Source: Candidatus Moraniibacteriota bacterium
GTDB taxonomy: Bacteria > Patescibacteriota > Minisyncoccia > Moranbacterales > UBA1568
DNA length: 64,000 nucleotides
Assembly: GCA_013336285.1 (NCBI GenBank)
Contig: JAAXTX010000001.1
Location: 20,201 to 84,200, forward strand
Reading direction: 5' to 3'
This document shows positions 1 through 64,000 of this stretch, one piece after another (within the stretch, counting starts at the first letter, position 1; every line of letters starts with the position of its first letter). The position numbers and the translations under genes were made by a program. The notes beneath the pieces are model-generated. The model searched no databases and had not been told where the DNA came from. It saw nothing but the letters and a program-made list of their open reading frames with translations.

Positions 1-229
1 GGTCCGCCGCCGAATATGAGTCTCGCGACAAGAATCATCGCGCCCATCCCGATCATCCAGAGAAGCTGTTTCCCTGTGAGCGGCCCGGCGATCTTATCCT
101 CGACGTCTATGAATTGCGGTACATTCGATATCATAGCACAAAATGGTTCTTCATTCCGAACGACAACCACTCACGGAAGCCGACTCCGTGATCCGGTAGC
201 CCGTCTCGGATGCGGACAAACAAAATTCG

Positions 230-1708
230 TCATGGACGCTTATCCGCATCCCCTCCGCGAAGATCGACGACGCGACCGGATATGTCAGACGAGTCATCAC
301 TTCCCGTGTTTACGGGATGAATATGAAAGGGATTCCTCGGAGGTTCCGGCTCGACCATTCTGGCAGACGAATCGTTCCCGGTCCCATTGAATGGCGCAGC
401 GGACGGAAGCGGCGCGGACTGAGACGGCCTCGAGTCGTGACGGATCGAAAGATTCCGATCGGATCCGAGTTCGACAGGTAGGGAATGCTTCGAGGAAAAG
501 GATATATTTCCTCCCGAAGTGTCTTTCGAAACAGCATTTTCTTTCACTGCCGGACGCATGTTGCCGTCCCGCTGAAACGCCGTTCCGGAAACATTCGACC
601 GGATAGATGGTATCGTGCCGTTCTCGCGACGAGGCGCCGGCTGCGGTACCGGCACCGCGGGAATGCCCGCGGCAACGGCTGCCGCGGATTTCAATCCGAG
701 CCCCCTTGAGACGGCAGCAGCCTGTGTCGACGCCAGAGTCAGTTCAGTCAGGGCGGGCGCTTTGGACGAAACGGGTTTCGTTATCGACGCGACCGGTAAG
801 GAAGCCGGAGCAGGAGCACGTACTTCCGGAGCCACAGGACGGGCAGGCGCCTGACGCGCATCCATCGCTCCGGTGGGAGCTGTCGCGCGAAAAACAGGGG
901 GGGTACTGGTCGGAGCGGGAGCCGGACCTTTCTCGACGGTGTGAAACGCAGGAAATATTATCGCCGAATTTTCCGGATCGATATCGAGTGCCGCGTTATC
1001 CTCGATGGACCGTATTATCAGATTAAGCCTCTCCCGATCCTCCGATGAAAGTTTTTTTCCGTTTTCCGAGTCGAACAGGAACTTTCCCCGGACCATCGGG
1101 TCGTGATATCCGACACCAAGATCATTCCGGTAGGCACGGATCCAGTTGGCGAGACTCGGTCGCACCGGCTCCGGATTCCCATGGATGACGATCCGATCTT
1201 TCGAGATTATCTGCTCCCCGAGCTTTGGGTATTGGCTCACTGCCTGGAGAAGCGGAAGGGAAACGGTTCCCATCGGCATCGACGCGGTCTCTTTCTCTTC
1301 GGCATTTTCCAACAACCACGGCTCAAGTTCGAACACTTTCCGTTTCGCTTCGTCAAGACCGATCACCGGCGCGGACTTCTTTGTTTCCCACTCTGCGCCG
1401 AGCTTCGCTGAGTCCGTAAAATACTCCGGGAAACGGAGAAAAATCCGCCTATTCACCTCGTACGCGATGCCATATGCGGCTGGCATGTCGATACCCGCTT
1501 CTTTCGCGATGGCGAACGGATATTCCGAAAGCGGCACCTCGCGAACGAATATATCCGCTACCGGCCAGGTCGTAGTGAAAATCAGGTCCGGCGACAGCCC
1601 GTACAGCATACTAGCCTCTTCACACAGAATCCGCGGATCGTCCAGGAGGAAAAAGTCGTGCAAAGAAGACGGGAGTTGTTTTAATTTTTGGTAGAAATCA
1701 TCCTGCAT
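230..1708 (-). CDS. hypothetical protein: N-terminal globular domain followed by a long Pro/Ala/Ser-rich low-complexity C-terminal tail
   Basis: Long uninterrupted ORF (492 aa). The N-terminal ~250 aa is ordinary in composition; the remainder is PAPAPTSTPP/AP-rich low complexity. No recognisable catalytic motifs. Confidence 0.4.
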   Translation of the reverse strand: MQDDFYQKLKQLPSSLHDFFLLDDPRILCEEASMLYGLSPDLIFTTTWPVADIFVREVPLSEYPFAIAKEAGIDMPAAYGIAYEVNRRIFLRFPEYFTDSAKLGAEWETKKSAPVIGLDEAKRKVFELEPWLLENAEEKETASMPMGTVSLPLLQAVSQYPKLGEQIISKDRIVIHGNPEPVRPSLANWIRAYRNDLGVGYHDPMVRGKFLFDSENGKKLSSEDRERLNLIIRSIEDNAALDIDPENSAIIFPAFHTVEKGPAPAPTSTPPVFRATAPTGAMDARQAPARPVAPEVRAPAPASLPVASITKPVSSKAPALTELTLASTQAAAVSRGLGLKSAAAVAAGIPAVPVPQPAPRRENGTIPSIRSNVSGTAFQRDGNMRPAVKENAVSKDTSGGNISFSSKHSLPVELGSDRNLSIRHDSRPSQSAPLPSAAPFNGTGNDSSARMVEPEPPRNPFHIHPVNTGSDDSSDISGRVVDLRGGDADKRP

Positions 1709-1965
1709 AGTAATGTTTCTCTAGCCATCCCGTTTGAGATATCGACTCAGTTGAACCATCCGTCGGTCCTTTACTGTTTAATTCACTTTTCATGACATTC
1801 TTGTTTACTTCGTAAATCGATAATCAGTTTAACCGATTCACGAAACTTCATAATGCATTAGCTTCCCGCATTCAATATCGTCAGAATACCAATCACCCAC
1901 CATGTCCGGAAGCGTTCCTTTCCCATATATCCCACGAATCATTTTCTCGAACCAGGTCAGGACTA

Positions 1966-4365
1966 TCATGTGGTATATGGCCTTCCTTGCCGATTCACTA
2001 TTACGCCGGGAGTTGTCCCACCAGCGTTCCCCGCCGTATTCACATTGTACATGCCGTACTTGACCAATCCTCGAGTACGATTGTCCGATTTCAGGCGATT
2101 CATAGTAATGCGCGCATCCATGATCTTCTTGTCAGCAGGATCATCCACGTCAAGAGGTCTCGTGATGTCCATACGTGCCTCCTTCTCGTATGCCTTGATA
2201 AAGTCGACGGGCTTCTGCTTGTCCTCATCGGCAAGACCCGCCGCAATCGTCGCGACTTTGCCAGAGGGAAGGTGCTCGGCAATCCGAGGCATATATTTCC
2301 TGATATTATCCCCGCTCATCCGCTTGTAAGTGACGGCATCGGACTTCTCGAAGACTTTATTCTGCTGATCCTCCTTTCGCGCGATTTCCGCGGCAGAATC
2401 TGCCGCCTGAACCTTCATGGTATCGTGGAAATCGCCGTTTTGAGACAAATACGTTTGGTGAGCCGCGGTCCGTTGTCGCAACAAGGCCTTTCCTTGAACG
2501 CTGTTCCTCTTCTCATCAAGGTTCGCGCCCGGAATCTTGTCATCGTTAAGCCTCGTATCGAAGTTTCTCTCATACGCCGTGAGTGCCGTATTGAGATGCG
2601 TCGAAAGCATCGCTGCCTTATCGCCGTCCTTAGCAAGCTCGTCTGCGATCGTTTGGTTGATCTTGTTGGTCTCCAGGCCGGCCTGAAGCACTTCTCCGGT
2701 CAACGCGTTGGCGGTCTGATTTTCCATCTTAACCTTACCGCTCGTCAGCACCTTCTTCATCTCGCCGATGTCGGTGCCGTGCGCCGCGGCCAGATTAACC
2801 TCACCGACCTTCTCTTTCGTTTCCTGGACGACGGCATTGTTCATGCCACCGCGATCCTTGAACCGTTTGTCGACCATCTGCACGTCCCCATGTTGCATTT
2901 CGCCATGAAGCTCCGGTCGGTTCTTCATCTCGGCCAACAAGGCTGCCATGTGGGCGCCATCTTTCCTGTTGCGGGCTTCGGCGAGCTGCTTCTTGATTTC
3001 CGTATTCGACGTATTCGAATTGATGGCACGCCGCTTGGCTTCCTCCTTGATGAGAGCCTGCTCCTTGATCTGGGCGCTCGTAGCTGACATCTTTTTGTTC
3101 GCATCACTGCCGATTTTCGACTGTACCTTATCGGCCGCAAGTGTCGTACGCTGGCCGAAACGCGTGCCGATATTATTCGCGTTATACCGCTCGTCCGAGC
3201 GTTTTTTCCACTCATTCCTGAATGAACCCCATCGCTTCTCGCCGGCAGCCAGACCCGTCACCCTCTTCATTGCGCCCATGCCTGCCTTCTGAGCCATTCC
3301 GGCTCCATAGATTCCCATCTTCTGACCGATGGACATGGAAGCCCAAATGAGTATGACCGGAACGATCGTGACGACCATGCTGGTGACCGCATGTGCCCGA
3401 TTTTCGGAAGCGGTGACACCGCTGCTATACGACTGGACGAGATCAACACGGGTACTTTGGGCGCCATTCTTGAAATTCGCAAGGAAGGTGCAGGAAACGA
3501 GTATCATGAACATCGCCGACGGACCGAAAATGGCGTACTTCATGAAATTGTCCCACCACTGCTTGGCGAGCGACTGAAATCCCGGTATGGCGGTCGCCGC
3601 GAATCCCACCGGAGAGAATATCACCAGGATGAGCAGCATCACGAGACGAATGACGAACATTATGGCAAGCATGAGCAGTGAAGCTGAGAGCAGGAACATG
3701 AAAATGATCGCCTGCACGAGATTTCCGGTCGTCTCTCCCTGCCATATCATATTGCCTTCCGTTGGCAACAGCAGCGTCTTGATATCGCTGCCGCCGATCA
3801 TCGTCTCGAATATGGTAGTCGCGTCCCCGCCGCTGTTTCCCAGCATGCTGTTGATGAAGAAATACATCGGCACGTTCGTCGCGTCGACGATGAAACGCGA
3901 CACCGGAAAACTGAAATTGACCAGGAGCGCCATCAACACGAGCTGCAGAAGCCATTTCCGGTAATTGTATGCCTGAATCTGGAAAATAGTCCCGAATGCG
4001 ACGAACAGGAGCGTCAGTATGAAGAACAGGTTGAAAAAATCCCGGACCATGCCCCAGAGCGTATAGGTGGCCGGCATATTGAAGAGCTGCTGCCAGACCG
4101 TAGCATCGGTCGACCAGGCGAATATGACCGAGGCCACACCAAGAAAAAGTGTGACGATGCCCAGAACCGCATAGAGGATAACGTTGATGGCTGTAAGGAA
4201 AACGCCGCCAACAGCATTGGAAGCGCCACTCAAAACAGCCGACGACGCATCTTTTATCCAACCGAAAGGATCCCATGCTGACGCGGTATGCACATCACAC
4301 ACGAAAAACATCATCGCGAATACGGCGACGAAAGCAAACAAAATGATTTTTTTATTGCTTTTCAC
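1966..4365 (-). CDS. TrbL/VirB6-like polytopic membrane protein with long hydrophilic K/E/A-rich C-terminal region
   Basis: 799-aa ORF. It has a signal-peptide-like N-terminus (MKSNKKIILFAFVAVFAMMFFV), multiple hydrophobic TM segments over ~350 aa, then ~400 aa of charged coiled-coil-like sequence. This architecture is typical of type IV secretion VirB6/TrbL proteins. Confidence 0.45.
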   Translation of the reverse strand: MKSNKKIILFAFVAVFAMMFFVCDVHTASAWDPFGWIKDASSAVLSGASNAVGGVFLTAINVILYAVLGIVTLFLGVASVIFAWSTDATVWQQLFNMPATYTLWGMVRDFFNLFFILTLLFVAFGTIFQIQAYNYRKWLLQLVLMALLVNFSFPVSRFIVDATNVPMYFFINSMLGNSGGDATTIFETMIGGSDIKTLLLPTEGNMIWQGETTGNLVQAIIFMFLLSASLLMLAIMFVIRLVMLLILVIFSPVGFAATAIPGFQSLAKQWWDNFMKYAIFGPSAMFMILVSCTFLANFKNGAQSTRVDLVQSYSSGVTASENRAHAVTSMVVTIVPVILIWASMSIGQKMGIYGAGMAQKAGMGAMKRVTGLAAGEKRWGSFRNEWKKRSDERYNANNIGTRFGQRTTLAADKVQSKIGSDANKKMSATSAQIKEQALIKEEAKRRAINSNTSNTEIKKQLAEARNRKDGAHMAALLAEMKNRPELHGEMQHGDVQMVDKRFKDRGGMNNAVVQETKEKVGEVNLAAAHGTDIGEMKKVLTSGKVKMENQTANALTGEVLQAGLETNKINQTIADELAKDGDKAAMLSTHLNTALTAYERNFDTRLNDDKIPGANLDEKRNSVQGKALLRQRTAAHQTYLSQNGDFHDTMKVQAADSAAEIARKEDQQNKVFEKSDAVTYKRMSGDNIRKYMPRIAEHLPSGKVATIAAGLADEDKQKPVDFIKAYEKEARMDITRPLDVDDPADKKIMDARITMNRLKSDNRTRGLVKYGMYNVNTAGNAGGTTPGVIVNRQGRPYTT

Positions 4366-4625
4366 AAACAGACAGCTCCATGAGGCGAAACGGCGGAACG
4401 CACTCTATAATTTCCATCTCCGATTATACTACAAAATTTCCGAAAAGAGAATTTGCGACATGCTTATTCTTCAGAAGAAAGATGGGGCACGCCGATACGA
4501 AGACCGTCGGTTCGACTGTCTCAAACGAAACATAAAAAGAGGAGCGTTTCGCACTGACGCCCCTCCGATTGTGATCACCGTCTCGTTTCTTAGATCGAAT
4601 ATAGTAAAGACAGATCGATATTCGA

Positions 4626-5105
4626 CTAATTCGGATTACCGGTGTCGAAATACTTCCGTTCCCAAGCCGCGCCGTCAGCGATGGAATTCCCCGTCGGTCC
4701 TACACGAAGATATTCACCTTCGTCCGTCAAATATAGATACCCGATCATCATACCGTACGGGACAAAAAATCTGCTTTTTTCCATCCTCTCGAACCTCGTC
4801 TCATAATAACGTTCGGTGTCCCGGTTCAAGACCGCCTCCTGTCCGGTCGCCGTCTCTACCGCCGACTTCAATCTCTGATCGGCGAGTGCGCCTCCGATGA
4901 TATCCCAACTGCCATATCTCATGACGACAAGGACCCGTTTCCCATGCAATTGATCCGGAACGCTTTCCCATCTTCCGCCTTGTTGGTCCTGGGACATCGG
5001 GGCGGGGATTTGATTTTCTTCGACCGCCTTCGCACAGGCATTCATAACCGTCGCCATACCGCCCAATAAGAGGACGACAACAAAATAATGCAATAACCTT
5101 TTCAT
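4626..5105 (-). CDS. small exported protein of unknown function
   Basis: Internal Met start gives MKRLLHYFVVVLLLGGMATVMNACAKA, which reads as a signal peptide. ~160 aa mature part with no recognisable motifs. The longer upstream extension of the ORF is probably not translated. Confidence 0.35.
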   Translation of the reverse strand: MKRLLHYFVVVLLLGGMATVMNACAKAVEENQIPAPMSQDQQGGRWESVPDQLHGKRVLVVMRYGSWDIIGGALADQRLKSAVETATGQEAVLNRDTERYYETRFERMEKSRFFVPYGMMIGYLYLTDEGEYLRVGPTGNSIADGAAWERKYFDTGNPN

Positions 5106-5402
5106 GATTGACTCCGAAAGTTTCGGGCCAGAAAGAACCCTTTTTTGTAAAATTTGACTGAATATTCTTTTTTTAAAGGCGAAAAAGACTTTCGCCGAAC
5201 CCGCCCGAAATGTGGGACGAGAATGTCTTGTCGTTTGTTCTGCCTTAATTATAGCACAAATAATGATTCCGTCAAGAGTCTGGTGGAAATGGTAGAGGGT
5301 CGAACGCCTCAAGCGTACCGCAACAATCGACCTCATTATTATAATGCGGCCGAAATGAGGGTCTATTTCCCGATTGATCAGGATGATCGGTACCTGCGCT
5401 TG

Positions 5403-6683
5403 CTAATAGATATATCCTTTGATCGACCTACTGGAAGTCGCGATGACACGACGATTGACCTTGCCCCATGCGTTGTAATTCATTTCGGAAACGGTGATCG
5501 TTCCGCCGGATACGTTCTCGACCAGCGCCACATGACCGTAGTACGCGCTGTCGGTCGTGACAACGATGGCCCCGACGGAAGGACTCTTGCCCGTCCGATA
5601 TCCTTGGGAGCGCGCATTATACAACCAGGCGCCGGCATTGCCGCCCCATGGGACGTACCGTTTCTGAGCGACGTACCATGTGCAATACCCGTATGGGAAC
5701 CGATGTCCCGCGCCCGCTCTCCCGTCCAGCTTGCGATATCCGCCGGAAATATCCGTCACGGCTCCGCCGCCCGTCGAAGACGCATACTGCCTCAAACCGA
5801 TACCGACCGTCGGTTTCGGCGCCTCTTTGGAACCTCCCGGGATAACGATAGTATCGCCGACGGTAAGGTCACCGTTCGCGGGAAGACTGTTGAACGAGAT
5901 TATGGCTTCGCGATCGGCTTTGAATTTGGACGTGATGGAATCAAGCGTCTCGCCCGAGGCGACCGTATGCGAAAGCCCTGCGATTGGCAGAATGAAGATC
6001 TGGTCCCCGGGCTTTATCGCGTCCACATTATCAAGGTCGTTCGCCCAGAGAATGGTATTCACCGTGATACCGTGACCGGCAGCGATGCCGGAAATGGTAT
6101 CCCCGTCTTTCACCGTATATATCGTCACTCCGCCTTCCTCTTCCGGATCGCGGGCTATGGAACTTTCGGTCTGTGCCGAAAGAAGCGCGCCACTACGGAA
6201 TACGGCAGATGTCTCCTCTTCCTGTTTCGCTTCGATATCGATACCGGTAAAGGACTTTTCAAGCTGGACCTGGGAAAGACCGATTTTTTTCGGCTCCTCG
6301 GTGGCGAACCGCTTCCTTGGCATTTCATTCGCTTGAGGCTCGGAAACACGGAAGCGTCCGAAAACAGCGCTCTTCGAGCCTTCTTCCTGCGTGAAGTTCG
6401 TCATCGAGACCAAAAGGACGCTTGATACGACCAAGGAAAACGATCCGTAATTTCGAAACGCCTCGGCGACGTCCTTTCCGATCCCATTCCTCAGTACGGA
6501 AAAATACTCGCTCTGGACACGGTGAGCGATCGTCTCTGCCTCGGCATACCACCTCACGACGGATTCCCGGATCCGTGAGAGGCTCTTATGGATGAAAGAG
6601 AGGAGTGCTATAGGAGGTGTCCCTTCTATGGGCGGGAGCGGTAGGAGAGACTCTCTTTTCAACAAAAATGGAGTCCGGTCCAT
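5403..6683 (-). CDS. peptidoglycan hydrolase: N-terminal TM anchor, two LysM repeats, C-terminal CHAP/NlpC-P60-like amidase domain
   Basis: LysM-like repeats (DGDTISGIAAGHGITVNTILWANDL...; VASGETLDSITSKFKADREAIISFNSL). C-terminal CTWYV....GHVALV Cys/His pattern typical of CHAP domains. Confidence 0.65.
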   Translation of the reverse strand: MDRTPFLLKRESLLPLPPIEGTPPIALLSFIHKSLSRIRESVVRWYAEAETIAHRVQSEYFSVLRNGIGKDVAEAFRNYGSFSLVVSSVLLVSMTNFTQEEGSKSAVFGRFRVSEPQANEMPRKRFATEEPKKIGLSQVQLEKSFTGIDIEAKQEEETSAVFRSGALLSAQTESSIARDPEEEGGVTIYTVKDGDTISGIAAGHGITVNTILWANDLDNVDAIKPGDQIFILPIAGLSHTVASGETLDSITSKFKADREAIISFNSLPANGDLTVGDTIVIPGGSKEAPKPTVGIGLRQYASSTGGGAVTDISGGYRKLDGRAGAGHRFPYGYCTWYVAQKRYVPWGGNAGAWLYNARSQGYRTGKSPSVGAIVVTTDSAYYGHVALVENVSGGTITVSEMNYNAWGKVNRRVIATSSRSIKGYIY

Positions 6684-6821
6684 CAGCGGCCGCCCTACGG
6701 TTTTACATGAAACCGAGTATACCGTCGAAAATGGCTCATGTCAAAGGTTTTTCACCAAAGAAAGGCATTTTTTTCGCTTTGCAAAAGGAAAATCAACAAA
6801 CATGAACCACGGACTTTTTTC

Positions 6822-7796
6822 ATGTATAATGTCGTCATGAACCAGAAAACGCCGAAACGGGAAACCCGTATCGAAGAGCTCGCGAAACGGTTCCTCGAAC
6901 ATCTCGAGATCGAGCTGAACCGTTCTCCGAAGACGCTCGACAGCTATACCCGTTCACTTCGGAAGTTTTTCGACGAGAGCGGCGTTCTAGAACCGGAAGA
7001 TATCACGTCCGACCGCGTACGGGAATATCGTCTCGCTCTCAACCGCGCAACGAACGCGCATGGGGAGCCTCTCCGAAAGACGACCCAGACCTATCACATC
7101 GTCGTTCTCCGTTCTTTTCTTAAGTTCCTCGCGAAAGAAGACGAGAAGACTTTCCCGGCCGAGAAAATATCCGTCGGCAAGTCACCGAACCGCGAAGTGG
7201 ACTTTCTCGAACTCGAGGAAGTGGAACGGCTGCTCGCGGCCGCCTCGGGAAGTTCATTACGCGCACTCCGTGATCGCGCCGTCCTCGAGCTCTTCTTCTC
7301 GGCGGGTCTTCGCGTTTCCGAACTCACGTCGCTCAACCGCGATTCGGTGAATCTGAAAAAGGGCGAGTTCAGCGTCCGGGGAAAAGGCGCGAAACTCCGG
7401 GTCGTCTTTCTTTCCGACGACGCCCGCGACGCGCTCTCCCGCTATCTGGACAAGCGCAGCGACATGGACCCGTCACTCTTCATCGCAGTCCCCAAGGCGA
7501 AGCGTACCGCACCGAAGGAACGAAAAGGTCACGCCGGCATGCGTCTCACCGAACGGAGCGTCCAACGTCTCGTGAAGAAGTATGCCGTCAAAGCGGGCAT
7601 CGTCAAGGATGTGCACCCGCATACGCTGCGTCATTCCTTCGCGACAGACCTGCTGCAGAATGGCGCCGACATCCGCGCGGTGCAGTCGATGCTCGGCCAT
7701 TCCTCCATCACGACGACCCAGGTATACACCCACGTTACCAACGAACGTCTCCGCGAGATTCACGAATCCTTCCACGCGAAGAAAAGGAAAAAATAG
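6822..7796 (+). CDS. tyrosine site-specific recombinase, XerC/XerD family
   Basis: C-terminal catalytic region HTLRHSFATDLLQNGADIRAVQSMLGHSSITTTQVYTHV (R..H..R..Y signature of tyrosine recombinases). N-terminal SAM-like core-binding region. The start was chosen at an internal Met; the ORF track gives 6738. Confidence 0.8.
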   Translation: MYNVVMNQKTPKRETRIEELAKRFLEHLEIELNRSPKTLDSYTRSLRKFFDESGVLEPEDITSDRVREYRLALNRATNAHGEPLRKTTQTYHIVVLRSFLKFLAKEDEKTFPAEKISVGKSPNREVDFLELEEVERLLAAASGSSLRALRDRAVLELFFSAGLRVSELTSLNRDSVNLKKGEFSVRGKGAKLRVVFLSDDARDALSRYLDKRSDMDPSLFIAVPKAKRTAPKERKGHAGMRLTERSVQRLVKKYAVKAGIVKDVHPHTLRHSFATDLLQNGADIRAVQSMLGHSSITTTQVYTHVTNERLREIHESFHAKKRKK

Positions 7797-7824
7797 GGCC
7801 CGACACATGTCGGGCTTTCTCATA
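7794..7824. terminator. bidirectional rho-independent terminator between xerC-like (+) and nrtR-like (-) genes
   Basis: GGGCCCGACAcatgTCGGGC hairpin followed by TTTCTCAT, and preceded by A-run on the other strand. Confidence 0.5.
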
Positions 7825-7836
7825 TTCGGACGATTC

Positions 7837-8517
7837 TCACAGGACATCCACGATTTTCGGTTTTCGTTCGGAAAAAGAATAAAGCCTGGCGGGACGGCTC
7901 TGCCCCGATTTCCGGATCTTCCCGGTCTCCTTGACCAGGTCGATATCCAGGATTTTCTTACGGAAGTTCCGTTTGTCAAGTTCGTGACCCAGGATGATCT
8001 CATACGCCGTCTGCAGTTCGGTGAGCGTGAATTCCTTCGGCAACAGTCCGTACGCGATATTCGAGTACCCGAGTTTGTTCCGAAGCCGGTCGATTCCCAC
8101 GGAAACGATCTTCGTATGATCGAACGCGAGCTTCGGTAGTTTGGCCGTATCGTACCAGGCTATATCGGAATAGTATTCGATGGTCGCGGGCAGGCATCGG
8201 TCGCTGTTCACGAGCGCGAAATACGCGACCGAAACGCTGCGACCGCGGACATCGCGGTCGACGCCGCCGAACGCATACAACTGTTCGAGATAGATGTCGT
8301 CGACGCCGGCTTTCTCGGAAAGCACCCGTTCCGCCGCCTGATCGAGCGATTCTTCCGGTCGGACAAGACCTCCCGGAAGTGCCCATTTTCCCTTATACGG
8401 TCCGCTGCCGATCCTAATAAGCAGGACCCTGAGCGCCCCGTCGATTACGGAGAAAATGGCGGTATCGACCGCGATGAGAATCGACTGGAAGTACTGCGGC
8501 ATATCGGTTTTTTTCAT
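7837..8517 (-). CDS. nrtR: NrtR-like transcriptional regulator of NAD metabolism (degenerate Nudix domain + C-terminal winged-helix domain)
   Basis: N-terminal Nudix fold with degenerate Nudix box (GGLVRPEESLDQAAERVLSEKAGV). C-terminal segment FTLTELQTAYEIILGHELDKRNFRKKILDIDLVKETG....RPARLYSF matches the conserved wHTH of Nudix-related transcriptional regulators. It is the last gene of the pnuC-nadR operon. Confidence 0.7.
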   Translation of the reverse strand: MKKTDMPQYFQSILIAVDTAIFSVIDGALRVLLIRIGSGPYKGKWALPGGLVRPEESLDQAAERVLSEKAGVDDIYLEQLYAFGGVDRDVRGRSVSVAYFALVNSDRCLPATIEYYSDIAWYDTAKLPKLAFDHTKIVSVGIDRLRNKLGYSNIAYGLLPKEFTLTELQTAYEIILGHELDKRNFRKKILDIDLVKETGKIRKSGQSRPARLYSFSERKPKIVDVL

Positions 8518-8587
8518 ACGGAAAGGTAAGAAGTGTATCGTTTACAGCATACTCCGGCGGATCCAATACCGTCAATCGGACATTTTT

Positions 8588-9583
8588 TTACGGATCGGGA
8601 AATTCCGCAAAGAATCCGGCTCCGTCATCGGAAAAAAGCGACTCGCACGCTATCACGGCCGTCTTCATCCGACTCTCATGATCGCCGGACAAGAGGACGT
8701 ATGGCTTCCCCTCCATTTCGAGCACTTCCCGGAATCGTGCATGCATCGCATGCCGGATCGACTTCCCGTCACGGAGCCCGTCCTGTACGAACGGGATATC
8801 CGCATCAGTCAATAGATAGAGGTCACACTTTCTTCCGGCGAACCGTTTCGCGACATCTTCCGATCGCCCGCCAAGATACCGTTCATGCCACAAGTCGGTC
8901 GCCCACGAATCAGTGTCGCAAAAAAGAAGCTTGTCGGCATATCTTGCGAGCGCATCCTCCATTCGATTCTGCTCTTCGGCGATAAAATCGAATTCCCCCG
9001 ATTCCCACGCCGTTTCGGACATGATTTTTCCTTCGGTATAGATACGACCGAATTCCGGGACCCACGTCGTCCTGAAATGCTCCGCCAACGCCCGTGACAG
9101 GGTAGTCGTACCGGTCGATTCCGCCCCGACTACGACGACACGTTTCACGAAATACGAACGGACGACCGGATGCAGATATTCCCAATTCCCATACAGGTTC
9201 CCGCGGATCGCTGTCGCGGAAATGGGCACGACCCCCCTCTTCGGGTCGACCGAAACATGTTCGGCGCCGAGGAAATGCGCGTATGTCACGCCGTACGATT
9301 CGGATGTGAACACCTTATCCGGACGATATCCGAGGAAATGCAGCGTATATTTCGCCCATGCTTCGGAGTCATCGTCTTTCATGATGTCCGGAACGACCAT
9401 CACCTTGACGGAAGGATGGATCACCCTGATCCATCCGGCCCTGGTTTCTCCCGAGATTCCCTGATCGGATCGTGCGCAAACGGCTACGGTCACCTCATCG
9501 GACTGACGGATCGCCTCCTCGATAAGGAATGAATGCCCCTTATGAAACGGAAAGAATTTCCCAACGACGAATCCCCGTGTCAT
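8588..9583 (-). CDS. nadR: NadR-type bifunctional NMN adenylyltransferase / ribosylnicotinamide kinase (no N-terminal HTH)
   Basis: Nucleotidyltransferase motif GKFFPFHKGH. A second P-loop VVVVGAESTGTTTL typical of the RNK domain. The start codon overlaps the pnuC stop (ATGA). The longer ORF in the track (to 9775) overlaps pnuC and is unlikely. Confidence 0.75.
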   Translation of the reverse strand: MTRGFVVGKFFPFHKGHSFLIEEAIRQSDEVTVAVCARSDQGISGETRAGWIRVIHPSVKVMVVPDIMKDDDSEAWAKYTLHFLGYRPDKVFTSESYGVTYAHFLGAEHVSVDPKRGVVPISATAIRGNLYGNWEYLHPVVRSYFVKRVVVVGAESTGTTTLSRALAEHFRTTWVPEFGRIYTEGKIMSETAWESGEFDFIAEEQNRMEDALARYADKLLFCDTDSWATDLWHERYLGGRSEDVAKRFAGRKCDLYLLTDADIPFVQDGLRDGKSIRHAMHARFREVLEMEGKPYVLLSGDHESRMKTAVIACESLFSDDGAGFFAEFPDP

Positions 9584-10290
9584 ACGGAAAACACCCCCTC
9601 TCCGGAAGCCGGTACCGCCTCCGGCGAATCGTCGTCGCATCTTTTCGTCAGTTCCCGTCTCCATTCGATCAAACCCATGGTCGCGAGCACCAAAAACGCG
9701 GCATAGAGCAGGGACACGAATCGCACTTCCTTCACCGCATACAGCCATATGCCGATCACGTCCACGGCGATCCACAGATACCAGCTGTCAACGACCCTGA
9801 ATATCATGAGCATCTGGGCCGCGAAACTCATCACGGTCGTCACCGCATCGAGATACGGGAACGACGCGGATTCCGGAAAGACCGACGGCCACCACGTATT
9901 CACATGCGCCATGAACCAACCGAGAGCGATCGTCCCGATAAGCACGAAAGCGGCGGTAAAGGAACGTTCCAGTACGGTTCCTTTCCGAATGAGTGATTCG
10001 TCGGACTCATCCTTCTTTCCTTTGCCGACTTTTGCCCAAAACCACCAACCGTAAAAACCGGATACGAGATAATAGATCTGTTCCACGAAATCCGAATACA
10101 GGCGGATTTGAAAGAAGAGCGCGCCATACAGTACGACCGCGACGATTCCGACCGGCCAATTCAGGATATGTTTCCTTGCCACTAACCAGACTGCCGCAAT
10201 GTTGAGAATCGTCCCGAAAAACTCAAGGTAACTCATCGGATAGCCGAGAACCGAAAAAATAATGTTGTCGATACTGAAGAATGAAAGCAT
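9580..10290 (-). CDS. pnuC: nicotinamide riboside transporter PnuC
   Basis: 236 aa, 7-8 TM helices, conserved PnuC motifs (NWPVGIVAVVLY, WWFW). It sits immediately upstream of nadR and is translationally coupled to it. Confidence 0.85.
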   Translation of the reverse strand: MLSFFSIDNIIFSVLGYPMSYLEFFGTILNIAAVWLVARKHILNWPVGIVAVVLYGALFFQIRLYSDFVEQIYYLVSGFYGWWFWAKVGKGKKDESDESLIRKGTVLERSFTAAFVLIGTIALGWFMAHVNTWWPSVFPESASFPYLDAVTTVMSFAAQMLMIFRVVDSWYLWIAVDVIGIWLYAVKEVRFVSLLYAAFLVLATMGLIEWRRELTKRCDDDSPEAVPASGEGVFSV

Positions 10291-10379
10291 AGGTGTGTTC
10301 GATCACGCGGATTATCATGTCATGGAAATTTCACCCCGGCGGATGACCGATCGACCTGCGGCATCCTTCCGCCTATTCC

Positions 10380-10420
10380 ATTGTTAGTGTATTATACACA
10401 CTATATAAATGATGTCAAAT
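10380..10420 (-). promoter_or_regulatory. consensus sigma70-type promoter (-35 TTGACA, 16-nt spacer, -10 TATAAT) with overlapping palindromic operator TAGTGTATTATACACACTA, driving pnuC-nadR-nrtR
   Basis: Minus-strand reading is ggaTTTGACAtcatttatatagtgtgTATAATacactaac. The 40-nt core is almost identical to the cassette at 25331-25380. The palindrome half-sites TAGTGT/ACACTA overlap the -10 element, a typical repressor position. Confidence 0.55.
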
Positions 10421-10513
10421 CCTCAGCTTTCAAACATCAAAAAAACCGGCGACTCATCATGCAATTTCGCACGATCTGTCGCCGGAACTCACTTTCTCGA
10501 GACGCTCTCAACG

Positions 10514-11182
10514 TCAGTAATAGGCATCCAATTCGCAGGTGTTGGGCATAACCTCCTGTATTGCCGTAAACACCACCGTATCGGCAATCTGTTTCGGAGA
10601 GATGAACCTCACGACCTTGGAACGATATTCGTTTACCATATCTTCCGAAAGACCGTCCCATTCCCTTGTTTCCACCGGACCCAGGAGAAAATCGCACACA
10701 GATAACTCGCCGGCCCTCCCTTCAACGGCGTTGATACTCTTGCCCAGGTTATGTAAAAGCGTGAATGCGCCTGAATAAAAGGGTGCGCCCGGCAATCCCT
10801 TCTTTACGCACTGCCCGAGCATATTGATGATCCTCCCGCCATGAGACATGAATGCCTTTGCGGAAGTGATCGCATAAACATGAGCATCCAGGAACGGCCG
10901 TATCGCAAGGTACCCGCCGAAATCAAAATTGTCGCTCTCAAGAAACGGGATGGCGGCCGTCACCATGAGATCGAAGTCCCTCAGGTCGTCAAACAATCCG
11001 GAAAATAATACTTTGACTTGCTCCATATCCCGAAGGTCGCAACATATGCCCTTACCGGGATTTTCCGGCCTGAACGTATGGAAATACGTCCAGACAACAT
11101 CATACCCAGCCGCATGAAGCGCTTTCACGATCGCACTCCCGATATCGCTTCCACCGCCGATCACCAACGCTTTTTTCTGCTT
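10514..11182 (-). CDS. Rossmann-fold short-chain dehydrogenase/reductase-like protein
   Basis: N-terminal KKALVIGGGSDIGSAIVKALHAAGYDV dinucleotide-binding motif. Start set at the MKQKK internal Met that has an upstream SD. Confidence 0.55.
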   Translation of the reverse strand, partial: KQKKALVIGGGSDIGSAIVKALHAAGYDVVWTYFHTFRPENPGKGICCDLRDMEQVKVLFSGLFDDLRDFDLMVTAAIPFLESDNFDFGGYLAIRPFLDAHVYAITSAKAFMSHGGRIINMLGQCVKKGLPGAPFYSGAFTLLHNLGKSINAVEGRAGELSVCDFLLGPVETREWDGLSEDMVNEYRSKVVRFISPKQIADTVVFTAIQEVMPNTCELDAYY

Positions 11183-11367
11183 CATCTCAAGTTCTCCGTT
11201 TTCGTTTATAATGAGCCTGCTGAAATATTGACTGTAAAAATTACACCATTGATGGTTTCGTGTCAATGTCTATCGTCTATCGTCTCTTCTCCCATCCACC
11301 TCATTTTCTCCGTCTCCCGACCGCCGTATCCCGCCCGACAGCCCGTTCCTTCCGACTTCGCGAAGAT

Positions 11368-11412
11368 ACGGGGATAAAACAACGCCTCGTATCGTAATGA
11401 TGCGAGGCGTTT
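11368..11412 (-). terminator. rho-independent terminator downstream of the purA-like gene
   Basis: Minus-strand AAACGCCTCG-catcattacgata-CGAGGCGTT followed by GTTTTATCCCC. Confidence 0.5.
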
Positions 11413-11436
11413 GAGCGAGGAGCCGTTTATCGTCCC

Positions 11437-12882
11437 TCACAGAAAGAACTTCTGATCCCCGAACGGTCCTACGGAAACCAAGCCGATCGGCATACCGGCC
11501 CCCTTTCCGGACCCGATGAAGCCGAGATACCTACGTGCATTCGAATGCAGACTCCAGGGAAACCTTGCCAACGAGATATCCGTGTTCCATCCCGGAAACT
11601 CCCGAAATTCGAGAGGCCGGCAACGGAACAGCAGTTCCGTGAATCGGGAACGTTCATCTTCATTCCTTTCCGGATCACATATGAGATCCGTTATCCTTAT
11701 CGTCCCATCACGCTTGCGGTGCCATTCGAAGTACCGGTCAAGTTCGACAGCATGGTAATCCCCTTCGCGACAATCCACCTCAAGGGTGTACGACACGCAC
11801 ACCCTTATGACCGGGAACCCCGAAAGTCTGTCCAGATTCGTCACGGCAAGCATCCCTTGTCGATGATTCAGGGACAGCGCGTACCGCGTAGCCAACGTAT
11901 CGAACCACCCGACACGGAACGCCCCCTGCCAAGGATTATGGCCGTTGAACGTTTCTTTGAGATGCCGTGACAGCCCCGGTTCCTCGGTCACGAACGGTCC
12001 GGCACCATGACGATGGGCATACGCTCGCACCACGTTCAACTTCCTTACGGTCGCCTTATCATGCTCCGCTTCCGAGATCAACCGATCGGCATTGGACATC
12101 GTACTGTCGGTTTTCGTCACATGAGGGAAAAAGCCCCCCTTATGATCAAGCAATACTCCCTGCGCCCCCTCGAACACGACTCCGTTCCGAAAATCCGGCC
12201 CGCGAGAGACGATGTTTTCCCTGAACGTTTCTCCGAGGGCGCGATACCCGTCAATAAGACGGTTCTGGTCCATATCCCTCAGAAATTTCTCCAAGGCCGT
12301 CATCGCTCCTTCATGACGATTTTCTGCCGCAAGTTGTTCCGCCTGGTCGATTTTCAGGGACCAGAGGAAACGTATCTTGCGAGAAACGACGTCACTCGTC
12401 AAATCCCCCATTCGGAGCATCTGCGAAGCGAACAGTCTCGAATCGCGGACGGCTTCCCCGACCCCCATTCCGACGCTCCCATGACGATTTTCACCACGAA
12501 CTGATTCCCTCATCTGATTCAGCAACTGATGAAGCGGCGTCACGACGATGCAATCAGGATGGATCGAAATCCGTTCCGATGCGTCGGGCATCCCCTTCCT
12601 TTTGAGGACATTCAGCTCGTCTTGAAGAGTCGCCGGATTCGTCAGCATGTATTCCGAGAGGTATGTCCTCGTTCCCGGAACGAACGACCCCGATCCGACC
12701 TGCGAGAAGCAATGCCATTTCCCCTCCCGTATGAGGACATGGTGAGCCGCCTGCGGTCCGCCATTATAGCGGACCACTTCCCTACTCTCGTTCGACCTGA
12801 CCAGAAAGTCGACGACCGATCCTTTCCCTTCGTCCCCGAATCCCGCGCCGGCCACTATGAACGATGTCTTTTCCACGATCAT
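11437..12882 (-). CDS. adenylosuccinate synthetase (PurA)-family protein, divergent and longer than canonical PurA
   Basis: N-terminal P-loop GAGFGDEGKGSVVDFL matches the PurA GDEGKGK motif. 481 aa. Its start overlaps the upstream gene's stop (ATGA). Confidence 0.6.
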   Translation of the reverse strand: MIVEKTSFIVAGAGFGDEGKGSVVDFLVRSNESREVVRYNGGPQAAHHVLIREGKWHCFSQVGSGSFVPGTRTYLSEYMLTNPATLQDELNVLKRKGMPDASERISIHPDCIVVTPLHQLLNQMRESVRGENRHGSVGMGVGEAVRDSRLFASQMLRMGDLTSDVVSRKIRFLWSLKIDQAEQLAAENRHEGAMTALEKFLRDMDQNRLIDGYRALGETFRENIVSRGPDFRNGVVFEGAQGVLLDHKGGFFPHVTKTDSTMSNADRLISEAEHDKATVRKLNVVRAYAHRHGAGPFVTEEPGLSRHLKETFNGHNPWQGAFRVGWFDTLATRYALSLNHRQGMLAVTNLDRLSGFPVIRVCVSYTLEVDCREGDYHAVELDRYFEWHRKRDGTIRITDLICDPERNEDERSRFTELLFRCRPLEFREFPGWNTDISLARFPWSLHSNARRYLGFIGSGKGAGMPIGLVSVGPFGDQKFFL

Positions 12883-13814
12883 TCCTCCCGATTTTCGATG
12901 GTTTCACGAAACGTTTCCAATATTCCCATGGCGTCCTGAAACGCGTCCGTACGTCTTGTCGAACCGAAACTCATCTCATCGCTCAACATGAAATTGCGAT
13001 AACCCATTTCGCCAAGCATGAGAAGGTCGGCGAGGTCGGCGAGTGAAACCTTCCGGCTTGTACCGAAAGATTCCAACAGTCTCGATGCGGCGATAGCGGT
13101 AGGGTCGGCTTCCACGATGGAGCGAAGGGCGTCGAACATGGCGAACGTATCATCCCGGATATTCTCGAACAGATCGTCCCTTGCCGCCATAAGTCTCACA
13201 TGTCCGCCATATTTTGGATATTCGTTCTTTACGAACGAGAGCCCTTTCGACGATTCGATCTTGGCGATGATCCTCGCCTGAGGATCGAGTTCGAGCAATT
13301 CGCGCAGATCGTTTTCCTCCTCGACGAATGACAACATGTAATTCCTGATTCCGAGTTCCTTCGCGGCCAGAACGTATGCGCGGTCTTCGTCGGTCAGATA
13401 CCCCGCGATACGGAGATTCCTTCCCCGTATGTTCACCGACTGTCCGGCCCCGACCGCTTGAAGCGGCGGCGGGTCGACATACACCCTGTTCCCCGAGACA
13501 CTCCTGATGAAAGTTCCCTGTTGAGAGCCGCGAAAACTGATTTCCGCCGGTATATCGACTTCTATCTCGTGATTGAGAACGATGTCGCCGAATGTCGGCA
13601 CGGCCCACGAAACGATACGAAGCTGCCTCCCCTTCAGGTCGACATACAAGGGCTTGCCTCCCATGACCGCGAGCAGCCGTCTCAACGTCTCCTTGGGATC
13701 AAGCGGCGACCTCGCACCGACGTTGAAACGCGCGGCGGTCAGAGTCCCGTTTGCCGCGATTATGCCGAGAGCATGCTCAAGATGCGGAGGTGGTAATGTC
13801 GCGAAAATTTCCAT
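12879..13814 (-). CDS. pyruvate-kinase-like / HpcH-CitE-like TIM-barrel protein (PEP/pyruvate-domain superfamily)
   Basis: N-terminal region (ATLPPPHLEHALGIIAANGTLTAARFNVGARS) resembles the PK-like barrel N-terminus. 311 aa. Assignment is superfamily-level only. Confidence 0.4.
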   Translation of the reverse strand: MEIFATLPPPHLEHALGIIAANGTLTAARFNVGARSPLDPKETLRRLLAVMGGKPLYVDLKGRQLRIVSWAVPTFGDIVLNHEIEVDIPAEISFRGSQQGTFIRSVSGNRVYVDPPPLQAVGAGQSVNIRGRNLRIAGYLTDEDRAYVLAAKELGIRNYMLSFVEEENDLRELLELDPQARIIAKIESSKGLSFVKNEYPKYGGHVRLMAARDDLFENIRDDTFAMFDALRSIVEADPTAIAASRLLESFGTSRKVSLADLADLLMLGEMGYRNFMLSDEMSFGSTRRTDAFQDAMGILETFRETIENREE

Positions 13815-13879
13815 TTTTTATCTCCCTGTTATTGATTTGTTCTTGCTTTTTAAAAAAACGGTCCCGATAAATCGGACCC

Positions 13880-13912
13880 GATAATATACACGGAATCATT
13901 AATAATGTCAAT
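13880..13912 (-). promoter_or_regulatory. consensus sigma70-type promoter (-35 TTGACA, 17 nt, -10 TATATT) for the PK-like/purA-like sub-operon, followed by CCCGATAA direct repeats
   Basis: Minus-strand aaaagaTTGACAttattaatgattccgtgTATATTatcgggtccgatttatcgggac. Two CCCGATAA copies lie just downstream of the -10. Confidence 0.5.
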
Positions 13913-13931
13913 CTTTTATAAGGGGAATCAT

Positions 13932-13972
13932 GCAAAAAAATAAAAGGGGTGAAGCGATTTCGCCTCACCCCG
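13932..13972 (-). terminator. rho-independent terminator after the Nudix gene
   Basis: GGGGTGAAGCG-attt-CGCCTCACCCC hairpin followed on the minus strand by TTTTATTTTTTTG. Confidence 0.5.
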
Positions 13973-13982
13973 TGTGTTCACC

Positions 13983-14885
13983 TTATACCCGGATATCCAG
14001 CATTCCCAGCGCCTGTTCAAAAAGCTTCCTATGATGAGAATCCTTGAACGACGCTCCAGAAAACTCACGGCGTGACAAAACGACGACTTCTTTGACTTCA
14101 CTGCCATCCCCCTTGAACATTCCTTTCACGTCTGCGACGGAAAGCGTCTTTCCGATCTCGAACACCGCCATATAGGCAGTCGTCATGGAAACCCGCTGAA
14201 ATCCGTACGCGATATCGGCATCGCTGGTAGGTGTAAAGACGGTGCCCAGGAGTTTCAGTCGGCATTCCGACTTCTCACTTCCCTGAAACTCCGCCCGCAC
14301 CTCGATATGATCGGGGTGCGGATTTCCATCATCGCGAGGAAAGGAATCCCGCGGTTTCAACCGCAGACCGATCTCTTCGAACCCCTCCCGGATGGCACTT
14401 TCCGCCGCTGACTCTATCGAGACTCCCTTCTTGTCGATGAAACCTCCGACGAGGGCGAGCGGGCCACTTCCGGCTTCTCCCTTCCGGATACAGATGAAAT
14501 AAAGATTCCCATCGCTATCCCGAATGAACGGAAGAATATCCGCCGCGACGCCCGGCTTATGATATGCCAGATGACCGACTGCATCGGCGACATACAGATA
14601 GGATCCGTTGCCGATATCGTACCGACTGACTCGTACCGCATCGCCGAAATGACCATATCGTCCGACTCCTGCATAAGCATCGGTCGCCAAACACAGCGAT
14701 ATCGACTCCCGACCACTCGGATTCGCAATCAATACCGGATCGTACTGGGACGCTTTCCCCGAATCCGAAATGAATTGTTCCAGAAGGGGCGGGCAATGAT
14801 TCGCCGCAGACAATGTTTCCAAACTGTCAAACGGACGTTTCATCAGTTCCCCCCTATACCCATAAAAGTAAAGATGTTCCTTCAT
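13983..14885 (-). CDS. Nudix hydrolase (ADP-ribose pyrophosphatase-like) with N-terminal extension
   Basis: Canonical Nudix box GGFIDKKGVSIESAAESAIREGFEEIGL. Start chosen at MKEHL, which has an AAAGGAG SD and an ATGA overlap with the ARH stop. The ORF-track start at 14960 would overlap ARH by 78 nt. Confidence 0.7.
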   Translation of the reverse strand: MKEHLYFYGYRGELMKRPFDSLETLSAANHCPPLLEQFISDSGKASQYDPVLIANPSGRESISLCLATDAYAGVGRYGHFGDAVRVSRYDIGNGSYLYVADAVGHLAYHKPGVAADILPFIRDSDGNLYFICIRKGEAGSGPLALVGGFIDKKGVSIESAAESAIREGFEEIGLRLKPRDSFPRDDGNPHPDHIEVRAEFQGSEKSECRLKLLGTVFTPTSDADIAYGFQRVSMTTAYMAVFEIGKTLSVADVKGMFKGDGSEVKEVVVLSRREFSGASFKDSHHRKLFEQALGMLDIRV

Positions 14886-15988
14886 GATTCGCTCCTTTGT
14901 TTTTCCGATAGGGCTTCCGCCAGTTCGGTCGCCGTTTGTATGACTGCTTCCTTCCTCCATAGTCCGTCGATCAGGTGCTCATGCCCTTCGAAAAGAGCCA
15001 TGCCATTCCGAGCCCCGAGCAAGGCGCCAACCATCGATCCGTTCGAATCGGTATCACCGCCGGCATTCACCGTATCGAAGAGCGTCACGATACTCCGCGG
15101 ATTCCGCAGGAACATCGCGTACGTGAACGGGATCGAGTCAAATGCGTAGCATGACCCTTTTCCGAGCGCCGTGGACAATTCTCCGATGTTCATATGCTCC
15201 CAACACCGTGTTTCGAGCATCCATCTCAACCGATCCGAAATCCTATCGGTAATGACATCATCAGAAAGAATGTTCTCACCGACAAGACACGCATCGATGA
15301 CGATTTCCAGGAATCGCGTTTCGAAGTCCTCGTCCGGAAGGGTAAGGCTGGCGAAAACCGCGTAAGCCTGCGCGAGTCCGGACGCCGCTCCCATTTGGGT
15401 CGCATGAGTCATGAGTCCGACTTTGATCATTTTGGCGTCAAAGGCCACACGATACTCGGAAAATCTCTTCTCCATATCGGCGACACTGTATCGCCTGCTC
15501 AGCCGTTGATACGCCGATGCCAGAATCATTCCGAAGGGAGCCGCTTTCATGGCGACACCGTTTCCGGCACCGTTCTCGGTTCCGGACTCACTCCAGTGAA
15601 TCCCCGCTCGGATCTTCTCCAACGCCTTCCTCGTACTCCCGCCCATTCCGCTTATCAGCATGCAGGAATCTGACACGAGTCGACGCGAGATATCATCGCA
15701 GTCAATAAGATAGCTTCCCGGGAATCCCCTTCCTACGCGTCTTATGACATCGATTATCGACTCCGCGCATGCCTGCGTATGACACCAGTCGTCGGTCCAC
15801 ATTCCGGCCTTCATTCCCTCGCCGTGAAACCGGTGGTCTTTCGGCGGATCGACATAGCCCCTGATCCGTCCGAACCTTTTCGCGATCGTTTTCGCGGAAT
15901 ATATTTCCGCCGGCATCCCGAGCGCATCGCCGATAGCGACAAAAAGCATCGCGGCTTTCATGCGGTCTTTCATTCCTTCCAAACCCAT
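14882..15988 (-). CDS. ADP-ribosylglycohydrolase (ARH/DraG family)
   Basis: 368 aa with family hallmarks: N-terminal AIGDALGMPAE, GMWTDD and a C-terminal DTDSNGSMVGALLGA metal-binding motif. Confidence 0.8.
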   Translation of the reverse strand: MGLEGMKDRMKAAMLFVAIGDALGMPAEIYSAKTIAKRFGRIRGYVDPPKDHRFHGEGMKAGMWTDDWCHTQACAESIIDVIRRVGRGFPGSYLIDCDDISRRLVSDSCMLISGMGGSTRKALEKIRAGIHWSESGTENGAGNGVAMKAAPFGMILASAYQRLSRRYSVADMEKRFSEYRVAFDAKMIKVGLMTHATQMGAASGLAQAYAVFASLTLPDEDFETRFLEIVIDACLVGENILSDDVITDRISDRLRWMLETRCWEHMNIGELSTALGKGSCYAFDSIPFTYAMFLRNPRSIVTLFDTVNAGGDTDSNGSMVGALLGARNGMALFEGHEHLIDGLWRKEAVIQTATELAEALSEKQRSES

Positions 15989-16124
15989 ATCCCTCCCTGT
16001 CTTTTGTTGTGAAAAAACATGTTCAGCCCTCTTATTACGGAGCCGAAAAACCGGAATCGAACCGCTTCCATTCCGCTTTTTCGGCGGGAAAGATATTTAC
16101 CTTTCCCGCGAAACCCTTCATGGG

Positions 16125-16829
16125 CTAAAGAACTATCTGTTCGACGATCAACGCACCGCTCTGTTGCATGGAAAACAGCGCGAACAGTTCGCTGAGATCT
16201 CGCGGGTGCACTCCGGGCAAATCATAGGTCACGACCGCATCTATCGGGATGATGACCTGCAGGTCCGACGGAATGAACCCTCTCGTCCGCAGATTCAGGA
16301 TCGCAAGTACCGTTTCCATCACGCAGATATCAGTGCATATGCCGCCGACAATGAGTGTCTTGATCTGACTCGCATTGATCCATTCGATGAATCCGGTAAG
16401 TTTGCCGATATCTCCCACTATGCCGTTATTGCAATCTTTGCGAAGCAGGAATACGAAACAGCTTTTCTCGGTCCACCTGAGCGGCTCGATAATGGCACTT
16501 TCGGGAGTTCCCAGAACGCAGTGTTCCGGATAGACCCCTTCCCGCTGACCAGCCTCATGACCTTCGGCATACATGACGACCGAGGCTTTGATCCAGTTCA
16601 GATATTCCAGCAATCGGACGCATTCCGCGACCATCGCCGGTACCTCACTGTCATCTTTCGGAGGGGACAACGGCCCGCAACCCGGCGTACAGAATCCGTC
16701 CACCAAGTCGATGAACGCGCCCCCTACCGTATTCTCAAGGTGGCGGATATCGTATGCGTCGACGATATTCAGTCCGACTCCATGCCGTTTCGCGAGTTCG
16801 CGAAACTTTTCCGCCTTTTTACTCTGCAT
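16125..16829 (-). CDS. isochorismatase-family cysteine hydrolase (PncA-like nicotinamidase candidate)
   Basis: Catalytic-Cys region TLIVGGICTDICVMETVLAI typical of the isochorismatase/nicotinamidase fold. Start at internal MQSKK with an AAGGAGAAG SD. Confidence 0.6.
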   Translation of the reverse strand: MQSKKAEKFRELAKRHGVGLNIVDAYDIRHLENTVGGAFIDLVDGFCTPGCGPLSPPKDDSEVPAMVAECVRLLEYLNWIKASVVMYAEGHEAGQREGVYPEHCVLGTPESAIIEPLRWTEKSCFVFLLRKDCNNGIVGDIGKLTGFIEWINASQIKTLIVGGICTDICVMETVLAILNLRTRGFIPSDLQVIIPIDAVVTYDLPGVHPRDLSELFALFSMQQSGALIVEQIVL

Positions 16830-17011
16830 ATTCTTCTCCTTTTTTTGTGATACGTTTTTTGATACACGGTTATTTTTTAGGAACCCTGAACGGTCACGGG
16901 ATAAGCCCAAGCTACGTCGGAAAAGACATTCCCCCGACAAAAATTGTCTTGAATTGGAAAATAATGGGGACCGATGCATTCGATATCGGTCCCCGACCTT
17001 TCAAAACGTAC

Positions 17012-18514
17012 TCATAACCGCTTCGTCTTTCCGGAACGATTTTTTCCGGGCGCTCCAGGCAGCGTACCGCTCACTTTGACGATGGCTCCGGCTTTCGCAT
17101 CGGAGAATCCCTCCAAAGCCCTCCTTACCTGACCCTGCCTCAACTGCGTCTGACCGCGCTCGCCCATATCGACGACATACTGGTCCAGACCCGCTCCCGA
17201 GGAGAGAGCTATGGCTCCGAGCATGACGTCCACGATCGCGCGCGGATCATCGATAACAAGGATATTCTCATCCGGTATGACGCCCGCCCACTGATTCCGA
17301 ATCAGCGTGTCATCATACCCGGCATACCGGTCGACGGCTTCGGGCCGTTCATCCGGATCGAACTCGAATTCCCCGACAAAGACGTTCGCCGCGTTATTCG
17401 GATTTTCCACATCTGAAGAACCGCCTCTGACCGATACGACCGGGGCGATACCTTCGAAATGCGCGATTTTCCCGTTTATCTCACTCTCGACCCTGAACGG
17501 AGTGGCCTCTCGCGATGGTTCATGATACGCGAAGTTCTGTACGAACACCTCGTACTTCCCCTTCGGAGCACGCCCTTTCGGCCACCGGGTATTCTCGATC
17601 GGCTTGGTCGTCTCACCATGAACGTTCCTGTCCACGTCGAGTTCGCCGCCGCAGCGCGAATGCTTGTGACTGAAATAGATGTGCTCCCCGCTCGGCGCGA
17701 TGACATGCAGATCGAGATCGTTCCGGTTGTCCCATATCAGCGAGAAGCGGACATCGACACCTTCATGCATGGCACCGGCCTCAAGAACCCTTTTCCTTAT
17801 CTCCTCGTCGATATCGGTCTTGCGTTCCTGCCAGGTCTTCTTCGGATAGATGAAGAACACATCGTATTTCTCCTGGAGTTTCGCGAATACCGTCCCAGAA
17901 TCCAAGTCTTCCGGCAAAGAGTCGCCGATAAGTCGCTTTACCTGATCCTTTGATATCTTGGGGTAGAATCCCTCGTCCCCAAGGAAAAACAGGATGCCTT
18001 TCTCTCCGCGCTTGAGGCAGTCCAACTCCGTATGCGTCGCGTAGTAATAGGCGAGAAGCTCATAGGACTCCTGTCCCGTTCCGCCGCCGCCTTCCTCAAG
18101 CCAGATATTTCCGAGTACTTCGTCCAGCCGGTTGTCCGACTCGAACTGCCCTACCTGAATCGGGGCCTTGTCTCCGCAGGTCGCATCACCGACGGCGGCA
18201 AAACTGATGACCGGATGTTGCACCCACCCTTTCATGATCAGCTGCCCGATAAACATCGGTAGCTTTCCGTAGATGACCTTCGCATCATCGCCGCGCGACC
18301 GCGTATCATCCATCACGACCGCGATCGGTTTGGTGTTCGGATGTTCCGCCGAATCACGACACTCCCGTATCTTCCCCTTGATGTTTAACAAGGGGTGCAC
18401 TTCGCGCTGGGTCGGTTGCGTCGGATCGCTCGCATACCCACGAAAACTGAAATGATCGTTCAGGGAAGAACGCTGACGTTCCCCTACGTCTCCATCGTAA
18501 TGATTATCACCCAT
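17012..18514 (-). CDS. vWA-like domain protein with C-terminal beta-rich domain of unknown function
   Basis: MIDAS-like DDTRS, plus vWA-like GGGTGQESYELL and ILFFLGDEGF segments in the N-terminal half. The C-terminal ~230 aa are uncharacterised. Paired with the J-domain kinase upstream (30-bp gap). Confidence 0.4.
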   Translation of the reverse strand: MGDNHYDGDVGERQRSSLNDHFSFRGYASDPTQPTQREVHPLLNIKGKIRECRDSAEHPNTKPIAVVMDDTRSRGDDAKVIYGKLPMFIGQLIMKGWVQHPVISFAAVGDATCGDKAPIQVGQFESDNRLDEVLGNIWLEEGGGGTGQESYELLAYYYATHTELDCLKRGEKGILFFLGDEGFYPKISKDQVKRLIGDSLPEDLDSGTVFAKLQEKYDVFFIYPKKTWQERKTDIDEEIRKRVLEAGAMHEGVDVRFSLIWDNRNDLDLHVIAPSGEHIYFSHKHSRCGGELDVDRNVHGETTKPIENTRWPKGRAPKGKYEVFVQNFAYHEPSREATPFRVESEINGKIAHFEGIAPVVSVRGGSSDVENPNNAANVFVGEFEFDPDERPEAVDRYAGYDDTLIRNQWAGVIPDENILVIDDPRAIVDVMLGAIALSSGAGLDQYVVDMGERGQTQLRQGQVRRALEGFSDAKAGAIVKVSGTLPGAPGKNRSGKTKRL

Positions 18515-18543
18515 CTTCTTCGACTCCTTTTTTTGATTGTTGT

Positions 18544-19647
18544 TTACGGTAATACGAATTCCAGAAACCTGATCGGCCCCCAGAGTTCGACTCTCAAATC
18601 CTGTAGCATTTTATGCATCTCCCAGGCGTCCTGTGCCCGCTGAATCGGACTTTCCCTCACGAGAAACTCCAGAAATCTTGCGAATCCCGGGGTCGTCCCG
18701 TGTGGCATCCGGTTCGTCTTCACGTTCCCACCGAGCGCGTAAATCATGCTTTTCCCGACAGCGTATAGGTCCGATGACGGCAACGGCGGTTTTCCTTCGG
18801 CGACTTCCGACGGACTGTAATCCTCGTTAAGCACCTTGAACCGCTCACCTGCTTTCTGGCCACCGATCGCATAACTCCAATCGACGAGCGAAAGATTATG
18901 ATCGCGAGGTCGGATCATGACATGCGCCGGCTCGATATTGCCATGAATGACTCCTCGGGAATGAACATACCCTACGACACTCAGGAGACGCGTAAGCATC
19001 CATGCGACGTGTTGTTCAGGTATACCGTTCCGATAACGGTCCGACTCCCTGATAGCCACAAGGTCGTAATAGCCGTCCAGCATCTCCAGGATAAGAGCCT
19101 GACGTCCGTCCTCGGCCTTGAAACGGTCGATCATCATCGGTAGATGCTTGTCCTGTGCTCCCGGATTTTCCTTGAGTCTTCTCAGTGTCCGGATCTCGTT
19201 TTGCATGAGATCGTTGTCCGCCGGATCATCGACCAGCTTCAGCACGATCTTCCGCTCGGTCATCGCGTCGATGCCGTAGTACACGGTCGAAAGATCCCCC
19301 TGGGCCAGACGCGAGCTGATCTTGTACTCCCGATCTCCGACACGGATGGAAAAACTCTCTTCCGCCGTCTCATCGGGAACCGTGGAGCCGTAGACGCCCG
19401 CCTCGATTCTCACCTTTGCCTTCTCAAAGAGCTCCGAGAGCCTCTTGAACGCCCCGTCAGCATCGCTTTTTCTCCGTGAATTCCGATCCGGATGAACCGT
19501 TTTCGATAGGTTTCGATACAGGCGTTTCACTTCGGTCAATTTGTCCCCGACGCCCGTAAGCATACCGAAAATATCTTCCGGTCCGGTCGCGGAACCTATC
19601 CTCTCGGAAAGGATTTCGAATTCCGTTTCACTGACCATATCCAACAC
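18544..19647 (-). CDS. J-domain (DnaJ-like) fused to a divergent Ser/Thr protein-kinase-like domain
   Basis: N-terminal J domain with an HPD motif (KRLYRNLSKTVHPDRN). Kinase fold follows: glycine-rich GDLSTVYYG, VLKL lysine, catalytic loop IHGNIEPAHVMI (HGN in place of HRD) and DWS in place of DFG. Confidence 0.55.
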   Translation of the reverse strand: MLDMVSETEFEILSERIGSATGPEDIFGMLTGVGDKLTEVKRLYRNLSKTVHPDRNSRRKSDADGAFKRLSELFEKAKVRIEAGVYGSTVPDETAEESFSIRVGDREYKISSRLAQGDLSTVYYGIDAMTERKIVLKLVDDPADNDLMQNEIRTLRRLKENPGAQDKHLPMMIDRFKAEDGRQALILEMLDGYYDLVAIRESDRYRNGIPEQHVAWMLTRLLSVVGYVHSRGVIHGNIEPAHVMIRPRDHNLSLVDWSYAIGGQKAGERFKVLNEDYSPSEVAEGKPPLPSSDLYAVGKSMIYALGGNVKTNRMPHGTTPGFARFLEFLVRESPIQRAQDAWEMHKMLQDLRVELWGPIRFLEFVLP

Positions 19648-19797
19648 CTCCTTCTCTCTTTCGTTGTTAAAGTTCCCCTGAAACTACTACATATGCCGAC
19701 CAGGCGCAAGGGATACCCCCACGACTCACCGGCATACGGATAATAACAAGGTGCCGGACCGGAAAAATATGAACTATTTTCCCGGTCCGACGAAAGG

Positions 19798-22248
19798 CTA
19801 TTCAGAATTCCTGTACAGCCCCAACCGTTCTATGTACTCGACGACACCCCGAGGGACGAGATCGTCTATCGATTCACCTCTTGCCAGACGTTCCCGTACC
19901 ATGGTTCCCGACCCTATGATGGGACCCATACAAATCGATTCGGAAACGGGAGGCAATTCTCCGGGAGATATCTCGTGACCCGGACGATCGACGACCACCC
20001 ACTGCAGCGTCTTCCAGATGACCGGACCATGCGTCCAGGTCCTCTGGATATCGGACTTCCCATCAGCCCCCCTGGTGACAAGGTCGGAACCGACCGCGAA
20101 CCAGATATCGGCATCGGGATACCGCTCCGCATACCGCTCCGACAGATGATAACTCGGCGTATATGTCTTATCCCGGATGTCGGTCAGGTCCACGACGACA
20201 CGGTCCAGACCACCGAACGCGATTTCCGACATGACACCGCGATGCATCGGATCGATGACATTCGCAGACGCCTTGTCAGGGCGTTCCCCGCACGGCATCA
20301 CGATTACGAGATCGAACATTTCCGTGAGTACCTTCGCTATGCCGACATGGTGGTTACACGGCGAATTGAAGCTGCCTCCATAGACGGCGATTCTCCGCTT
20401 TCCTCCGTTCCAAGTGCGACCGGCAAGCAGATCCCGTTTCAGACGTTCGTACCGCAACGTCCGCATCACACCGAGCATCGATTCCCGGAAGTCATATCCG
20501 AACGATCTGCGGGACACCTTTATGATAGGTGGGGCCTGCACCCGTTTGCGGACGGAACCGATAAACAGCTCCCAACACCGCTCAAGGTCTTTGACGAACG
20601 TTTCCTTGGTCGGGAACAGTCGGTCCAGCGTTCCTGTATCGAGTTTCATTTCCGCTTCGAGCCGGCCGGTCGCATACAGGTTCAACACCCATTCCGGTCC
20701 CTTCAGGAATTCCACGAACGCCCGCACCAGCTCGTCATGATACCCGCGACGATGCAGGTTCCCATAATCGAACGGGTCGGCCCCCGTCTCTGAAAGCTCC
20801 GCCATCGGCGCTATCGTGAAACATCGATCCGGAATGACCGGGTTCGGGAATACCTTGCGGTTCATATGATCCGCCAACTGGTATACCTCACGTTTCACGA
20901 GATCGCCTATCGGAAGGACGAATCCTGCGATATCGCCGTACATGGTCCCATACCCGAACGCGAGCTCAACCTTGTTCCCGTTTCCGATGAACACCCCACC
21001 GATTTCCTCTGTCTTTGCGGCAAGGATCTCCATGCGTACACGTGCCTGGATATTCGAGTATGCCCGCGTACCGGGTTTACAACCCGCCTTTGCCGCGATC
21101 GCATCGACAAGTTCGCCGATAGGAATCGTTTCGACGGGAACATCCAAACGACGAGCGATATCATACACTAATCCGAGTGTTTCATCGGAAGTATTCTCCG
21201 TCGGCATCGTGACCAGGAACACATTTTCTTTTCCGAGCACCTTGACCGACAATGCCGCCGTAGTAGCGGAATCGATACCGCCCGAGAGCCCAATGACCAC
21301 CTTGCGCATCCCGGATGGAAGCGTTTGGAACTGTTCATAAAAGGCGAAACTCAGGGCATTATACAGATCGGACGTATCGTCCTGGTCCACCGAAGCTATC
21401 GATGGCATATTATCCGCGAAGGTGACATCGGATGTCCCGGAAACGTACGTTCCGGACACGTGCACGATCTTCCCCTGCGAATCATACACGGTCGAACATC
21501 CGTCGAACGTTATGATGTTCTTTCCGTTGTTCTGTATCCCCACGTTGTTCACGTAGATGAGCGGAACCTTGCATTCCGCAAGCAGCATGCGCGCGACCTC
21601 GTTTCGGACCAGGTTCTTATGCCAGTCGTACGGCGAAGAAGACAGGTTGATTATGATGTCCGCCCCTTCCTCCACCAGACGGGCTCCCGGATTGCAGGCA
21701 TGATGCGTATGCCACATGTCCTCGCATATGATGATTCCCAAACGGATCGTCTTTCCCTGGAAAGTCATCTTGATCGGACGAAACGACAGCGGGTCGCCCG
21801 ATTCGAACGATTCTTCCTTCCTGGAGAAGAAATGCCTGTCATCCTCGAATACGCCGTAGTTCGGATGATTCGTCTTGATGACCTGACCGAGCATTACCCC
21901 GTCCCGGACCGCGATCGCCGCGTTCGATATCCTTCGCCGCCCGTTCTTTCCAGTCTTCCCACTTGCGGCAACCAGACTTCCGAACACCACGACGATGTCC
22001 TTTCCGACCGTCGATTCGCGGATCCGATCGTTCCACTCGAGCACGTCGTCGACGAACCCGTCGTTCCCGAACACATCCCCAAGACAATACCCGGGCACGC
22101 TCAGTTCGGGAAACACGATCAGAGGGATGCCGCGCTTCTCGGCGTCGGCGATTTCACGGACGATATGCTCACCGTTCACCCGTGAATTCCCGGGAACGAT
22201 CTTCACCTGGCAGATCGCCGCCTTGAGTCCGTTCAACTTCCTATCCAT
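19798..22248 (-). CDS. nadE: glutamine-dependent NAD+ synthetase (CN-hydrolase + NAD synthetase domains) fused to a C-terminal NadD-like NaMN/NMN adenylyltransferase domain
   Basis: N-terminal nitrilase-like domain (PELSVPGYCLGD). Central PP-loop SGGIDS ATP-pyrophosphatase. C-terminal RIAVYGGSFNSPCNHHVGIAKVL nucleotidyltransferase (H/T-x-G-H-like) domain. 816 aa in a single ORF. Confidence 0.75.
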   Translation of the reverse strand: MDRKLNGLKAAICQVKIVPGNSRVNGEHIVREIADAEKRGIPLIVFPELSVPGYCLGDVFGNDGFVDDVLEWNDRIRESTVGKDIVVVFGSLVAASGKTGKNGRRRISNAAIAVRDGVMLGQVIKTNHPNYGVFEDDRHFFSRKEESFESGDPLSFRPIKMTFQGKTIRLGIIICEDMWHTHHACNPGARLVEEGADIIINLSSSPYDWHKNLVRNEVARMLLAECKVPLIYVNNVGIQNNGKNIITFDGCSTVYDSQGKIVHVSGTYVSGTSDVTFADNMPSIASVDQDDTSDLYNALSFAFYEQFQTLPSGMRKVVIGLSGGIDSATTAALSVKVLGKENVFLVTMPTENTSDETLGLVYDIARRLDVPVETIPIGELVDAIAAKAGCKPGTRAYSNIQARVRMEILAAKTEEIGGVFIGNGNKVELAFGYGTMYGDIAGFVLPIGDLVKREVYQLADHMNRKVFPNPVIPDRCFTIAPMAELSETGADPFDYGNLHRRGYHDELVRAFVEFLKGPEWVLNLYATGRLEAEMKLDTGTLDRLFPTKETFVKDLERCWELFIGSVRKRVQAPPIIKVSRRSFGYDFRESMLGVMRTLRYERLKRDLLAGRTWNGGKRRIAVYGGSFNSPCNHHVGIAKVLTEMFDLVIVMPCGERPDKASANVIDPMHRGVMSEIAFGGLDRVVVDLTDIRDKTYTPSYHLSERYAERYPDADIWFAVGSDLVTRGADGKSDIQRTWTHGPVIWKTLQWVVVDRPGHEISPGELPPVSESICMGPIIGSGTMVRERLARGESIDDLVPRGVVEYIERLGLYRNSE

Positions 22249-22387
22249 ATATGCCTCCTCTTTTTCCGAATGATTGTATAAAAGAACTTCCTTCTCGGCA
22301 CGGACCCGGACTCTTCCGGATCCCTGTTAAAAAGGGATGCGACGGGGAGGATATTCCTCCCCGAGGCATCATCGACATTTCACGCTT

Positions 22388-23488
22388 TCAAATCCTTACT
22401 GTCGACCTGACCATGTCCGACTGCTGATACGCCAACCCTGCCGCGAGCACATCGTATTCGTAACGGAACGCGACATCCTCGAGATCCGATTCGGAACGGA
22501 GCGCTTCCGCAAAGACGTCCGACGTGACATCGAGATCGATACAGAATACCTGGCTCGAGCCGCCCATCGTCCCGCAGAGAGTCGGATCCGACGAACTGAA
22601 CAGCTTGCCGAACCGCATCGTGGCGATATGTCCGTTTACCAGGACATGCGCCGGTTCGAGATGCCTGGCTACGATTTTCACGTCAAGCCCGGTTTCCTCA
22701 CCCAGTTCCCGGATAGCGGCATCCATCGGCGACTCGTAGTCTTCTATCGCTCCGCCGGGAATGGCGAGCCACCCTGGAAAATCCTTTTTCGACGGTTTTC
22801 TCCTGCCGCAAAGGATCATCTTTCCGTTCCCTCTCGATGAACGGCATCGGACGACGATATCCACCGTCTGCCTTCCCGGTATGAACGGCGTCCCCGCATC
22901 GGCGAGCGCCTCGCAGATCATACTGAATCCGCCGAAACTTCCCATAAGCGCGATCGTGCCGGTAGCCGCGATCTTTGCGAACGATTCGTAATCATTTCCC
23001 AGGATCGCGTTCCTCAGATCGGTCGCGTGATACGGAAAACGAAATTTCTCGGCCAGATCCTTCTCCGGATTGATGACGGACAGCGAGCCCGGTATGCCGC
23101 CGCGACTCCTGAATTCGGAAAGGATCTGCTCCTCGTTGCCGGTGACGTAATCCGTCACCCGCTCGAATCCGGGAAAGCCGGTCGTATGCGCCCACCACTT
23201 ATCGAAATCACCGGGAAAATCCTGCAGGTGCACGAAGGAGACTCGCTCGGAATCGATGCCTTCGTTGATCAGGCTCCACAGGATCATCTTCTCGCGGAAT
23301 ACCGCCAGGAGCGGGTGTTTCGACACGCCGACCTCGTAGCAACTCCCGATGCCGATCACGAGACTATCCACCTGTGTCAGGAGCCATACCATGAAAAGGA
23401 TATGCCCCTTATGCGGCGGACTGAATCGTCCGATGACGTATGCCGTCCTTCCGGTCGGTCCGGAAACGATATGAACCCCGTCTTCCAT
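22388..23488 (-). CDS. nadM: bifunctional NadM-type NMN adenylyltransferase / Nudix ADP-ribose pyrophosphatase
   Basis: N-terminal GRFSPPHKGH nucleotidyltransferase motif. C-terminal canonical Nudix box GGAIEDYESPMDAAIRELGEETG. Confidence 0.8.
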   Translation of the reverse strand: MEDGVHIVSGPTGRTAYVIGRFSPPHKGHILFMVWLLTQVDSLVIGIGSCYEVGVSKHPLLAVFREKMILWSLINEGIDSERVSFVHLQDFPGDFDKWWAHTTGFPGFERVTDYVTGNEEQILSEFRSRGGIPGSLSVINPEKDLAEKFRFPYHATDLRNAILGNDYESFAKIAATGTIALMGSFGGFSMICEALADAGTPFIPGRQTVDIVVRCRSSRGNGKMILCGRRKPSKKDFPGWLAIPGGAIEDYESPMDAAIRELGEETGLDVKIVARHLEPAHVLVNGHIATMRFGKLFSSSDPTLCGTMGGSSQVFCIDLDVTSDVFAEALRSESDLEDVAFRYEYDVLAAGLAYQQSDMVRSTVRI

Positions 23489-23606
23489 ATGAGCATTCTC
23501 CTTTTGGTTGCGATCCGATCCTTCCTAAGATCAGGTCTTTTTCTGAAAAAGAACTCATCAAGGGAAAGGTGCCGCGGGAAAATGTTCTTCCCCGCGGCCC
23601 GTTTCG

Positions 23607-24950
23607 TCATACAACTACAACCTGTTTTTTTGAGCCCTCTTCTCCAAATATTTTCTTGAAGAGGGCGACCCTATCCGCCGGGCCGGTCGCTTTTTCCGGA
23701 TTATCGGAAAGTTTCACCGCAGGCACCCCGTTCGCTTCTGATACCTTACAGACCATGGAAAACGGACGGAATAAACCGAATGCCCCGTCATTCCTCGGCC
23801 AGAGTCCGCGACAGTCGTTCCCGACGAGCGTCCCCCAGCCATATGACAATGTCCCGACCGCTGACGCGTTCTCACGAGAACAACCGAGCATGGTGTCAGT
23901 ATCGAGTCCGTCGCTCGGTAAAATCATCTTCGTCATCGGATCGACGCCGTGTCGCTTCCACCACTCAACGGTGACCCGGACAGCCTCGTTCGGCTCCATC
24001 GAGTCCGGACGGACTCCTTTCCAGTCCCTCGCGAACGACGCGGGCGCATGCCTATAGAAGTGAGCGGTCCCATACGTATCCGGAAGAAGGATACTCATAT
24101 CGGGGCCGAAGTAGTCGTACCACTTCTGTGACATGGTGAATGGCGCTTGAAATATCCTATCGTGATCATTCCCCGCCAGACACCCTTCGATCATATACAG
24201 CTCGTGAGCGTTCGTACCTTTCGGATTCGCGCTCCCATGCTGCATGGCCAGAAGGACATTCGAAGTCCCGAGACACTGCGACGGAAGCATTTCCGACATG
24301 TACCTCATCACGATCTCCTGGAAAAATCGGCTCTGTCTCCGCCTCGTATCGAAAAGGATGAAGGAAAGCGCGCGTTCCTCACGCAACGCCTTCGCCTTTT
24401 CGAAAAGCCTGGCGACCATACCCGTGTATATCGACAGAATCTCCGATGAGGAAAGCTTCGCGTTCAGGATCAGATGGTAGTAATAAAGCTCCGAAACGAT
24501 CACCATCGCAATTATTTCCCAGAACGTCACCTTCCATGAGGGACCGGTGAAGGTCAGAACATACCCGCCTTCCTGTTTCTCCAGTATGAATGGAGGCAAG
24601 ACCGGACGAGACATCTCTTCCAGAAAATCATCCGACCGGATCAGGCGAGTTCGCCCGTCACTTCCTGTCATTCCTGCCAGGAACGACCGTTCCGCCGGCG
24701 TAAGACAAAGAGCCCTTGCCGCCTCAAGTTGTTCACGAAGCACATCTTCCGGGATGATGTCGGCCAGACGGATATACTTGTCACGAATGATAAGCTTGAA
24801 GGTCGTCTCGACATCCCTGTATTCGGCATGATCGAAATAGAATACGGCCATGAACCATTTGTACACGTCCGTATCGATCAGGCTTTTGACGATCGCTTCC
24901 CCGTTCGGGATACAGAATATATCCCGCAGACCGAGCCCTTGTAATTTCAT
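23607..24950 (-). CDS. pncB: nicotinate (or nicotinamide) phosphoribosyltransferase, PncB-like
   Basis: N-terminal LIDTDVYKWFMAVFYF matches the LLDTD.YK motif of type II PRTases of the NAPRT/NAMPT family. 447 aa. Confidence 0.65.
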   Translation of the reverse strand: MKLQGLGLRDIFCIPNGEAIVKSLIDTDVYKWFMAVFYFDHAEYRDVETTFKLIIRDKYIRLADIIPEDVLREQLEAARALCLTPAERSFLAGMTGSDGRTRLIRSDDFLEEMSRPVLPPFILEKQEGGYVLTFTGPSWKVTFWEIIAMVIVSELYYYHLILNAKLSSSEILSIYTGMVARLFEKAKALREERALSFILFDTRRRQSRFFQEIVMRYMSEMLPSQCLGTSNVLLAMQHGSANPKGTNAHELYMIEGCLAGNDHDRIFQAPFTMSQKWYDYFGPDMSILLPDTYGTAHFYRHAPASFARDWKGVRPDSMEPNEAVRVTVEWWKRHGVDPMTKMILPSDGLDTDTMLGCSRENASAVGTLSYGWGTLVGNDCRGLWPRNDGAFGLFRPFSMVCKVSEANGVPAVKLSDNPEKATGPADRVALFKKIFGEEGSKKQVVVV

Positions 24951-25154
24951 GCTTTCCTCCTTTTTCGGTTGTAATTGATATGACTTTATAAAGAACCCTT
25001 CACCCCGAGAGGTCTCGGGATGGGAAGAGCGGGACCGATACGCATCCGTCCGGCCATTCCGCCATACTTTTCATCCCTTGCCTGAGCCAAAATTCGACGC
25101 AGAAGCAAGATTGGACGATAACATATATGAACAATGCTGTCAATTATCTCAATG

Positions 25155-25210
25155 GTCCGTTACTTAGTGTTGTATAAACAATATATATCAGTTATTACTG
25201 ATTGTCAAGA
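25155..25210 (-). promoter_or_regulatory. consensus sigma70-type promoter (-35 TTGACA, 17 nt, -10 TATATT) for the pncB-nadM-nadE... operon, with an operator-like ACACTAAGTAA half-site at the start site
   Basis: Minus-strand reading is tcTTGACAatcagtaataactgataTATATTgtttatacaacactaagtaacgg. Confidence 0.5.
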
Positions 25211-25330
25211 AATACATTCCGTTCCGTTCCCGGATACGAAACCGGGCAAGGGAACAGATGCGACGGCTATCTCCCTAAAGTACCGCAACAAGGTTATTCT
25301 TAAGCCATATTCCCCGTTCAATCATATCCG

Positions 25331-25380
25331 GATTTGACAGGATTTATATAGTGTGTATAATACACTTAGTAAGTTCACAA
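25331..25380 (+). promoter_or_regulatory. consensus sigma70-type promoter (-35 TTGACA, 16 nt, -10 TATAAT) with overlapping palindrome TAGTGTGTATAATACACT, driving the isochorismatase-vWA-PP2C-kinase operon
   Basis: gatTTGACAggatttatatagtgtgTATAATacacttagtaag is nearly identical to the pnuC promoter at 10380-10420. A third related motif, TACTTAGTGTGTTACTTAC, lies at 25508-25530. Confidence 0.55.
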
Positions 25381-25607
25381 GGGAAAGGACGGACAGGAAG
25401 ACGAAGGAGTCACTCAGACAACCGACGGGACCTATTTCATTCCCGGTATCGCTGCCTAAACGACTATTCCTCTCCCATACCGATGCCTTGGCATCGTATC
25501 TCCTTCCCTACTTAGTGTGTTACTTACATTATATAAGCATCTTTACAACTGGATAGGCAGACGAACAACATGGCCTGTTCGAAACGTCAACAAAAAAGGA
25601 GACTACG

Positions 25608-26423
25608 ATGAAAGCACATCTTCTCATCATCGATCCGCAGAATGATTTCATGGACAGTCCGAATTCATCCCTGCCCGTGACCGGTGCAAACGACGACATG
25701 CGTCGCGTCGCCACTCTCGTGAAGCGAGTCGGCAAAAGACTCGACGATATTCACGTCACGCTCGACTCACACCGCGTCATCGATGTCGGCCATCCCGGAA
25801 TGTGGAGGGATCAGGACGGCAATCAGCCGAATCCATTCACCATAATCGGATCGGACGACATCAGGAACCGTATCTGGGCACCCAGAAGGGAGCACCTCTG
25901 GAAAAAAATGCTCGAATACGCGTTGGCGCTTGAGGCGGGGAAGAAATACCCGCTCATGGTCTGGCCCGAACACTGCGTTATCGGCACACCGGGACACAAT
26001 GTCCAGGCGGAACTGATGGCGGCGCTCATGGAGTGGGAACGCAAGGAATTCGCGAATGTCGACTACGTCGCGAAGGGCACGAACGCTTTCACGGAGCACT
26101 ACGGCGCGCTCATGGCCGAGGTTCCCGATCCGGACGACCCTTCGACCGGACTCAATGTCGGACTGCTCACGGTCCTCGCGGAAGCAGACATCATCGGCAT
26201 CGCCGGGGAGGCGCTCAGCCACTGCGTGAAGTCTACCGTCGATCAGATCGCGGAGAATATCGGCGAGGAACACATCAAGAAGTTCCATATCCTGACCGAC
26301 TGTACCAGTCCCGTTTCCAAAGTCGGCGACGGACCTGACTTTCCCGCCATTGCGGGCGAGTGGCTCGACGACATGAAAAAGCGCGGTGCGAAACTCGTCA
26401 CATCGGAAAACTTCCTACCCTGA
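25608..26423 (+). CDS. isochorismatase-family hydrolase (second PncA-like paralog)
   Basis: LLIIDPQNDF N-terminal motif. Catalytic-Cys region IIGIAGEALSHCVKSTVDQIA. SD AAAGGAG upstream. Confidence 0.6.
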   Translation: MKAHLLIIDPQNDFMDSPNSSLPVTGANDDMRRVATLVKRVGKRLDDIHVTLDSHRVIDVGHPGMWRDQDGNQPNPFTIIGSDDIRNRIWAPRREHLWKKMLEYALALEAGKKYPLMVWPEHCVIGTPGHNVQAELMAALMEWERKEFANVDYVAKGTNAFTEHYGALMAEVPDPDDPSTGLNVGLLTVLAEADIIGIAGEALSHCVKSTVDQIAENIGEEHIKKFHILTDCTSPVSKVGDGPDFPAIAGEWLDDMKKRGAKLVTSENFLP

Positions 26424-26471
26424 ACCGGGTCACGGAACGGTATAACTAACAGTTTAAAAATGGAGGCAATC

Positions 26472-27218
26472 ATGCCAAGACTCGAAGAAGGAATGGAACA
26501 GCACCGGATCGGCGGATCGAACTTCACCTTTCAGGGAACCCGAATCGACCGACTCGGAGCGACGGAATATACGCTCGTCACAATAGCAATCGATGTGACC
26601 GGATCGACCTCGAACTTCGCGGACGAACTTCGCGAAGCCCTCATAGCGGCGGTGCGATCCTGTAAGAAATCTCCGAGAGCCGATTACCTGATGATCCGCG
26701 TGATACTGTTCTCAAGCAGCATCGGCGTACGCGAGATACACGGTTTCAAGGAGCTTGCCGACATCGATCCGAACGCTTATGCGGCATTCAAACCGGACGG
26801 TTTCACACCGCTCTACGATGCCGCCTACTCGGGCATCGGCGCGATGGTCGACTACGGCGCACACCTGATGGAAAACGATTACCTGACCAACGGCATCATC
26901 TTCATCATCACTGACGGCGGGGATAACGATTCCAAAACGGCATCCCCCGCCATGATCAGGCAGAAGCTTGAGGAGGTGAAACTCGAGGAGAAACTCGAGT
27001 CGCTGGTCAGTATCCTGATCGGAGTGAACGCCCGACAGGCGAAGTCGCTCCTGGAGGATTTCCAAAGGGAGGCGGGTATCGGAAAGTACATCGACCTCGA
27101 GGATGCCTCCGAAGGGTCGCTCGCGAAATTGGCCGAATTCGTCTCACGGTCCGTATCGAGCCAGTCTCAGGCGGTCGGCACCGGCGGACCGAGCCAGAAC
27201 ATATCAGCCGTCATCTGA
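26472..27218 (+). CDS. vWA domain protein (TerY-like)
   Basis: MIDAS-like DVTGSTS, plus IFIITDGGDND. ~250 aa. First gene of a vWA-PP2C-kinase triad. Start set at the Met placed 6 nt after a GGAGG. Confidence 0.65.
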   Translation: MPRLEEGMEQHRIGGSNFTFQGTRIDRLGATEYTLVTIAIDVTGSTSNFADELREALIAAVRSCKKSPRADYLMIRVILFSSSIGVREIHGFKELADIDPNAYAAFKPDGFTPLYDAAYSGIGAMVDYGAHLMENDYLTNGIIFIITDGGDNDSKTASPAMIRQKLEEVKLEEKLESLVSILIGVNARQAKSLLEDFQREAGIGKYIDLEDASEGSLAKLAEFVSRSVSSQSQAVGTGGPSQNISAVI

Positions 27219-27294
27219 ACCGGCAAACCTGCACAAGGGGGTGACGAAGAATTCGTCGCCCCTTCTTATTGTAAAACAAAAAAAGGAGTCTGCC

Positions 27295-28173
27295 ATGAGC
27301 ACGATATTTTCGACTGATCACTATTTCCACATCGGCGAGTGGCATTCCCACGCCGGTAAACCATGTCAGGATCACGCCCTTTCGGAAGTCGGGAGTCGGT
27401 CGGCATTCATCAGTATAGCCGACGGATGTTCCAGCGGAAAAGAGACGGACATCGGCGCTCGGATCCTGAATCTCTCGACATTGGCCGCGCTCAGGGAAGA
27501 AACGCATTCCCATGAAAACCTCTCCGAGGTCGGCGCCGGAAGGATCGCGATGAGGCAGGAGCTTCTTCTCGAACAAGCGGGCAATCTGCTCGGACTCAAG
27601 GAGGATGACTTGCTCGCGACATGTCTACATGCGGCGTTGAACGAGGACGGGGGTTACGTATCAGTGCAAGGCGACGGAGTCGTCGCGATCAAGTTTCACG
27701 ACGGAAGACTTCTCCTCCGCCGATTCGAATGGGCGAACAATATGCCGTTCTATCCGGCTTATCGAAGCAGACGACTCCAGGATTTTATCTCCGCGCATGG
27801 CGGAGATGTCGATGCGCTACGATTCTCGGAAACGATATGGACAGGAAACGGGGCCGGGGGGTGGGAACAGGAAACCGTTCTTGAACACCGTATCAGGGAC
27901 GGGATCGAGGGAATAGTCATTCCGCTCGCCCGAGGAGAAGAGATCGAATTCGTCGCCCTCTTCTCGGACGGGGTCACGCAGATGAAAGAATTGGATTGGA
28001 AAGAGGCGGTCTGCCGGTTTACGGCATTCAAAAGTACGGCCGGAGAATTCCTCAAGCGTCGTATGATACGCGCCATCGGCGAGTCGGAACGGGCCGGCGG
28101 CGGACCGCTCGACGACATCGCATGCGCCATCATACGCAGTGAAACGAAAAAACAAACGGAGGAAAAGACATGA
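27295..28173 (+). CDS. PP2C-family Ser/Thr protein phosphatase
   Basis: ISIADGCSSGKETD (PP2C metal-binding D-G motif). Later acidic motifs SDGV and DDI. AAGGAG SD. Its stop overlaps the kinase start (ATGA). Confidence 0.7.
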   Translation: MSTIFSTDHYFHIGEWHSHAGKPCQDHALSEVGSRSAFISIADGCSSGKETDIGARILNLSTLAALREETHSHENLSEVGAGRIAMRQELLLEQAGNLLGLKEDDLLATCLHAALNEDGGYVSVQGDGVVAIKFHDGRLLLRRFEWANNMPFYPAYRSRRLQDFISAHGGDVDALRFSETIWTGNGAGGWEQETVLEHRIRDGIEGIVIPLARGEEIEFVALFSDGVTQMKELDWKEAVCRFTAFKSTAGEFLKRRMIRAIGESERAGGGPLDDIACAIIRSETKKQTEEKT

Positions 28174-29906
28174 AACAGGGACAGGATACGCTCACGGTAG
28201 TTCTTTCCGGTCGCGGAAAGACATCTCTTCCTCCGAGCAGCTATGTCGCCACCGGAGGAGAAGGCGCCATTTATAGGATCGGCGACACGATCGTAAAGAT
28301 ATATTCCGACCGGAAAAAAATGACGGGTGACCGCATGGAAGAAAAAATACGGCTTCTCTCGGGAATCAGACATCCGTACATAGTCGCGCCAAGAGGATTG
28401 GTAACGGATACGAAAGGCGCTCTCATCGGATACTACATGGATGCCATCGACGGAAACGGCTTCTCGGAAGTATGCGCGCCCGCATTCTGGCATCGCTCCG
28501 GATTCACGAGAGACGACGCGTGCACACTGACGGACAGGATGAGGGACGCTGTACGGGCGGCTCATGGATACCATGATGCCGTCATGGTCGATCCGAACGA
28601 GACCAATTGGATCGCGATACTCGGCGGTCAGAAAGGACCGGAGCCGAGAGTCATCGACGTGGACTCATGGGCGATCGGGAATTGGCCCGCGAAAGCCATC
28701 ATGCTGTCTATCAAGGATTGGCATAGCAGGGGGTTCGATCACCAGACCGATTGGTTTGCCTGGGGTGTCGTCAGTTTCCAGCTCTTCACCGGGACACATC
28801 CTTACAAGGGAACCCTTGATGGATTCAAAAAGGGCGACCTGGAAGGAAGAATGAAACAGAACGCTTCCGTATTCACCCCCGGAGTACGCTTGAATCAATC
28901 CGTCCGGGATTTCGGAACGATACCCGGAAGACTGCTCGACTGGTACGTCGAGACGTTTCAGCACGGCGAGCGGACCGTTCCGCCTTCCCCGTTCGACACC
29001 GGTGTGGCTACCGCGAAAAGGGCTCTGGTAAAAAGGATCCTCGCCGCAAAAAACGCGCAAGTCGTGTACGACAGGCTTTTCTCGGAGCCTGGAGAAACGG
29101 CGATCCGTATATTCCCTTGCGGGGTCATTCTGCTCCGATCGGGACGCCTCATCGATTTATCGACGAAAAAAACCGTCGATAGCGGGATTTCCGATGTAGC
29201 CGAAGTCATCGCGACAGCCGACGGTTGGCTCATCGGTAACCCGAAAGGAAACGGGACGGGATTCCGATTCATACACGGAAAAACGTCACTGAAGGAAGAC
29301 CTCGCGTCTCCGGTACCTGCGTCGGGACTGCTCAGATTCGAGAACAGGCTATTCCTGAAAACGGAACGCGGACTGACCGAGATTCGATTATTGCGTCTCG
29401 GCAAGACCCTGCTTACGGCCGGAAATACCTGGGGCACCATGCCATCCTCGACACGCTGGTTTGACGGTGTCGGTATCCAGGACGCGTTCGGGGCGACGTA
29501 TGCCATCGCGCCGTTCGGGGAATCGGGTTGCGCGCACGTCCGCATTCGGGAATTGGACGGTCAGAAAACACTTACGGCAAAAGCCGGCGAACGCTTCCTG
29601 GCGGTAGTCGTGCTGGATGCGGACGGCAAGTATCGGAAACACGAGTTCGCCTTCGATAAGACTTACGGGAATTATCGGGTATGGACCGGGGAAGTGGATA
29701 CTGCCGACCTCAATATCGCCATCCTGCCACGCGGCGTCTGCGCGACGATTGTCGAAGACGGCGAGCTGAACATACTCGTACCGGGAAGCGGCGACACTCG
29801 GAAAATCTCAGACCGGGATATCGGCACCGATATGTTTCTTGAACACTGGAACGAAAAGACGGTGTACATGCGAAACGGGGACGTCTGGCAGGTCAGACTG
29901 AAATGA
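28170..29906 (+). CDS. Ser/Thr protein kinase (TerY-P-type) with ~300-aa C-terminal extension
   Basis: Gly-loop GGEGAIYRIG, VKIY lysine, catalytic segment HDAVMVDPNETNWI, DVDSW in place of DFG. 578 aa. Confidence 0.7.
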   Translation: MKQGQDTLTVVLSGRGKTSLPPSSYVATGGEGAIYRIGDTIVKIYSDRKKMTGDRMEEKIRLLSGIRHPYIVAPRGLVTDTKGALIGYYMDAIDGNGFSEVCAPAFWHRSGFTRDDACTLTDRMRDAVRAAHGYHDAVMVDPNETNWIAILGGQKGPEPRVIDVDSWAIGNWPAKAIMLSIKDWHSRGFDHQTDWFAWGVVSFQLFTGTHPYKGTLDGFKKGDLEGRMKQNASVFTPGVRLNQSVRDFGTIPGRLLDWYVETFQHGERTVPPSPFDTGVATAKRALVKRILAAKNAQVVYDRLFSEPGETAIRIFPCGVILLRSGRLIDLSTKKTVDSGISDVAEVIATADGWLIGNPKGNGTGFRFIHGKTSLKEDLASPVPASGLLRFENRLFLKTERGLTEIRLLRLGKTLLTAGNTWGTMPSSTRWFDGVGIQDAFGATYAIAPFGESGCAHVRIRELDGQKTLTAKAGERFLAVVVLDADGKYRKHEFAFDKTYGNYRVWTGEVDTADLNIAILPRGVCATIVEDGELNILVPGSGDTRKISDRDIGTDMFLEHWNEKTVYMRNGDVWQVRLK

Positions 29907-29966
29907 TTCGTAAACGGAGCCTTGCATCGAATGATGTGGGGCTCTTATTATATCCGATGACGATTT

Positions 29967-32291
29967 CTATGCTTTTTTCAGGGGTGCCATACCGAGCATG
30001 AGCTTTTTCACGCCGACACGCTTGAACGCGATGGTCGCGATCGTTCCCGAGATCGAGATGACGATGCCGCCGCCGAATTCCGGGTGTTCCACATTGTCTC
30101 CGGGACGGAAATTCTTCTCCTTCGGAACGTTCTCGTTGACGGTTTCACCGGTTGATTCCTTCCGGCGGGAGGCGGAAGACTGAAACCCCGAAGGTTTCCT
30201 TCCACCGAAAGTGACGTCGCGTTTCCCGATCCGTTTCCTGCCATACCCGGCAAGCATCGACGGCCGTTCCTCCTCGACGACTTCCTCGAGCAGGTGAGAC
30301 GGGATCTCGCCTATGAAGCGTGAGGTCGGATTCACGTTCGTCGAACCGAAGAGCATGCGTGCCTCTGCGGACAGGAGATACAGCCGTTTCTTCGCGCGCG
30401 TGATCCCGACATACATGAGTCGCCGTTCCTCTTCGAGATCCTCCTCGGAAAAGGCGCTGCGAGAATGAGGGAATACGCCTTCTTCCAGGCCGACGATGAA
30501 GACCGTCGGGAACTCGAGCCCCTTCGCGCTGTGAAGCGTCATAAGATGAACCGCCTCCGCCTTATTGTCGATTGAATCCGTATCCGACGAGAGCGCTACT
30601 TCCTCAAGGAACGCCTGTAACGCCTCTTCAAGCGATCGATCCTCATATTTTTTCGCGACACTGAAAAGTTCACGCACGTTCAATTCACGCTCCTCGCCCT
30701 CGCCCGTACCGTCGCGAAGGGAAAGGAGGTATCCCGATTCCGTCGCGAGTTCCTTCAAGATTTCCGAGAAGGTGAGCGTCGGGGTCGCGGAAACAACTTC
30801 CGCCCGAAGCCGTGAGAAGAGTGATGCGAACGTCTTCATGATAAGGATCTTTTTCTCCGGAATGCCATACTCGGGGGAGATGACCGAAACCGCAGACAAA
30901 GGATCCGTCCCCGCCCGTTCGGCCGCATCCGCCCATTTCACCAAGGTCGCCTTACCGATACCGCGCTTCGGTTCATTGATGATCCTCGAGAGCGCGATCA
31001 TGTCCCGCGGATTCATAAGGAGCCGTGCGTACGATATGACGTCTTTCACTTCCTTTCGTTGGTAGAACTTGAGTCCGCCGACGATACGATACGGGATAGA
31101 ATACCGGAGAAAGGCCTCCTCAAGCGCCCTGGATTGGGCATTCGTGCGATACAGGGCGGCAAAATCGCCGAATCGGATCGATTCCTCGTCGTCCCCCGAA
31201 TGTTTTATCGTCCGTGCGACGAACTCGGCCTCTTCCGCCTCATCGGAAAGTGTCCGTGCGACGATAAGGTCGCCTTCTTTTTCCTCGGTCCACAATTTCT
31301 TCTCGCGCTGGTTTCGGTTTTTCGCGATGACGCTTCCGGCCGCATCGAGGATTATCTGCGTCGAACGATAGTTGCGCTCGAGCGTTATGACCTGCGCGTC
31401 CGGATAGTCCTTTTCGAACTCAAGGATATTGCGGATGTCGGCCTGTCGCCAGCGATAGATGGACTGATAGTCGTCGCCGATGACGAAGACGTTGTGATGT
31501 TTCAACGCGAGAAGACGTATCAGCCGGTACTGAAGAGGATTGGTGTCCTGATACTCGTCAACGAGTACGTACCGGAACTGATCCTGATATCGAACAAGCG
31601 TCTCCGGGGATTCCTCGAAAAGCCGGACCGTAAGACGCAGGAGATCGTCGAAATCAAGGCTCTCCGTCTTCAAGAGCTCCGACTCGTAATACTTATAGAC
31701 CTTGGCGACAAGTTCCTCGTAGTAACTGCCCGTGCGGAGAGCGTACGTATCCGCGTCGAGCGACTCCCCTTTGGCGCGCGAGATCGCTTCGAGTACGGAT
31801 CGCGGTTTGATTTGCTCTTCGCTCATGTCCAGTCCCTTCATCGCCGCCTTGACGATGCTTATCTGGTCATCCGCGTCGAGGATGTTGAAACGCGGATCAC
31901 GACCGAGCTTCGCGATATCGTTTCGGAGAATCTTAGCGGAAATCGCATGAAAAGTACCGATGTGTGGCATGCCGTGAAATGAAAGCGGTGATTCGCTCTC
32001 TTCGGCCGCCAATGCCAATAGCGCCTCGACGCGGTCGCGCATCTCTCCCGCCGCCTTGTTCGTGAAAGTCACCGCGAGGATATTATTCGGCGAAACGGCC
32101 CGTTCAGCGATAAGATAGGCGATACGGTGCGTGAGCGTCTTCGTCTTGCCCGATCCCGCCCCGGCAAGGATAAGCGAGGGTCCTTCGGTTCGCAAAACGG
32201 CTTTTTTCTGCTCCGGATTGAGTCCGGCTTCCCAGAATTTCATAGGATATGACGTTTGAAAACGGCCGATATGATCCCTCCAGTGTATCAT
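29967..32291 (-). CDS. pcrA: ATP-dependent DNA helicase PcrA/UvrD (SF1)
   Basis: Walker A AGAGSGKTKTLTHRIAYL, DEYQDTN (motif II), QNYRS, and C-terminal VTLMTLHSAKGLEF...VGITRAK motifs. Confidence 0.85.
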   Translation of the reverse strand: MIHWRDHIGRFQTSYPMKFWEAGLNPEQKKAVLRTEGPSLILAGAGSGKTKTLTHRIAYLIAERAVSPNNILAVTFTNKAAGEMRDRVEALLALAAEESESPLSFHGMPHIGTFHAISAKILRNDIAKLGRDPRFNILDADDQISIVKAAMKGLDMSEEQIKPRSVLEAISRAKGESLDADTYALRTGSYYEELVAKVYKYYESELLKTESLDFDDLLRLTVRLFEESPETLVRYQDQFRYVLVDEYQDTNPLQYRLIRLLALKHHNVFVIGDDYQSIYRWRQADIRNILEFEKDYPDAQVITLERNYRSTQIILDAAGSVIAKNRNQREKKLWTEEKEGDLIVARTLSDEAEEAEFVARTIKHSGDDEESIRFGDFAALYRTNAQSRALEEAFLRYSIPYRIVGGLKFYQRKEVKDVISYARLLMNPRDMIALSRIINEPKRGIGKATLVKWADAAERAGTDPLSAVSVISPEYGIPEKKILIMKTFASLFSRLRAEVVSATPTLTFSEILKELATESGYLLSLRDGTGEGEERELNVRELFSVAKKYEDRSLEEALQAFLEEVALSSDTDSIDNKAEAVHLMTLHSAKGLEFPTVFIVGLEEGVFPHSRSAFSEEDLEEERRLMYVGITRAKKRLYLLSAEARMLFGSTNVNPTSRFIGEIPSHLLEEVVEEERPSMLAGYGRKRIGKRDVTFGGRKPSGFQSSASRRKESTGETVNENVPKEKNFRPGDNVEHPEFGGGIVISISGTIATIAFKRVGVKKLMLGMAPLKKA

Positions 32292-32337
32292 GCAAGGGTC
32301 GGCCGGAGAAACATCGGAACGAATAAGGGAGATTCCG

Positions 32338-33627
32338 TTAGGAATCTCCCTTTGTTTTTAGGTTTCTCAGTATGAACAACGATTCCCGCATCTCTTCCGT
32401 AAGCGTTTCCGCCTTGATCCGCTCCGTTCGAATATAGGCCCCTCCGGTATCCGTCTTCTCCAGGTGTTTCCATAAGACGGCGGTCGCGGTTTTCAGGGAA
32501 GCTCCGTATCGCCCGCGATTCAATTCGAATCTGGCCCGAACCAGTTTTCCGGATAGCGAATCCATCATGAGTCCCGGATTCGTCCGTCTGAACACCCCCT
32601 TCAATTCCTCGAGCAGAAAATCCGACGTACCGTCTTTCTCCGGCCAGTCGTCATGGACCTCCTTCTCATATTCCTCCGGAACAAAAACTATCATGGACAG
32701 TTCCCTGCTGAGAATCAACTCCTTGTTCCGGACGACACTCTCCCAAATGGGGCCGATATGGCGATTGATCAGTCTGGTGACGAATCTCCTTCGAAAACCG
32801 CGGATATGCCGATCGAAATACGATGCCATCTCGCCGATATCACGGATTCCGCTCATCGGATTCACCATTCGGAACTCATCGATGATACGATCCGGCGTGA
32901 TATGCTCATCCAGGAGCACCAAAAGGTAATGCCAGTGATATCCTTCCATGTCCTCATGTGTGGACAGACGCGATCCGAGATGCCTTCTCTTGGACGGATT
33001 CCGACGATTTCCGGATTTACGTGATACGCCGACGACCGGAAGTCCGATATCCTTTCCGAGGACAGTTCGCAGGACTTCCGCAAGAACCGAGGCCTTTTCC
33101 CATTCGACGGAACTCTCCAGCCGTTTTATATGTCCGTGATTCGCCAGCTCGGGTCCGCGCACCTCGAAAAGCACGTTCGTCGCCCCCGTGATCGCGTCGA
33201 TATATTCACCTCGCGCGAGCGAGAACATCGCCGAAACCGCGAACAGACCCCGGAGTTTCACTGCGGCATGCGGAAAAGCCTCACGAAGATGACGAAACAA
33301 CCGGTCCCACGCATCCTCCGGATTCGAATCAGAAATCGAATCGCCAGCCGCACCGTCCGACAGCATGATTGCCGCAAGAACCTCATCCGTCAGGGGAACC
33401 CACGATTCCGCGAACGGCTTCACGAATTCGACAAGCTGACGGGCGAAACGTTCTTTCACACCGAGCTCCGGCTTCCGTCGATCCAAGAACACGACAAGCC
33501 TATCGACCGCACCCTTGCTCTTCGGATATCCGGTCAGTGACAGGATGTATCCGGTCGTAAGCTCCGATGCCGACATATCAAAGACAGCTTCCCAGGCCGG
33601 GAAGACACTCTTCTTATGACTGGCCAT
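32338..33627 (-). CDS. hypothetical protein (429 aa); contains an HUH-like segment GYHWHYLLVLL
   Basis: No P-loop or other recognisable catalytic motif except an H-hydrophobic-H-hydrophobic3 pattern. Start set at MASHKK, which has an AAGAAGGGGG SD. Confidence 0.4.
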   Translation of the reverse strand: MASHKKSVFPAWEAVFDMSASELTTGYILSLTGYPKSKGAVDRLVVFLDRRKPELGVKERFARQLVEFVKPFAESWVPLTDEVLAAIMLSDGAAGDSISDSNPEDAWDRLFRHLREAFPHAAVKLRGLFAVSAMFSLARGEYIDAITGATNVLFEVRGPELANHGHIKRLESSVEWEKASVLAEVLRTVLGKDIGLPVVGVSRKSGNRRNPSKRRHLGSRLSTHEDMEGYHWHYLLVLLDEHITPDRIIDEFRMVNPMSGIRDIGEMASYFDRHIRGFRRRFVTRLINRHIGPIWESVVRNKELILSRELSMIVFVPEEYEKEVHDDWPEKDGTSDFLLEELKGVFRRTNPGLMMDSLSGKLVRARFELNRGRYGASLKTATAVLWKHLEKTDTGGAYIRTERIKAETLTEEMRESLFILRNLKTKGDS

Positions 33628-33759
33628 ATATACCCCCTTCTTTTTCGTTGTTCGAATGATAAGGAACCTTCGATAATTCTTCACATAAAAGTGCCGTTTT
33701 TGCAAGCGTCGGGACAAAGAATGCTATACTGTGAATGACTCATCACGATACATCAATCT

Positions 33760-34197
33760 ATGGACGCTCTCCACCCCTACCTCGTCTTCCTGATTCCGCT
33801 TTCGGTAGGCATCGGGACCCAGGCGATCAAGTTCGTCGTATTTACGGTGAAGCATGGCTGGAAGCCGGAATACATGTTCACGCACGGACATATGCCGTCG
33901 GCACATACCGCGTTCGCCGTCTCCCTTGCCACGAGCGTCGGCTATTATGAGGGCATCGGCTCCGGTTCCTTTGCCGTCGCGGCCGCACTCGCCTTCATTC
34001 TTGTCGATGATGCCGCCCGCATCCGGATGTATCTCGGCGACCAGGGCCGATATCTCAACATGCTCGTCGAGCAGCTCGACGTGGACGGGACCAAGTTCCC
34101 CCGCCTCAAGGAACGTGTCGGGCACCGCGTAAGCGAAGTCATCGTCGGCGGCCTGATCGGTTTCGTCGCGACCCTCCTCCTCGCCGGCATTCTCTAG
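33760..34197 (+). CDS. small polytopic membrane protein (divergent PAP2/acid-phosphatase-like, DUF212-type)
   Basis: 145 aa with 3-4 TM segments. HGHMPSAHTA and S..H-like motifs reminiscent of the PAP2 superfamily. Confidence 0.4.
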   Translation: MDALHPYLVFLIPLSVGIGTQAIKFVVFTVKHGWKPEYMFTHGHMPSAHTAFAVSLATSVGYYEGIGSGSFAVAAALAFILVDDAARIRMYLGDQGRYLNMLVEQLDVDGTKFPRLKERVGHRVSEVIVGGLIGFVATLLLAGIL

Positions 34198-34286
34198 CGC
34201 CGTATTTCGAACGGAAAAGCCGTCTTCGATCGGAGACGGCTTTTCCGTTTCATTCACGTCATGAAACGGATAGATCGAACGGTTTT

Positions 34287-34372
34287 CCGTCTTTAGGGAT
34301 ACGTCGACGACATGTCGCTGAAGATGGGGCCGATAGGAAATCATCCTATCGGCGGTTCATGAACGTTTTTTC
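34287..34372. repeat. copy 1 of a conserved double-hairpin element (hairpin CCGTCTTTAG..CTGAAGATGG with conserved ACGTC..GACAT loop, then GCCGATAGG..CCTATCGGC hairpin + T-tract)
   Basis: Same architecture and near-identical CGCTGAAGATGGGGCCGA core as the elements at 41320-41386 and 42592-42670. The first stem is maintained by G-U wobble changes. Confidence 0.5.
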
Positions 34373-34398
34373 GAGACGCCCGAGACTCGTCGGGGATC

Positions 34399-34875
34399 CT
34401 ATGCGCGATACGTGTCGAACACATAGGAACCGGGAAGAATATCTTTGCCCGCCTGGATCACCACGGCATTCGCGACTTCCTGAGGCGAGATGAACCGTGA
34501 AACCTTGGACCGGAATTCCTCTTTCTCCGTCGGATGCCCGTTCCAGATCCGCGTCTCCACTGGCCCGAGCAGAAAATCACATACGAAAAGTCTTCCCTCG
34601 CGTCCCTCCTTGGAATTGATGCTCTTCCCGAGATTATGCAGGAACGCGAACGCCCCGGCATTGAACGCACAGCCCGGGAACCCACGCTCGACGCTTTGTC
34701 CGAGCATATTGATGATTCTCCCTCCGTAAGCCATCATCGTCTTTGCGGAGCAAATCACGTACACGTGCGCGTCCAGAAAAGGCCGGACGGCGAGATATCC
34801 CTCGAAATCGAGATTGTCGACCTGGATGAATAGCATAATCGAGAGGTGAACGGACGAAAATCGCTTATGATTCAA
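34399..34875 (-). pseudogene. truncated paralog (C-terminal ~55%) of the SDR-like gene at 10514-11182
   Basis: Translation aligns with the C-terminal half of the SDR-like protein, for example YLAVRPFLDAHVYVICSAK...RIINMLGQ...VCDFLLGPVETR. The N-terminal Rossmann part is absent. The 5' end overlaps the TrmB-like gene on the other strand. Confidence 0.4.
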
Positions 34876-35625
34876 GATAGACTCAGACAGATCGGTCTTT
34901 CCGATAACGAGATATCGGTATATCTTTCGATATTGGAAAATGCCGAAATATCCCCTTCAATGGTCGCAAAAATGACCAACCTCAGTCGTCCGTCGGTCTA
35001 CGCTATCGGAAAGAAGCTCGCAAGAAAAGATTTGATATCGGAGGAAGACCGTTGCTCGGGTCTGCGTTTTCTGGCCTCTCCCCCGGATGCAGTAGTCCGT
35101 GAAGTCGAATCCGAAAAGCGCGAAGTCGAATCAAGACTCGAGTTGGCAAAAGCGCTGGTTCCCGAACTCAACCTCATCCCGAAATCACAGAATTACTCCG
35201 TACCGAAAGTCAGATTCATCGAGGAATCCCTGCTGAAGGAGTACCTGTATCAGAAAGCGTCCGACTGGGACAGAAGCGGTCTCGACCGCGACGCGACCTG
35301 GTGGGGCGTGCAGGACAGTTCTCTTATCAAACACTATGGCGAATGGCTCTCCTGGTACTGGAAACGTGCCGATACCAAGCTCCAGTCAAAGATGGTCACG
35401 AACGAAAAGGAGGAGGGCCATTCGTTCGAGGGACAGACATCGTTCAGGCGCTCGATGCGATTCTGGAACAAAGGGGGGAACATCGGGGTGACCCAGGCCA
35501 TTTTCGGCGACTACGTCCTTATCGTGAACACGCGTACGAAACCACATTCCCTCTTCGAAATCCATGACGCCGTCACCGCCGAGGGTCTCCGTCAGGTTTT
35601 CCGTGGTATCTGGGAAACGTTGTGA
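34846..35625 (+). CDS. TrmB-family HTH transcriptional regulator
   Basis: N-terminal wHTH (LSDNEISVYLSILENAEISPSMVAKMTNLSRPSVYAIGKKLARKDLI) plus ~170-aa C-terminal domain. One of four paralogs in the window. Confidence 0.6.
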   Translation: MNGRKSLMIQDRLRQIGLSDNEISVYLSILENAEISPSMVAKMTNLSRPSVYAIGKKLARKDLISEEDRCSGLRFLASPPDAVVREVESEKREVESRLELAKALVPELNLIPKSQNYSVPKVRFIEESLLKEYLYQKASDWDRSGLDRDATWWGVQDSSLIKHYGEWLSWYWKRADTKLQSKMVTNEKEEGHSFEGQTSFRRSMRFWNKGGNIGVTQAIFGDYVLIVNTRTKPHSLFEIHDAVTAEGLRQVFRGIWETL

Positions 35626-35720
35626 CGACAATGATCCGGTTCACCGTAGCTCAAATCGTATAAAAAATAGGACGGAAAGCATTCGCTCTCCGTCCCGTTT
35701 TCATATCACCATGGTTCCCG

Positions 35721-36316
35721 TCAGGATTTCCTGTCCGAAATTATCCTGTTCACTTCCCATCCGATCTGCCTCCAGTTCCCGCTGAAGGTTCCGTTGGGAT
35801 GTTCCTTATCGAGAATAGCCAATTCGCCTTCGAAATATTTCACGGATAACGTCTCTCCCGCACCGGAATCCGGATAGGGAAATTCGATCATGAACGCACC
35901 CGGGGAATCGGTCTCGACCAACGTCGCGTCGGGAACATTTCGCAGATAGTAATCCTTCCACTCTGCCAGGGAGTGCGTGCCGACAAGAAGTTTCGCAAGC
36001 GGATCAGGAGCCGCCGTTACGTCGATGATAAGCACATCGATGATCGGAAACACGGAATTCGTCATGTTACGGACAATACCCTTATATCGGCGTCTGTCCC
36101 CGGATGAGACATCGAAATACGTCGTTTCCCCTTCCTCGTATCCGGCAGAAAGTTCGAATTCGGTTCCCTTGAAAAGTTGGCGTAATTCACGCGTTATCGT
36201 CGCCGAACCTATCGGTAAATCATCCTTTGGGGACAGCTGGAAGCTTATGATCTCACGATACGGCGACATGAGTCCGATCGTCGAACCCAATCGCTTCCCG
36301 ATATCATGTATATTCA
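35721..36316 (-). CDS. hypothetical protein (198 aa)
   Basis: Start at MNIHDIGK with a GGAGAA SD. No recognisable motifs. Confidence 0.4.
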
Positions 36317-36459
36317 TTATTCGGTTCTCCTTTCGGTTTGATTGGTAAGATACGTATCTGGTTTCAACCGATTCATACCATTCCGGAACTTCCGGTGTCA
36401 AACCGCGGACACCGCTCGACAATACAGAACCGATAAAAATTCATATATGATTCTGATCG

Positions 36460-36503
36460 AAAAAAACAGAAAACGGGTCCCCCGACGGGGCCCGTTTTAA
36501 GAA
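36460..36503. terminator. bidirectional terminator-like hairpin
   Basis: AAAACGGGTCCCC-cgac-GGGGCCCGTTTT flanked by an A-run and TTTAAG. Confidence 0.4.
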
Positions 36504-36944
36504 AGTTCGGGAGAATCAGGATTCCGTATCGAACGGATTCTCCGGCATCTCGCCGTCTCTATCGCGATCAGTTGTCACGGCATAAGCGTCTACCGCGGCG
36601 TCCATCGCGATCTCGACGGTCTAAGCACCGACTCCCAATTCTCCAGATCCGACCTCATTGACACTTTACGCAAGGCCGGAATGGCCAACGCATATATCGG
36701 GAACCTCGATACTCATGGGAGTATGATTACCGATTACGGATGGACGGGACTACAACAGTCCCATATTCCCGAAAAGGGTCAGAGTGATCACCGGAACGAG
36801 CGCGAGAAGAAACGCGAAAGCGATTTCCTCGTCAGCCACCCTCCTGGAGCACTCCGTACACCCCACGCCGTCTGCGTGCTTGTGCACTTCGTCCGACCCG
36901 ACCATGGATTTCGCCTCCATAGTTTTGTCTTACTTGTTAACATG

Positions 36945-36985
36945 TAAAAAGAAAAACGGGGTCCCCATCTGGGATCACCCGTTTC
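36945..36985 (-). terminator. rho-independent terminator downstream of the rSAM/small-protein operon
   Basis: Minus-strand AAACGGG-tgatcccagatgggga-CCCCGTTT followed by TTCTTTTT. Confidence 0.45.
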
Positions 36986-37135
36986 GCTATTACCTTGACA
37001 GTATACGCCATTTCCATGTGAAAGTCAAACATGGATTCATCATACCTTTTCCGTATACGTCAGGCTCCGACGACCGTCCCACGGAAAATAAAGACTGCCC
37101 CCGGCTTGCGAGAGCAGTACATATTCCTTTGTCGC

Positions 37136-37411
37136 TCAGAGCGACGCCATTCTCACTTTCGCAAGTGCCTTGAATCCGTTCAGTGACCGGATGCTCCTGG
37201 GCGCGTTCGCGAACAACTGCGTTTCACGGACCCATTTCGGGAACGTGGAGAAACGAAGTTTGTTCACGAGTCGTTCCGCTGTAAACAATGCCTCCGGTAC
37301 TTTTTCTGTCGCAACCTTCAAAACTACCTGTTTTGCTGTCTCGACGGCGACGAGCTGGATCGGAGCGGTCTGTTGTGCACTTGCCCCGACTACTGCTGAC
37401 TGTAACATCAT
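37136..37411 (-). CDS. small protein (91 aa), predicted helical, co-transcribed downstream of the radical-SAM/SPASM gene
   Basis: Start MMLQSAVVG with an AAGAGGA SD. Gln/Ala/Val-rich N-terminus. No Cys. Confidence 0.4.
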   Translation of the reverse strand: MMLQSAVVGASAQQTAPIQLVAVETAKQVVLKVATEKVPEALFTAERLVNKLRFSTFPKWVRETQLFANAPRSIRSLNGFKALAKVRMASL

Positions 37412-37640
37412 TCCTCTTTTTTTTATTTGGCTAATATATCGGGAAGCCGAGCCGCTCCCCGTGTGTTTGTTAATTGAAGAGTAAAGCACTGACTTGTATT
37501 TCTGTCAAGCACCGTATGGATCATCTCCGTTCACTGAGACCCCGTATCTTGCCGTATGAAAAGAATGGCGTTCATGATATCGCATTTCATCATTAAAAAA
37601 GACTCTCCGGGTTCGGGAGAGTCTTCGTTTGTTCGTTCAT

Positions 37641-39089
37641 TCAAAAGAAATACCGTTCACCCGTGTCGGCACGGAGACAGCGGACCCCGTCCATCGGCAA
37701 CGGCTTCGCGAGCCTTGGCAGAAACATGTCGCCGGGCATAACCGATACGGATTCCGGCACGACGGCGATTTCCTCGCCATCGGCAGATCGCCCGAGTGGC
37801 ACAATCGCTCCGACGGCACGCAACACGTCCGCTACCTTTTTCGATGCGATCCGTACCGTTCCGGAGAACACGATATCGGAGAACTCTTTCGAAAGTACGG
37901 TGAATGATTGGTTCCGACGATTGAACACGATCGTTCCCCATCCCTCATCACGCGTCCGCGCGTTGCGGTAGACGGAAAATAATTCTCCCGTCTCTTCGGC
38001 CGACCCGCTGACATTCCTTCGGATGAAGCATGAGGCGTCCTCTTCCGAAAGCGGTTCACCCATATACATGGTCTTTCCCTTAACGGTTCCGCCACCATCC
38101 CACATGCAGCCCGTACGGCATCCGCCTCCGCAGATCCCGTAAGCGGCGCAGCCGACGCACGCATCGGGAACAAGTGCGGTCATCGCCCATCCGTTCGCCT
38201 TCCGCCAGCTCCGATCATACGCGCGTATCATGTCCCCGCCATACTCGTCGAGATACGGCGCCTGGATACATGCACGAAACCGTCCGTCGGGAGAGATCAC
38301 TCCGAACGAGCGACCCGCCATGCACACACGCGGCGTATGAACCGTCAGGAACGTCTTCCAATCTGTCGGAAAAAGCCGTATCAGGACGCAAGGCGGAATG
38401 GGAAGCGTCGAGTCGATCTTCATGCCTGCGTCGCGCAATGATCCGATGGCTTCGAAATATGCCCGGTATGCCGTCGTATCCAGGACGAAATCTCCGTGCC
38501 CGACTGCTCCCCACGATGGCAGGAACGGCGTCACCGTCATCGCCCTGACTCCCGTTTCAAGAAGCTTGCGTCCGACCGGCAGAAGCCCGTGGATATTCTT
38601 CGCCGTCGCCACGAAGTTCGGCGTGACCGAAACGCCGCGCTCGCGAAGGTGTCCGATGCCGCGAAGGGTTTCCGGAAACGCGCCCGGAACACCTACCATC
38701 ATGTCATGCAGGGTCCCGACTCCGTGGATCGAGATGAGAGCGGAATTCAGACCTGCCCTCGCGAGTCGATCCGCGGCATAGGGCGTGACCAGACGACCGT
38801 TGCTGTTGATGCTCACGTAGCACCCGCCTCGGCGATAGATATCCATGACTTCATAAAGATGTTCACCGACGAGAAACGGCTCCCCACCGGTCGGGCAGAC
38901 CGCCATGACCCCTCGTTCGACGGATATCTCGGCTATCCGGATATTGCGCTCCCGGTCTTCCGGTCGGGGCTCGAATACCTTCAGGCATCGTTCCGGGTTA
39001 TAGCAGAAGGCGCAGGCGTTGTTGCACTGGGTCGTCAGCTCATGCTGCTGGATGAGTGGGGCCGTGGTGAGATATCGGTTCGTTTCCAT
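37641..39089 (-). CDS. radical SAM enzyme with C-terminal SPASM/twitch-like Cys cluster
   Basis: CNNACAFC (CxxxCxxC) near the N-terminus, GGEPFL glycine-rich SAM motif, and C-terminal CVGCAAYGICGGGCRTGC auxiliary-cluster motif. 482 aa. Confidence 0.75.
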   Translation of the reverse strand: METNRYLTTAPLIQQHELTTQCNNACAFCYNPERCLKVFEPRPEDRERNIRIAEISVERGVMAVCPTGGEPFLVGEHLYEVMDIYRRGGCYVSINSNGRLVTPYAADRLARAGLNSALISIHGVGTLHDMMVGVPGAFPETLRGIGHLRERGVSVTPNFVATAKNIHGLLPVGRKLLETGVRAMTVTPFLPSWGAVGHGDFVLDTTAYRAYFEAIGSLRDAGMKIDSTLPIPPCVLIRLFPTDWKTFLTVHTPRVCMAGRSFGVISPDGRFRACIQAPYLDEYGGDMIRAYDRSWRKANGWAMTALVPDACVGCAAYGICGGGCRTGCMWDGGGTVKGKTMYMGEPLSEEDASCFIRRNVSGSAEETGELFSVYRNARTRDEGWGTIVFNRRNQSFTVLSKEFSDIVFSGTVRIASKKVADVLRAVGAIVPLGRSADGEEIAVVPESVSVMPGDMFLPRLAKPLPMDGVRCLRADTGERYFF

Positions 39090-39199
39090 GATCGTCTCCG
39101 TTAGAGTATTCGTTGTGAAAGGACTTCCTATGACGTGATGATATGGAACTTGCCTAATCCGTACAAACTGTCGTACAATACCGACAACACTTCATACCT

Positions 39200-40012
39200 A
39201 TGATAGAAACACTCCTTGCCGAAGCCGGGTTCAGCGGGAACGAGTCGCTCATCTACGGCGACCTGCTGGCACATTCCCCTTCCGGCGCTTCTGCCATCGC
39301 CAAACGATGCGGACTGTCGCGCAGCTCGGTATATACGGTGCTCGGCGTCCTCATTTCCCGCGGACTCGTAGGAACGACCCACCGAAACGAGATCAAACAG
39401 TTCGTCGCCGAGGACGTCTCCGCCCTGCGGGAACTTTCCGAACGGAAGCGGAAGGATATGGAACGCGAGGCGAAGGCCATCACGCTGCTTGAGACAACGA
39501 TTGCGTCAATGAAGGGACCCGCCGACCCGAAGCTGCCGCAGATCCTTTCCTTCGAAGGTCAGGAAGGCCTCAAGAAGATCTATCTCTCGATGCTTCGTGA
39601 CGCGAAGAGGGGGTCGAACCTGCGCATCCTCCGCGACGAGTTCGTCTGGGATCCCGCGTGGGAATTCGTCTTCGGCGCGGAATGGAAACGGCGCGTAAAA
39701 CGATGGAAAATCGACCTCGATATACGCACGCGCCTTCTCGTGAATCCGTCCGCGTTGGAAAAGTCGAAATCGAAATTTTACGCTTCCCGGAAAAAGACCG
39801 TGACGAAATATCTGCCGGAGCGGGAGACCGTGAAGGATTTCGCCCTCTACGTCATAGACGATGTCGCGAGCATCCTCTCCATGGAAGACGGCAATCTCGT
39901 CGGCATCCGCGTCACCAACCGCCGCATCGCCGAGAATTTCGCCTCACTTTTCGATACGCTCTGGGGCAAGCAGCGGTCCGGAAAAAAAGACCGTAACGGT
40001 AAGCGAACCTGA
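39200..40012 (+). CDS. TrmB-family HTH transcriptional regulator
   Basis: N-terminal wHTH (SGASAIAKRCGLSRSSVYTVLGVLISRGLV). 270 aa. Confidence 0.6.
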   Translation: MIETLLAEAGFSGNESLIYGDLLAHSPSGASAIAKRCGLSRSSVYTVLGVLISRGLVGTTHRNEIKQFVAEDVSALRELSERKRKDMEREAKAITLLETTIASMKGPADPKLPQILSFEGQEGLKKIYLSMLRDAKRGSNLRILRDEFVWDPAWEFVFGAEWKRRVKRWKIDLDIRTRLLVNPSALEKSKSKFYASRKKTVTKYLPERETVKDFALYVIDDVASILSMEDGNLVGIRVTNRRIAENFASLFDTLWGKQRSGKKDRNGKRT

Positions 40013-40064
40013 GCGGGTCCGCCTTTTTCATAACAAACTGCCCGGAAATTCCGATGATACGGCC

Positions 40065-40781
40065 CTATTCCTCGCCCACATCAAGCATTTTATCGAATTC
40101 CTGTTTCGTCATCCTGTCTTCACCGAGCTTCCGGTCGTCGAGAAATATCAGCTGTTCCGGTGACCGTTTGCTCGATCTGAAAGTTGACACGAGCGATCGC
40201 GCGATCGGTGAATCACTTTCACGCACATTTCTTTCGAGGATAGAGAGTTCCTTTCCGATCCGTTCGGAAACGGATTCGCTTCTAAGCAGGCCTGAAATCA
40301 AGAGCCACGCCACGAAAGCAAAGGCGACATACATACAAACACCCGACCGATCGCCGGAACGGAAAGAGACGGATGCGAACAGTAGGCTCGAAAACGTTAC
40401 GAAAGTGACCGCGTCGTCGTTTAACATTTTTTTGAACAGATACAGGCATGCTTTCGGTATACGAAAAGACTTATAAACGACGACGACGAAAACGACGACC
40501 GGGATTATGAACAACAGAAGTCTCCTTTTCTGACGTATTCTTAAAGGAAACATCGACACGTATTCGGTCATTAGATGTTGGAATCCCCGTGATATTCCAA
40601 ACGCTTCAAGACGCATCGACAACCAGTCCCTCACGGGATAATAAGTACCACGGACGCCTCCGAGATAATGGAAAAGGTCGGAGCAGACAAAAATTATTGA
40701 CCACCAAACAAAGATCCAAAAAAACGGTTCTGATCGCCGTATCGGCAAGATCCCGTACGATCGAGGACCCGAAGAGTTCAC
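40065..40781 (-). CDS. hypothetical membrane protein
   Basis: Several hydrophobic segments (FFWIFVWWSIIFV; LLLFIIPVVVFVVVVY; VAFAFVAWLLISGLL) plus a charged C-terminal tail. Start uncertain. Confidence 0.35.
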   Translation of the reverse strand: MNSSGPRSYGILPIRRSEPFFWIFVWWSIIFVCSDLFHYLGGVRGTYYPVRDWLSMRLEAFGISRGFQHLMTEYVSMFPLRIRQKRRLLLFIIPVVVFVVVVYKSFRIPKACLYLFKKMLNDDAVTFVTFSSLLFASVSFRSGDRSGVCMYVAFAFVAWLLISGLLRSESVSERIGKELSILERNVRESDSPIARSLVSTFRSSKRSPEQLIFLDDRKLGEDRMTKQEFDKMLDVGEE

Positions 40782-40924
40782 CGAGTCGTTGTATCGGTTT
40801 CCGATTCATGTCGGTAATGAAGTGTTCATATCATCCTATTCCTTTCCGGTATTCCGCGCAAATCAAAAAAGCGTAAGGAATGGTTCTTCCTTACGCTATG
40901 ACAGCATCCGACCGACCGCCGACA

Positions 40925-41284
40925 TCATGACGGGATCTCCAACTTGTCCGTCACCTCGTCCGAAAAGGCGAGACGGACCTCGGACCAGTCCCAACCGCAG
41001 AGCGCCGTCACGACAAGCGCCACTGTGCCGTTCGGACCCCTGAAGTGGGAGAGCTTCTCGAACAGGTATTCGATAGCCCGGTCGGCCGCCTCGTTCCGGA
41101 TGACGATGCCAAGCTCGCCGATGAACGACTCGATGTCGCGCATCGCCTCCTCGGAAAGGACGAAGAGTTTCTTCCCGCGACGCGTCCGCTCCGGCGCCCC
41201 GACACGAAGGTCGAATCCGTCCACGGAAAGATCGTACTCGCCTTTCCTGACGGGCCTGAGTGCTCCGAACATCTGATATCTCAT
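40925..41284 (-). CDS. hypothetical protein (119 aa)
   Basis: GGAGA SD 6 nt upstream of the ATG. No recognisable motifs. Confidence 0.45.
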   Translation of the reverse strand: MRYQMFGALRPVRKGEYDLSVDGFDLRVGAPERTRRGKKLFVLSEEAMRDIESFIGELGIVIRNEAADRAIEYLFEKLSHFRGPNGTVALVVTALCGWDWSEVRLAFSDEVTDKLEIPS

Positions 41285-41319
41285 GTTTATCTCCTTTGAT
41301 TTGAATTTTAAATATCGGA

Positions 41320-41386
41320 TCCATCTTCAGGAGTACGTCGGGACATACCGCTGAAGATGGGGCCGACTACAGTTATCGTATCGGCC
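41320..41386. repeat. copy 2 of the conserved double-hairpin element
   Basis: CCATCTTCAG-gagtacgtcgggacatacc-GCTGAAGATGG, then GGGCCGA-ctacagttatcgta-TCGGCCC. Confidence 0.5.
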
Positions 41387-41900
41387 CGCATTGTACCATC
41401 GACAGATGCCAAGAATGGCAACCGATATGAACCGCTCGGGATTGACCCATATCGGATATCGCACTGTCGGTAGGTGCCGAACATATCCTGTGCATCACAC
41501 GGTTCCAGCCGCGCGAACATTCACATAGAATATGTTCCGGTCATCGAAGCGTCTTCCCTCTCTTGGGGGACATGACCCTCTCATCACGGCAATCGCCCAT
41601 AGCCACGCGCCTTTCGTAAAGAATTCCCTCCCGAACGAGGTTCCCACCATCTTGTCTTGGAAATATCCGAAGAAAAATGGATGATTCTTTACAGCGAGAG
41701 ACAAATACCCCGCGAAGACTGTTGGGAACAATCTTCGGGGACCGGGTTTATGCATGCCATGACCGAATGACCACCCCTTGCAACCGGGGTTACGAAAAGA
41801 ACAACCGAACCCTTGTCCGGTATCGAATCCGCATCCCGCGATACGACCTCGATACCGGAGCCGACAGAAATTATTCATGTCGGCCACTCTACTGTTCGAC

Positions 41901-41972
41901 CCGCTTCGGCCGGATCTCCTTCGTTTCCTCTTGCGAGGTTCTGTTGACAACGGGCGAAGTGGACCCGTCCGG
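41901..41972. repeat. conserved ~70-nt 3'-UTR box (copy A) immediately after the stop of small paralog A
   Basis: ccgcttcggccggatctccttcgtttcctcttgcgaggttctgttgacaacgggcgaagtggacccgtcc. Differs at ~8 positions from copy B at 42676-42745. Confidence 0.45.
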
Positions 41973-41973
41973 A

Positions 41974-42379
41974 TCAGTTCAAGACACGAAGTCCCTTCCT
42001 ACACATCTTAATCCGTACCGTATGACGCGAGCCCCCTGGATCATCGTCTTGGGATGAAAACATCCATCCGTGCCAAAACTTCACGATAATCAGATTCCCA
42101 CGCACGATAACGGATTCGATGCGAGAAATGTCTTCATCATAAGGGTCGTGAGCCCCGAAGATGGAGACGATCGAAAGGCACCCGCGCTTGTCCCGCCAGA
42201 GGACGTGTACCCTTTGAAAGGTATCAAAGGTATCCCCAACGCTCCACTCCCATAATTTCGAAGGCACGACACAAATATCGGCTCGTCCTTCGGGGTAGAC
42301 GTTGGAATGCACACGACACTCCCAGCGGGTACTCCGCTTGACCGCACGGTCCGCGGCCTGTTCAGAAATAGCCTGCATA
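41974..42379 (-). CDS. small hypothetical protein, paralog A (135 aa)
   Basis: Start MQAIS with a GGGGGAGG SD. Homologous over its length to paralog B, for example PEGRADICVV/PKGRQDVCLV, HVLWRDKRGCL/YLVWKDEDGHL and IVKFWHG/TVKFGSG. Confidence 0.5.
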
Positions 42380-42575
42380 CCTCCCCCTTTGCCCCGAAAG
42401 GCCTTTGTGTTCGTCATTTTTTTATGACGAGCGGTTACAAGGAACTTCTTTCTTTACCGGTCAAACGCCCTCACTTGATCCGGGGCAAGGACTTATCGAA
42501 CATCCACAGTTTGATCTTGACAGCAATTACCCTGACGAAAAACTGAAATTTGTTCATTTATATCTCCTGATAAAA

Positions 42576-42670
42576 CCGTTAAAAAAATTAACCCATCTTC
42601 AGCAGCACGTCTGCGACATACCGCTGAAGATGGGGCCGACAAGAATGCTATTCGGGTCGGCCGGGTTTTA
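42576..42670. repeat. copy 3 of the conserved double-hairpin element; its first hairpin plus TTAATTTTTTT acts as a minus-strand intrinsic terminator
   Basis: CCCATCTTCAGC-agcacgtctgcgacatacc-GCTGAAGATGGG, then GGCCGAC-aagaatgctattcgg-GTCGGCC followed by GGGTTTTAT. Confidence 0.5.
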
Positions 42671-42675
42671 TCGAT

Positions 42676-42745
42676 CCGCTCCGGCCGGATCTCCTTCGTT
42701 TCCATTGCGAGGTTCTGTTGCCAACGGGAGAAGTGATCCCGTCCG
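42676..42745. repeat. conserved ~70-nt 3'-UTR box (copy B) after the stop of small paralog B
   Basis: ccgctccggccggatctccttcgtttccattgcgaggttctgttgccaacgggagaagtgatcccgtccg. Confidence 0.45.
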
Positions 42746-42753
42746 ACCGAAAT

Positions 42754-43110
42754 TCAAAGCTTCGACGAACAGCTTCTCTCCCAGGGAGATCCGCTGTAGG
42801 CGCCTCCGCTTCCGAATTTCACCGTCACCGCGTCGCCCTCGACCTCGATACTCTGGGAACTGATATAGTCCTTCGAGTTTCGGGTATTCGCGAGTTCGCG
42901 GTTCCGGAGGTGCCCGTCTTCGTCCTTCCAGACGAGATACAGGGTGTCGTATCCGTACGACGTCCCGTTCTCAGCCGCATGACTGACAAGACAGACATCC
43001 TGTCTTCCCTTGGGAAACGTGGGGCTATACGTGAAATCGCAGCCGAGCTTCGGCGCGATTCCGTTGATATAGCCACGCGCTTCTTCCCGGGTAATGGTAG
43101 GGTGCTCCAT
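42754..43110 (-). CDS. small hypothetical protein, paralog B (118 aa)
   Basis: AGGAGG SD 4 nt upstream of the ATG. Homologous to paralog A (see 41974-42379). Confidence 0.5.
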   Translation of the reverse strand: MEHPTITREEARGYINGIAPKLGCDFTYSPTFPKGRQDVCLVSHAAENGTSYGYDTLYLVWKDEDGHLRNRELANTRNSKDYISSQSIEVEGDAVTVKFGSGGAYSGSPWERSCSSKL

Positions 43111-43179
43111 GTTTCCTCCTGAATTTGAGGTTGATAGGGATATTTTGATCGGTTTTCCGGATATTCCGTCAAACAGGCT

Positions 43180-43353
43180 CTATGATCCGGTTCTCATCCG
43201 ATTCCTGAGTTCGGCCTTGGATCGTTTCCGGTCATACCCTTTCTTCCCGCTCTTCGTGGAGTGAGCCCCGCCCTTGTGACGGAGAAGGTCCACCACCTCC
43301 GTCGGAAGTCGCCACTTGGACGGCTTCGGTTTACGTACCACTATCTTTTTCGA
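43180..43353 (-). CDS. small highly basic protein (58 aa)
   Basis: MSKKIVVRKPKPSKWRLPTEVVDLLRHKGGAHSTKSGKKGYDRKRSKAELRNRMRTGS. Strong SD AAGGAGA. The longer ORF in the track starts at an unlikely upstream Met. Confidence 0.4.
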   Translation of the reverse strand, partial: SKKIVVRKPKPSKWRLPTEVVDLLRHKGGAHSTKSGKKGYDRKRSKAELRNRMRTGS

Positions 43354-43805
43354 CATTATTCTCTCCTTTTTTATCAATTTTCCATTATAAATGTTCTTTT
43401 TCCGGTCAATGACATTCCCTCGGGAACCATGTGTGAAAGACTCATATTGGGGGAATGAATATATTTGAATATTGCCCCGAAATGGCCCGAACACATGGTT
43501 CCACCAGGCTTCCGACCCGCATTTCGCGCTTTCTTGCCGCCATCGCGTCGAAATCGGCGTGTCGCCCAGTTATCCGAGTATGGAATGCCTATCTTTTGAG
43601 GTACCGGCGACGGGTCATTCGACTCGACCAGACAACATAGCGCATCATATAAATCCTGTCAAGTAACATGGACACTATTGCTAACATATTACTTATATAT
43701 GCATTATAAAGGCGTTATTATAATATAAATTATGTCTATGCGATTTGTCTAAATAATTCTAATTGTTTGACGGAACATATGTATCAATCAATATGTCCAT
43801 CGATA

Positions 43806-43834
43806 TTGACAACATATGCCTGGCATGCTAGGAT
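43806..43834 (+). promoter_or_regulatory. sigma70-like promoter (-35 TTGACA, 17 nt, -10 TAGGAT) in an AT-rich intergenic island
   Basis: atatTGACAacatatgcctggcatgcTAGGATgcg. Confidence 0.4.
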
Positions 43835-43840
43835 GCGCGG

Positions 43841-44170
43841 AAAGTGATTACTTGATGTTTGTTAACAATTTAACCACGGAGGAAATTATGGACTGACCAC
43901 TTTTTTTCCTGACGGGATGAGCACGTCTGTCATGAGACGTCGCTCATCCCCGCGATGGAAACGGGTCGGTTCCTGAATATCTCCACAAACCAAAAAGGAG
44001 GAAACGTGCAATGAACGATTAGCATTATCCCGCCCAGATCGGCAAGCTTTCGCTGAAAATTATGCGGAGCACTGAAAAAAATAGCACAATATGTAGGCCA
44101 AACGTCCAAACGGACGGATAGCCCTTTCAAAAAACCCCGGTGATCGTATTCATACGACCCGGGGTTCTTC
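43841..44170 (+). ncRNA. candidate ~330-nt non-coding transcript (promoter to intrinsic terminator) containing a GGGATGAGC..GCTCATCCC hairpin and two SD-preceded mini-ORFs (MD*, MND*)
   Basis: No ORF longer than 19 codons between the promoter at 43806 and the terminator at 44129-44176. It contains two perfect SD sequences (GGAGG, AAAGGAGG), each followed by a 2-3 codon ORF. No match to known RNA family motifs that I can recognise. Confidence 0.2.
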
Positions 44171-44176
44171 TTTTTC
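44129..44176. terminator. bidirectional rho-independent terminator
   Basis: AAAAAACCCCGG-tgatcgtattcatacga-CCGGGGTTCTTCTTTTT. Confidence 0.6.
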
Positions 44177-44189
44177 GGATATTGTTCGC

Positions 44190-44945
44190 CTATTCTTCAG
44201 ACTGGTATCTTTCGGCAGCTTCCCATGCCAGGTCGAGAATAGCCTTAAATGAGTCCGCGATATCCTTGTCCTCGATGACGACGCCTGTCAATCGGTCACC
44301 CAGTGACGCGATCCTGACCTTGTCTCCGTACACCGCGATGTCGGATTTTATCGGAAACCTATCAAACGGGACCTTTCTCCTTTGTCCATCGGCGGTGCTT
44401 TCCAGCACGCCGTTCGTATACGTGTAAATGACCTTGGTCATGATGCCTTTCGCGATCCGTTTCGCGCGGGATTTTTCCCGGACTTCCTTCGGAAACACCT
44501 TCTCGATGGAATCGACGCAATACGCCATATTGACGACGTCACAGGCGGACATCGTGAATTCTTCGATCATCGTCAATATTCCCTCCCTGCCTTCGTAATA
44601 TCGAACCACCGGACGGCCGGCATCCTTGTTGTTCATCGATTGCAGCTGCGGAAGCAGCTTCTTCAAATCCTCGCTCTTCCTGCGGATCTCCCGTTCCTGA
44701 CCGTCGAGAATATCGAGAAGTCGTTCCGGGTCTGCCGCGACGAAAAACTGCTTCTTTCCTTTATGAAAGCTGCTCATCAGACCCTTTTCCATGAGTCCCT
44801 CGATAACGAAGTAGGTCGTTGCACGATTCACGCCCGCCTTATTCGAGATTCCCTGTACCGCCGATTGTCCCAATTCCAAGGAGGCCAGATAGACTTTTAC
44901 CTCTTTCTCATTCAATCCGATCTCCATGAGTTCCCGTTCGAGCAT
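44190..44945 (-). CDS. TrmB-family HTH transcriptional regulator
   Basis: N-terminal wHTH (LNEKEVKVYLASLELGQSAVQGISNKAGVNRATTYFVIEGLMEKGLM). 251 aa. Confidence 0.6.
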   Translation of the reverse strand: MLERELMEIGLNEKEVKVYLASLELGQSAVQGISNKAGVNRATTYFVIEGLMEKGLMSSFHKGKKQFFVAADPERLLDILDGQEREIRRKSEDLKKLLPQLQSMNNKDAGRPVVRYYEGREGILTMIEEFTMSACDVVNMAYCVDSIEKVFPKEVREKSRAKRIAKGIMTKVIYTYTNGVLESTADGQRRKVPFDRFPIKSDIAVYGDKVRIASLGDRLTGVVIEDKDIADSFKAILDLAWEAAERYQSEE

Positions 44946-45062
44946 ACGGTTTCACTTATATCATTTCCCCGACAGTATACTACGACGAATGCCTGTATCC
45001 AAGCCGAAACGCCTATTGATACCCTTTTTCACGTTGATCCCGGTTACTGACCGGAAGGGATG

Positions 45063-46355
45063 TCATCTTGAGGCGTTCATCGTTTCAAGTTCCTCCGTGA
45101 TCACTTTCTTATCGTTCCATGGGATTTTTATGTCACGGACCTGCATGACTTCCTCCGCTCCTTTCCCCGTGATCAGAAGCGTGTCACCGGATGAAAGCAG
45201 TGAAAGTCCCTTGCGTATCGCCTCACGCCGATCCCGGATACGGAACAGCGTAGTCCCCGCATCCATATTCCGGATACCGGACTCCACCTCGTCGAGTATA
45301 CGATCGGGATCCTCATAATACGGATCTTCGTCGGTAAGGATGATGACATCCGCCACCGAAGAGACGATTTCGCCCATCATCGGTCGCTTTCCGCGGTCCC
45401 GATCACCGCACGCGCCGAAGACCGACACGATCTTCGTCCCTTCTTTTTTCATCGATGAGACCAGTTCATACAGTTTACCAAGGGAATCCGGCGTAAGGGC
45501 ATAATCGATAAGTATGGTGGCCCCGATATCATTAGGGACGGATTCCATCCTTCCAGCCACCAAAGAAATTTCGGAAGTGGCTTTTGCCGCCGTTTCCACA
45601 GGCACGCCGAGGACGACCGCCGCCCCGAGTGCCGCAAGCGTATTTTCAACGTTGAACTTCCCCGGCAACGAAAGCGAAAACCGCGTCTCTCCGACAGAGA
45701 AACGCGCCCCGTCCATGGTAAGGACAAGATTTTCCGCCAGTAGGTCGGCGGACGATTCAACGGTGGAAAACGTCTTCTTTCGTTTCGCCTTCGCCAGAAA
45801 GAATTCCGGCTCCCACATATCCAGATTCACGACCACCGCCTTCGCCAGATCGAACAGCTTTCCCTTCGCGCGTCGATATTCCTCCATCGTCTTGTGATAA
45901 TCGAGGTGTTCGCGTGTAACGTTGGTAATGACGGCGACCTCGAATCGGAGACCGGCGACGCGCCCCTGATCAAGCGCGTGCGAGGACACTTCCAGGACGA
46001 CATGCGAGCATCCGGCATTCTTCGCGTCATGCAGGAATTTCTGCAGATGGTATCCGCCAAGCGTCGTGAATTTCGACGCATTCACCTTTTCCCGGCCCGC
46101 TATCCGGAACGAGATCGTCGATGCGAGCGCGACGCGTTTCCCGTCCGCTTCGAGCATCCGTGCGAGGATGTTCGCGGTCGTCGTCTTCCCGTTCGTCCCC
46201 GTCACTCCGATTATGGTAAGTCCTCGTGCGGGAATCCCGAACCACGCGGCCGAAAGCCATGCCTCGACGCGGTGCGCGATGTTCTTGATCGATTGCGGGG
46301 ATACCTTAGAGATGAGCCGTTTCATTTTTTTCATACGATCATTTTCCGAAAACAT
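45063..46355 (-). CDS. Mur ligase family protein (MurE/MurF-like UDP-N-acetylmuramoyl-peptide ligase)
   Basis: P-loop GVTGTNGKTTTANILARML, central-domain motifs, C-terminal domain. 430 aa. Confidence 0.7.
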   Translation of the reverse strand: MFSENDRMKKMKRLISKVSPQSIKNIAHRVEAWLSAAWFGIPARGLTIIGVTGTNGKTTTANILARMLEADGKRVALASTISFRIAGREKVNASKFTTLGGYHLQKFLHDAKNAGCSHVVLEVSSHALDQGRVAGLRFEVAVITNVTREHLDYHKTMEEYRRAKGKLFDLAKAVVVNLDMWEPEFFLAKAKRKKTFSTVESSADLLAENLVLTMDGARFSVGETRFSLSLPGKFNVENTLAALGAAVVLGVPVETAAKATSEISLVAGRMESVPNDIGATILIDYALTPDSLGKLYELVSSMKKEGTKIVSVFGACGDRDRGKRPMMGEIVSSVADVIILTDEDPYYEDPDRILDEVESGIRNMDAGTTLFRIRDRREAIRKGLSLLSSGDTLLITGKGAEEVMQVRDIKIPWNDKKVITEELETMNASR

Positions 46356-47412
46356 GAATCACTCCCGATTGAATCCGCTGGATGAATCTGTAGGTCATAT
46401 AACGCCACGGTGAAAGAACGATATCGTATGTTCCCGGAAAAACGACGGCCGCAGTCGCGGGAGAGAACCCGAATTTGAAACGTGTGATGCCGAGCCATTT
46501 TCCGTGCCCGGACATGAAATCGGCGACATTCACTCCACCGAAATCATACCACGAACACCCTCTCCGTTTCGCTTCGCGCATGCCCTCCCACTGGAGAAGG
46601 AACGGGGCCATGTCCGCCCGGAAACGGTCGTCCGATCCTCCATGCAGATACGTGGCAGTCTTGCCATGGAAGATGACCAGGTTCGCGGCGACAACCGTTC
46701 CTTCCTTCTCGGCCACGAAAATCACGCCGTCCTCACCGAGAAGCGCCGTGCACATCGCCTCATAGTACGTTTTCGGATGCGGGACGATGCCTTTCCGATC
46801 TGCGGTTCCCGTCACGAGCCTGATGAACGCTTCACGATATTTCCGCTCCGTCGAAACGGCGATGCTTACTCCGCGCTTTTCGGCTATACGGATATTGTAT
46901 CTTGTCTTCGATTTCATCGCCGACAGCAAGTTCTCCTCGGAAGGGGCCAGACCGACACGAAACGTCTCGCGTGGCTGCATATCATGAGGCGCCCTTACTG
47001 TCATCATGTCTTTCGCCGCATCACGAATCCCTGAAAGCACGTCCGCCGTCTCCGGCTCGATCCGTATCCACCCGATTTTCAATTCCTTCGCCTTCGTAAA
47101 CAGCATCTCCATTATGCCATTCAACTCTCCCTTCTTGATTCTTAATTCTTTATTCCCAGCTTCCGTTTGATCATTGAGAATTGATGCCTTGGTGCTATTT
47201 CGAAATCCATCCCCCTTGTTTTCCGTTACCTGTTCGCTATTGACTGTCTTTGGCCCCCTCGGCACATACAGATACTCTCCCACGATCGGCAACCGATGAA
47301 CAACCCCGTTCGCGATCCAGCCCTCACCGCAAATACGAGCGGTCCGTCTTCCGACCGTTTCCTGAAACCGCATCCATTCTTCCGACTGAAGTAACTCGTC
47401 CGTCATATTCAT
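46339..47412 (-). CDS. FemAB-family aminoacyltransferase (peptidoglycan interpeptide bridge formation)
   Basis: FemX-like motifs (LLQSEEWMRFQ; KTRYNIRIAEKRGV; YLHGGSD). Adjacent to the Mur ligase. Start chosen at internal MNMTDE. Confidence 0.65.
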   Translation of the reverse strand: MNMTDELLQSEEWMRFQETVGRRTARICGEGWIANGVVHRLPIVGEYLYVPRGPKTVNSEQVTENKGDGFRNSTKASILNDQTEAGNKELRIKKGELNGIMEMLFTKAKELKIGWIRIEPETADVLSGIRDAAKDMMTVRAPHDMQPRETFRVGLAPSEENLLSAMKSKTRYNIRIAEKRGVSIAVSTERKYREAFIRLVTGTADRKGIVPHPKTYYEAMCTALLGEDGVIFVAEKEGTVVAANLVIFHGKTATYLHGGSDDRFRADMAPFLLQWEGMREAKRRGCSWYDFGGVNVADFMSGHGKWLGITRFKFGFSPATAAVVFPGTYDIVLSPWRYMTYRFIQRIQSGVIHVFGK

Positions 47413-47589
47413 CCGATTTTCCGATTTCAAAATGGAATTCATTCGATGTTGAGTCAAAACTCAAGGCCGCCCCGACTCTATAGACTTATGACCTTACTGA
47501 CTTTATCAACCGTTCCCGTTCAAGTTTCGAAATTCCCCAAACTTTCGACTTTATGGACCTTACAGACTTTATGGACTTGCGATTCATCC

Positions 47590-48165
47590 CTATTTCTTCT
47601 TTCCTAACAGCCTCAATGCCGCACGGACCTTCTCGCCGACATCCTTCGTTTCGGTCGGGACGACCTTGAGCGCGTCGCGTGCCTCCGAAACCTTGTACCC
47701 GAGCGACAGGAGCGCCTCGATCGCGTCGCCGTCCGGAGTCTGAACGCCGGTGCCCTTTCCGGTCGGTGCCGATACCCGGTTCTGAAGTTCGACGATGACC
47801 TTTTCCGCGGTCTTCTTGCCGACACCCGACACCTGGGTAAGGAGCGACGGATCACGATTCACGATCGCTGTCCGGATAGTATCCGGGTCCGCTATAGCGA
47901 GGATGCCAAGCGCCGCCTTCGGACCGATGCCGGAAACCGAAATAAGGGACTCGAAGATGGAGAGCTCGTCTTCTGAAAGAAATCCGTAGAGTGCGAGTGC
48001 GTCCTCACGGACATGGGTATGTATATGAAAGGATACCTCGTCCGTTCCGGCGATCTTGCCAAGTACGTATGCCGAAACACTCACCTTATACCCGACACCG
48101 GACACGTCCACGATGACGGCACCGTCCCGTATGCCAAGATTTCTACCCGAAAGCCATGCGATCAT
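47590..48165 (-). CDS. ruvA: Holliday junction DNA helicase subunit RuvA
   Basis: MIAWLSGRNLGIRDGAVIVDVSGVGYKVSVS N-terminal OB domain, HhH motifs (SGIGPKAALGIL; GVGKKTAEKVIVEL) and C-terminal domain III. The track ORF is artificially extended upstream. Confidence 0.8.
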   Translation of the reverse strand: MIAWLSGRNLGIRDGAVIVDVSGVGYKVSVSAYVLGKIAGTDEVSFHIHTHVREDALALYGFLSEDELSIFESLISVSGIGPKAALGILAIADPDTIRTAIVNRDPSLLTQVSGVGKKTAEKVIVELQNRVSAPTGKGTGVQTPDGDAIEALLSLGYKVSEARDALKVVPTETKDVGEKVRAALRLLGKKK

Positions 48166-48302
48166 ACCGGTTGTTTCATGAATGGGATCCTCCTCATGAT
48201 AGCGGATTCCGGGTCGGTACGCCACGACTTGCCAGAATCCGGAAGCCGTGATAGAAAGGGAAGGACCTCGAATCGGGTCTTTTTTCATCATCAAGAGCAG
48301 CC

Positions 48303-48573
48303 TATGCCTATCAAAAAGAACGCCAAGAAGTACATGCGCGTGACCGAGCACAAGACGGCCCGCAACAAAGTCGTGAAGGGCGTGCTGAAGAGCGCCGTCA
48401 AGACCGCCCGCGAAGCCGTTGTCGCCGGCAAGATCGACGACGCCAAAGACATGTTCAGGAAGGCGCAGAAGGCCATCGACAAGGCCGTCGCGAAGGGCAT
48501 CCTCAAGAAAAATACCGCAGCCCGCAAGAAATCCCGCCTCAACGCCCTCATCAAGAAGGCCGTGGTCAAGTAG
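48303..48573 (+). CDS. rpsT: 30S ribosomal protein S20
   Basis: MPIKKNAKKYMRVTEHKTARNKVVK....ILKKNTAARKKSRLNALIKKA is typical S20 sequence. 90 aa. Followed by a terminator. Confidence 0.85.
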
Positions 48574-48601
48574 CCAGCCCGTTCTCCCGATTTCAGACAA
48601 G

Positions 48602-48634
48602 AAAAAACCCCGCCATTCGGTGGGGTTTTTCGTT
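48602..48634. terminator. bidirectional rho-independent terminator after rpsT
   Basis: AAAAAACCCCGCC-attcg-GTGGGGTTTTTCG. Confidence 0.6.
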
Positions 48635-48665
48635 GATGGTTTTCTGTCAGCCGTACGATAACGGG

Positions 48666-49556
48666 TCAATACCCCATGCGGGAAAATACCACGCCGAGAC
48701 TCGACCAGCCGACGTTGGGGCCTTCCTCCTCAAGGAAGCCTCCGAACGTCGACGTCATGCCGAACGTCACGAACTTCCCTCGGGACGTGGGTGTGAGTGT
48801 TCGGGACACGCCATCGCGGAACATCCCGTCTCCGGTTTCCTTGCTGAGGAGAAATCGGTATACCGCATTCGGGAACGGTTCAAAGAGAAGATTGGTGATC
48901 CGACAAGAAGCCAGAAGCCCCGTTGCGTCGGCTACTCTGCCTTCGCCGTATAGCAGGTTACAGGCAGCCATTCTTTCCGATCCGTTTTTTCTCCCGCAGG
49001 AAGATCCGCAGCGACCGGTTTCCCTCTCCGGATTCCAATCGAGAAGCGCCTCCCCGAACACCGAATCCGGAGGAATTGCGCCGTCAAAAAGTTCCGCTTC
49101 GACATATTCGACAAGAGAGTCGATCAATTCGATCATATGCTTGTTCCTTGACTGCGGTAGGATATCTGAAGATACGAGTTGCCACCCCGACCGCGGCGTT
49201 CCACTGAAGACCAGTGGGTCGTTCGGCAGTTTATACGGATCGTCCAATATGACCCCATCAGGATCGAATTGTCCCTTGTTAAGGAAAAACGGTCCCCCGG
49301 GATCCGATGTGTTCCGTCCACCGGACAGCGCCCCGGATGCCATCTCGGCCAAACGGAGCGGCCGTTCACCGATGCGGTCATGATAGTAAACGAGCAAGCC
49401 ATGCTGACTCGCATGCAGTTCAAGCGTGTCGAGCGAAAAAGGGATCCGGGGAAGTTCAAACGTGATGTCGAAGACATCTTTTGCCGCACTCGGACTGAAA
49501 TAACGGTCGTCGAAAAGTCGCTGGGCCGTTTCGAGAGAAGCGCCTGAGTTCGCCAT
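48666..49556 (-). CDS. hypothetical protein (296 aa)
   Basis: Long ORF with no recognisable motifs. Confidence 0.4.
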   Translation of the reverse strand: MANSGASLETAQRLFDDRYFSPSAAKDVFDITFELPRIPFSLDTLELHASQHGLLVYYHDRIGERPLRLAEMASGALSGGRNTSDPGGPFFLNKGQFDPDGVILDDPYKLPNDPLVFSGTPRSGWQLVSSDILPQSRNKHMIELIDSLVEYVEAELFDGAIPPDSVFGEALLDWNPERETGRCGSSCGRKNGSERMAACNLLYGEGRVADATGLLASCRITNLLFEPFPNAVYRFLLSKETGDGMFRDGVSRTLTPTSRGKFVTFGMTSTFGGFLEEEGPNVGWSSLGVVFSRMGY

Positions 49557-49656
49557 GGAAATCTCCTTGATATTTTAATGTTCAAAAAACCAGCACTTCG
49601 CTGGTCGGCCATGATACCACCTCAGTATGGAAAAATCAACGGATCATCCGATCGAG

Positions 49657-50607
49657 TCACAATTTCTCCACGAAAAGCGTCAGGGCAAGCTCGTCACCCA
49701 TGCGACCAGTCTTCATATCGGCATCCAACGACGCAAGCAGTGAGAATCCCGATTTCAGACGGGCAAACGGGAAGGCATCCATCCGTGACAATAATTTTCC
49801 GACGAGATACGGCTTCATGCCGGTCGCACGAGCGATATCGTCCGCTCGGATATTTCCTCGGTCATATTCCCCCCGGACCTTGAACAGTTCGCGCATCTGC
49901 CAGGCGAGTAACCCGAACACTTTCGGAACGCCACCGCCATTTCGCGCCTCGCGGAGAAGCATTGACGCCGCCCTGCCGCGGTTACCGACCAAGAGTGCGT
50001 CAAGTGCGTCGAACACCTTTTCAATCGGATTCTCCTCCGTGAACAATGCGATGTCGGCTACGGTTATCTCGCCGGATTCCCGATAAGAAACAAGCGTCTC
50101 AGCAAGACTCGAGAGTCGTGCCGAATCGGATTCACACGCCGAAACGGCCTTTATAGCGGCTTCGCGGGCACAGGAAACGGCATACGAAGATCGTTTGATT
50201 TCGGCAATAAAGAATTTTGTCGCATCGGATGAATTCATGATGTCGAACACTTCCGTTTTTCCGGCGTGTTTTTTCAGATACGCGAACAACGGATTCTTAG
50301 CCAAAGGAGCGGTGGTTTCCGAAAACAGCATCGACACGGAACCGGTAATCCCTTTCAATCCCTCTACGGTCGCTTTCTGCGTCTCATCGGAACATTCGCA
50401 CGCCCCCCTGATGTCGATCAGCTTTACCGAGGAAAACAGGTCATCCGCGATAGCGGAAACGATATCCGAAGGAAGCGACTCACGTCGGTCGCCTGCATGA
50501 ATAGCAACGATGGTGCCGTCCGGGTATTTTTTTCTGAAGGCGTCACGGAGTTCCGTCCGACGTCGGACGGTCCGGTACCCGTCTTTTCCATACATGAGGA
50601 TGACCAT
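49657..50607 (-). CDS. holA: DNA polymerase III delta subunit (HolA)-like
   Basis: 316 aa. N-terminal MVILMYGKDGY...  C-terminal helical domain with GMKPYLVGKLL. Overall delta-subunit-like arrangement; low sequence conservation is expected for this family. Confidence 0.5.
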   Translation of the reverse strand: MVILMYGKDGYRTVRRRTELRDAFRKKYPDGTIVAIHAGDRRESLPSDIVSAIADDLFSSVKLIDIRGACECSDETQKATVEGLKGITGSVSMLFSETTAPLAKNPLFAYLKKHAGKTEVFDIMNSSDATKFFIAEIKRSSYAVSCAREAAIKAVSACESDSARLSSLAETLVSYRESGEITVADIALFTEENPIEKVFDALDALLVGNRGRAASMLLREARNGGGVPKVFGLLAWQMRELFKVRGEYDRGNIRADDIARATGMKPYLVGKLLSRMDAFPFARLKSGFSLLASLDADMKTGRMGDELALTLFVEKL

Positions 50608-50689
50608 AGTGAATACGATATATGTACCCCATTATACCAAAACGCCCCGATATTGTCGGGGCGTCACTCAAAGCACCGGGTCGATAAGA

Positions 50690-51892
50690 CTAGGCCGCCG
50701 GTTTCCATTCCACGCTCTGGGCGGGAATGACTACCTCGACCCAGATCTGTCCCGTGACGAACTTGACCTCTTTCCCGGACTCGTCATAGAAGAACAGTTT
50801 GGAATCGGCGCCCGCCCTGGACTTCTTCCAAGTCCCTTTTATTTCCTGGCCGTTCAGATAATATTTGGCTGAGCCGCTATCCGTCGTATCAAACCACGGA
50901 TCGCCAAGCTGAAGGTTATTGTATCGTCCGGAAATATTCGTCGGGCCCGTTTTCTCACCGTCAGGAAGGTTCGCCCAAGGATCCTGCACGCCGCGAGCCT
51001 TGTAATCCACATCGGCCATAATCTGCTCGTTCTCAGCCGTTACGACGACGATATTCTTCGGGGCGATACGCTGTCCATTATTGCGGTCCGTATCCGGTGT
51101 GCCTCCCCATGTGCGGAGATATGAATTCGTTCCCCTGTCATAGTCATACTCGGCTTCCATTATGCCCGGATAACCGACTCGGAGATGTCCGCCGCTCGGA
51201 CGTTCGGATTCCACGGCATCAGCCTGGTGCGGATATCCAGCAAACGTGGTCGTGGAGCTGTATCCGAATTCCTTCGCGCAATCAAGTATGGACTGCCCTT
51301 TCGCATACCCGGTATCCTCGACACGCATCAGGCCAGTCCGTTCCTTGCGAAAACAGCACTGCGGGGCTTTCTTCCCTCCCTGTCCGTTGCAGTCTATATT
51401 ATCGATTACGCCCTCGTTGAGTTTCTGTATGGCAAATGCCGATCCTCCCCAACCCACGAATATCGCGTCAAGCCCTTTGGCGATGTTGATATAATCATGC
51501 CGAGCGCTTCGCAAGGCACCTATCTCGGTCGGCATATCGCACAGATACACTCCCATAAGCCGCGTAACGAAAATTCCCTCGGCCGGATTCGGCATCTCGA
51601 ATACCATGTCCGCCTGCGAAAATCCTGCGACGGGACGGGCTTGAATATCCACAGGCTGCATGAACGCGAACGGTCGGCGATTCCAATTGTCGCAGGCGAG
51701 TCCGGAAATCGGACTCACGTTCCCCTCATTGAGCGGACCCTGGGTCACGCCTCCCTGTGAGGCGGTGTTCTCCATGCTGATCTTGTCTGTACGGACCCGA
51801 CGGAGCGCGTCCCGACCCACCGTGACATAAGTGATAATCCCGGCGATGACGACAGCCAACACCGCGATGATGATTTTCTGTCTCTTATCCAT
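50690..51892 (-). CDS. membrane-anchored/exported protein (possible DUF3048/YerB-like)
   Basis: Start at MDKRQKIIIAVLAVVIAGIITYV (signal anchor). ~400 aa extracytoplasmic region with no catalytic motifs recognised. Confidence 0.4.
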   Translation of the reverse strand: MDKRQKIIIAVLAVVIAGIITYVTVGRDALRRVRTDKISMENTASQGGVTQGPLNEGNVSPISGLACDNWNRRPFAFMQPVDIQARPVAGFSQADMVFEMPNPAEGIFVTRLMGVYLCDMPTEIGALRSARHDYINIAKGLDAIFVGWGGSAFAIQKLNEGVIDNIDCNGQGGKKAPQCCFRKERTGLMRVEDTGYAKGQSILDCAKEFGYSSTTTFAGYPHQADAVESERPSGGHLRVGYPGIMEAEYDYDRGTNSYLRTWGGTPDTDRNNGQRIAPKNIVVVTAENEQIMADVDYKARGVQDPWANLPDGEKTGPTNISGRYNNLQLGDPWFDTTDSGSAKYYLNGQEIKGTWKKSRAGADSKLFFYDESGKEVKFVTGQIWVEVVIPAQSVEWKPAA

Positions 51893-51998
51893 AACAAAAG
51901 GGGGTTGATTAAGCTTTCCGATAAAGTATACCACAGGAAACGCGCTTCCCGCGACCCACCGACGACATATAAAAAGCGGGTCATACGAACCCGCTTGT

Positions 51999-52355
51999 TC
52001 AACCGCAAGGATTGAGTCTTTTGTACTCATTATGAATGCGGGAATCGAGGTAGGTGAACGTCGAGATGTTCGGTCTCAGAAGGATGAGACGTGAACCGTC
52101 CCTGATCTCTTCGAATCGTACCGAGACTTTTTCCCTCATTCCGACGACAGAAGCGACGAATAGTCGCCTTCCAGTATCATATCGATACCGGATCTTGCCA
52201 CCGATATCGATGACTTCTTCACCGATTTCCCTCTGCTTGGGCGTTATCGCGCTCCGAAGAAGATTCCTGGAAAACGAGTCGATCGCCAAGACCACCGCCT
52301 CACGGCACAGTACCGATATGGTCGGTCTTTCCGCACACATTTCATTCGTACCCAT
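51999..52355 (-). CDS. hypothetical small protein (possible PRC-barrel-like)
   Basis: 118-aa ORF. Weak call. Confidence 0.3.
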   Translation of the reverse strand: MGTNEMCAERPTISVLCREAVVLAIDSFSRNLLRSAITPKQREIGEEVIDIGGKIRYRYDTGRRLFVASVVGMREKVSVRFEEIRDGSRLILLRPNISTFTYLDSRIHNEYKRLNPCG

Positions 52356-52463
52356 GTGCTGCTCCCTTGTTAAGATTCCTAAGATGCGGACATTCGAACT
52401 GTACAGCTTCCAAGGAATGAAATCAACCCTTCTCCGTCAAGCATATAAAAGCCGGTATCCCAT

Positions 52464-53984
52464 TCAGGATACCGGCTTCAGATCCGCTCCGATCACCTTC
52501 CTCGCAACGATATGAAAATGATACCAAAGCACCCAATGCTCTATGGCGGCGGGAAGCGCTCGAATATTATTCTTCATTGCCCCGAAGAGACTTTTCCAGT
52601 ACCATTTCCGCGCACGGGAAAAAAATCCTATCAGCACCATACTCAGAAAGAACGCCTGCGTGCCTCCCCAAGAAAGACCCTGTCTCAACGAGTCGTTCGG
52701 CCGATAATGGAGAAGGAACAATTGTAAACGCCGATCATACCGTTCGGGAGAGTATATGGCCGAAACGATCCGACCATATCCCTTTTCAAGCTCCTCGGGA
52801 GACATATTTTTCGGAATATAGCCGACACTGCCGTCGGTATTGTCGCCGGTCGACTTCCCAAGCAGTCTTCCTTCGGATTCCAGGCGCTTATATAACTTCG
52901 TTCCCGGCAAAGCCTGAAGCGTCCCGACCATAGCGGTCATGATACCGGTTTCCTGGATGAATCGGATCATCTTCCCGAAGGTCTCCCCGGTGTCCGAATC
53001 GAATCCGATAACGAATCCCGCCTGTACCTGGATTCCGGCCGACAAGAGCCGACCGACGGCTTTTGGGACGTCGACACCTACGTTTTGGTGTTTATTCGAT
53101 GCGATCAGACTTTCGATTTCCGGCGTTTCGATACCTATAAACACGCGGAAGAACACGGCCCTTCTCATCAAATCGATCAATTCCTCGTCGTCTGCCAGGG
53201 TGATGTCGACCTGGGTGTAGAACTGGAACGGATACCCGTGCTTCTCCTGAAACTTGGCGGTTTCAGCGAGAACGAGCTTTGCCTTCTTGATATTCGCGAT
53301 GAAGTTATCATCGACGAAAAAAACGGATCCCTTCCAGCCCGTGCGGCGAAGCGATTCCAACTCCGCGACCACCATTGACTCGCTTTTCAAACGTATCCTG
53401 CGACCGAACAGGTCTATCACGTTACAGAACTCACAATCCCACACGCAACCCCGTCCCGACTGCACTGCCATGGAACTGTACTTGTGCATATTCTTTCGGA
53501 CAAGGTCCCATCTCGGAATGGGCGTTTCCCTGAGATCGGCCCAAGTATTCGGCTCCGGTTTATACACCGGATCGATATTTCCGGATTCGATGTCCCGTAG
53601 AAATCGTGGAAACGTCAATTCCGCCTCCCCCAGCACCAGGTGATCTGCCAGGCCGGAGAACCGTTCGGGGTCGGCCGTTGCCATCGGTCCTCCAAGAACC
53701 GTCCTCTTTCCGAGTGCGCGACATCTGGTAAGAACCAGTTCCGTCGCCTCGCTCTGAGCGAGCATGGCACTTACGAGAATGATATCCGACGCTTCAATCA
53801 TTTTTTCAGTCAGCCGTTCGACATTCTCGTCTACCAAAACGGTTTTCCACTGTCTCGGAATCATGGCGCCGACCGTCAGGAGTCCGAGTGGAGGAAATGC
53901 CGCTTTTTTCCCAGTAAACTTCAAGGCATGCTTGAAGCTCCAAAACGTATCCGTACATTCCGGATACACCAATAGAACGTTCAT
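52464..53984 (-). CDS. B12-binding domain radical SAM protein (DUF4070-type C-terminus)
   Basis: N-terminal cobalamin-binding-like domain (MNVLLVYPE...DIILVSAM). Radical SAM cluster motif SGRGCVWDCEFC. 506 aa. Confidence 0.75.
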   Translation of the reverse strand: MNVLLVYPECTDTFWSFKHALKFTGKKAAFPPLGLLTVGAMIPRQWKTVLVDENVERLTEKMIEASDIILVSAMLAQSEATELVLTRCRALGKRTVLGGPMATADPERFSGLADHLVLGEAELTFPRFLRDIESGNIDPVYKPEPNTWADLRETPIPRWDLVRKNMHKYSSMAVQSGRGCVWDCEFCNVIDLFGRRIRLKSESMVVAELESLRRTGWKGSVFFVDDNFIANIKKAKLVLAETAKFQEKHGYPFQFYTQVDITLADDEELIDLMRRAVFFRVFIGIETPEIESLIASNKHQNVGVDVPKAVGRLLSAGIQVQAGFVIGFDSDTGETFGKMIRFIQETGIMTAMVGTLQALPGTKLYKRLESEGRLLGKSTGDNTDGSVGYIPKNMSPEELEKGYGRIVSAIYSPERYDRRLQLFLLHYRPNDSLRQGLSWGGTQAFFLSMVLIGFFSRARKWYWKSLFGAMKNNIRALPAAIEHWVLWYHFHIVARKVIGADLKPVS

Positions 53985-54291
53985 CTAAGCCCCCTCTTAT
54001 TTTCATGTTAAAGACTTCTATGTTAATGACCTTGCCAATATCTCTCCTTTTTCTTCGAGATCGGAAGAAAAGTATTTCATAGTACCCGTATCACCGAGCT
54101 TTCGCAAGTCTTCCGCGACATTCGCGCTTACTCCGAGTGGTTCTTCAAACCGATTCGTTTTCGATCCCGGTATGATTTTGCCGCCGACTGTTTCCCGCTT
54201 TCAATTGTAACGTTCGCCGCCGGCGATGGTACGGGACATTGTCCTGCTTACCACAGTAACTCGCAAACAAGTTGACCGACAAATATATTCT

Positions 54292-56958
54292 TTACGCTTT
54301 CAGGCTCCCCCAGTCCTTTCCGATCGCCGTTTCGGCGATGAGAGGGACTCGCAGTCGATATGCCGATTCCATGACGCGTTTCGCCTCTGTCGCGAATTCC
54401 TCGGCAATCGCTTCCTTTACTTCGAAAATGAGTTCGTCGTGTACCTGAAGCAACATCCGCGCCTGGTCACCGTACTTCGGCAGCATTTCCGAAACGCGAA
54501 TCATGGCAAGTTTTACGATATCGGCCTCAAGCCCCTGGATAGGCATATTGATCGCCATGCGTTCGCCGGACTGTGCCAGATTCCGATTCTGACTCGATAT
54601 CTCGGGCACATATCGGCGACGGCCAAGTTCCGTCTCCACATACCCCTTCTCCCGCGCGAGTGTCTTCATCGATTCCATATAGGATGTGACACCCGGAAAT
54701 TTCCTGAAATATGTTTCGATGAACTCAGCCGCCTCCGTCGTGGGAATACCGAGACTCTGAGAAAGACCGTACGCGCTCATGCCGTACATGAGTCCGAAAT
54801 TGAACACTTTCGCCTGACGCCTCATATCGCTCGTCACTTCTTCGGGCATCACGCCAAAGACTGCCGATGCCGTCGCCTTATGGACATCCTCGCCTGTGGC
54901 GAACGATGTCATGAGCGATTCGTCGCCGCTCACGTGTGCCATAACGCGAAGCTCGATCTGCGAGTAATCGGCGCCCACGAAGAGATGCCCGGGTTCCGCT
55001 TCGAACGCGCCACGGATCGCGACGCTCCACTTTTCCCTTGCCGGAATATTCTGCAGGTTCGGCTCGGTAGAGGAAAGACGGCCGGTCGTCGTCACCGCCT
55101 GCTGATATGTCGTATGGATTCGCGACTGCGCGTCGACAAGCGATGGAAAGGCGTCGAGATATGTCGTCTTCAGTTTGAAAAGTTCCCGTTCCTCCTCCAC
55201 GAGGGAAACGATCGGATACTCCTTGAGTTTCGCGAGTTCCGTCGACGCCGTGGAAATGCCGGTCTTCGTCCTTTTGAGACCGGTCGTGGGGATCGCAAGA
55301 TCGACGAAAAGCACTTCCGCAAGCTGCTTTGGCGAATTGATATTGAATTCCTTTCCGGCAAGATCGAAGACCTTCCGTTCCACCGTCTTGAGTTCCTTGC
55401 CCAACGTATCCGAAAGGTCACGGAACTTTCCGGTATTGAGTCGGATCCCTTCCCGCTCCATATTCGCGAGAATCGGGATGAGCGGAATTTCGACTTCGGC
55501 AAACAACCGGGAGAGATTCCACTGCCCGGCCTGCTCGCGCGAAACCGACCCCATCTTATCGCGCAGCCGCGACGAGAGACGGGATATGCCCTCCGCGACG
55601 GATGCGAACGTTTCGGGATCGAATTCCTCAAGCAGCAAATGTTCGAGCTCGATCCTCGTTCCCGCCTGAAGCAGATAGCTGGCGACCATCGTGTCGAACG
55701 CAATGCCGGCAAGCTTGATATCCTCATCGCGAAGCGTATGCCATGCGGCCTTCGCGTCATGAAAGACCTTCGGTATCTTTCCGTCCTCGAGGAATTCTTT
55801 TATTACGACTTTCGTTTCATCGTTCCATTCCGCCGTAACGGCGCCATTCGCATGAGCGAGTTCGACCGTCTCGATACCGGCGCTTCCGAAGAGCGACGCT
55901 TCGCCGGAAACGATATTCACCGCCACTCTCTCACCTTCCGTTTCGTGAAGAAACGTCTTCACCTCCTCCGGTGTTTTCAATACCTTCGGCTTTTTCTTTT
56001 TCCCTTCCCTCTGCGTTCCTCCTTCCGCATTCCTTTTGCCTGATTCTTTATTCATCATTCGTGATTCCGTTCCGCCAGGTATGCGTTTCAGCAGACTGAA
56101 AAATCCGTTCGCCCTGAACAGTTCCGCCACGACGACCGTGTCGAAATCGCGGGCTACGCAGGCCGCCGGATCGAACGCGACCGGAGCGTTCGTGTCGATC
56201 GTTCCGAGCTCCTTCGAGAAAAACGCCATCTCCCTGTCCGCGACAAGTTTTTTTCGTACCGTCTCTTTCACCGAATCAAGCGAGTCATAGACTTTCTCGA
56301 GCGATCCGAATTCCCGAAGCAGGTCCGTCGCCGTCTTCACGCCGATTCCCGCCACGCCGGGAATATTGTCCGAGTTATCGCCCGCAAGCCCCTTGTAATC
56401 GGGAATGGCAGCGGGAAGAAAACCATATTTGGCCATGACCGCCGCCTTGTCGTAAAGCACGATGTCCTTCACGCCCTTGCGAAGCGCGAAGACCTTCACC
56501 AGAGGCGTCACCAGCTGTAACGCGTCATTGTCACCCGTGACGATAACCGTCGGGATACCGAGCTCGGACGCCTGTCTCGCGAGCGTTCCCACGCAATCGT
56601 CCGCCTCGAATCCTTCCTGCTCATAGATCGGAATGTTGAACGCGCGGACCAGATCCTTCACGAGCGGAATCTGGGCATACAGATCGTCCGGTGCCTTGAC
56701 CCGGGTCGCCTTGTAGTCGGCGAACTTCTCATGACGGAAGGTCGGCACGGCCAAATCGAACGACGCGGCGATGTATTCCGGATGAAACTTCTCCAGGACG
56801 GACAAAAGCGTCATCGCCACGCCATACACGGCACCGACGGTCTGCCCGGCCTTGTTCGTCAGGGGCGGCAACGCATGATACGCGCGATGAATGAGCGCGT
56901 TCCCGTCAAGAAGTACGAGAATTTTTTCTTCCGATTTCTTTGCCATAGAGTTTTTCAA
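54292..56958 (-). CDS. polA: DNA polymerase I (5'-3' exonuclease + polymerase domains)
   Basis: 888 aa. N-terminal 5' nuclease (LVLLDGNALIHRAYHAL). C-terminal family-A polymerase motifs (DYSQIELR; KVFNFGLMYG; QVHDELIFE). Confidence 0.9.
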   Translation of the reverse strand: MKNSMAKKSEEKILVLLDGNALIHRAYHALPPLTNKAGQTVGAVYGVAMTLLSVLEKFHPEYIAASFDLAVPTFRHEKFADYKATRVKAPDDLYAQIPLVKDLVRAFNIPIYEQEGFEADDCVGTLARQASELGIPTVIVTGDNDALQLVTPLVKVFALRKGVKDIVLYDKAAVMAKYGFLPAAIPDYKGLAGDNSDNIPGVAGIGVKTATDLLREFGSLEKVYDSLDSVKETVRKKLVADREMAFFSKELGTIDTNAPVAFDPAACVARDFDTVVVAELFRANGFFSLLKRIPGGTESRMMNKESGKRNAEGGTQREGKKKKPKVLKTPEEVKTFLHETEGERVAVNIVSGEASLFGSAGIETVELAHANGAVTAEWNDETKVVIKEFLEDGKIPKVFHDAKAAWHTLRDEDIKLAGIAFDTMVASYLLQAGTRIELEHLLLEEFDPETFASVAEGISRLSSRLRDKMGSVSREQAGQWNLSRLFAEVEIPLIPILANMEREGIRLNTGKFRDLSDTLGKELKTVERKVFDLAGKEFNINSPKQLAEVLFVDLAIPTTGLKRTKTGISTASTELAKLKEYPIVSLVEEERELFKLKTTYLDAFPSLVDAQSRIHTTYQQAVTTTGRLSSTEPNLQNIPAREKWSVAIRGAFEAEPGHLFVGADYSQIELRVMAHVSGDESLMTSFATGEDVHKATASAVFGVMPEEVTSDMRRQAKVFNFGLMYGMSAYGLSQSLGIPTTEAAEFIETYFRKFPGVTSYMESMKTLAREKGYVETELGRRRYVPEISSQNRNLAQSGERMAINMPIQGLEADIVKLAMIRVSEMLPKYGDQARMLLQVHDELIFEVKEAIAEEFATEAKRVMESAYRLRVPLIAETAIGKDWGSLKA

Positions 56959-57139
56959 ACGTTACCGACTTTCGACTTTATGGACTTTAAGACCTTATGG
57001 ACTTGTACCATTCAACTTTCCGCTTCTATTACAGCCTTTTTCCGGGGAAAAGTAAACCGGTCGGCACGATAGCGACCGCAGGCGCGAAAAAGGCGGGGTT
57101 CAACCCGCCTCATTGAAAACCATTATGCGATCACGGCAT

Positions 57140-57520
57140 TTATTCTCCTCCAAGAAGCTTTGTCCGAAGATCGTCCGCCCTTGCCGAATCGACCGCTTCG
57201 CCGGTTTGCTTTTCGATCTCGCCCGCTTCCCGCTCTATCGCGGCAATCTCATCTTCGAATTCATTTTTCGCCGCATCAAGATCGTCGGTATATTTCCGAT
57301 ATGCTGCCTGATATTCCGGGTCGTTCTCATCAAGAGCACCGCCATCCTCCTCGAATGCCTTATCGATCTCGTCGTAAAGGGCATCCTCGACTCCGTCGAG
57401 TACCGCGATCGGGTCGTCGCCACGCTCCAACATGGCTATGAACTCGGCCTTCTTCTTATCATCAAGCCCGTTGACATCTTTGACGAACCCGATCACCTCT
57501 TCTTTGGTATCCATGGCCAT
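57140..57520 (-). CDS. small acidic hypothetical protein
   Basis: 126 aa, very Asp/Glu-rich. Confidence 0.35.
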   Translation of the reverse strand: MAMDTKEEVIGFVKDVNGLDDKKKAEFIAMLERGDDPIAVLDGVEDALYDEIDKAFEEDGGALDENDPEYQAAYRKYTDDLDAAKNEFEDEIAAIEREAGEIEKQTGEAVDSARADDLRTKLLGGE

Positions 57521-57552
57521 AGGATTTTCGTTAGTGACAAACGCCCCGACTG

Positions 57553-58155
57553 TCAGACGGCGAACTGCCCGGAAAGGGGAGCGCTCTCTTCATTGCCGCC
57601 CCAAAGCCGATCCTGGAGTTCCTTTCGCTTCTTCCGTACTTCCGTTACGGATCCGCCGCATTCCTGCCGCTTCTGCTGCCACTTCTCGTATTTCCTCCCC
57701 ATCCTCTCTTCGCGCATCTGAAAAAACTTCTGCTGCAGCGAGAGTTTCGCCTCCCGCAATCCCGACTTTGCGAAACGCTCCCGGTCCATTCCGCGCTCAT
57801 AGGCCTGTCTGCCGCGTTTCTGAAGACTCTCATACGCGACCGAGGCCGCTCCGACCGTCGCATCGACCGTATTCCTTACTCCGTCTTTCACCATTTCCGG
57901 TGCCGCGAAGGCGTAGTCCACCGCCTTTCCGCCGAACTCCTTGATACGGTTCGCCCCGTCTTGCAATCGTTCCTTCGTCGAATTCCATTTCTCACGTACG
58001 GACGACATGAAAGCCGACCTCCGTTCCTGCCCGATTTCCCGATAGGATTTCTGTTCCGTTCCTTTTTCACTTCCTTCGCTTTGTTCCGTCAACGGAGGCA
58101 TCCTCTCCGGAGTAGGACCCGTCTGGGAACCGGGGGCGCTATTTTCTGATCTCAT
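57553..58155 (-). CDS. hypothetical protein (200 aa, charged/helical)
   Basis: ORF only. Confidence 0.35.
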   Translation of the reverse strand: MRSENSAPGSQTGPTPERMPPLTEQSEGSEKGTEQKSYREIGQERRSAFMSSVREKWNSTKERLQDGANRIKEFGGKAVDYAFAAPEMVKDGVRNTVDATVGAASVAYESLQKRGRQAYERGMDRERFAKSGLREAKLSLQQKFFQMREERMGRKYEKWQQKRQECGGSVTEVRKKRKELQDRLWGGNEESAPLSGQFAV

Positions 58156-58287
58156 AATGAGGCTTCCGTTTATCGGATTATCAAGTCATTCACGCTGAGA
58201 TGATATCAGAAAATACCGAGAGCCGCAATCTCCGACCATAATATATTCCCAAAAAAAATGGCTTATTAAACTGTTTTTTGTTGCCAA

Positions 58288-58316
58288 TTGACTTGATTGA
58301 AAAAGTATGCTATACT
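58288..58316 (+). promoter_or_regulatory. consensus sigma70-type promoter (-35 TTGACT, 17 nt, -10 TATACT)
   Basis: aatTGACTtgattgaaaaagtatgcTATACTttta, preceded by an A/T-rich UP-like region. Confidence 0.5.
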
Positions 58317-58322
58317 TTTATG

Positions 58323-58549
58323 TTCTGAAAAGTGGTTCTTTAGTAAAAGCAGCTCCCTTTCGGTAAAAGGGACGGATGATTTCGCATGACCCCTCGTGCC
58401 GGATATATGCCGAGCCTGGAGGGCCTGTCAACTCCCAACGGGGGAAGATGGGGAAATCATCAAACAAAGCACAGGGTCTGGAGATGGGGAGAGGATATAT
58501 ACATATTCAAACTCTTCCAACATTTCTCCAGACCCTTTCCCCTTTTTAT
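58323..58549 (+). ncRNA. candidate ~225-nt small RNA from consensus promoter to strong intrinsic terminator
   Basis: Terminator AGGGTCTGGAGA-(38-nt loop)-TCTCCAGACCCT + TTCCCCTTTTTATA at 58472-58549. Internal hairpin CTCCCTTTCGGTAAAAGGGACGG. No credible ORF. Contains the GAAGATGGGG..GAAATCATC motif shared with the double-hairpin repeats. Confidence 0.3.
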
Positions 58550-59106
58550 ACGTCTTTATATATCACCGCGATATGGCGGATCGAATGGAGAAGTAGCTTC
58601 ATATCGACAACGGGCACGAGGATATATCCGATGAAAAATCCGACCGGACATTACCTCGCCTCAGAAAAGGCATGGGGGATGCGAGGAGCGCGTATCTCGA
58701 TTCATCATTCGCTTGCGCCGCCTTTTCCGCACAGGGTGAGATTAAGAAGTGTTCGCAACGGCAAATGATTTACAGGATTTCCGTACGATAAATACCTATC
58801 CGTTTAAATCTAGGAGGGATTTCGAAAATTAGAAAAAATGGTACGGCAAAGGAGCGTGAGATGGGTAAGATTCGATAGATTCGTGAGACACGGCACCAGC
58901 CGATGTTTTTTTATCCGCAACAATGCTTACGAGAAGACGCTATCTTGGTCCGGTTCCCCTCCCTTGCCGTATACTGTTGTCTACCGTCTGCCGTTCTCTC
59001 CCCTCACTCGCCGACCTCACGAATCATCCGCTTCATCACTTACTGTTTTCTATCATATACAGGCTACCCTCTGCCGTCTATCGATGGTAAAATACGGACA
59101 CATGAA

Positions 59107-62100
59107 ATGCGAACTACCAACAGCATCAGAAGCGTCGCGGACGGATACCGACACGACTCCGCACCGGGAATCGTCGGATTTTGAAATCGACACGAACCAG
59201 GAGTCACGGGAACGTGAATTGGCTGCGGTCCATAAATGGACACGCGGTTTTTTCGAGATGCACTATCCGAATTTTCCATTCGGAACAAAGAATCACTTTC
59301 TCAATTATTGTGAACGGGAAGGCTTCGCGACAACCGGCATCGGACCGAGAACAATGGACAGGGAAGGTGCGTCAAACGCGATGTTTTCAGGTAAGACACT
59401 CCTGACAAGGGAATATTCTGAAACACGAGGCTCCGATAAAGTCTTCGTAAATTCGGACGTAATCATCTCGTTTTTCGAGGAGATTATCGACTACGTGAAC
59501 AAAAAGGCTGCCGGAGATCCGGATTCCGCGAAACTCTTCTGTCAGAACATGGGTGGCGCGATGGAAAACATCCGAAACACATGGATAAGCAGCAATCTTG
59601 ATATCGCGCAAGAGTTCGGGATAGCGGCAAACGCGTGGAATACGCCGTGTCTCAGACAAGCTCTTGCCGGGCCTTTACTCTCGGAAACATGGGACCGGAT
59701 CGAGGGAGCCGGCATGAACGAGGTACGTGATACGTCCGACGCATTGTCAGCGTTGCCGCAAAGCGAACGAATGAATATCATCCGACTCGTGCCAATGCTT
59801 TCGAATGCGAACGAAGACGAAAAAGCTGTCACCGACCTGACTCGGCGGCAGGAAAAATATCTCGCGCTTCTTACGAGACTTGCCGATACCGATATCCCGA
59901 CAGTGCGATTCGCTGCCATGCGCGCACTTGCCGCCACGGAGCAGGATTCGGATCCACTCGAGGAAAAAGATGTGAAGCGGTCTTTATGGGATTCTGTCCT
60001 TGAAAAAGATACGTCTCCTTGTTCGCCGGAACAGGAAGCGGTTTCCGTACGGTTGAAACGGACTGTCATTCCCGAGCATTCCCTTCCATACGGATACTCG
60101 GCGATACTTCCCATTGCCAGCGATATGGTCGCTTTCTATGACGAGGATTACATCCCGCAGCATCTCGCCCGAATCGACTCGGAAACGCTCTCCAGGCTCA
60201 TCGTTTCCGAAAGCGATACCGACTGGGGCGCGGTGAACCGTATTCGTGAGTTCCTTCTGGAAAAACGTGTCCTTACGAAAGATCGGATCAAGGAATCCGT
60301 GTCGGGTCTTTCGAAGTGCCTCTTTAGCGATGAGTCCTTCTCTGACACCGATACGCTCGCCAAGAGATTCTTTTCGGCGTCCGGCGTCATAGCCGAAGAT
60401 CGATGGAAAGATCTCTTGGACGGCATGTCACGGGTTCAGTCATACGAGCAGGTTCTCTGGAAGAATATCGGAAATATCCGGGAACGAATCGCCATGGAAC
60501 ATGCATTCCGCATAAACGAAAAGGAACGACGACTGAAAGAACTTACCGAAACGCATACACCCGAAAATAAGCGGCTGCAGCGTGAGTTGCTGAATCGGTT
60601 CGCCGCCGATAATGCTGCCGACAGTACTCGACAATGGCAAGAAGAGGATTCGATGCGTGAATCATTGAAGAAGGCAATGGATATCGGATCGGCAAAGAAA
60701 ACCGTCAGCGACATTTTGGAGGAGCTTCGAAACGGTCGGGACCGACTCGAGCAAGACTTTCTCGTTTTTATTGAATCAAGGATAGAAGCGGGGACGCTAT
60801 CCGGCGAGATACACCGGGTTTCTCCGGTCTCCTATGACGATCTTTTTAAAGATTCCGCCATCATACCTTTCGAACCGAATGGCGGAGACCTCGAAAACAT
60901 TCGACTCCTGCAACAACTCCATGCTCCGGACGGCGCCGAACTCCTCGGAATGCCATTCGATACGTTGCCGATACGGTCACAGGTGCACTTTCTCCTCACC
61001 CGTATTCGTGAAAATGATTCTGCCGCGGAACGGTTCCGCCTCGTCTTGGAAAAACATCCCGCACTTAAAGACGATATCGCCTATTCGTTCCTCGTCACGG
61101 CGGAGGGATCGGAATACGGCGAGACCGTTCTCACGCTTGCCGAATCACTCGACACCGAAACGCTCGGACCGATCCTGAAGAAATACGCGGAGATCACGAA
61201 AGACGCGGATGCGGTCGCGGAGTTCGTTCGGATGGAGTTTTCCGATCTGGATGTGACCGAGACGGCATCAGTCACCGAGACGATCACAAAGAATCTGCTC
61301 CGCCGCGGGCGGGAACTCCTCGTCGAATTTTCAAAGCATGCCGATTCCGATACGTTGCTTCGCCGGCTTGACAATATCAGTGCCAGTGTCGAACTGTACA
61401 AGAAAACCTTTCGCTCACTGTACGAATCAGGCAAACTGAAAAACCCCGCAGATATGGCGAATAGCGAAATCCTGTCCCTGTCGCCGGAAGATCTTTCGGA
61501 AGTCGACAAGGAATGGATGCGAAATCTCTACCGAAAAAGCTACCCGGAAGAAAGTTATTCCTCCTCGTTTCGCGAAGCGATTTTTGCCGGCTTAGATAAG
61601 CGCATGGAAAATATCGGCCCCGGCACGCGCTGTCACATCCTCAAAAGAAACGGTAAAAACGTATCATTTGTTTTTTTTGAAGATACCGGCGAAGCCGAAG
61701 ACGGTCGAGTTGAAAAATTCGGCAGCTCATTCAATGTGGAGCCGGAATACCGTAGCGATATGGTCGGAGGGGCGTTTTGGGACACGGTCCTCGCCTCGGA
61801 ATCAAACGGTTCCATCATAACCATCACCGGCGATCATGCCTTACCGAATCCCGTTTCCGATTTCTACATCAACAAGAAAGGTTTCTTCGGCATCGGCATG
61901 CGAACCGTCGGAGACCGCCCGCTTCCGCTTCTCCGCAGGGACGAGCAACAGGAAAAGAAACTTCTCACCAGAAAGACGACGGTGGCGATGTCCTTCGAAC
62001 TTGGCGAACGCATTGCCGCCGACACGGCGCCGCACGCGTGGAGCAAATGGGTGACGGCCGAAAAAACCGACCGAGACGGCATGGAACAAACCATCATCCG

Positions 62101-62269
62101 TCGAACGGCCGAGGGATTCTTCCTTTCTTGTATACTTACCGATCCGAAAGATACGACAAAAAACAATGTCGTTTTGATATTCGAGGACCCTGATGAGCGA
62201 ATGAATATCGACAATCGGCACCCGTCAGAGACGGCGACCGCTCACCAGAAAACGGAAACGACGGTCTGA
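59107..62269 (+). CDS. large hypothetical protein (~1050 aa), alpha-helical, possible HEAT/ARM-like repeats
   Basis: Long ORF. The segment PTVRFAAMRALAATEQD resembles a HEAT repeat. Start uncertain (track ORF begins 58838; the first Met with nearby purine-rich sequence is ~59107). Confidence 0.45.
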
Positions 62270-62339
62270 AGATCCGATTGGCATTCGGTCCTTATCCAGT
62301 CCTTCAATATCCCGAAACCGTGAGCGAATCCCCGGAGAA

Positions 62340-63268
62340 TCATAGTCGCACGAAGTATTCGTCATCGTCATAATCCCCTTGTTCGAATGGCTTCGGTCCG
62401 GCAGCTTCCCCTGGGTCTTCCACTCCGCCGACAACGTCCGGTGAACCGGTGACGGGAGCGGCAGTCGAATCTTTTTTCAGTATTTTCTTTTTTGAAAATT
62501 GTTCGGGTCCGGGAGTTTTTCCCCATATATATTCGAAAACGTGCTTGTGCAATTCGTAGAGAAACGGGTCATGTACGATGACACCGATCATCTTATCGGA
62601 TGAGAACGTGACGTATGAGACTTTTCCGTCGTAGATTTCCATCGCGCTTTCGAGCACCGGAAATCCCTTTTCGGACGGAATAAGCCGCGTATCCGTCACC
62701 GAAGGCGCCAGCTTTCCCATATACTCGCGGGCTACGGGAGAATCGAAAAGAAGCAATCTTTTGTCGATGCCGAGCTTCTCACGCTTTGCCATATATCGTC
62801 GGTTGATCACGTCGATATTCTTCCGGACCGCCTCGATATCGGCATAGGTAAGAATGACTGTCTTGCTTGTCAGCGAATCATTCAATACCTTTTCGATGCC
62901 TTCAGGCCCCTCATAAATCTCGATGCCAGGGGCACCAGAAACGAGGTTGAAGCTTGAAATGAGTGAAGGTAACAGACCGTCAAGCGACAGTTCGGCGTCC
63001 TTAAGAGCTTTTCTCCTGGATTCCACCAGATCACGGAGGACAGAGGGATGCTTCGGCGAAAAACGCGCGACTTTCCCCGCTTCTTCCTCCTTTTCGACGA
63101 GTCCCATTTCGACCAAATCATCCAAAACCTTGTACACAAGCCCCCGTTTGAGGGTCGTTTTTTTGGCGAGCGACCCGGCCGGCCGCACGCCGTGCGTCAA
63201 AAGTGCCTCATACACTTCGGCCTGCGCCGGAGTCAATATCGATTTTGAGAGGGTCTCAGAATACATAG
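62340..63268 (-). CDS. TrmB-family HTH transcriptional regulator
   Basis: N-terminal wHTH (LTPAQAEVYEALLTHGVRPAGSLAKKTTLKRGLVYKVLDDLVEMGLV). Start set at MYSETLSKS; the track ORF extends further upstream. Confidence 0.55.
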
Positions 63269-63544
63269 AGCAGATAACAGATAACGTTAAACAGGGAACC
63301 GGCTCGTCTGCCCGCTCCCCTGCACAAGGTGAGCTGTCCCGTACTCGGGACTGAGGGGTGGGAGGCCATTTTCCTACTTCACTTCCATCGCCACGCCGAA
63401 GCCTATGGCGGAGGCGTGTCACTCCACACTCCTATTTTACTCCATTCCCCATTTCCTGTCAAAGCTCTATGACATAATACATTACATTTCAATACTATTT
63501 TTAACTTTATAGTAAGTATTTACAAATATTATAGTCACGCAGTA

Positions 63545-63573
63545 TTGACACTATGGCAAATACCTGCTATACT
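63545..63573 (+). promoter_or_regulatory. consensus sigma70-type promoter (-35 TTGACA, 17 nt, -10 TATACT) with AT-rich UP-like region, followed by >400 nt GA-rich ORF-free leader
   Basis: agtaTTGACActatggcaaatacctgcTATACTtcgctg. Upstream 63470-63540 is >75% A/T. Confidence 0.5.
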
Positions 63574-64000
63574 TCGCTGTTACGATGAGAGATCGAGCAG
63601 AGAGAAAGGGAGAGAAAGAAACGTACCTTCAAGAGAGAACCGGAAAGACTACTCCCGTTGTCAGAGAGAGACACGGAGAGGAACCGGGTCTCGGGATCCG
63701 TGAGAACCGACCCCTTCGTCCTCTTTCCAAGAACAAATGATGGTTTGGAAAGACCTAGTACCTTCTATTCAAATAGCGCGAACTGCCTTCAGTCGTCACC
63801 TCGCTCGGTCTCCGTCTTCTTACGAAAAGAGCGTCGGAACGGACGCGAAACGAGAGAGGTTCCGGGAACACGTCCTGTTACTACCCTGGTTCGCTAGGAA
63901 CAAATGTTTCTCATTCGAATGAGAGCCATGAAGATCCTTGAGAGAGACTTCCTATGAGTACCGCCTCGGCGGGAAACGGGATGAGCTTGAGGTGATCATT

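Follow-up and report, generated by a model that had tools for sequence, protein, structure and literature searches.

Minigenes, such as bar of phage lambda (AUG-AUA-UAA), the two-codon mg2 in the axe-txe leader and the two-codon minigene of LEE1/ler, are open reading frames (ORFs) in which a strong Shine-Dalgarno (SD) sequence and a start codon are followed by 1–3 sense codons and a stop codon. The strong SD allows ribosome re-initiation, potency rises as minigenes become shorter, and their toxicity depends on the strong SD, the shortness and the identity of the last sense codon; moreover, minigenes can act in cis via ribosome binding or mRNA protection (PMC8708949). The known instances occur inside longer mRNAs, in their leaders or genes, or else in a phage attachment region. 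Start-stops or minimal ORFs were found in E. coli by retapamulin Ribo-seq, e.g. in yecJ and hslR, and were read as regulatory (bioRxiv 10.1101/520783). These one-codon ORFs lie out of frame inside protein genes, are loaded with ribosomes in an SD-dependent manner and are too short for a useful product.

In attenuators (the trpL, hisL, ermC and cat/cmlA leaders), a short SD-led ORF stands beside hairpins that sequester RBS elements of a regulated gene located downstream on the same strand. STAB-SD sequences (cryIIIA, ermC, SP82) are near-perfect complements of the 16S rRNA 3′ end near the 5′ end of the transcript, which bind the ribosome without a protein being made; they have no functional start codon or ORF and stabilise the downstream mRNA. 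Dual-function small RNAs (sRNAs) such as SgrS/SgrT, RNAIII/hld and SR1/SR1P are terminated small RNAs that combine one or more translated ORFs with structured regions, the encoded peptides of 26–43 amino acids having functions of their own.

Here we analysed a stretch of 64 kb from a Candidatus Moranbacteria (CPR) MAG, in the following called the window. It contains a gene-free gap of ~0.8 kb that is kept in every relative examined and accommodates two non-coding transcription units, both conserved and here termed unit A and unit B. Judged by its sequence, unit A is a previously undescribed, self-contained gene for a predicted small RNA of ~335 nt, convergent with a TrmB-family gene. The features of the locus are the following (positions in the window):

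43360–43662, minus strand: unit B, divergent conserved promoter (−35 at 43662–57, −10 at 43639–34) and leader
43663–43805, no strand: AT-rich spacer (73% A+T) between the back-to-back promoters of unit A (plus) and unit B (minus)
43806–43834, plus strand: unit A promoter, −35 TTGACA (43806–11), 17-nt spacer, TAGGAT (43829–34), with extended −10 TGc-TAGGAT (43826–34)
43841–44175, plus strand: predicted stand-alone transcript of unit A, ~335 nt, bounded by conserved promoter and terminator
43841–43877, plus strand: unstructured 5′ leader (z = +1.3) with the conserved motif TTAACAATTTAACCA (43862–76), kept in the near group
43878–43984, plus strand: P1, a long irregular hairpin of ~105 nt (−51.1 kcal/mol, z = −5.35)
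43878–43882, plus strand: SD1, GGAGG, 5 nt before ATG, pairs with TCTCC at 43980–84
43888–43896, plus strand: mini-ORF1, ATG GAC TGA (Met-Asp-stop), 2–4 sense codons in 16/16 lineages
43914–43950, plus strand: apical stem-loop of P1, GGGATGAGC-ACGTCT / AGACGT-C-GCTCATCCC
43997–44001, plus strand: SD2, GGAGG, in an A-rich, unstructured stretch
44011–44022, plus strand: mini-ORF2, ATG AAC GAT TAG (Met-Asn-Asp-stop), in open, A-rich sequence
44023–44128, plus strand: variable 3′ part with lineage-specific hairpins, length and sequence vary
44129–44176, no strand: bidirectional intrinsic terminator, A6, stem 44133–44166, then TTCTTCTTTTT, common with the TrmB-family gene
44190–44945, minus strand: gene for a TrmB-family HTH regulator (Pfam PF01978, E = 3e-13), convergent with unit A in every locus

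Unit A was found in 16 of 16 distinct Moranbacteria-like lineages whose TrmB-family proteins are 57–77% identical to that of the window. Its position relative to the TrmB-family gene is constant, as is the order of its elements: promoter, SD1 with ORF1, hairpin, ORF2, a variable 3′ part and the terminator common with the regulator gene. The lineages are mutually related, so that counts across them are not independent. The loci were retrieved via the TrmB-family protein and the linkage to its gene is therefore partly by design, although two matches to the DNA pattern, L016 and L086, also adjoin TrmB; L086 is the same sequence as L003, which had come from the TrmB retrieval, and in L016 the TrmB C-terminal coding sequence was read after unit A. 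When metagenomes were scanned with the DNA pattern, the other motifs were absent from the 120 stretches listed save in L016, L120 and L086. The remaining stretches among these matches were taken as chance hairpins; the one inspected individually, L023 (33 bits with the near-group covariance model), is an unrelated GC-rich terminator in another organism. The same covariance model does not detect the far-group relatives. Beside TrmB homologues of other CPR phyla (27–43% identity, L005–L014) unit A is absent and it is therefore lineage-restricted.

In the syntenic comparison that the initial annotation had suggested, promoter, hairpin, both mini-ORFs and terminator thus recurred in the 16 lineages, with compensatory changes in the stems. 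Because its elements recur in all of these related lineages, we consider unit A a real functional element. An origin from a chance promoter-like site, hairpins and SD-like strings, or from the decayed 5′ end of a former gene, without any function, is scarcely credible. Promoter-like sites are, as such an origin would have it, not enriched in the 40–46 kb region (8 versus 5.7 expected) and AT-rich spacers yield many promoter-like matches; but order, spacing and compensatory pairing of every element are conserved across the 16 lineages, and unit A has no protein-level similarity in any frame beyond near-identical DNA. This conservation refutes a reading without function.

The TTGACA-17-TAGGAT promoter that had been pointed out initially is present and carries a TGc extension of its −10 element. 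This predicted near-consensus sigma-70-type promoter with extended −10 would start transcription at ~43841. All 14 aligned lineages have TTGACA, the 17-nt spacing and TGCTA without any change, and so do L148 and L151, the consensus over the relatives being TTGACA-17-TGnTAnnnT. The unit B promoter is located upstream of unit A in every relative with enough sequence, at a distance of 174 nt in the near group and 237–297 nt in the far group. The AT-rich island reported at 43640–43840 is real, with 67.2% A+T instead of the ~70% given and compared with 46.6% in the whole window (an A+T content this high is reached by only 0.14% of 201-nt windows); it lies upstream of the transcript, as spacer between the divergent promoters, and is not a part of the RNA. 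Within the spacer, ATGTYYAT-N5-6-TTGWC motifs are repeated at 43732–43749 and 43793–43811 and constitute candidate operator sites. The TrmB-family protein is a candidate for the regulator that probably acts on both divergent promoters.

The predicted unit A transcript folds with a minimum free energy (MFE) of −109 kcal/mol (z = −4.8). The 5′ strand of P1 buries SD1, AUG1 and ORF1, and its 3′ strand terminates in the anti-SD sequence TCTCC (43980–84). For the near group, 80% of the cells were paired vs 34–46% in slid controls and 15 pairs were changed on both sides vs 6.9 ± 1.8 in shuffles, both counts coming from an alignment that was fitted to the model. The pairing partners are lineage-specific in 13/14 MFE folds, in which SD1, AUG1 and ORF1 are paired; the cognate P1 duplex scored best of 14 in 6/14 lineages, and the far-group consensus fold agrees with P1.

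At the top of P1, the expected hairpin with a palindromic loop was found, and its arms GGGATGAGC (43914–22) and GCTCATCCC (43942–50) are 100% complementary. The palindromic ‘loop’ is an extension of the stem, which thereby comprises 15 bp and is capped by a loop of 6 nt (−26.9 kcal/mol, z = −5.4). Seven near-group lineages have an identical lower apical stem, GGATGAGC/GCTCATC, and compensatory changes in the upper stem; in the far group a hairpin exists at the equivalent place with unrelated stem sequences. The loop palindrome ACGTC..GACGT had been likened to the double-hairpin repeats of the window. This likeness did not hold up: the palindrome is genome-specific, the upper stem differs in the relatives and the similarity spans only 5–6 nt, and it is probably coincidental.

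Both SD sequences that had been noted, each with a stop codon within a few codons, exist in the window. A strong SD1 (GGAGGA, GGAGGTGA or GGGGGTGA) precedes start codon 1 by 4–8 nt in 16/16 lineages, SD1 and ORF1 together being located at +38 to +56 of the predicted RNA. SD2 is strong in 9/9 far-group lineages, in the window and in L135. The mean predicted unpaired probability is 0.62 for SD2 vs 0.23 for AUG1. Over both mini-ORFs the distance from SD to start codon is 4–11 nt, and the start triplets of the 32 ORFs are ATG (28) and GTG (4), with no others. An alternative GTG CAA TGA (44006–14) overlaps mini-ORF2. No more than 4 sense codons, i.e. 1–3 after the start as in bar-type minigenes, are present in 31/32 ORFs, even where the surroundings are unalignable, for which the chance is ~0.17 per ATG. 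The combination of GGAGG, start codon and at most 4 codons occurs at only 3 sites on both strands of the window, and 2 of these belong to unit A.

The homologues of ORF1 read MD, MND, MGD, MGDH, MGDY, ME, MDD, MGDF, MGH, MGN and MGDL, those of ORF2 MND, MGD, MSD, MGDG, MD, MGN, MNN and MCD plus 9 amino acids in L004, with M-x-D as the consensus of both. Codon 2 varies synonymously (GGA/GGC/GGG/GGT, AAC/AAT, TCC/TCT). Asp, with which the stall peptides of cat and cmlA also end, is present in 26/32 mini-ORFs, and NAY makes up 61% of their sense codons vs 14% in the long genes of the window. Stop codons turn over (TAA, TAT, CAT) with a back-up TGA, and the stop of ORF2 is TAG in 11/16 lineages.

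Several observations fit less well with an interpretation as minigenes. The ORF2 of L004 has 9 codons, the only exception to the limit of 4, and in L139, L142 and L143 SD2 is also followed by an out-of-frame TTG ORF of 14–31 codons. The conservation of GAC and CTAG could reflect a recognition motif for RNA or protein instead of a codon and a stop. As ORF1 is base-paired, its conservation could in part be structural, and in five near-group lineages SD2 is absent, leaving no recognisable SD before ORF2. A simple toggle, in which occupancy of ORF1 would occlude ORF2, was not supported by the thermodynamic prediction: forcing the ORF1 footprint into the single-stranded state left the accessibility of SD2 and AUG2 unchanged (mean change −0.03).

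The pairing of SD1, AUG1 and ORF1 in 13/14 MFE folds and their covariation with the 3′ strand, together with the five lineages devoid of SD2, also speak for an sRNA that is never translated and acts structurally or by base pairing. The SD- and AUG-like strand of P1 would then mask a CU-rich anti-RBS seed in the 3′ strand, e.g. CCAUGA...ACCCUCAAUCUCC, which would be aimed in trans at the RBS of an mRNA beginning with M-G/N-D; on this view ORF2 is either another mimic or incidental, and the stop codons serve only to prevent junk translation. Among the sRNAs of Gram-positive-type bacteria, CU-rich seeds directed against SD regions are frequent. Yet structure leaves unexplained why 2–4 codons, the restriction to ATG and GTG and the SD spacing are kept where the helix sequences differ entirely, and in the far group ORF2 follows a textbook SD that stands in open, A-rich sequence. 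No target was identified, and the neighbouring unit B RNA has no conserved complementarity. We consider such an untranslated sRNA possible, though rather unlikely.

The initial annotation had proposed a ~330-nt ncRNA or leader. The conservation in 16 lineages supports the ncRNA, and the leader has to be abandoned: in every locus a strong terminator follows and then the 3′ end of the convergent gene. Since no gene follows on the same strand in any locus, unit A is a small RNA in its own right rather than a leader. With the attenuators it shares a short ORF with its own SD near the transcript 5′ end, beside a hairpin that sequesters RBS elements; however, the same-strand regulated gene is absent from the window and all relatives, the sequestered RBS is that of its own first ORF, the leader peptides known so far are all much longer than these ORFs, and an alternative terminator/antiterminator structure was not seen when unit A was inspected by eye. 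A STAB-SD-type 5′ stabiliser was rejected, as unit A has two sites with spaced ATG/GTG and in-frame stop codons that are conserved, and no downstream mRNA but only itself to stabilise. Unlike in the dual-function sRNAs, which it resembles as a terminated, structured RNA with ORFs, its products would be di- to tetrapeptides.

Further identities were examined. Rfam 15 gave 0 matches at the gathering threshold in the whole window and 0 in the loci of 12 relatives, and at E values up to 10 only chance-level matches below 17 bits were obtained for 43000–44400; ARAGORN found no tRNA or tmRNA in the window. A CsrA sponge of the CsrB/RsmZ type was rejected, as the 2–14 GGA per RNA (4–7 by chance) include only 0–2 in predicted hairpin loops. 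An oriC was dismissed as well, because a TTATCCACA-like site (≤1 mismatch) is lacking in 43000–44400 and the cumulative GC skew keeps falling through the region. No ORF of at least 25 amino acids is conserved on either strand beyond near-identical DNA, which excluded a hidden protein gene. In the literature, no description of such an RNA was found for CPR bacteria.

The strong bidirectional terminator of the initial annotation is also present (−19.6 kcal/mol, z = −4.2), its stem having a CCCCGG/CCGGGG core at 44135–44164, and all relatives have a GC-rich hairpin plus T-run in its place. In the window it ends 14 nt from the stop codon of the convergent TrmB-family gene, a layout that is equivalent in all relatives. 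Unit A might control this gene in cis, through collision, read-through or 3′-to-3′ overlap at the terminator, with minigenes and hairpin modulating the transcription that reaches it in an attenuator-like way. The convergence and the common terminator are found in 16/16 lineages, the genes on the far side of the TrmB-family gene vary between loci, and both RNAs would have a ~45-nt complementary 3′ hairpin in common. We nevertheless judge cis-regulation improbable: long GC stems and U-tracts make the terminators strong, no antiterminator alternative to them was seen, the region between ORF2 and terminator (80–290 nt in the relatives) lacks both sequence conservation and an ORF, bidirectional terminators commonly entail a 3′ overlap, and the linkage to TrmB stems partly from the retrieval.

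On the other side of the gap, the conserved, structured unit B leader of ~260 nt lies upstream of a gene for a basic protein of 59 amino acids (43359–43180). Rfam had no match to unit B in the window region and the relatives' loci, scans of NCBIfam, PHROGs and PADLOC returned no family for the flanking small proteins, and Pfam none for four small proteins and a 238-aa protein of the neighbourhood. The divergent, non-overlapping arrangement beside a long structured 5′ UTR and small proteins (basic ones in near-group lineages, hydrophobic or Cys-rich ones in those of the far group) recalls type I toxin-antitoxin systems, and unit A might repress the unit B small-protein mRNA as IstR-1 does with tisB. 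Against such an antitoxin, the longest perfect matches between units A and B in 13 cognate pairs were 8–11 nt at inconsistent positions, about what chance gives for 350 × 420 nt and short of the ~18 nt or more taken as criterion; in addition, conservation between near and far groups is seen for unit A but not for the protein downstream of the unit B leader. We regard this role as highly improbable.

The interpretation that we favour, tentatively and as close to an even call, is that of a regulatory RNA that engages ribosomes via two minigenes, the one gated and the other open. We infer that the near-consensus promoter starts an RNA of ~335 nt that would end at the terminator common with the convergent TrmB-family gene, and that this promoter and the divergent one of unit B are both probably under the TrmB-like regulator. 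Both minigenes would be genuine sites of initiation and termination. ORF2 would be constitutively accessible; ORF1 would be gated by P1 and reachable only co-transcriptionally or after opening of the hairpin. Ribosome binding and abortive mini-translation (fMet-X-Asp) may then set conformation and lifetime of the RNA or, alternatively, translation components (30S/70S, tRNA-Asp as peptidyl-tRNA) may be tied up, as with known minigenes. Unit A differs from these in that its two minigenes are located on a terminated sRNA without a downstream cistron, that a conserved hairpin encloses one of them and that the encoded M-x-D is conserved across lineages. It shares with the yecJ and hslR start-stops the SD-dependent loading, which is predicted here, and ORFs too short for a useful product, but these ORFs have 2–4 codons, are paired on an intergenic sRNA and are deeply conserved.

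Almost nothing is known about RNA-based regulation in the CPR/Patescibacteria, uncultured bacteria whose tiny genomes encode few regulators, and we found no earlier description of an architecture in which a stand-alone sRNA carries two conserved 2–4-codon ORFs, one of them in a covarying hairpin. That unit A represents a new class of regulatory RNA in genome-reduced CPR bacteria, acting by mini-translation under a TrmB-like regulator through ribosome capture on gated and open ORFs of 2–4 codons ending in Asp/Asn, is a doubtful and still speculative proposition. Such an RNA would serve as a growth brake by titrating ribosomes or tRNA-Asp, in concept a decoy like 6S RNA but directed at the ribosome, or else it would sense how NAY codons are decoded (charging with Asp/Asn, or the queuosine status of the tRNAs). 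Should the minigenes be translated, they would be natural, evolutionarily maintained minigenes that form a working part of an RNA and would offer a testable handle on the tuning of translation in such cells. Even if they are not, unit A would add a new family of structured RNAs to catalogues of the Rfam type and to the annotation of Moranbacteria genomes.

The window, which derives from a Candidatus Moranbacteria MAG within Patescibacteria/CPR, contains an 830-nt gap (43360-44189) between two minus-strand genes, in which the gene callers' annotation of the matching public contig shows no gene. The initial annotation had placed here an AT-rich island (43640-43840, about 70% A/T), a promoter, a hairpin with a palindromic loop, two Shine-Dalgarno sequences (SDs) each soon followed by a stop codon, and a strong terminator. 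All of these elements were recovered in the following arrangement, in which unit A denotes a predicted RNA gene of ~335 nt (43841-44175) and unit B a divergent unit:

43180-43359, minus strand: gene for a very basic 59-aa protein without known family
43360-43662, minus strand: unit B
43806-43834, plus strand: unit A promoter, TTGACA-17-TAGGAT with a TGc extended -10
43888-96, plus strand: ORF1, ATG GAC TGA, preceded by GGAGG
43914-43950, plus strand: perfect inverted repeat of 9+9 nt
44011-22, plus strand: ORF2, ATG AAC GAT TAG, preceded by a second GGAGG
44129-44176: terminator, A6-hairpin-T-tract
44190-44945, minus strand: gene for a TrmB-family HTH regulator (Pfam PF01978, E = 3e-13)

The A+T content of 43640-43840 was 67%, matched by only 0.14% of the window's 201-nt stretches, and this island is the spacer between the unit A promoter and a second, divergent promoter. 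The palindromic loop within 43914-43950 is predicted to lengthen the stem to 15 bp (-26.9 kcal/mol). GGAGG followed by a start and at most four codons occurs at three sites on both strands of the whole window, two of them in unit A; the third, at 57139 on the minus strand (GGAGGagaataaATG CCG TGA), may be a gene-junction artefact or a further minigene. Elsewhere in the window, TTGACA-N17 is combined with a TGn extended -10 in only two promoters, 63545-63573 (plus strand) and 25143-25115 (minus strand).

Relatives were collected by three routes. A genome search with the TrmB-family protein yielded three close loci, and a metagenome DNA-pattern scan at least two further distinct sequences, while the remaining pattern matches, among the matches listed, were without the other motifs of unit A; contigs of eleven TrmB homologues were added, identical contigs being collapsed. 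The resulting set comprised 16 distinct lineages including the window, with TrmB protein identities of 57-77%. The layout was the same in 16/16 lineages, with the bidirectional terminator directly after the TrmB stop codon and, on the strand opposite TrmB, the order promoter, leader, SD and ORF1, hairpin, ORF2, variable tail and terminator, the hairpin and both mini-ORFs thus recurring at the syntenic position. Three promoter features did not vary among relatives, namely TTGACA, the spacer length of 17 nt and the TGCTA within the extended -10. The near group (7 lineages) has the hairpin stem GGATGAGC/GCTCATC and the leader motif TTAACAATTAACCA in common; in the far group (9 lineages) a hairpin with quite different stems lies at the equivalent place, and the SDs are stronger still (GGAGGTGA, GGGGGTGA). 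This conservation rules out that unit A is without function. Beside TrmB homologues of 27-43% identity in other CPR phyla unit A was absent, the Rfam scan matched no family in the window or the relatives' loci, and a search of both strands of unit A for a longer conserved ORF found none. Since no same-strand gene follows unit A in any locus, it is a stand-alone RNA gene; of the initial alternatives, ncRNA or leader, the former is supported, with a conserved promoter-to-terminator unit, and the latter is ruled out. We conclude that unit A represents a new, lineage-restricted RNA family of unusual architecture, with paired minigenes of which one is hairpin-gated. A rival explanation is that it acts in cis on the convergent TrmB gene.

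The closest genome match, L002 (DATMYW010000065.1; L numbers denote loci of relatives), carries the label Candidatus Fimivivens, which is a genus of Clostridia, and is probably mis-binned, because a Moranbacteria-type TrmB gene and unit A are present on the contig. On the far side of TrmB the gene content varies from locus to locus, which is why TrmB, unit A and unit B behave as a module, placed in differing genomic neighbourhoods among relatives. A second TrmB paralogue lies close by in several of them (L136, L140, L145).

The predicted unit A RNA was far more stable than shuffled sequences (z = -4.8). Its main element is an irregular hairpin of ~105 nt (-51 kcal/mol, z = -5.35 in the window), with SD1, AUG1 and ORF1 in the 5' strand, the 43914-43950 hairpin at the tip, and an anti-SD at the end of the 3' strand (TCTCC in the window, CCCTC in relatives); no structure was predicted for the 5' leader or the ORF2 region. 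In 13/14 lineages the minimum free energy structure paired ORF1 with sequence lying 70-100 nt farther downstream, which tracks that of ORF1, and the cognate strands formed the best duplex of 14 in 6/14 lineages (estimated chance about 4e-4). In a near-group alignment, fitted to the model and hence biased toward structure, 80% of cells paired vs 34-46% with the partners slid, and 15 pairs were changed on both sides vs 6.9±1.8 in shuffles. RNAalifold, applied independently to three sequences of the far group, gave the same topology with compensated pairs. In these models the hairpin is shown to covary and to sequester the first minigene-type ORF. The mean predicted unpaired probability was 0.23 for AUG1 vs 0.62 for SD2, so ORF1 is predicted to be "closed" and ORF2 "open"; a simple switch, in which occupancy of ORF1 closes ORF2, was unsupported by the predicted accessibility. 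Alternatively, unit A might be an untranslated sRNA whose RBS-like strand hides a CU-rich seed.

The sample of tiny ORFs comprised 32, two in each of 16 lineages that are not independent. ORF1 products were MD, MND, MGD, MGDH, MGDY, ME, MDD, MGDF, MGH, MGN and MGDL, those of ORF2 MND, MGD, MSD, MGDG, MD, MGN, MNN and MCD, with a 9-aa product in L004 as the sole exception. Start codons were ATG (28) or GTG (4), at 4-8 nt from SD1 and, where SD2 exists, 5-11 nt from SD2. Asp occurs in 26/32 ORFs, NAY makes up 61% of their sense codons vs 14% in the window's long genes, and codon 2 shows synonymous changes between lineages. ORF2 ends with TAG in 11/16 lineages; the window's long genes prefer TGA. 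Between close relatives the stop turns over (GAC TAA TGA / GAC TAT TGA / GAC CAT TGA), the ORFs still being tiny. Such marks would be expected of initiation and termination sites in real use, with the caveat of a missing SD ahead of ORF2 in five near-group lineages. In L139, L142 and L143 an out-of-frame ORF of 14-31 codons, starting with a TTG 5-6 nt past SD2, overlaps ORF2; as neither its length nor its C-terminus is conserved, it is probably incidental, yet it remains a caveat on which start serves.

The divergent promoter (43662-43634, minus strand; TTGACA-17-TATGTT/TATACT) is as conserved as that of unit A and precedes a conserved structured leader of ~260 nt and the small basic protein gene; far-group genomes have the same type of leader ahead of other small proteins. 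Unit B was located at L003 7390-7690, L136 4250-4560, L140 4380-4720 and L145 4330-4700. It comprises a 5' hairpin, the invariant motif AAAAGATAG (43589-43605, on the plus strand CTATCTTTTGAGGTACC), the inverted repeat GGAACCATGTGT/ACACATGGTTCC (43423-34 and 43491-502) and the AT-rich palindromic core GGGGCAATATTCAAATATATTCATTCCCC, and ends with the SD of the small protein gene. Unit B, which is not in Rfam, has the appearance of a long structured leader or a riboregulator. That unit A is a type-I-TA-like antisense partner of this divergent transcript is disfavoured. The spacer contains ATGTYYAT-N5-6-TTGWC twice (43732-43749 and 43793-43811, the second overlapping the unit A -35), both copies being kept in near-group relatives; these repeats are candidate operator sites at which the neighbouring TrmB-family regulator would bind. 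The near-group unit A leader (window 43862-43876) contains a motif of the TTTAACAAT(T) type, which in the far group (L145/L004/L140/L147) lies instead in the unit B leader. There it stands directly ahead of a CCCTCA...TGAGGG hairpin, itself followed by the SD of the small downstream gene. The motif may be a recognition site, for protein or RNA, that the two units share. Three far-group loci (L139, L142, L143) have a perfect DnaA-box TTATCCACA in the inter-promoter spacer; none was present at 43000-44400 of the window.

Long hairpin repeat families, the "double-hairpin repeats" of the initial annotation, e.g. CCATCTTCAGC..ACGTCTGCGACAT..GCTGAAGATGGG, lie at 34287-34339, 41342-41367 and 42593-42645, and at 41896-41971 and 42671-42745, interspersed with small minus-strand ORFs at 40.8-43.1 kb that lack annotation; the proposed tie of the unit A loop palindrome to them was unsupported. 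Translations of L003 suggest similar repeats in relatives. The small ORF run of 119, 147, 118 and 59 aa (40900-43360, minus strand) had no match in Pfam, NCBIfam, PHROGs or PADLOC; L135-L137 and L152 have unnamed 118-aa genes at the equivalent position after the small protein gene, a match in length and position.

Known minigenes act in cis through ribosome binding or mRNA protection and in trans through peptidyl-tRNA drop-off; their potency grows with SD strength and shortness, and the last sense codon matters (PMC8708949). Start-stops are a further case of regulatory ribosome parking (bioRxiv 10.1101/520783). By analogy, unit A RNA would act by engaging ribosomes, and conservation of the Asp/Asn codons points to a role for decoding beyond mere binding. 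The output could be the stability or conformation of the RNA itself, titration of ribosomes or tRNA-Asp, or a sensor of Asp/Asn or Q-tRNA decoding.

What the first reader, a model, noticed from the sequence alone, without database searches (positions are those of the whole stretch)
58288..58880. Promoter-to-terminator candidate sRNA (~225 nt) followed by an SD-perfect 5-codon mini-ORF
A consensus promoter (TTGACT-17-TATACT) is followed ~160 nt later by an unusually long perfect 12-bp terminator stem with a U-tract (58472-58549). Nothing coding lies between them. Downstream, at 58861, AAAGGAG-6nt-ATG GGT AAG ATT CGA TAG is a 5-codon ORF with an ideal SD. This resembles the SD-preceded MD* and MND* mini-ORFs at 43890 and 44010. 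Such mini-ORFs can act as ribosome-loading or stalling elements.
Basis: seen in the sequence. Interest (0 to 1): 0.5.

Follow-up and report, generated by a model that had tools for sequence, protein, structure and literature searches.

The report
New structured RNA gene in Moranbacteria
The flagged stretch is most of a promoter-driven, roughly 275-nt folded non-coding RNA that is conserved in a few Moranbacteria (candidate phyla radiation) genomes and matches no known RNA family; its "terminator" is an internal hairpin of that RNA, and the 5-codon mini-ORF is most likely a chance feature beside a decayed gene remnant.

Summary
The promoter (58288-58316), the 12-bp hairpin and the SD-plus-5-codon ORF are all in the sequence as described.

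- **RNA-1.** The promoter drives a conserved structured non-coding RNA with a core at 58322-58593 (about 272 nt). I found homologues in 7 other Moranbacteria contigs. All carry the same TTGACTT-N17-TGCTAyAcT promoter, and two end in clean intrinsic terminators just after the last helix.
- **The "terminator".** This hairpin is internal helix P7. Conservation continues 3' of it into another hairpin, P8, and the pyrimidine run after P7 is the 5' strand of P8.
- **Structure.** Covariation supports all the domains. In the two halves, 75-83% of cells are paired, against 42-57% in slid controls.
- **Known families.** No Rfam family matches, even at E<=10.
- **Mini-ORF.** It sits just 3' of a frameshifted pseudogene remnant, has no conserved counterpart in the homologues checked, and is at chance level. 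The large downstream gene has its own conserved extended -10 and is probably leaderless.
- **Function.** Unknown. A stable trans-acting, protein-binding RNA is the most likely reading.
- **Second RNA.** A larger unknown RNA with the same promoter type starts at 63575.

The parts
58288..58316 (+). Promoter of RNA-1: -35 TTGACT (58288-58293), 17-nt spacer, extended -10 TGcTATACT (58308-58316).
   Evidence: scores it 10/12 with TG. The same TTGACTT-N17-TGCTAyAcT sits directly upstream of every homologue. The motif occurs 2 times in the window against 0.00 expected.
58322..58593 (+). RNA-1: conserved structured non-coding RNA core. The 5' end is predicted at the conserved G, 6 nt after the -10. 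The 3' boundary is the end of the conserved helix P8; the true 3' end is not mapped.
   Evidence: nhmmer and CM hits in 7 other contigs. Folding z-score -3.88. Covariation counts. No Rfam hit. No conserved ORF.
58325..58343 (+). H1: 5' hairpin (CUGAA/UUUAG in the window). The near-invariant GGUUCUUU spans the loop and the 3' strand.
   Evidence: The isolated-domain fold gives this hairpin in 5 of 6 homologues with different stem sequences; the window's own MFE differs. Helix 1 has 3 of 5 pairs with changes on both sides. The window pairing was read by hand.
58354..58372 (+). H2: 7-bp hairpin, pyrimidine-rich 5' strand and purine-rich 3' strand (UCCCUUU/AAAGGGA).
   Evidence: All 42 cells are canonical in 6 homologues, and 6 of 7 positions vary. 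See also (helix 2, 87.8% paired).
58374..58461 (+). Three-way junction. P3 (GAUGAUUUC/GAAAUCAUC) closes P4 (CCCUC/GAGGG), which carries the P5 hairpin (GCCGG/CCG-A-GC), and P6 (CUGUC/GAUGG).
   Evidence: Independent MFE folds of the six homologues. Helices 3-7. P3 position 5 is A-U, G-U or G-C.
58474..58535 (+). Basal helix GGGUCUGGAGA/UCUCCAGACCC, inner helix GGGAGAG/CUCUUCC.
   Evidence: Basal helix in 8 homologues: 89% paired, 4 of 8 pairs with changes on both sides. The window differs from the others by three compensatory pairs.
58536..58593 (+). P8: irregular 3' hairpin. The pyrimidine stretch right after P7 (UUUCC...) pairs with the conserved 3' GGAGA. Apical CCGC/GCGG.
   Evidence: Helix 5: 19 pairs, 84% paired, 5 with changes on both sides. 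The window's own MFE differs here, so the window pairing rests on homology plus hand pairing.
58631..58826 (+). Frameshifted, truncated remnant (pseudogene) of a small gene that is intact in L002 (153 aa, L002 1103-1564).
   Evidence: tblastn finds residues 16-43 in one frame (58666-58749) and 45-70 in another (58749-58826), joint E=3e-12. The N-terminal similarity from ATG 58631 was read by eye.
58848..58878 (+). SD-like AAAGGAG plus the 5-codon ORF ATG GGT AAG ATT CGA TAG. Judged a chance feature.
   Evidence: Present. About 9 chance AGGAG-N4-9-ATG sites are expected per window. L001 has no counterpart at the equivalent place, and the intervening region is unrelated in the other homologues. 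It lies just 3' of the pseudogene remnant.
58886..58912 (+). Weak terminator-like hairpin (CGGC-ACCA-GCCG core) followed by U7. It sits at the position orthologous to a strong terminator in L001 (shared TTTTTTTATCCGCA).
   Evidence: window z-score -1.27 (not significant); L001 3453-3510 z-score -5.0. Sequences.
59085..59093 (+). Extended -10 (TGGTAAAAT) of the large downstream gene, 8 nt before its ATG. This implies a leaderless or near-leaderless mRNA.
   Evidence: TGnTAnAAT lies 6-8 nt before the ATG in all six loci. In L001 the ATG inside the motif is out of frame, so the conservation is at the DNA level.
59102..62269 (+). Large protein (1055 aa, NCBI HGA31_00365): helical N-terminal part and a C-terminal GNAT acetyltransferase domain. 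It neighbours RNA-1 in 6 of 8 loci but is not strictly linked.
   Evidence: annotated start. GNAT: homologues pass Pfam thresholds, and the profile hits PDB GNATs at E=3e-9. There are 680 related cluster representatives. L039 has RNA-1 without this gene.
63545..64000 (+). Second promoter of the same type (TTGACAC-N-TGCTATACT, 63545-63573) and the 5' 426 nt of a second, larger, highly conserved non-coding RNA (RNA-2), cut by the window end.
   Evidence: nhmmer E=1e-116 to 1e-199 in the window, L001, L033 and L034. No Rfam hit.

Best explanation
Window 58288-58593 is an independent gene for a highly structured non-coding RNA, here called RNA-1.

**Shown**
- A near-consensus sigma-70 promoter with an extended -10 is conserved, together with the RNA, in 8 Moranbacteria contigs.
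- The RNA core is about 272 nt.
- The helices are maintained by compensatory changes while primary sequence drifts to 33-73% identity.
- Two homologues (L034, L039) end in strong intrinsic terminators right after P8. The RNA is therefore a discrete transcription unit of about 285-320 nt in those genomes.
- It always lies near polA and is transcribed away from it.

**Inferred**
- The TSS is at the conserved G (58322).
- In the window the transcript either ends inefficiently at the window-specific U-run after P7 or runs on to the weak terminator at about 58912.
- The RNA acts in trans as a stable, protein-binding or scaffold RNA, rather than as a base-pairing sRNA or a riboswitch. Its conservation pattern is that of a folded multi-helix RNA, and its downstream genes are not conserved.
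- Its molecular partner is unknown. The adjacent GNAT-domain protein and the second RNA that uses the same promoter type are candidates only.

The 5-codon ORF has no role in this model.
For: - **Promoter.**
- **Homologues.** L001; L002 and L003; L033; L034; L037; L039. Summary scores: E=1e-31 to 1e-58.
- **Terminators after P8.** L034 z-score -5.9. L039 CGGCG-CCGGA-CGCCG followed by U7.
- **Structure.** Each homologue's domains fold independently into the same helices. The window folding z-score is -3.88, with 0 of 200 shuffles as stable.
- **3' half, 8 sequences.** 83.3% of cells are paired, against 44-52% when slid. 13 pairs change on both sides (1 of 500 shuffles reach this). Covariation is 0.213, against at most 0.141 when slid (0 of 500).
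- **5' half, 7 sequences.** 75.5% paired against 42-57%. 19 cells change on both sides (0 of 500). Covariation is 0.306 against at most 0.19 (1 of 500).
- **Raw MAFFT alignment of the whole RNA.** 75.6% paired against 42-50%.
- **Non-coding.** No frame stays open across the whole element in any homologue, and 5-10 indels per pair are not multiples of 3.
- **Not a known family.** No Rfam hit at gathering score or at E<=10, in the window or in 5 homologous loci. ARAGORN finds nothing.
- **Not the UTR of the big gene.**
Against: - There are no expression data, so the TSS, the 3' end and the stability are all predictions.
- Only 7-8 related sequences are available. The two alignments used for the pair counts were fitted to the model structure, and that structure was derived from one member (L002). 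Both facts inflate the counts.
- Several helices (P4, P6, the inner part of P3) have 30-35% unpaired cells.
- The window's own minimum-free-energy fold does not reproduce H1, H2 or P8.
- The family is narrow. One exact-pattern scan of 241 million metagenome records recovered only copies of L001.
- The trans-acting, protein-binding mode of action is inference by exclusion. No partner is identified.
- In 4 of 6 loci an SD+ATG ORF starts 35-45 nt after P8. That leaves room for a cis-acting role.
Confidence: 0.78

Rival explanations
1. RNA-1 is a cis-acting 5' leader (riboswitch-like or attenuator) that controls the genes immediately downstream on the same strand. Two pairings are mutually exclusive and could act as an expression platform: H1-loop UUCUUU with the 3' GGAGAA, or post-P7 UUCUCC with the same GGAGAA.
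For: - In the window, L001, L002 and L033 an SD-preceded ATG begins 35-45 nt after P8 on the same strand.
- RNAalifold on 4 sequences proposed the 5' UUCUUU / 3' GGAGAA pairing, whereas the domain folds give UUCUC/GAGAA. Alternative pairings therefore exist.
- In the window and in L001 no strong terminator follows P8 until about 300 nt downstream.
Against: - The downstream ORFs are unrelated to each other: 60-aa membrane-like, 153 aa, 87 aa and 146 aa. The window's copy is a frameshifted remnant.
- L034 and L039 terminate right after P8 with nothing to regulate.
- The big gene has its own conserved promoter.
- No known riboswitch family matches.
Confidence: 0.1
2. RNA-1 works together with the neighbouring 1055-aa GNAT-domain protein, and possibly with RNA-2 and the TrmB-like regulator, as one module. 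It could be an RNA scaffold, substrate, guide or regulator of the acetyltransferase.
For: - RNA-1 lies upstream of the GNAT gene, in the same orientation, in 6 loci: the window, L001, L002, L003, L033 and L034.
- These loci are scattered in a polA neighbour-joining tree among loci that lack the block next to polA.
- RNA-2 flanks the other side of the block and uses the same unusual promoter. The motif occurs only at these two sites in 64 kb.
Against: - L039 has a complete RNA-1, with promoter and terminator, but no GNAT gene within 5.5 kb. There it lies between polA and tsaE.
- Unrelated genes and an AbiE toxin-antitoxin pair are inserted between RNA-1 and the GNAT gene.
- The three units have separate promoters.
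- The GNAT domain family is widespread, with 680 cluster representatives, whereas the RNA is rare.
- Co-location may simply be inherited synteny near polA.
Confidence: 0.15
3. One reading: a sRNA of about 225 nt ends at the 58472-58549 hairpin, and the SD-perfect 5-codon ORF is a functional ribosome-loading or stalling element.
For: - The window alone has a U5 run about 6 nt after the 12-bp stem. Some transcripts could stop there and give a shorter isoform.
- The organism does use SD sequences.
- Three SD-preceded mini-ORFs exist in the window.
Against: - The hairpin is conserved as an internal element, with P8 following it in all 8 homologues.
- The post-stem pyrimidines are the 5' strand of P8.
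- The terminator scan does not call the hairpin.
- The mini-ORF has no counterpart in L001, and the intervening region differs in every other homologue.
- The mini-ORF lies just 3' of a decayed gene.
- About 9 chance SD+ATG sites are expected per window. A random ATG meets a stop within 5 codons about 21% of the time (plus arithmetic).
Confidence: 0.07
4. The region is not a functional RNA. The conservation reflects a DNA-level element, such as divergent promoter or operator sequences next to polA, or an unrecognised small protein gene.
For: - The region lies in a divergent intergenic zone.
- Automatic gene callers placed a 166-aa ORF over it in L039, and mechanical ORFs overlap it in the window.
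Against: - Conservation spans about 270 nt with a helix-preserving substitution pattern.
- No frame stays open across the whole element in any homologue, and the indels break the reading frame.
- A dedicated promoter and dedicated terminators bracket the element.
Confidence: 0.03

Closest known systems
Orphan large structured bacterial ncRNAs found by comparative genomics (OLE, raiA motif, ROOL, GOLLD). The comparison rests on my own knowledge of these classes.
   Same: It is a stand-alone gene with its own promoter. It has a multi-helix fold conserved through covariation while the sequence drifts. It has a narrow phylogenetic range and no obvious mRNA target or regulated gene.
   Different: There is no sequence or structure match to any of them. 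Rfam 15 gives no hit even at E<=10. At about 275 nt it is smaller than OLE, ROOL or GOLLD. The hosts are CPR bacteria. The neighbouring RNA-2 (more than 650 nt) is closer to those classes in size, but it is also unmatched.
Housekeeping stable RNAs (6S RNA, RNase P RNA, SRP RNA, tmRNA)
   Same: It has a strong promoter, a discrete transcription unit and a size of 200-400 nt.
   Different: No Rfam or ARAGORN match. By eye there is no single long hairpin with a central bubble (6S), no GGAAAGUCC P4 motif (RNase P), no domain-IV GGAA/AGCAGCC motif (SRP), and no tRNA-like end or tag ORF (tmRNA). It is also absent from the polA region of closely related genomes.
Rho-independent (intrinsic) terminator
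   Same: A GC-rich perfect 12-bp stem is followed, in the window only, by a U-rich stretch.
   Different: The stem encloses a 38-nt structured interior. The U-run begins about 6 nt after the stem. The element is internal to a longer conserved RNA. True terminators in L034 and L039 lie after P8.
Leader peptides and regulatory mini-ORFs (attenuation, stalling peptides)
   Same: A good SD and start codon precede a very short ORF that lies 7 nt before a terminator-like hairpin.
   Different: No counterpart was seen in the homologues. No regulated gene is on the same transcript, since the big gene has its own promoter. It lies just 3' of a pseudogene remnant. The downstream terminator is weak.

Membership tests
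Any curated Rfam family (Rfam 15, 4227 models) | Covariance-model score at or above the family's gathering threshold. | tested here: not met
   There are 0 hits in the whole window. At E<=10 the region gives only below-threshold miRNA-precursor hits on the hairpin, SpF25 and RsmY. Nothing overlaps RNA-1 in L001, L002, L003, L033 or L034.
Intrinsic terminator (for 58472-58549) | A short GC-rich hairpin with a small loop, immediately followed by a U-tract, placed at the 3' end of the transcription unit. | tested here: not met
   The scan does not call it. The interior is 38 nt. The first 8 nt after the stem hold 4 U. Conserved RNA continues for a further 58 nt, and the real terminators of L034 and L039 follow P8.
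Structured non-coding RNA gene (generic) | Own promoter and terminator; no conserved ORF. | tested here: met
   The promoter is conserved in 8 of 8 homologues. Terminators are present in L034 and L039. No conserved reading frame exists.
Structured non-coding RNA gene (generic) | Secondary structure conserved through compensatory substitutions, above the controls. | tested here: met
   the real structure beats all slid controls, and at most 1 of 500 shuffles reach its covariation score. H2 is 42/42 canonical, with 6 of 7 positions varying. Caveats: few sequences, and model-fitted alignments.
Structured non-coding RNA gene (generic) | A detectable, discrete transcript. | not testable with these tools
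   No transcriptome data are available here.
Riboswitch or cis-regulatory leader | Consistently located upstream of homologous or functionally related genes. | tested here: not met
   The downstream genes differ in every lineage or are absent.
Riboswitch or cis-regulatory leader | An expression platform (terminator/antiterminator or SD sequestration) coupled to the aptamer. | tested here: inconclusive
   Alternative pairings of the 3' GGAGAA exist. No conserved terminator or SD is involved.
Regulatory leader peptide or mini-ORF | Conservation of the mini-ORF (position or peptide) in related genomes, and coupling to a downstream gene. | tested here: not met
   No counterpart is visible in L001, and the RNA-to-gene region holds unrelated content in the other homologues. 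The downstream gene has its own promoter. The frequency is at chance level.
Retron or DRT-type ncRNA (an RNA partner of a reverse transcriptase) | An adjacent reverse-transcriptase gene. | tested here: not met
   The neighbouring large protein has no RT domain (Pfam). It gives only a 13.7-bit hit to the PADLOC Drt1a model (E=0.0025). Its conserved domain is a GNAT.
tRNA / tmRNA | A cloverleaf or tRNA-like domain detected by ARAGORN. | tested here: not met
   No genes are found in the window.

The most novel reading that the evidence does not exclude
RNA-1 and the larger RNA-2 (from 63575) are two previously undescribed structured RNAs. They share a dedicated promoter type and bracket a giant GNAT acetyltransferase and a TrmB-like regulator. 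Together they form a new RNA-protein system of CPR bacteria, for example an RNA-scaffolded or RNA-directed acetyltransferase, or a new class of ornate RNA particle.
Probability: 0.1. Interest if true: 0.85.

Novelty: new member of a known kind. Interest (0 to 1): 0.6.

Why it matters
Candidate-phyla-radiation bacteria have tiny genomes, and very few of their non-coding RNAs have been described. This is a folded RNA of about 275 nt with a near-consensus promoter, conserved structure and no match in Rfam. It is therefore a concrete new RNA family to characterise. Its neighbour, RNA-2, is larger and far more conserved, and may be the bigger prize. The two models built here (R1 and R2) make the family searchable, so its distribution, partners and expression become directly testable. 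The result also corrects the annotation logic. A perfect long hairpin followed by U's was an internal domain, not a terminator, and an 'ideal' SD plus mini-ORF was noise beside a pseudogene.

Tried and rejected
- **Phage collection.** A distant blastn of the intergenic region found no match.
- **Viral contigs.** A DNA-pattern scan gave 3 chance hits. A scan for the big protein found none.
- **Metagenome scan.** The single pattern scan gave 23 loci. Only 3 were real, and all were identical to L001. The pattern was too strict to catch L002, L003, L033 or L034.
- **The search for homologous proteins on the big protein.** It returned only the protein itself, whether given alone or as a 5-sequence profile.
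- **Structure prediction.** A single-sequence prediction was not attempted because it was expected to be poor.
- **mafft-qinsi and mafft-xinsi.** Not available.
- **Literature.** Six searches for CPR/Patescibacteria/Moranbacteria structured RNAs found nothing relevant.
- **Strict RNA-1/GNAT co-occurrence.** I first believed this. I dropped it when the CM found RNA-1 in L039 without the gene, and when L036 and L037 proved to be contig-end cases.
- **Identities rejected.** RNase P, SRP, 6S, tmRNA, T-box, retron msr/msd and group II domain V were rejected on missing motifs (judged by eye) and on Rfam and ARAGORN negatives.
- **Last contig look-up.** L041 was uninformative.
Full report
**Context.** The window comes from a Candidatus Moranbacteria (candidate phyla radiation) metagenome-assembled genome. 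PolA (54292-56958, minus strand) and the large ORF are identical to NCBI proteins from such a MAG on an 84-kb contig. The finding sits in a stretch of about 950 nt. On one side is a 200-aa minus-strand ORF ending at 58155. On the other is a large plus-strand gene whose annotated start is ATG 59102, not the mechanical ORF start at 58838.

**The observation.** All three sequence features exist.
- TTGACT-17-TATACT with an upstream TG lies at 58288-58316.
- A perfect 12-bp stem lies at 58473-58536. It encloses a 38-nt interior with a 7-bp inner helix and has a z-score of -4.4.
- AAAGGAG, 6 nt, then ATG GGT AAG ATT CGA TAG lies at 58848-58878.
- The hairpin is not called as a terminator. The first 8 nt after it hold only four U's. 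The U5 run begins about 6 nt downstream.

**Related sequences.** A search for relatives of the large protein in species-representative genomes gave three Moranbacteria loci.

L001 carries, in the same place upstream of that gene, an obvious homologue of the flagged region. It has the same promoter (TTGACTT-N17-TGCTATACT) and hairpins of different sequence. L002 and L003 carry it about 3 kb upstream of the gene.

Contigs fetched through PolA homologues added further copies:
- L033;
- L034;
- a very divergent copy in L037;
- a complete copy in L039, found only by a covariance model.

With a profile of all eight, the hits score E=1e-31 to 1e-58. Nothing is found in L030-L032, L035, L036, L038, L040 or L041. 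Pairwise identity among the eight RNAs is only 33-73%.

**It is a discrete RNA gene that extends past the 'terminator'.**
- Conservation runs from the G six nt after the -10 (58322) to 58593, which is 58 nt beyond the hairpin.
- In L034 and L039 a strong intrinsic terminator follows directly after this 3' boundary. L034 has GACGAGGCG-CAC-GCCTCGTC followed by T5, z-score -5.9. L039 has CGGCG-CCGGA-CGCCG followed by T7.
- These two cases define units of about 285-320 nt that run from promoter to terminator.
- The window and L001 lack a terminator at that point. Their next one is about 300 nt downstream, at an orthologous position marked by the shared TTTTTTTATCCGCA. It is weak in the window (58886-58912, z-score -1.27) and strong in L001 (z-score -5.0).
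- The region is not coding. No frame stays open across the whole element in any homologue, and most indels are not multiples of three.

**Structure.** Folding each domain of each homologue on its own gives the same architecture, except that the window's own MFE does not reproduce H1, H2's outer pair or P8:
- a 5' hairpin H1, with the near-invariant GGUUCUUU spanning its loop and 3' strand;
- a 7-bp hairpin H2;
- helix P3 (GAUGR/YCAUC), which closes a junction holding P4 with hairpin P5, and P6;
- a UCAAA-like linker;
- an irregular hairpin P8, in which the pyrimidine stretch right after P7 (UUCUCC) pairs with the conserved 3' GGAGAA.

H2 is canonical in all 42 cells while 6 of 7 positions vary. 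The base of P7 in the window differs from the others by three compensatory pairs.

Pair counts support the structure:

| Alignment | Sequences | Cells paired | Slid controls | Changes on both sides | Covariation score |
|---|---|---|---|---|---|
| 3' half, model-fitted | 8 | 83.3% | 44-52% | 13 pairs (1/500 shuffles) | 0.213 vs <=0.141 (0/500) |
| 5' half, model-fitted | 7 | 75.5% | 42-57% | 19 cells (0/500) | 0.306 vs <=0.19 (1/500) |
| Whole RNA, raw MAFFT | 6 | 75.6% | 42-50% | 16 pairs (93/500) | 0.231 vs <=0.145 (17/500) |

The full window RNA folds with a z-score of -3.88.

Caveats apply. There are few, related sequences. The structure was derived from L002. Two of the alignments were fitted to it. 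P4, P6 and the inner part of P3 are the weakest helices.

**Not a known family.** Rfam 15 gives no hit at gathering thresholds in the window. At E<=10 it gives only junk hits (miRNA precursors on the hairpin, SpF25, RsmY) in the region. Nothing overlaps the RNA in five homologous loci. ARAGORN finds no tRNA or tmRNA. Literature searches found no description.

**Relation to the neighbours.** The large gene encodes a helical N-terminal region plus a C-terminal GNAT acetyltransferase domain.
- Homologues pass the Pfam Acetyltransf_1 and Acetyltransf_10 thresholds.
- The domain profile hits PDB GNATs at E=3e-9.
- There are 680 related cluster representatives.
- In all six loci the gene has a conserved TGnTAnAAT element 6-8 nt before its ATG. 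It is therefore probably transcribed on its own as a leaderless mRNA.

This, together with the L034 terminator and the opposite-strand AbiEi/AbiEii pair inserted in L002 and L003, rules out the idea that RNA-1 is merely its 5' UTR.

RNA-1 lies upstream of this gene in six loci, and these are scattered in a PolA tree. However, L039 has RNA-1 between polA and tsaE with no such gene nearby. In L036 and L037 the contigs end too early to judge. The constant neighbour is polA, transcribed divergently. A functional link to the GNAT protein remains possible but unproven.

**The stretch between RNA-1 and the large gene, and the mini-ORF.** This stretch is variable among genomes:
- a 60-aa membrane-like ORF in L001;
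- a 153-aa ORF plus the AbiE pair in L002;
- an 87-aa ORF in L003;
- 146-aa and 80-aa ORFs in L033;
- nothing in L034.

In the window, 58666-58826 matches residues 16-43 and 45-70 of the L002 153-aa protein. The two matches are in different frames and end in a stop (joint E=3e-12). This is a decayed gene remnant.

The 5-codon ORF lies just 3' of the remnant. I saw no counterpart in L001, and the region is unrelated in the other homologues. The organism does use SD sequences: AGGAG-N4-9-ATG occurs 29 times against 9.0 +/- 3.0 expected. About nine such sites per window are therefore chance. A random ATG meets a stop within five codons about one time in five. I therefore treat the mini-ORF as noise.

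**Mechanism.** Shown: a dedicated strong promoter, a discrete unit, and a conserved multi-helix fold. Inferred: a stable trans-acting RNA that works through its fold, by binding or scaffolding protein, and not as a riboswitch or as a short base-pairing sRNA. The grounds are that there is no conserved downstream gene and that two lineages terminate immediately after P8. The partner is unknown.

**A second RNA.** The same promoter type occurs once more, beyond the TrmB-like gene: window 63545-63573, L001 9065, L033 2298 and L034 928. It heads a second non-coding sequence of at least 650 nt. That sequence has long blocks identical between genomes whose proteins are 46-80% identical. It too has no Rfam match. 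The window end cuts it at 64000.

**Verdict.** The boundaries and the terminator are wrong, and the mini-ORF is not supported. What is there is a new family of structured non-coding RNA in Moranbacteria, of unknown function.

Noticed in passing
window 63545-64000 (also L001 9065-~10200, L033 2326-~1680 minus strand, L034 956-~330 minus strand): A second unknown RNA (RNA-2) starts at a promoter of the same type (TTGACAC-N-TGCTATACT). It is at least 650 nt long and rich in GAGAGAG motifs. It has long blocks that are identical between genomes. No Rfam hit. The window end cuts it.
   Followed up: partly
window 59085-59104 (and the equivalent sites in L001, L002, L003, L033, L034): The 1055-aa gene has a conserved extended -10 element (TGnTAnAAT) only 6-8 nt before its ATG and no SD. 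It is probably a leaderless mRNA.
   Followed up: partly
window 58900-59080; L001 3790-3980; L003 3840-3960; L034 upstream of 5416: A pyrimidine-rich (C/T) stretch of about 150 nt upstream of the large gene's promoter is shared between the genomes. Its function is unknown.
   Followed up: no
window 59102-62269: The large protein has a helical (HEAT-like) N-terminal part and a C-terminal GNAT acetyltransferase domain. The conserved C-terminal module of about 350 aa recurs in 680 cluster representatives of 340-2100 aa. It has no Pfam family of its own beyond the GNAT.
   Followed up: partly
window 58631-58826: A frameshifted, truncated remnant of a small gene that is intact in L002 (153 aa, unknown function).
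   Followed up: yes
L002 2189-3452 and L003 2380-3637 (minus strand): An AbiEi/AbiEii type IV toxin-antitoxin pair is inserted between RNA-1 and the large gene. The stretch 3' of RNA-1 looks like a hot spot for variable genes.
   Followed up: partly
L002 3737-3878: An insertion of about 140 nt, bounded by inverted repeats (GGCGTTGTTGAATAATTC ... GAATTATTCAACAACGCC), interrupts the pyrimidine-rich region. It looks like a MITE.
   Followed up: no
L037 100-392 (minus strand): A divergent variant of RNA-1 has the same promoter and recognisable P7 and P8, but its 5' domain is largely different. The contig ends about 100 nt after it.
   Followed up: partly
   Followed up: no
window 33722-33730: This is the only other TGCTATACT in the window. 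It lies in the 6-nt gap between two minus-strand ORFs. I did not check whether a -35 element or an RNA goes with it.
   Followed up: no
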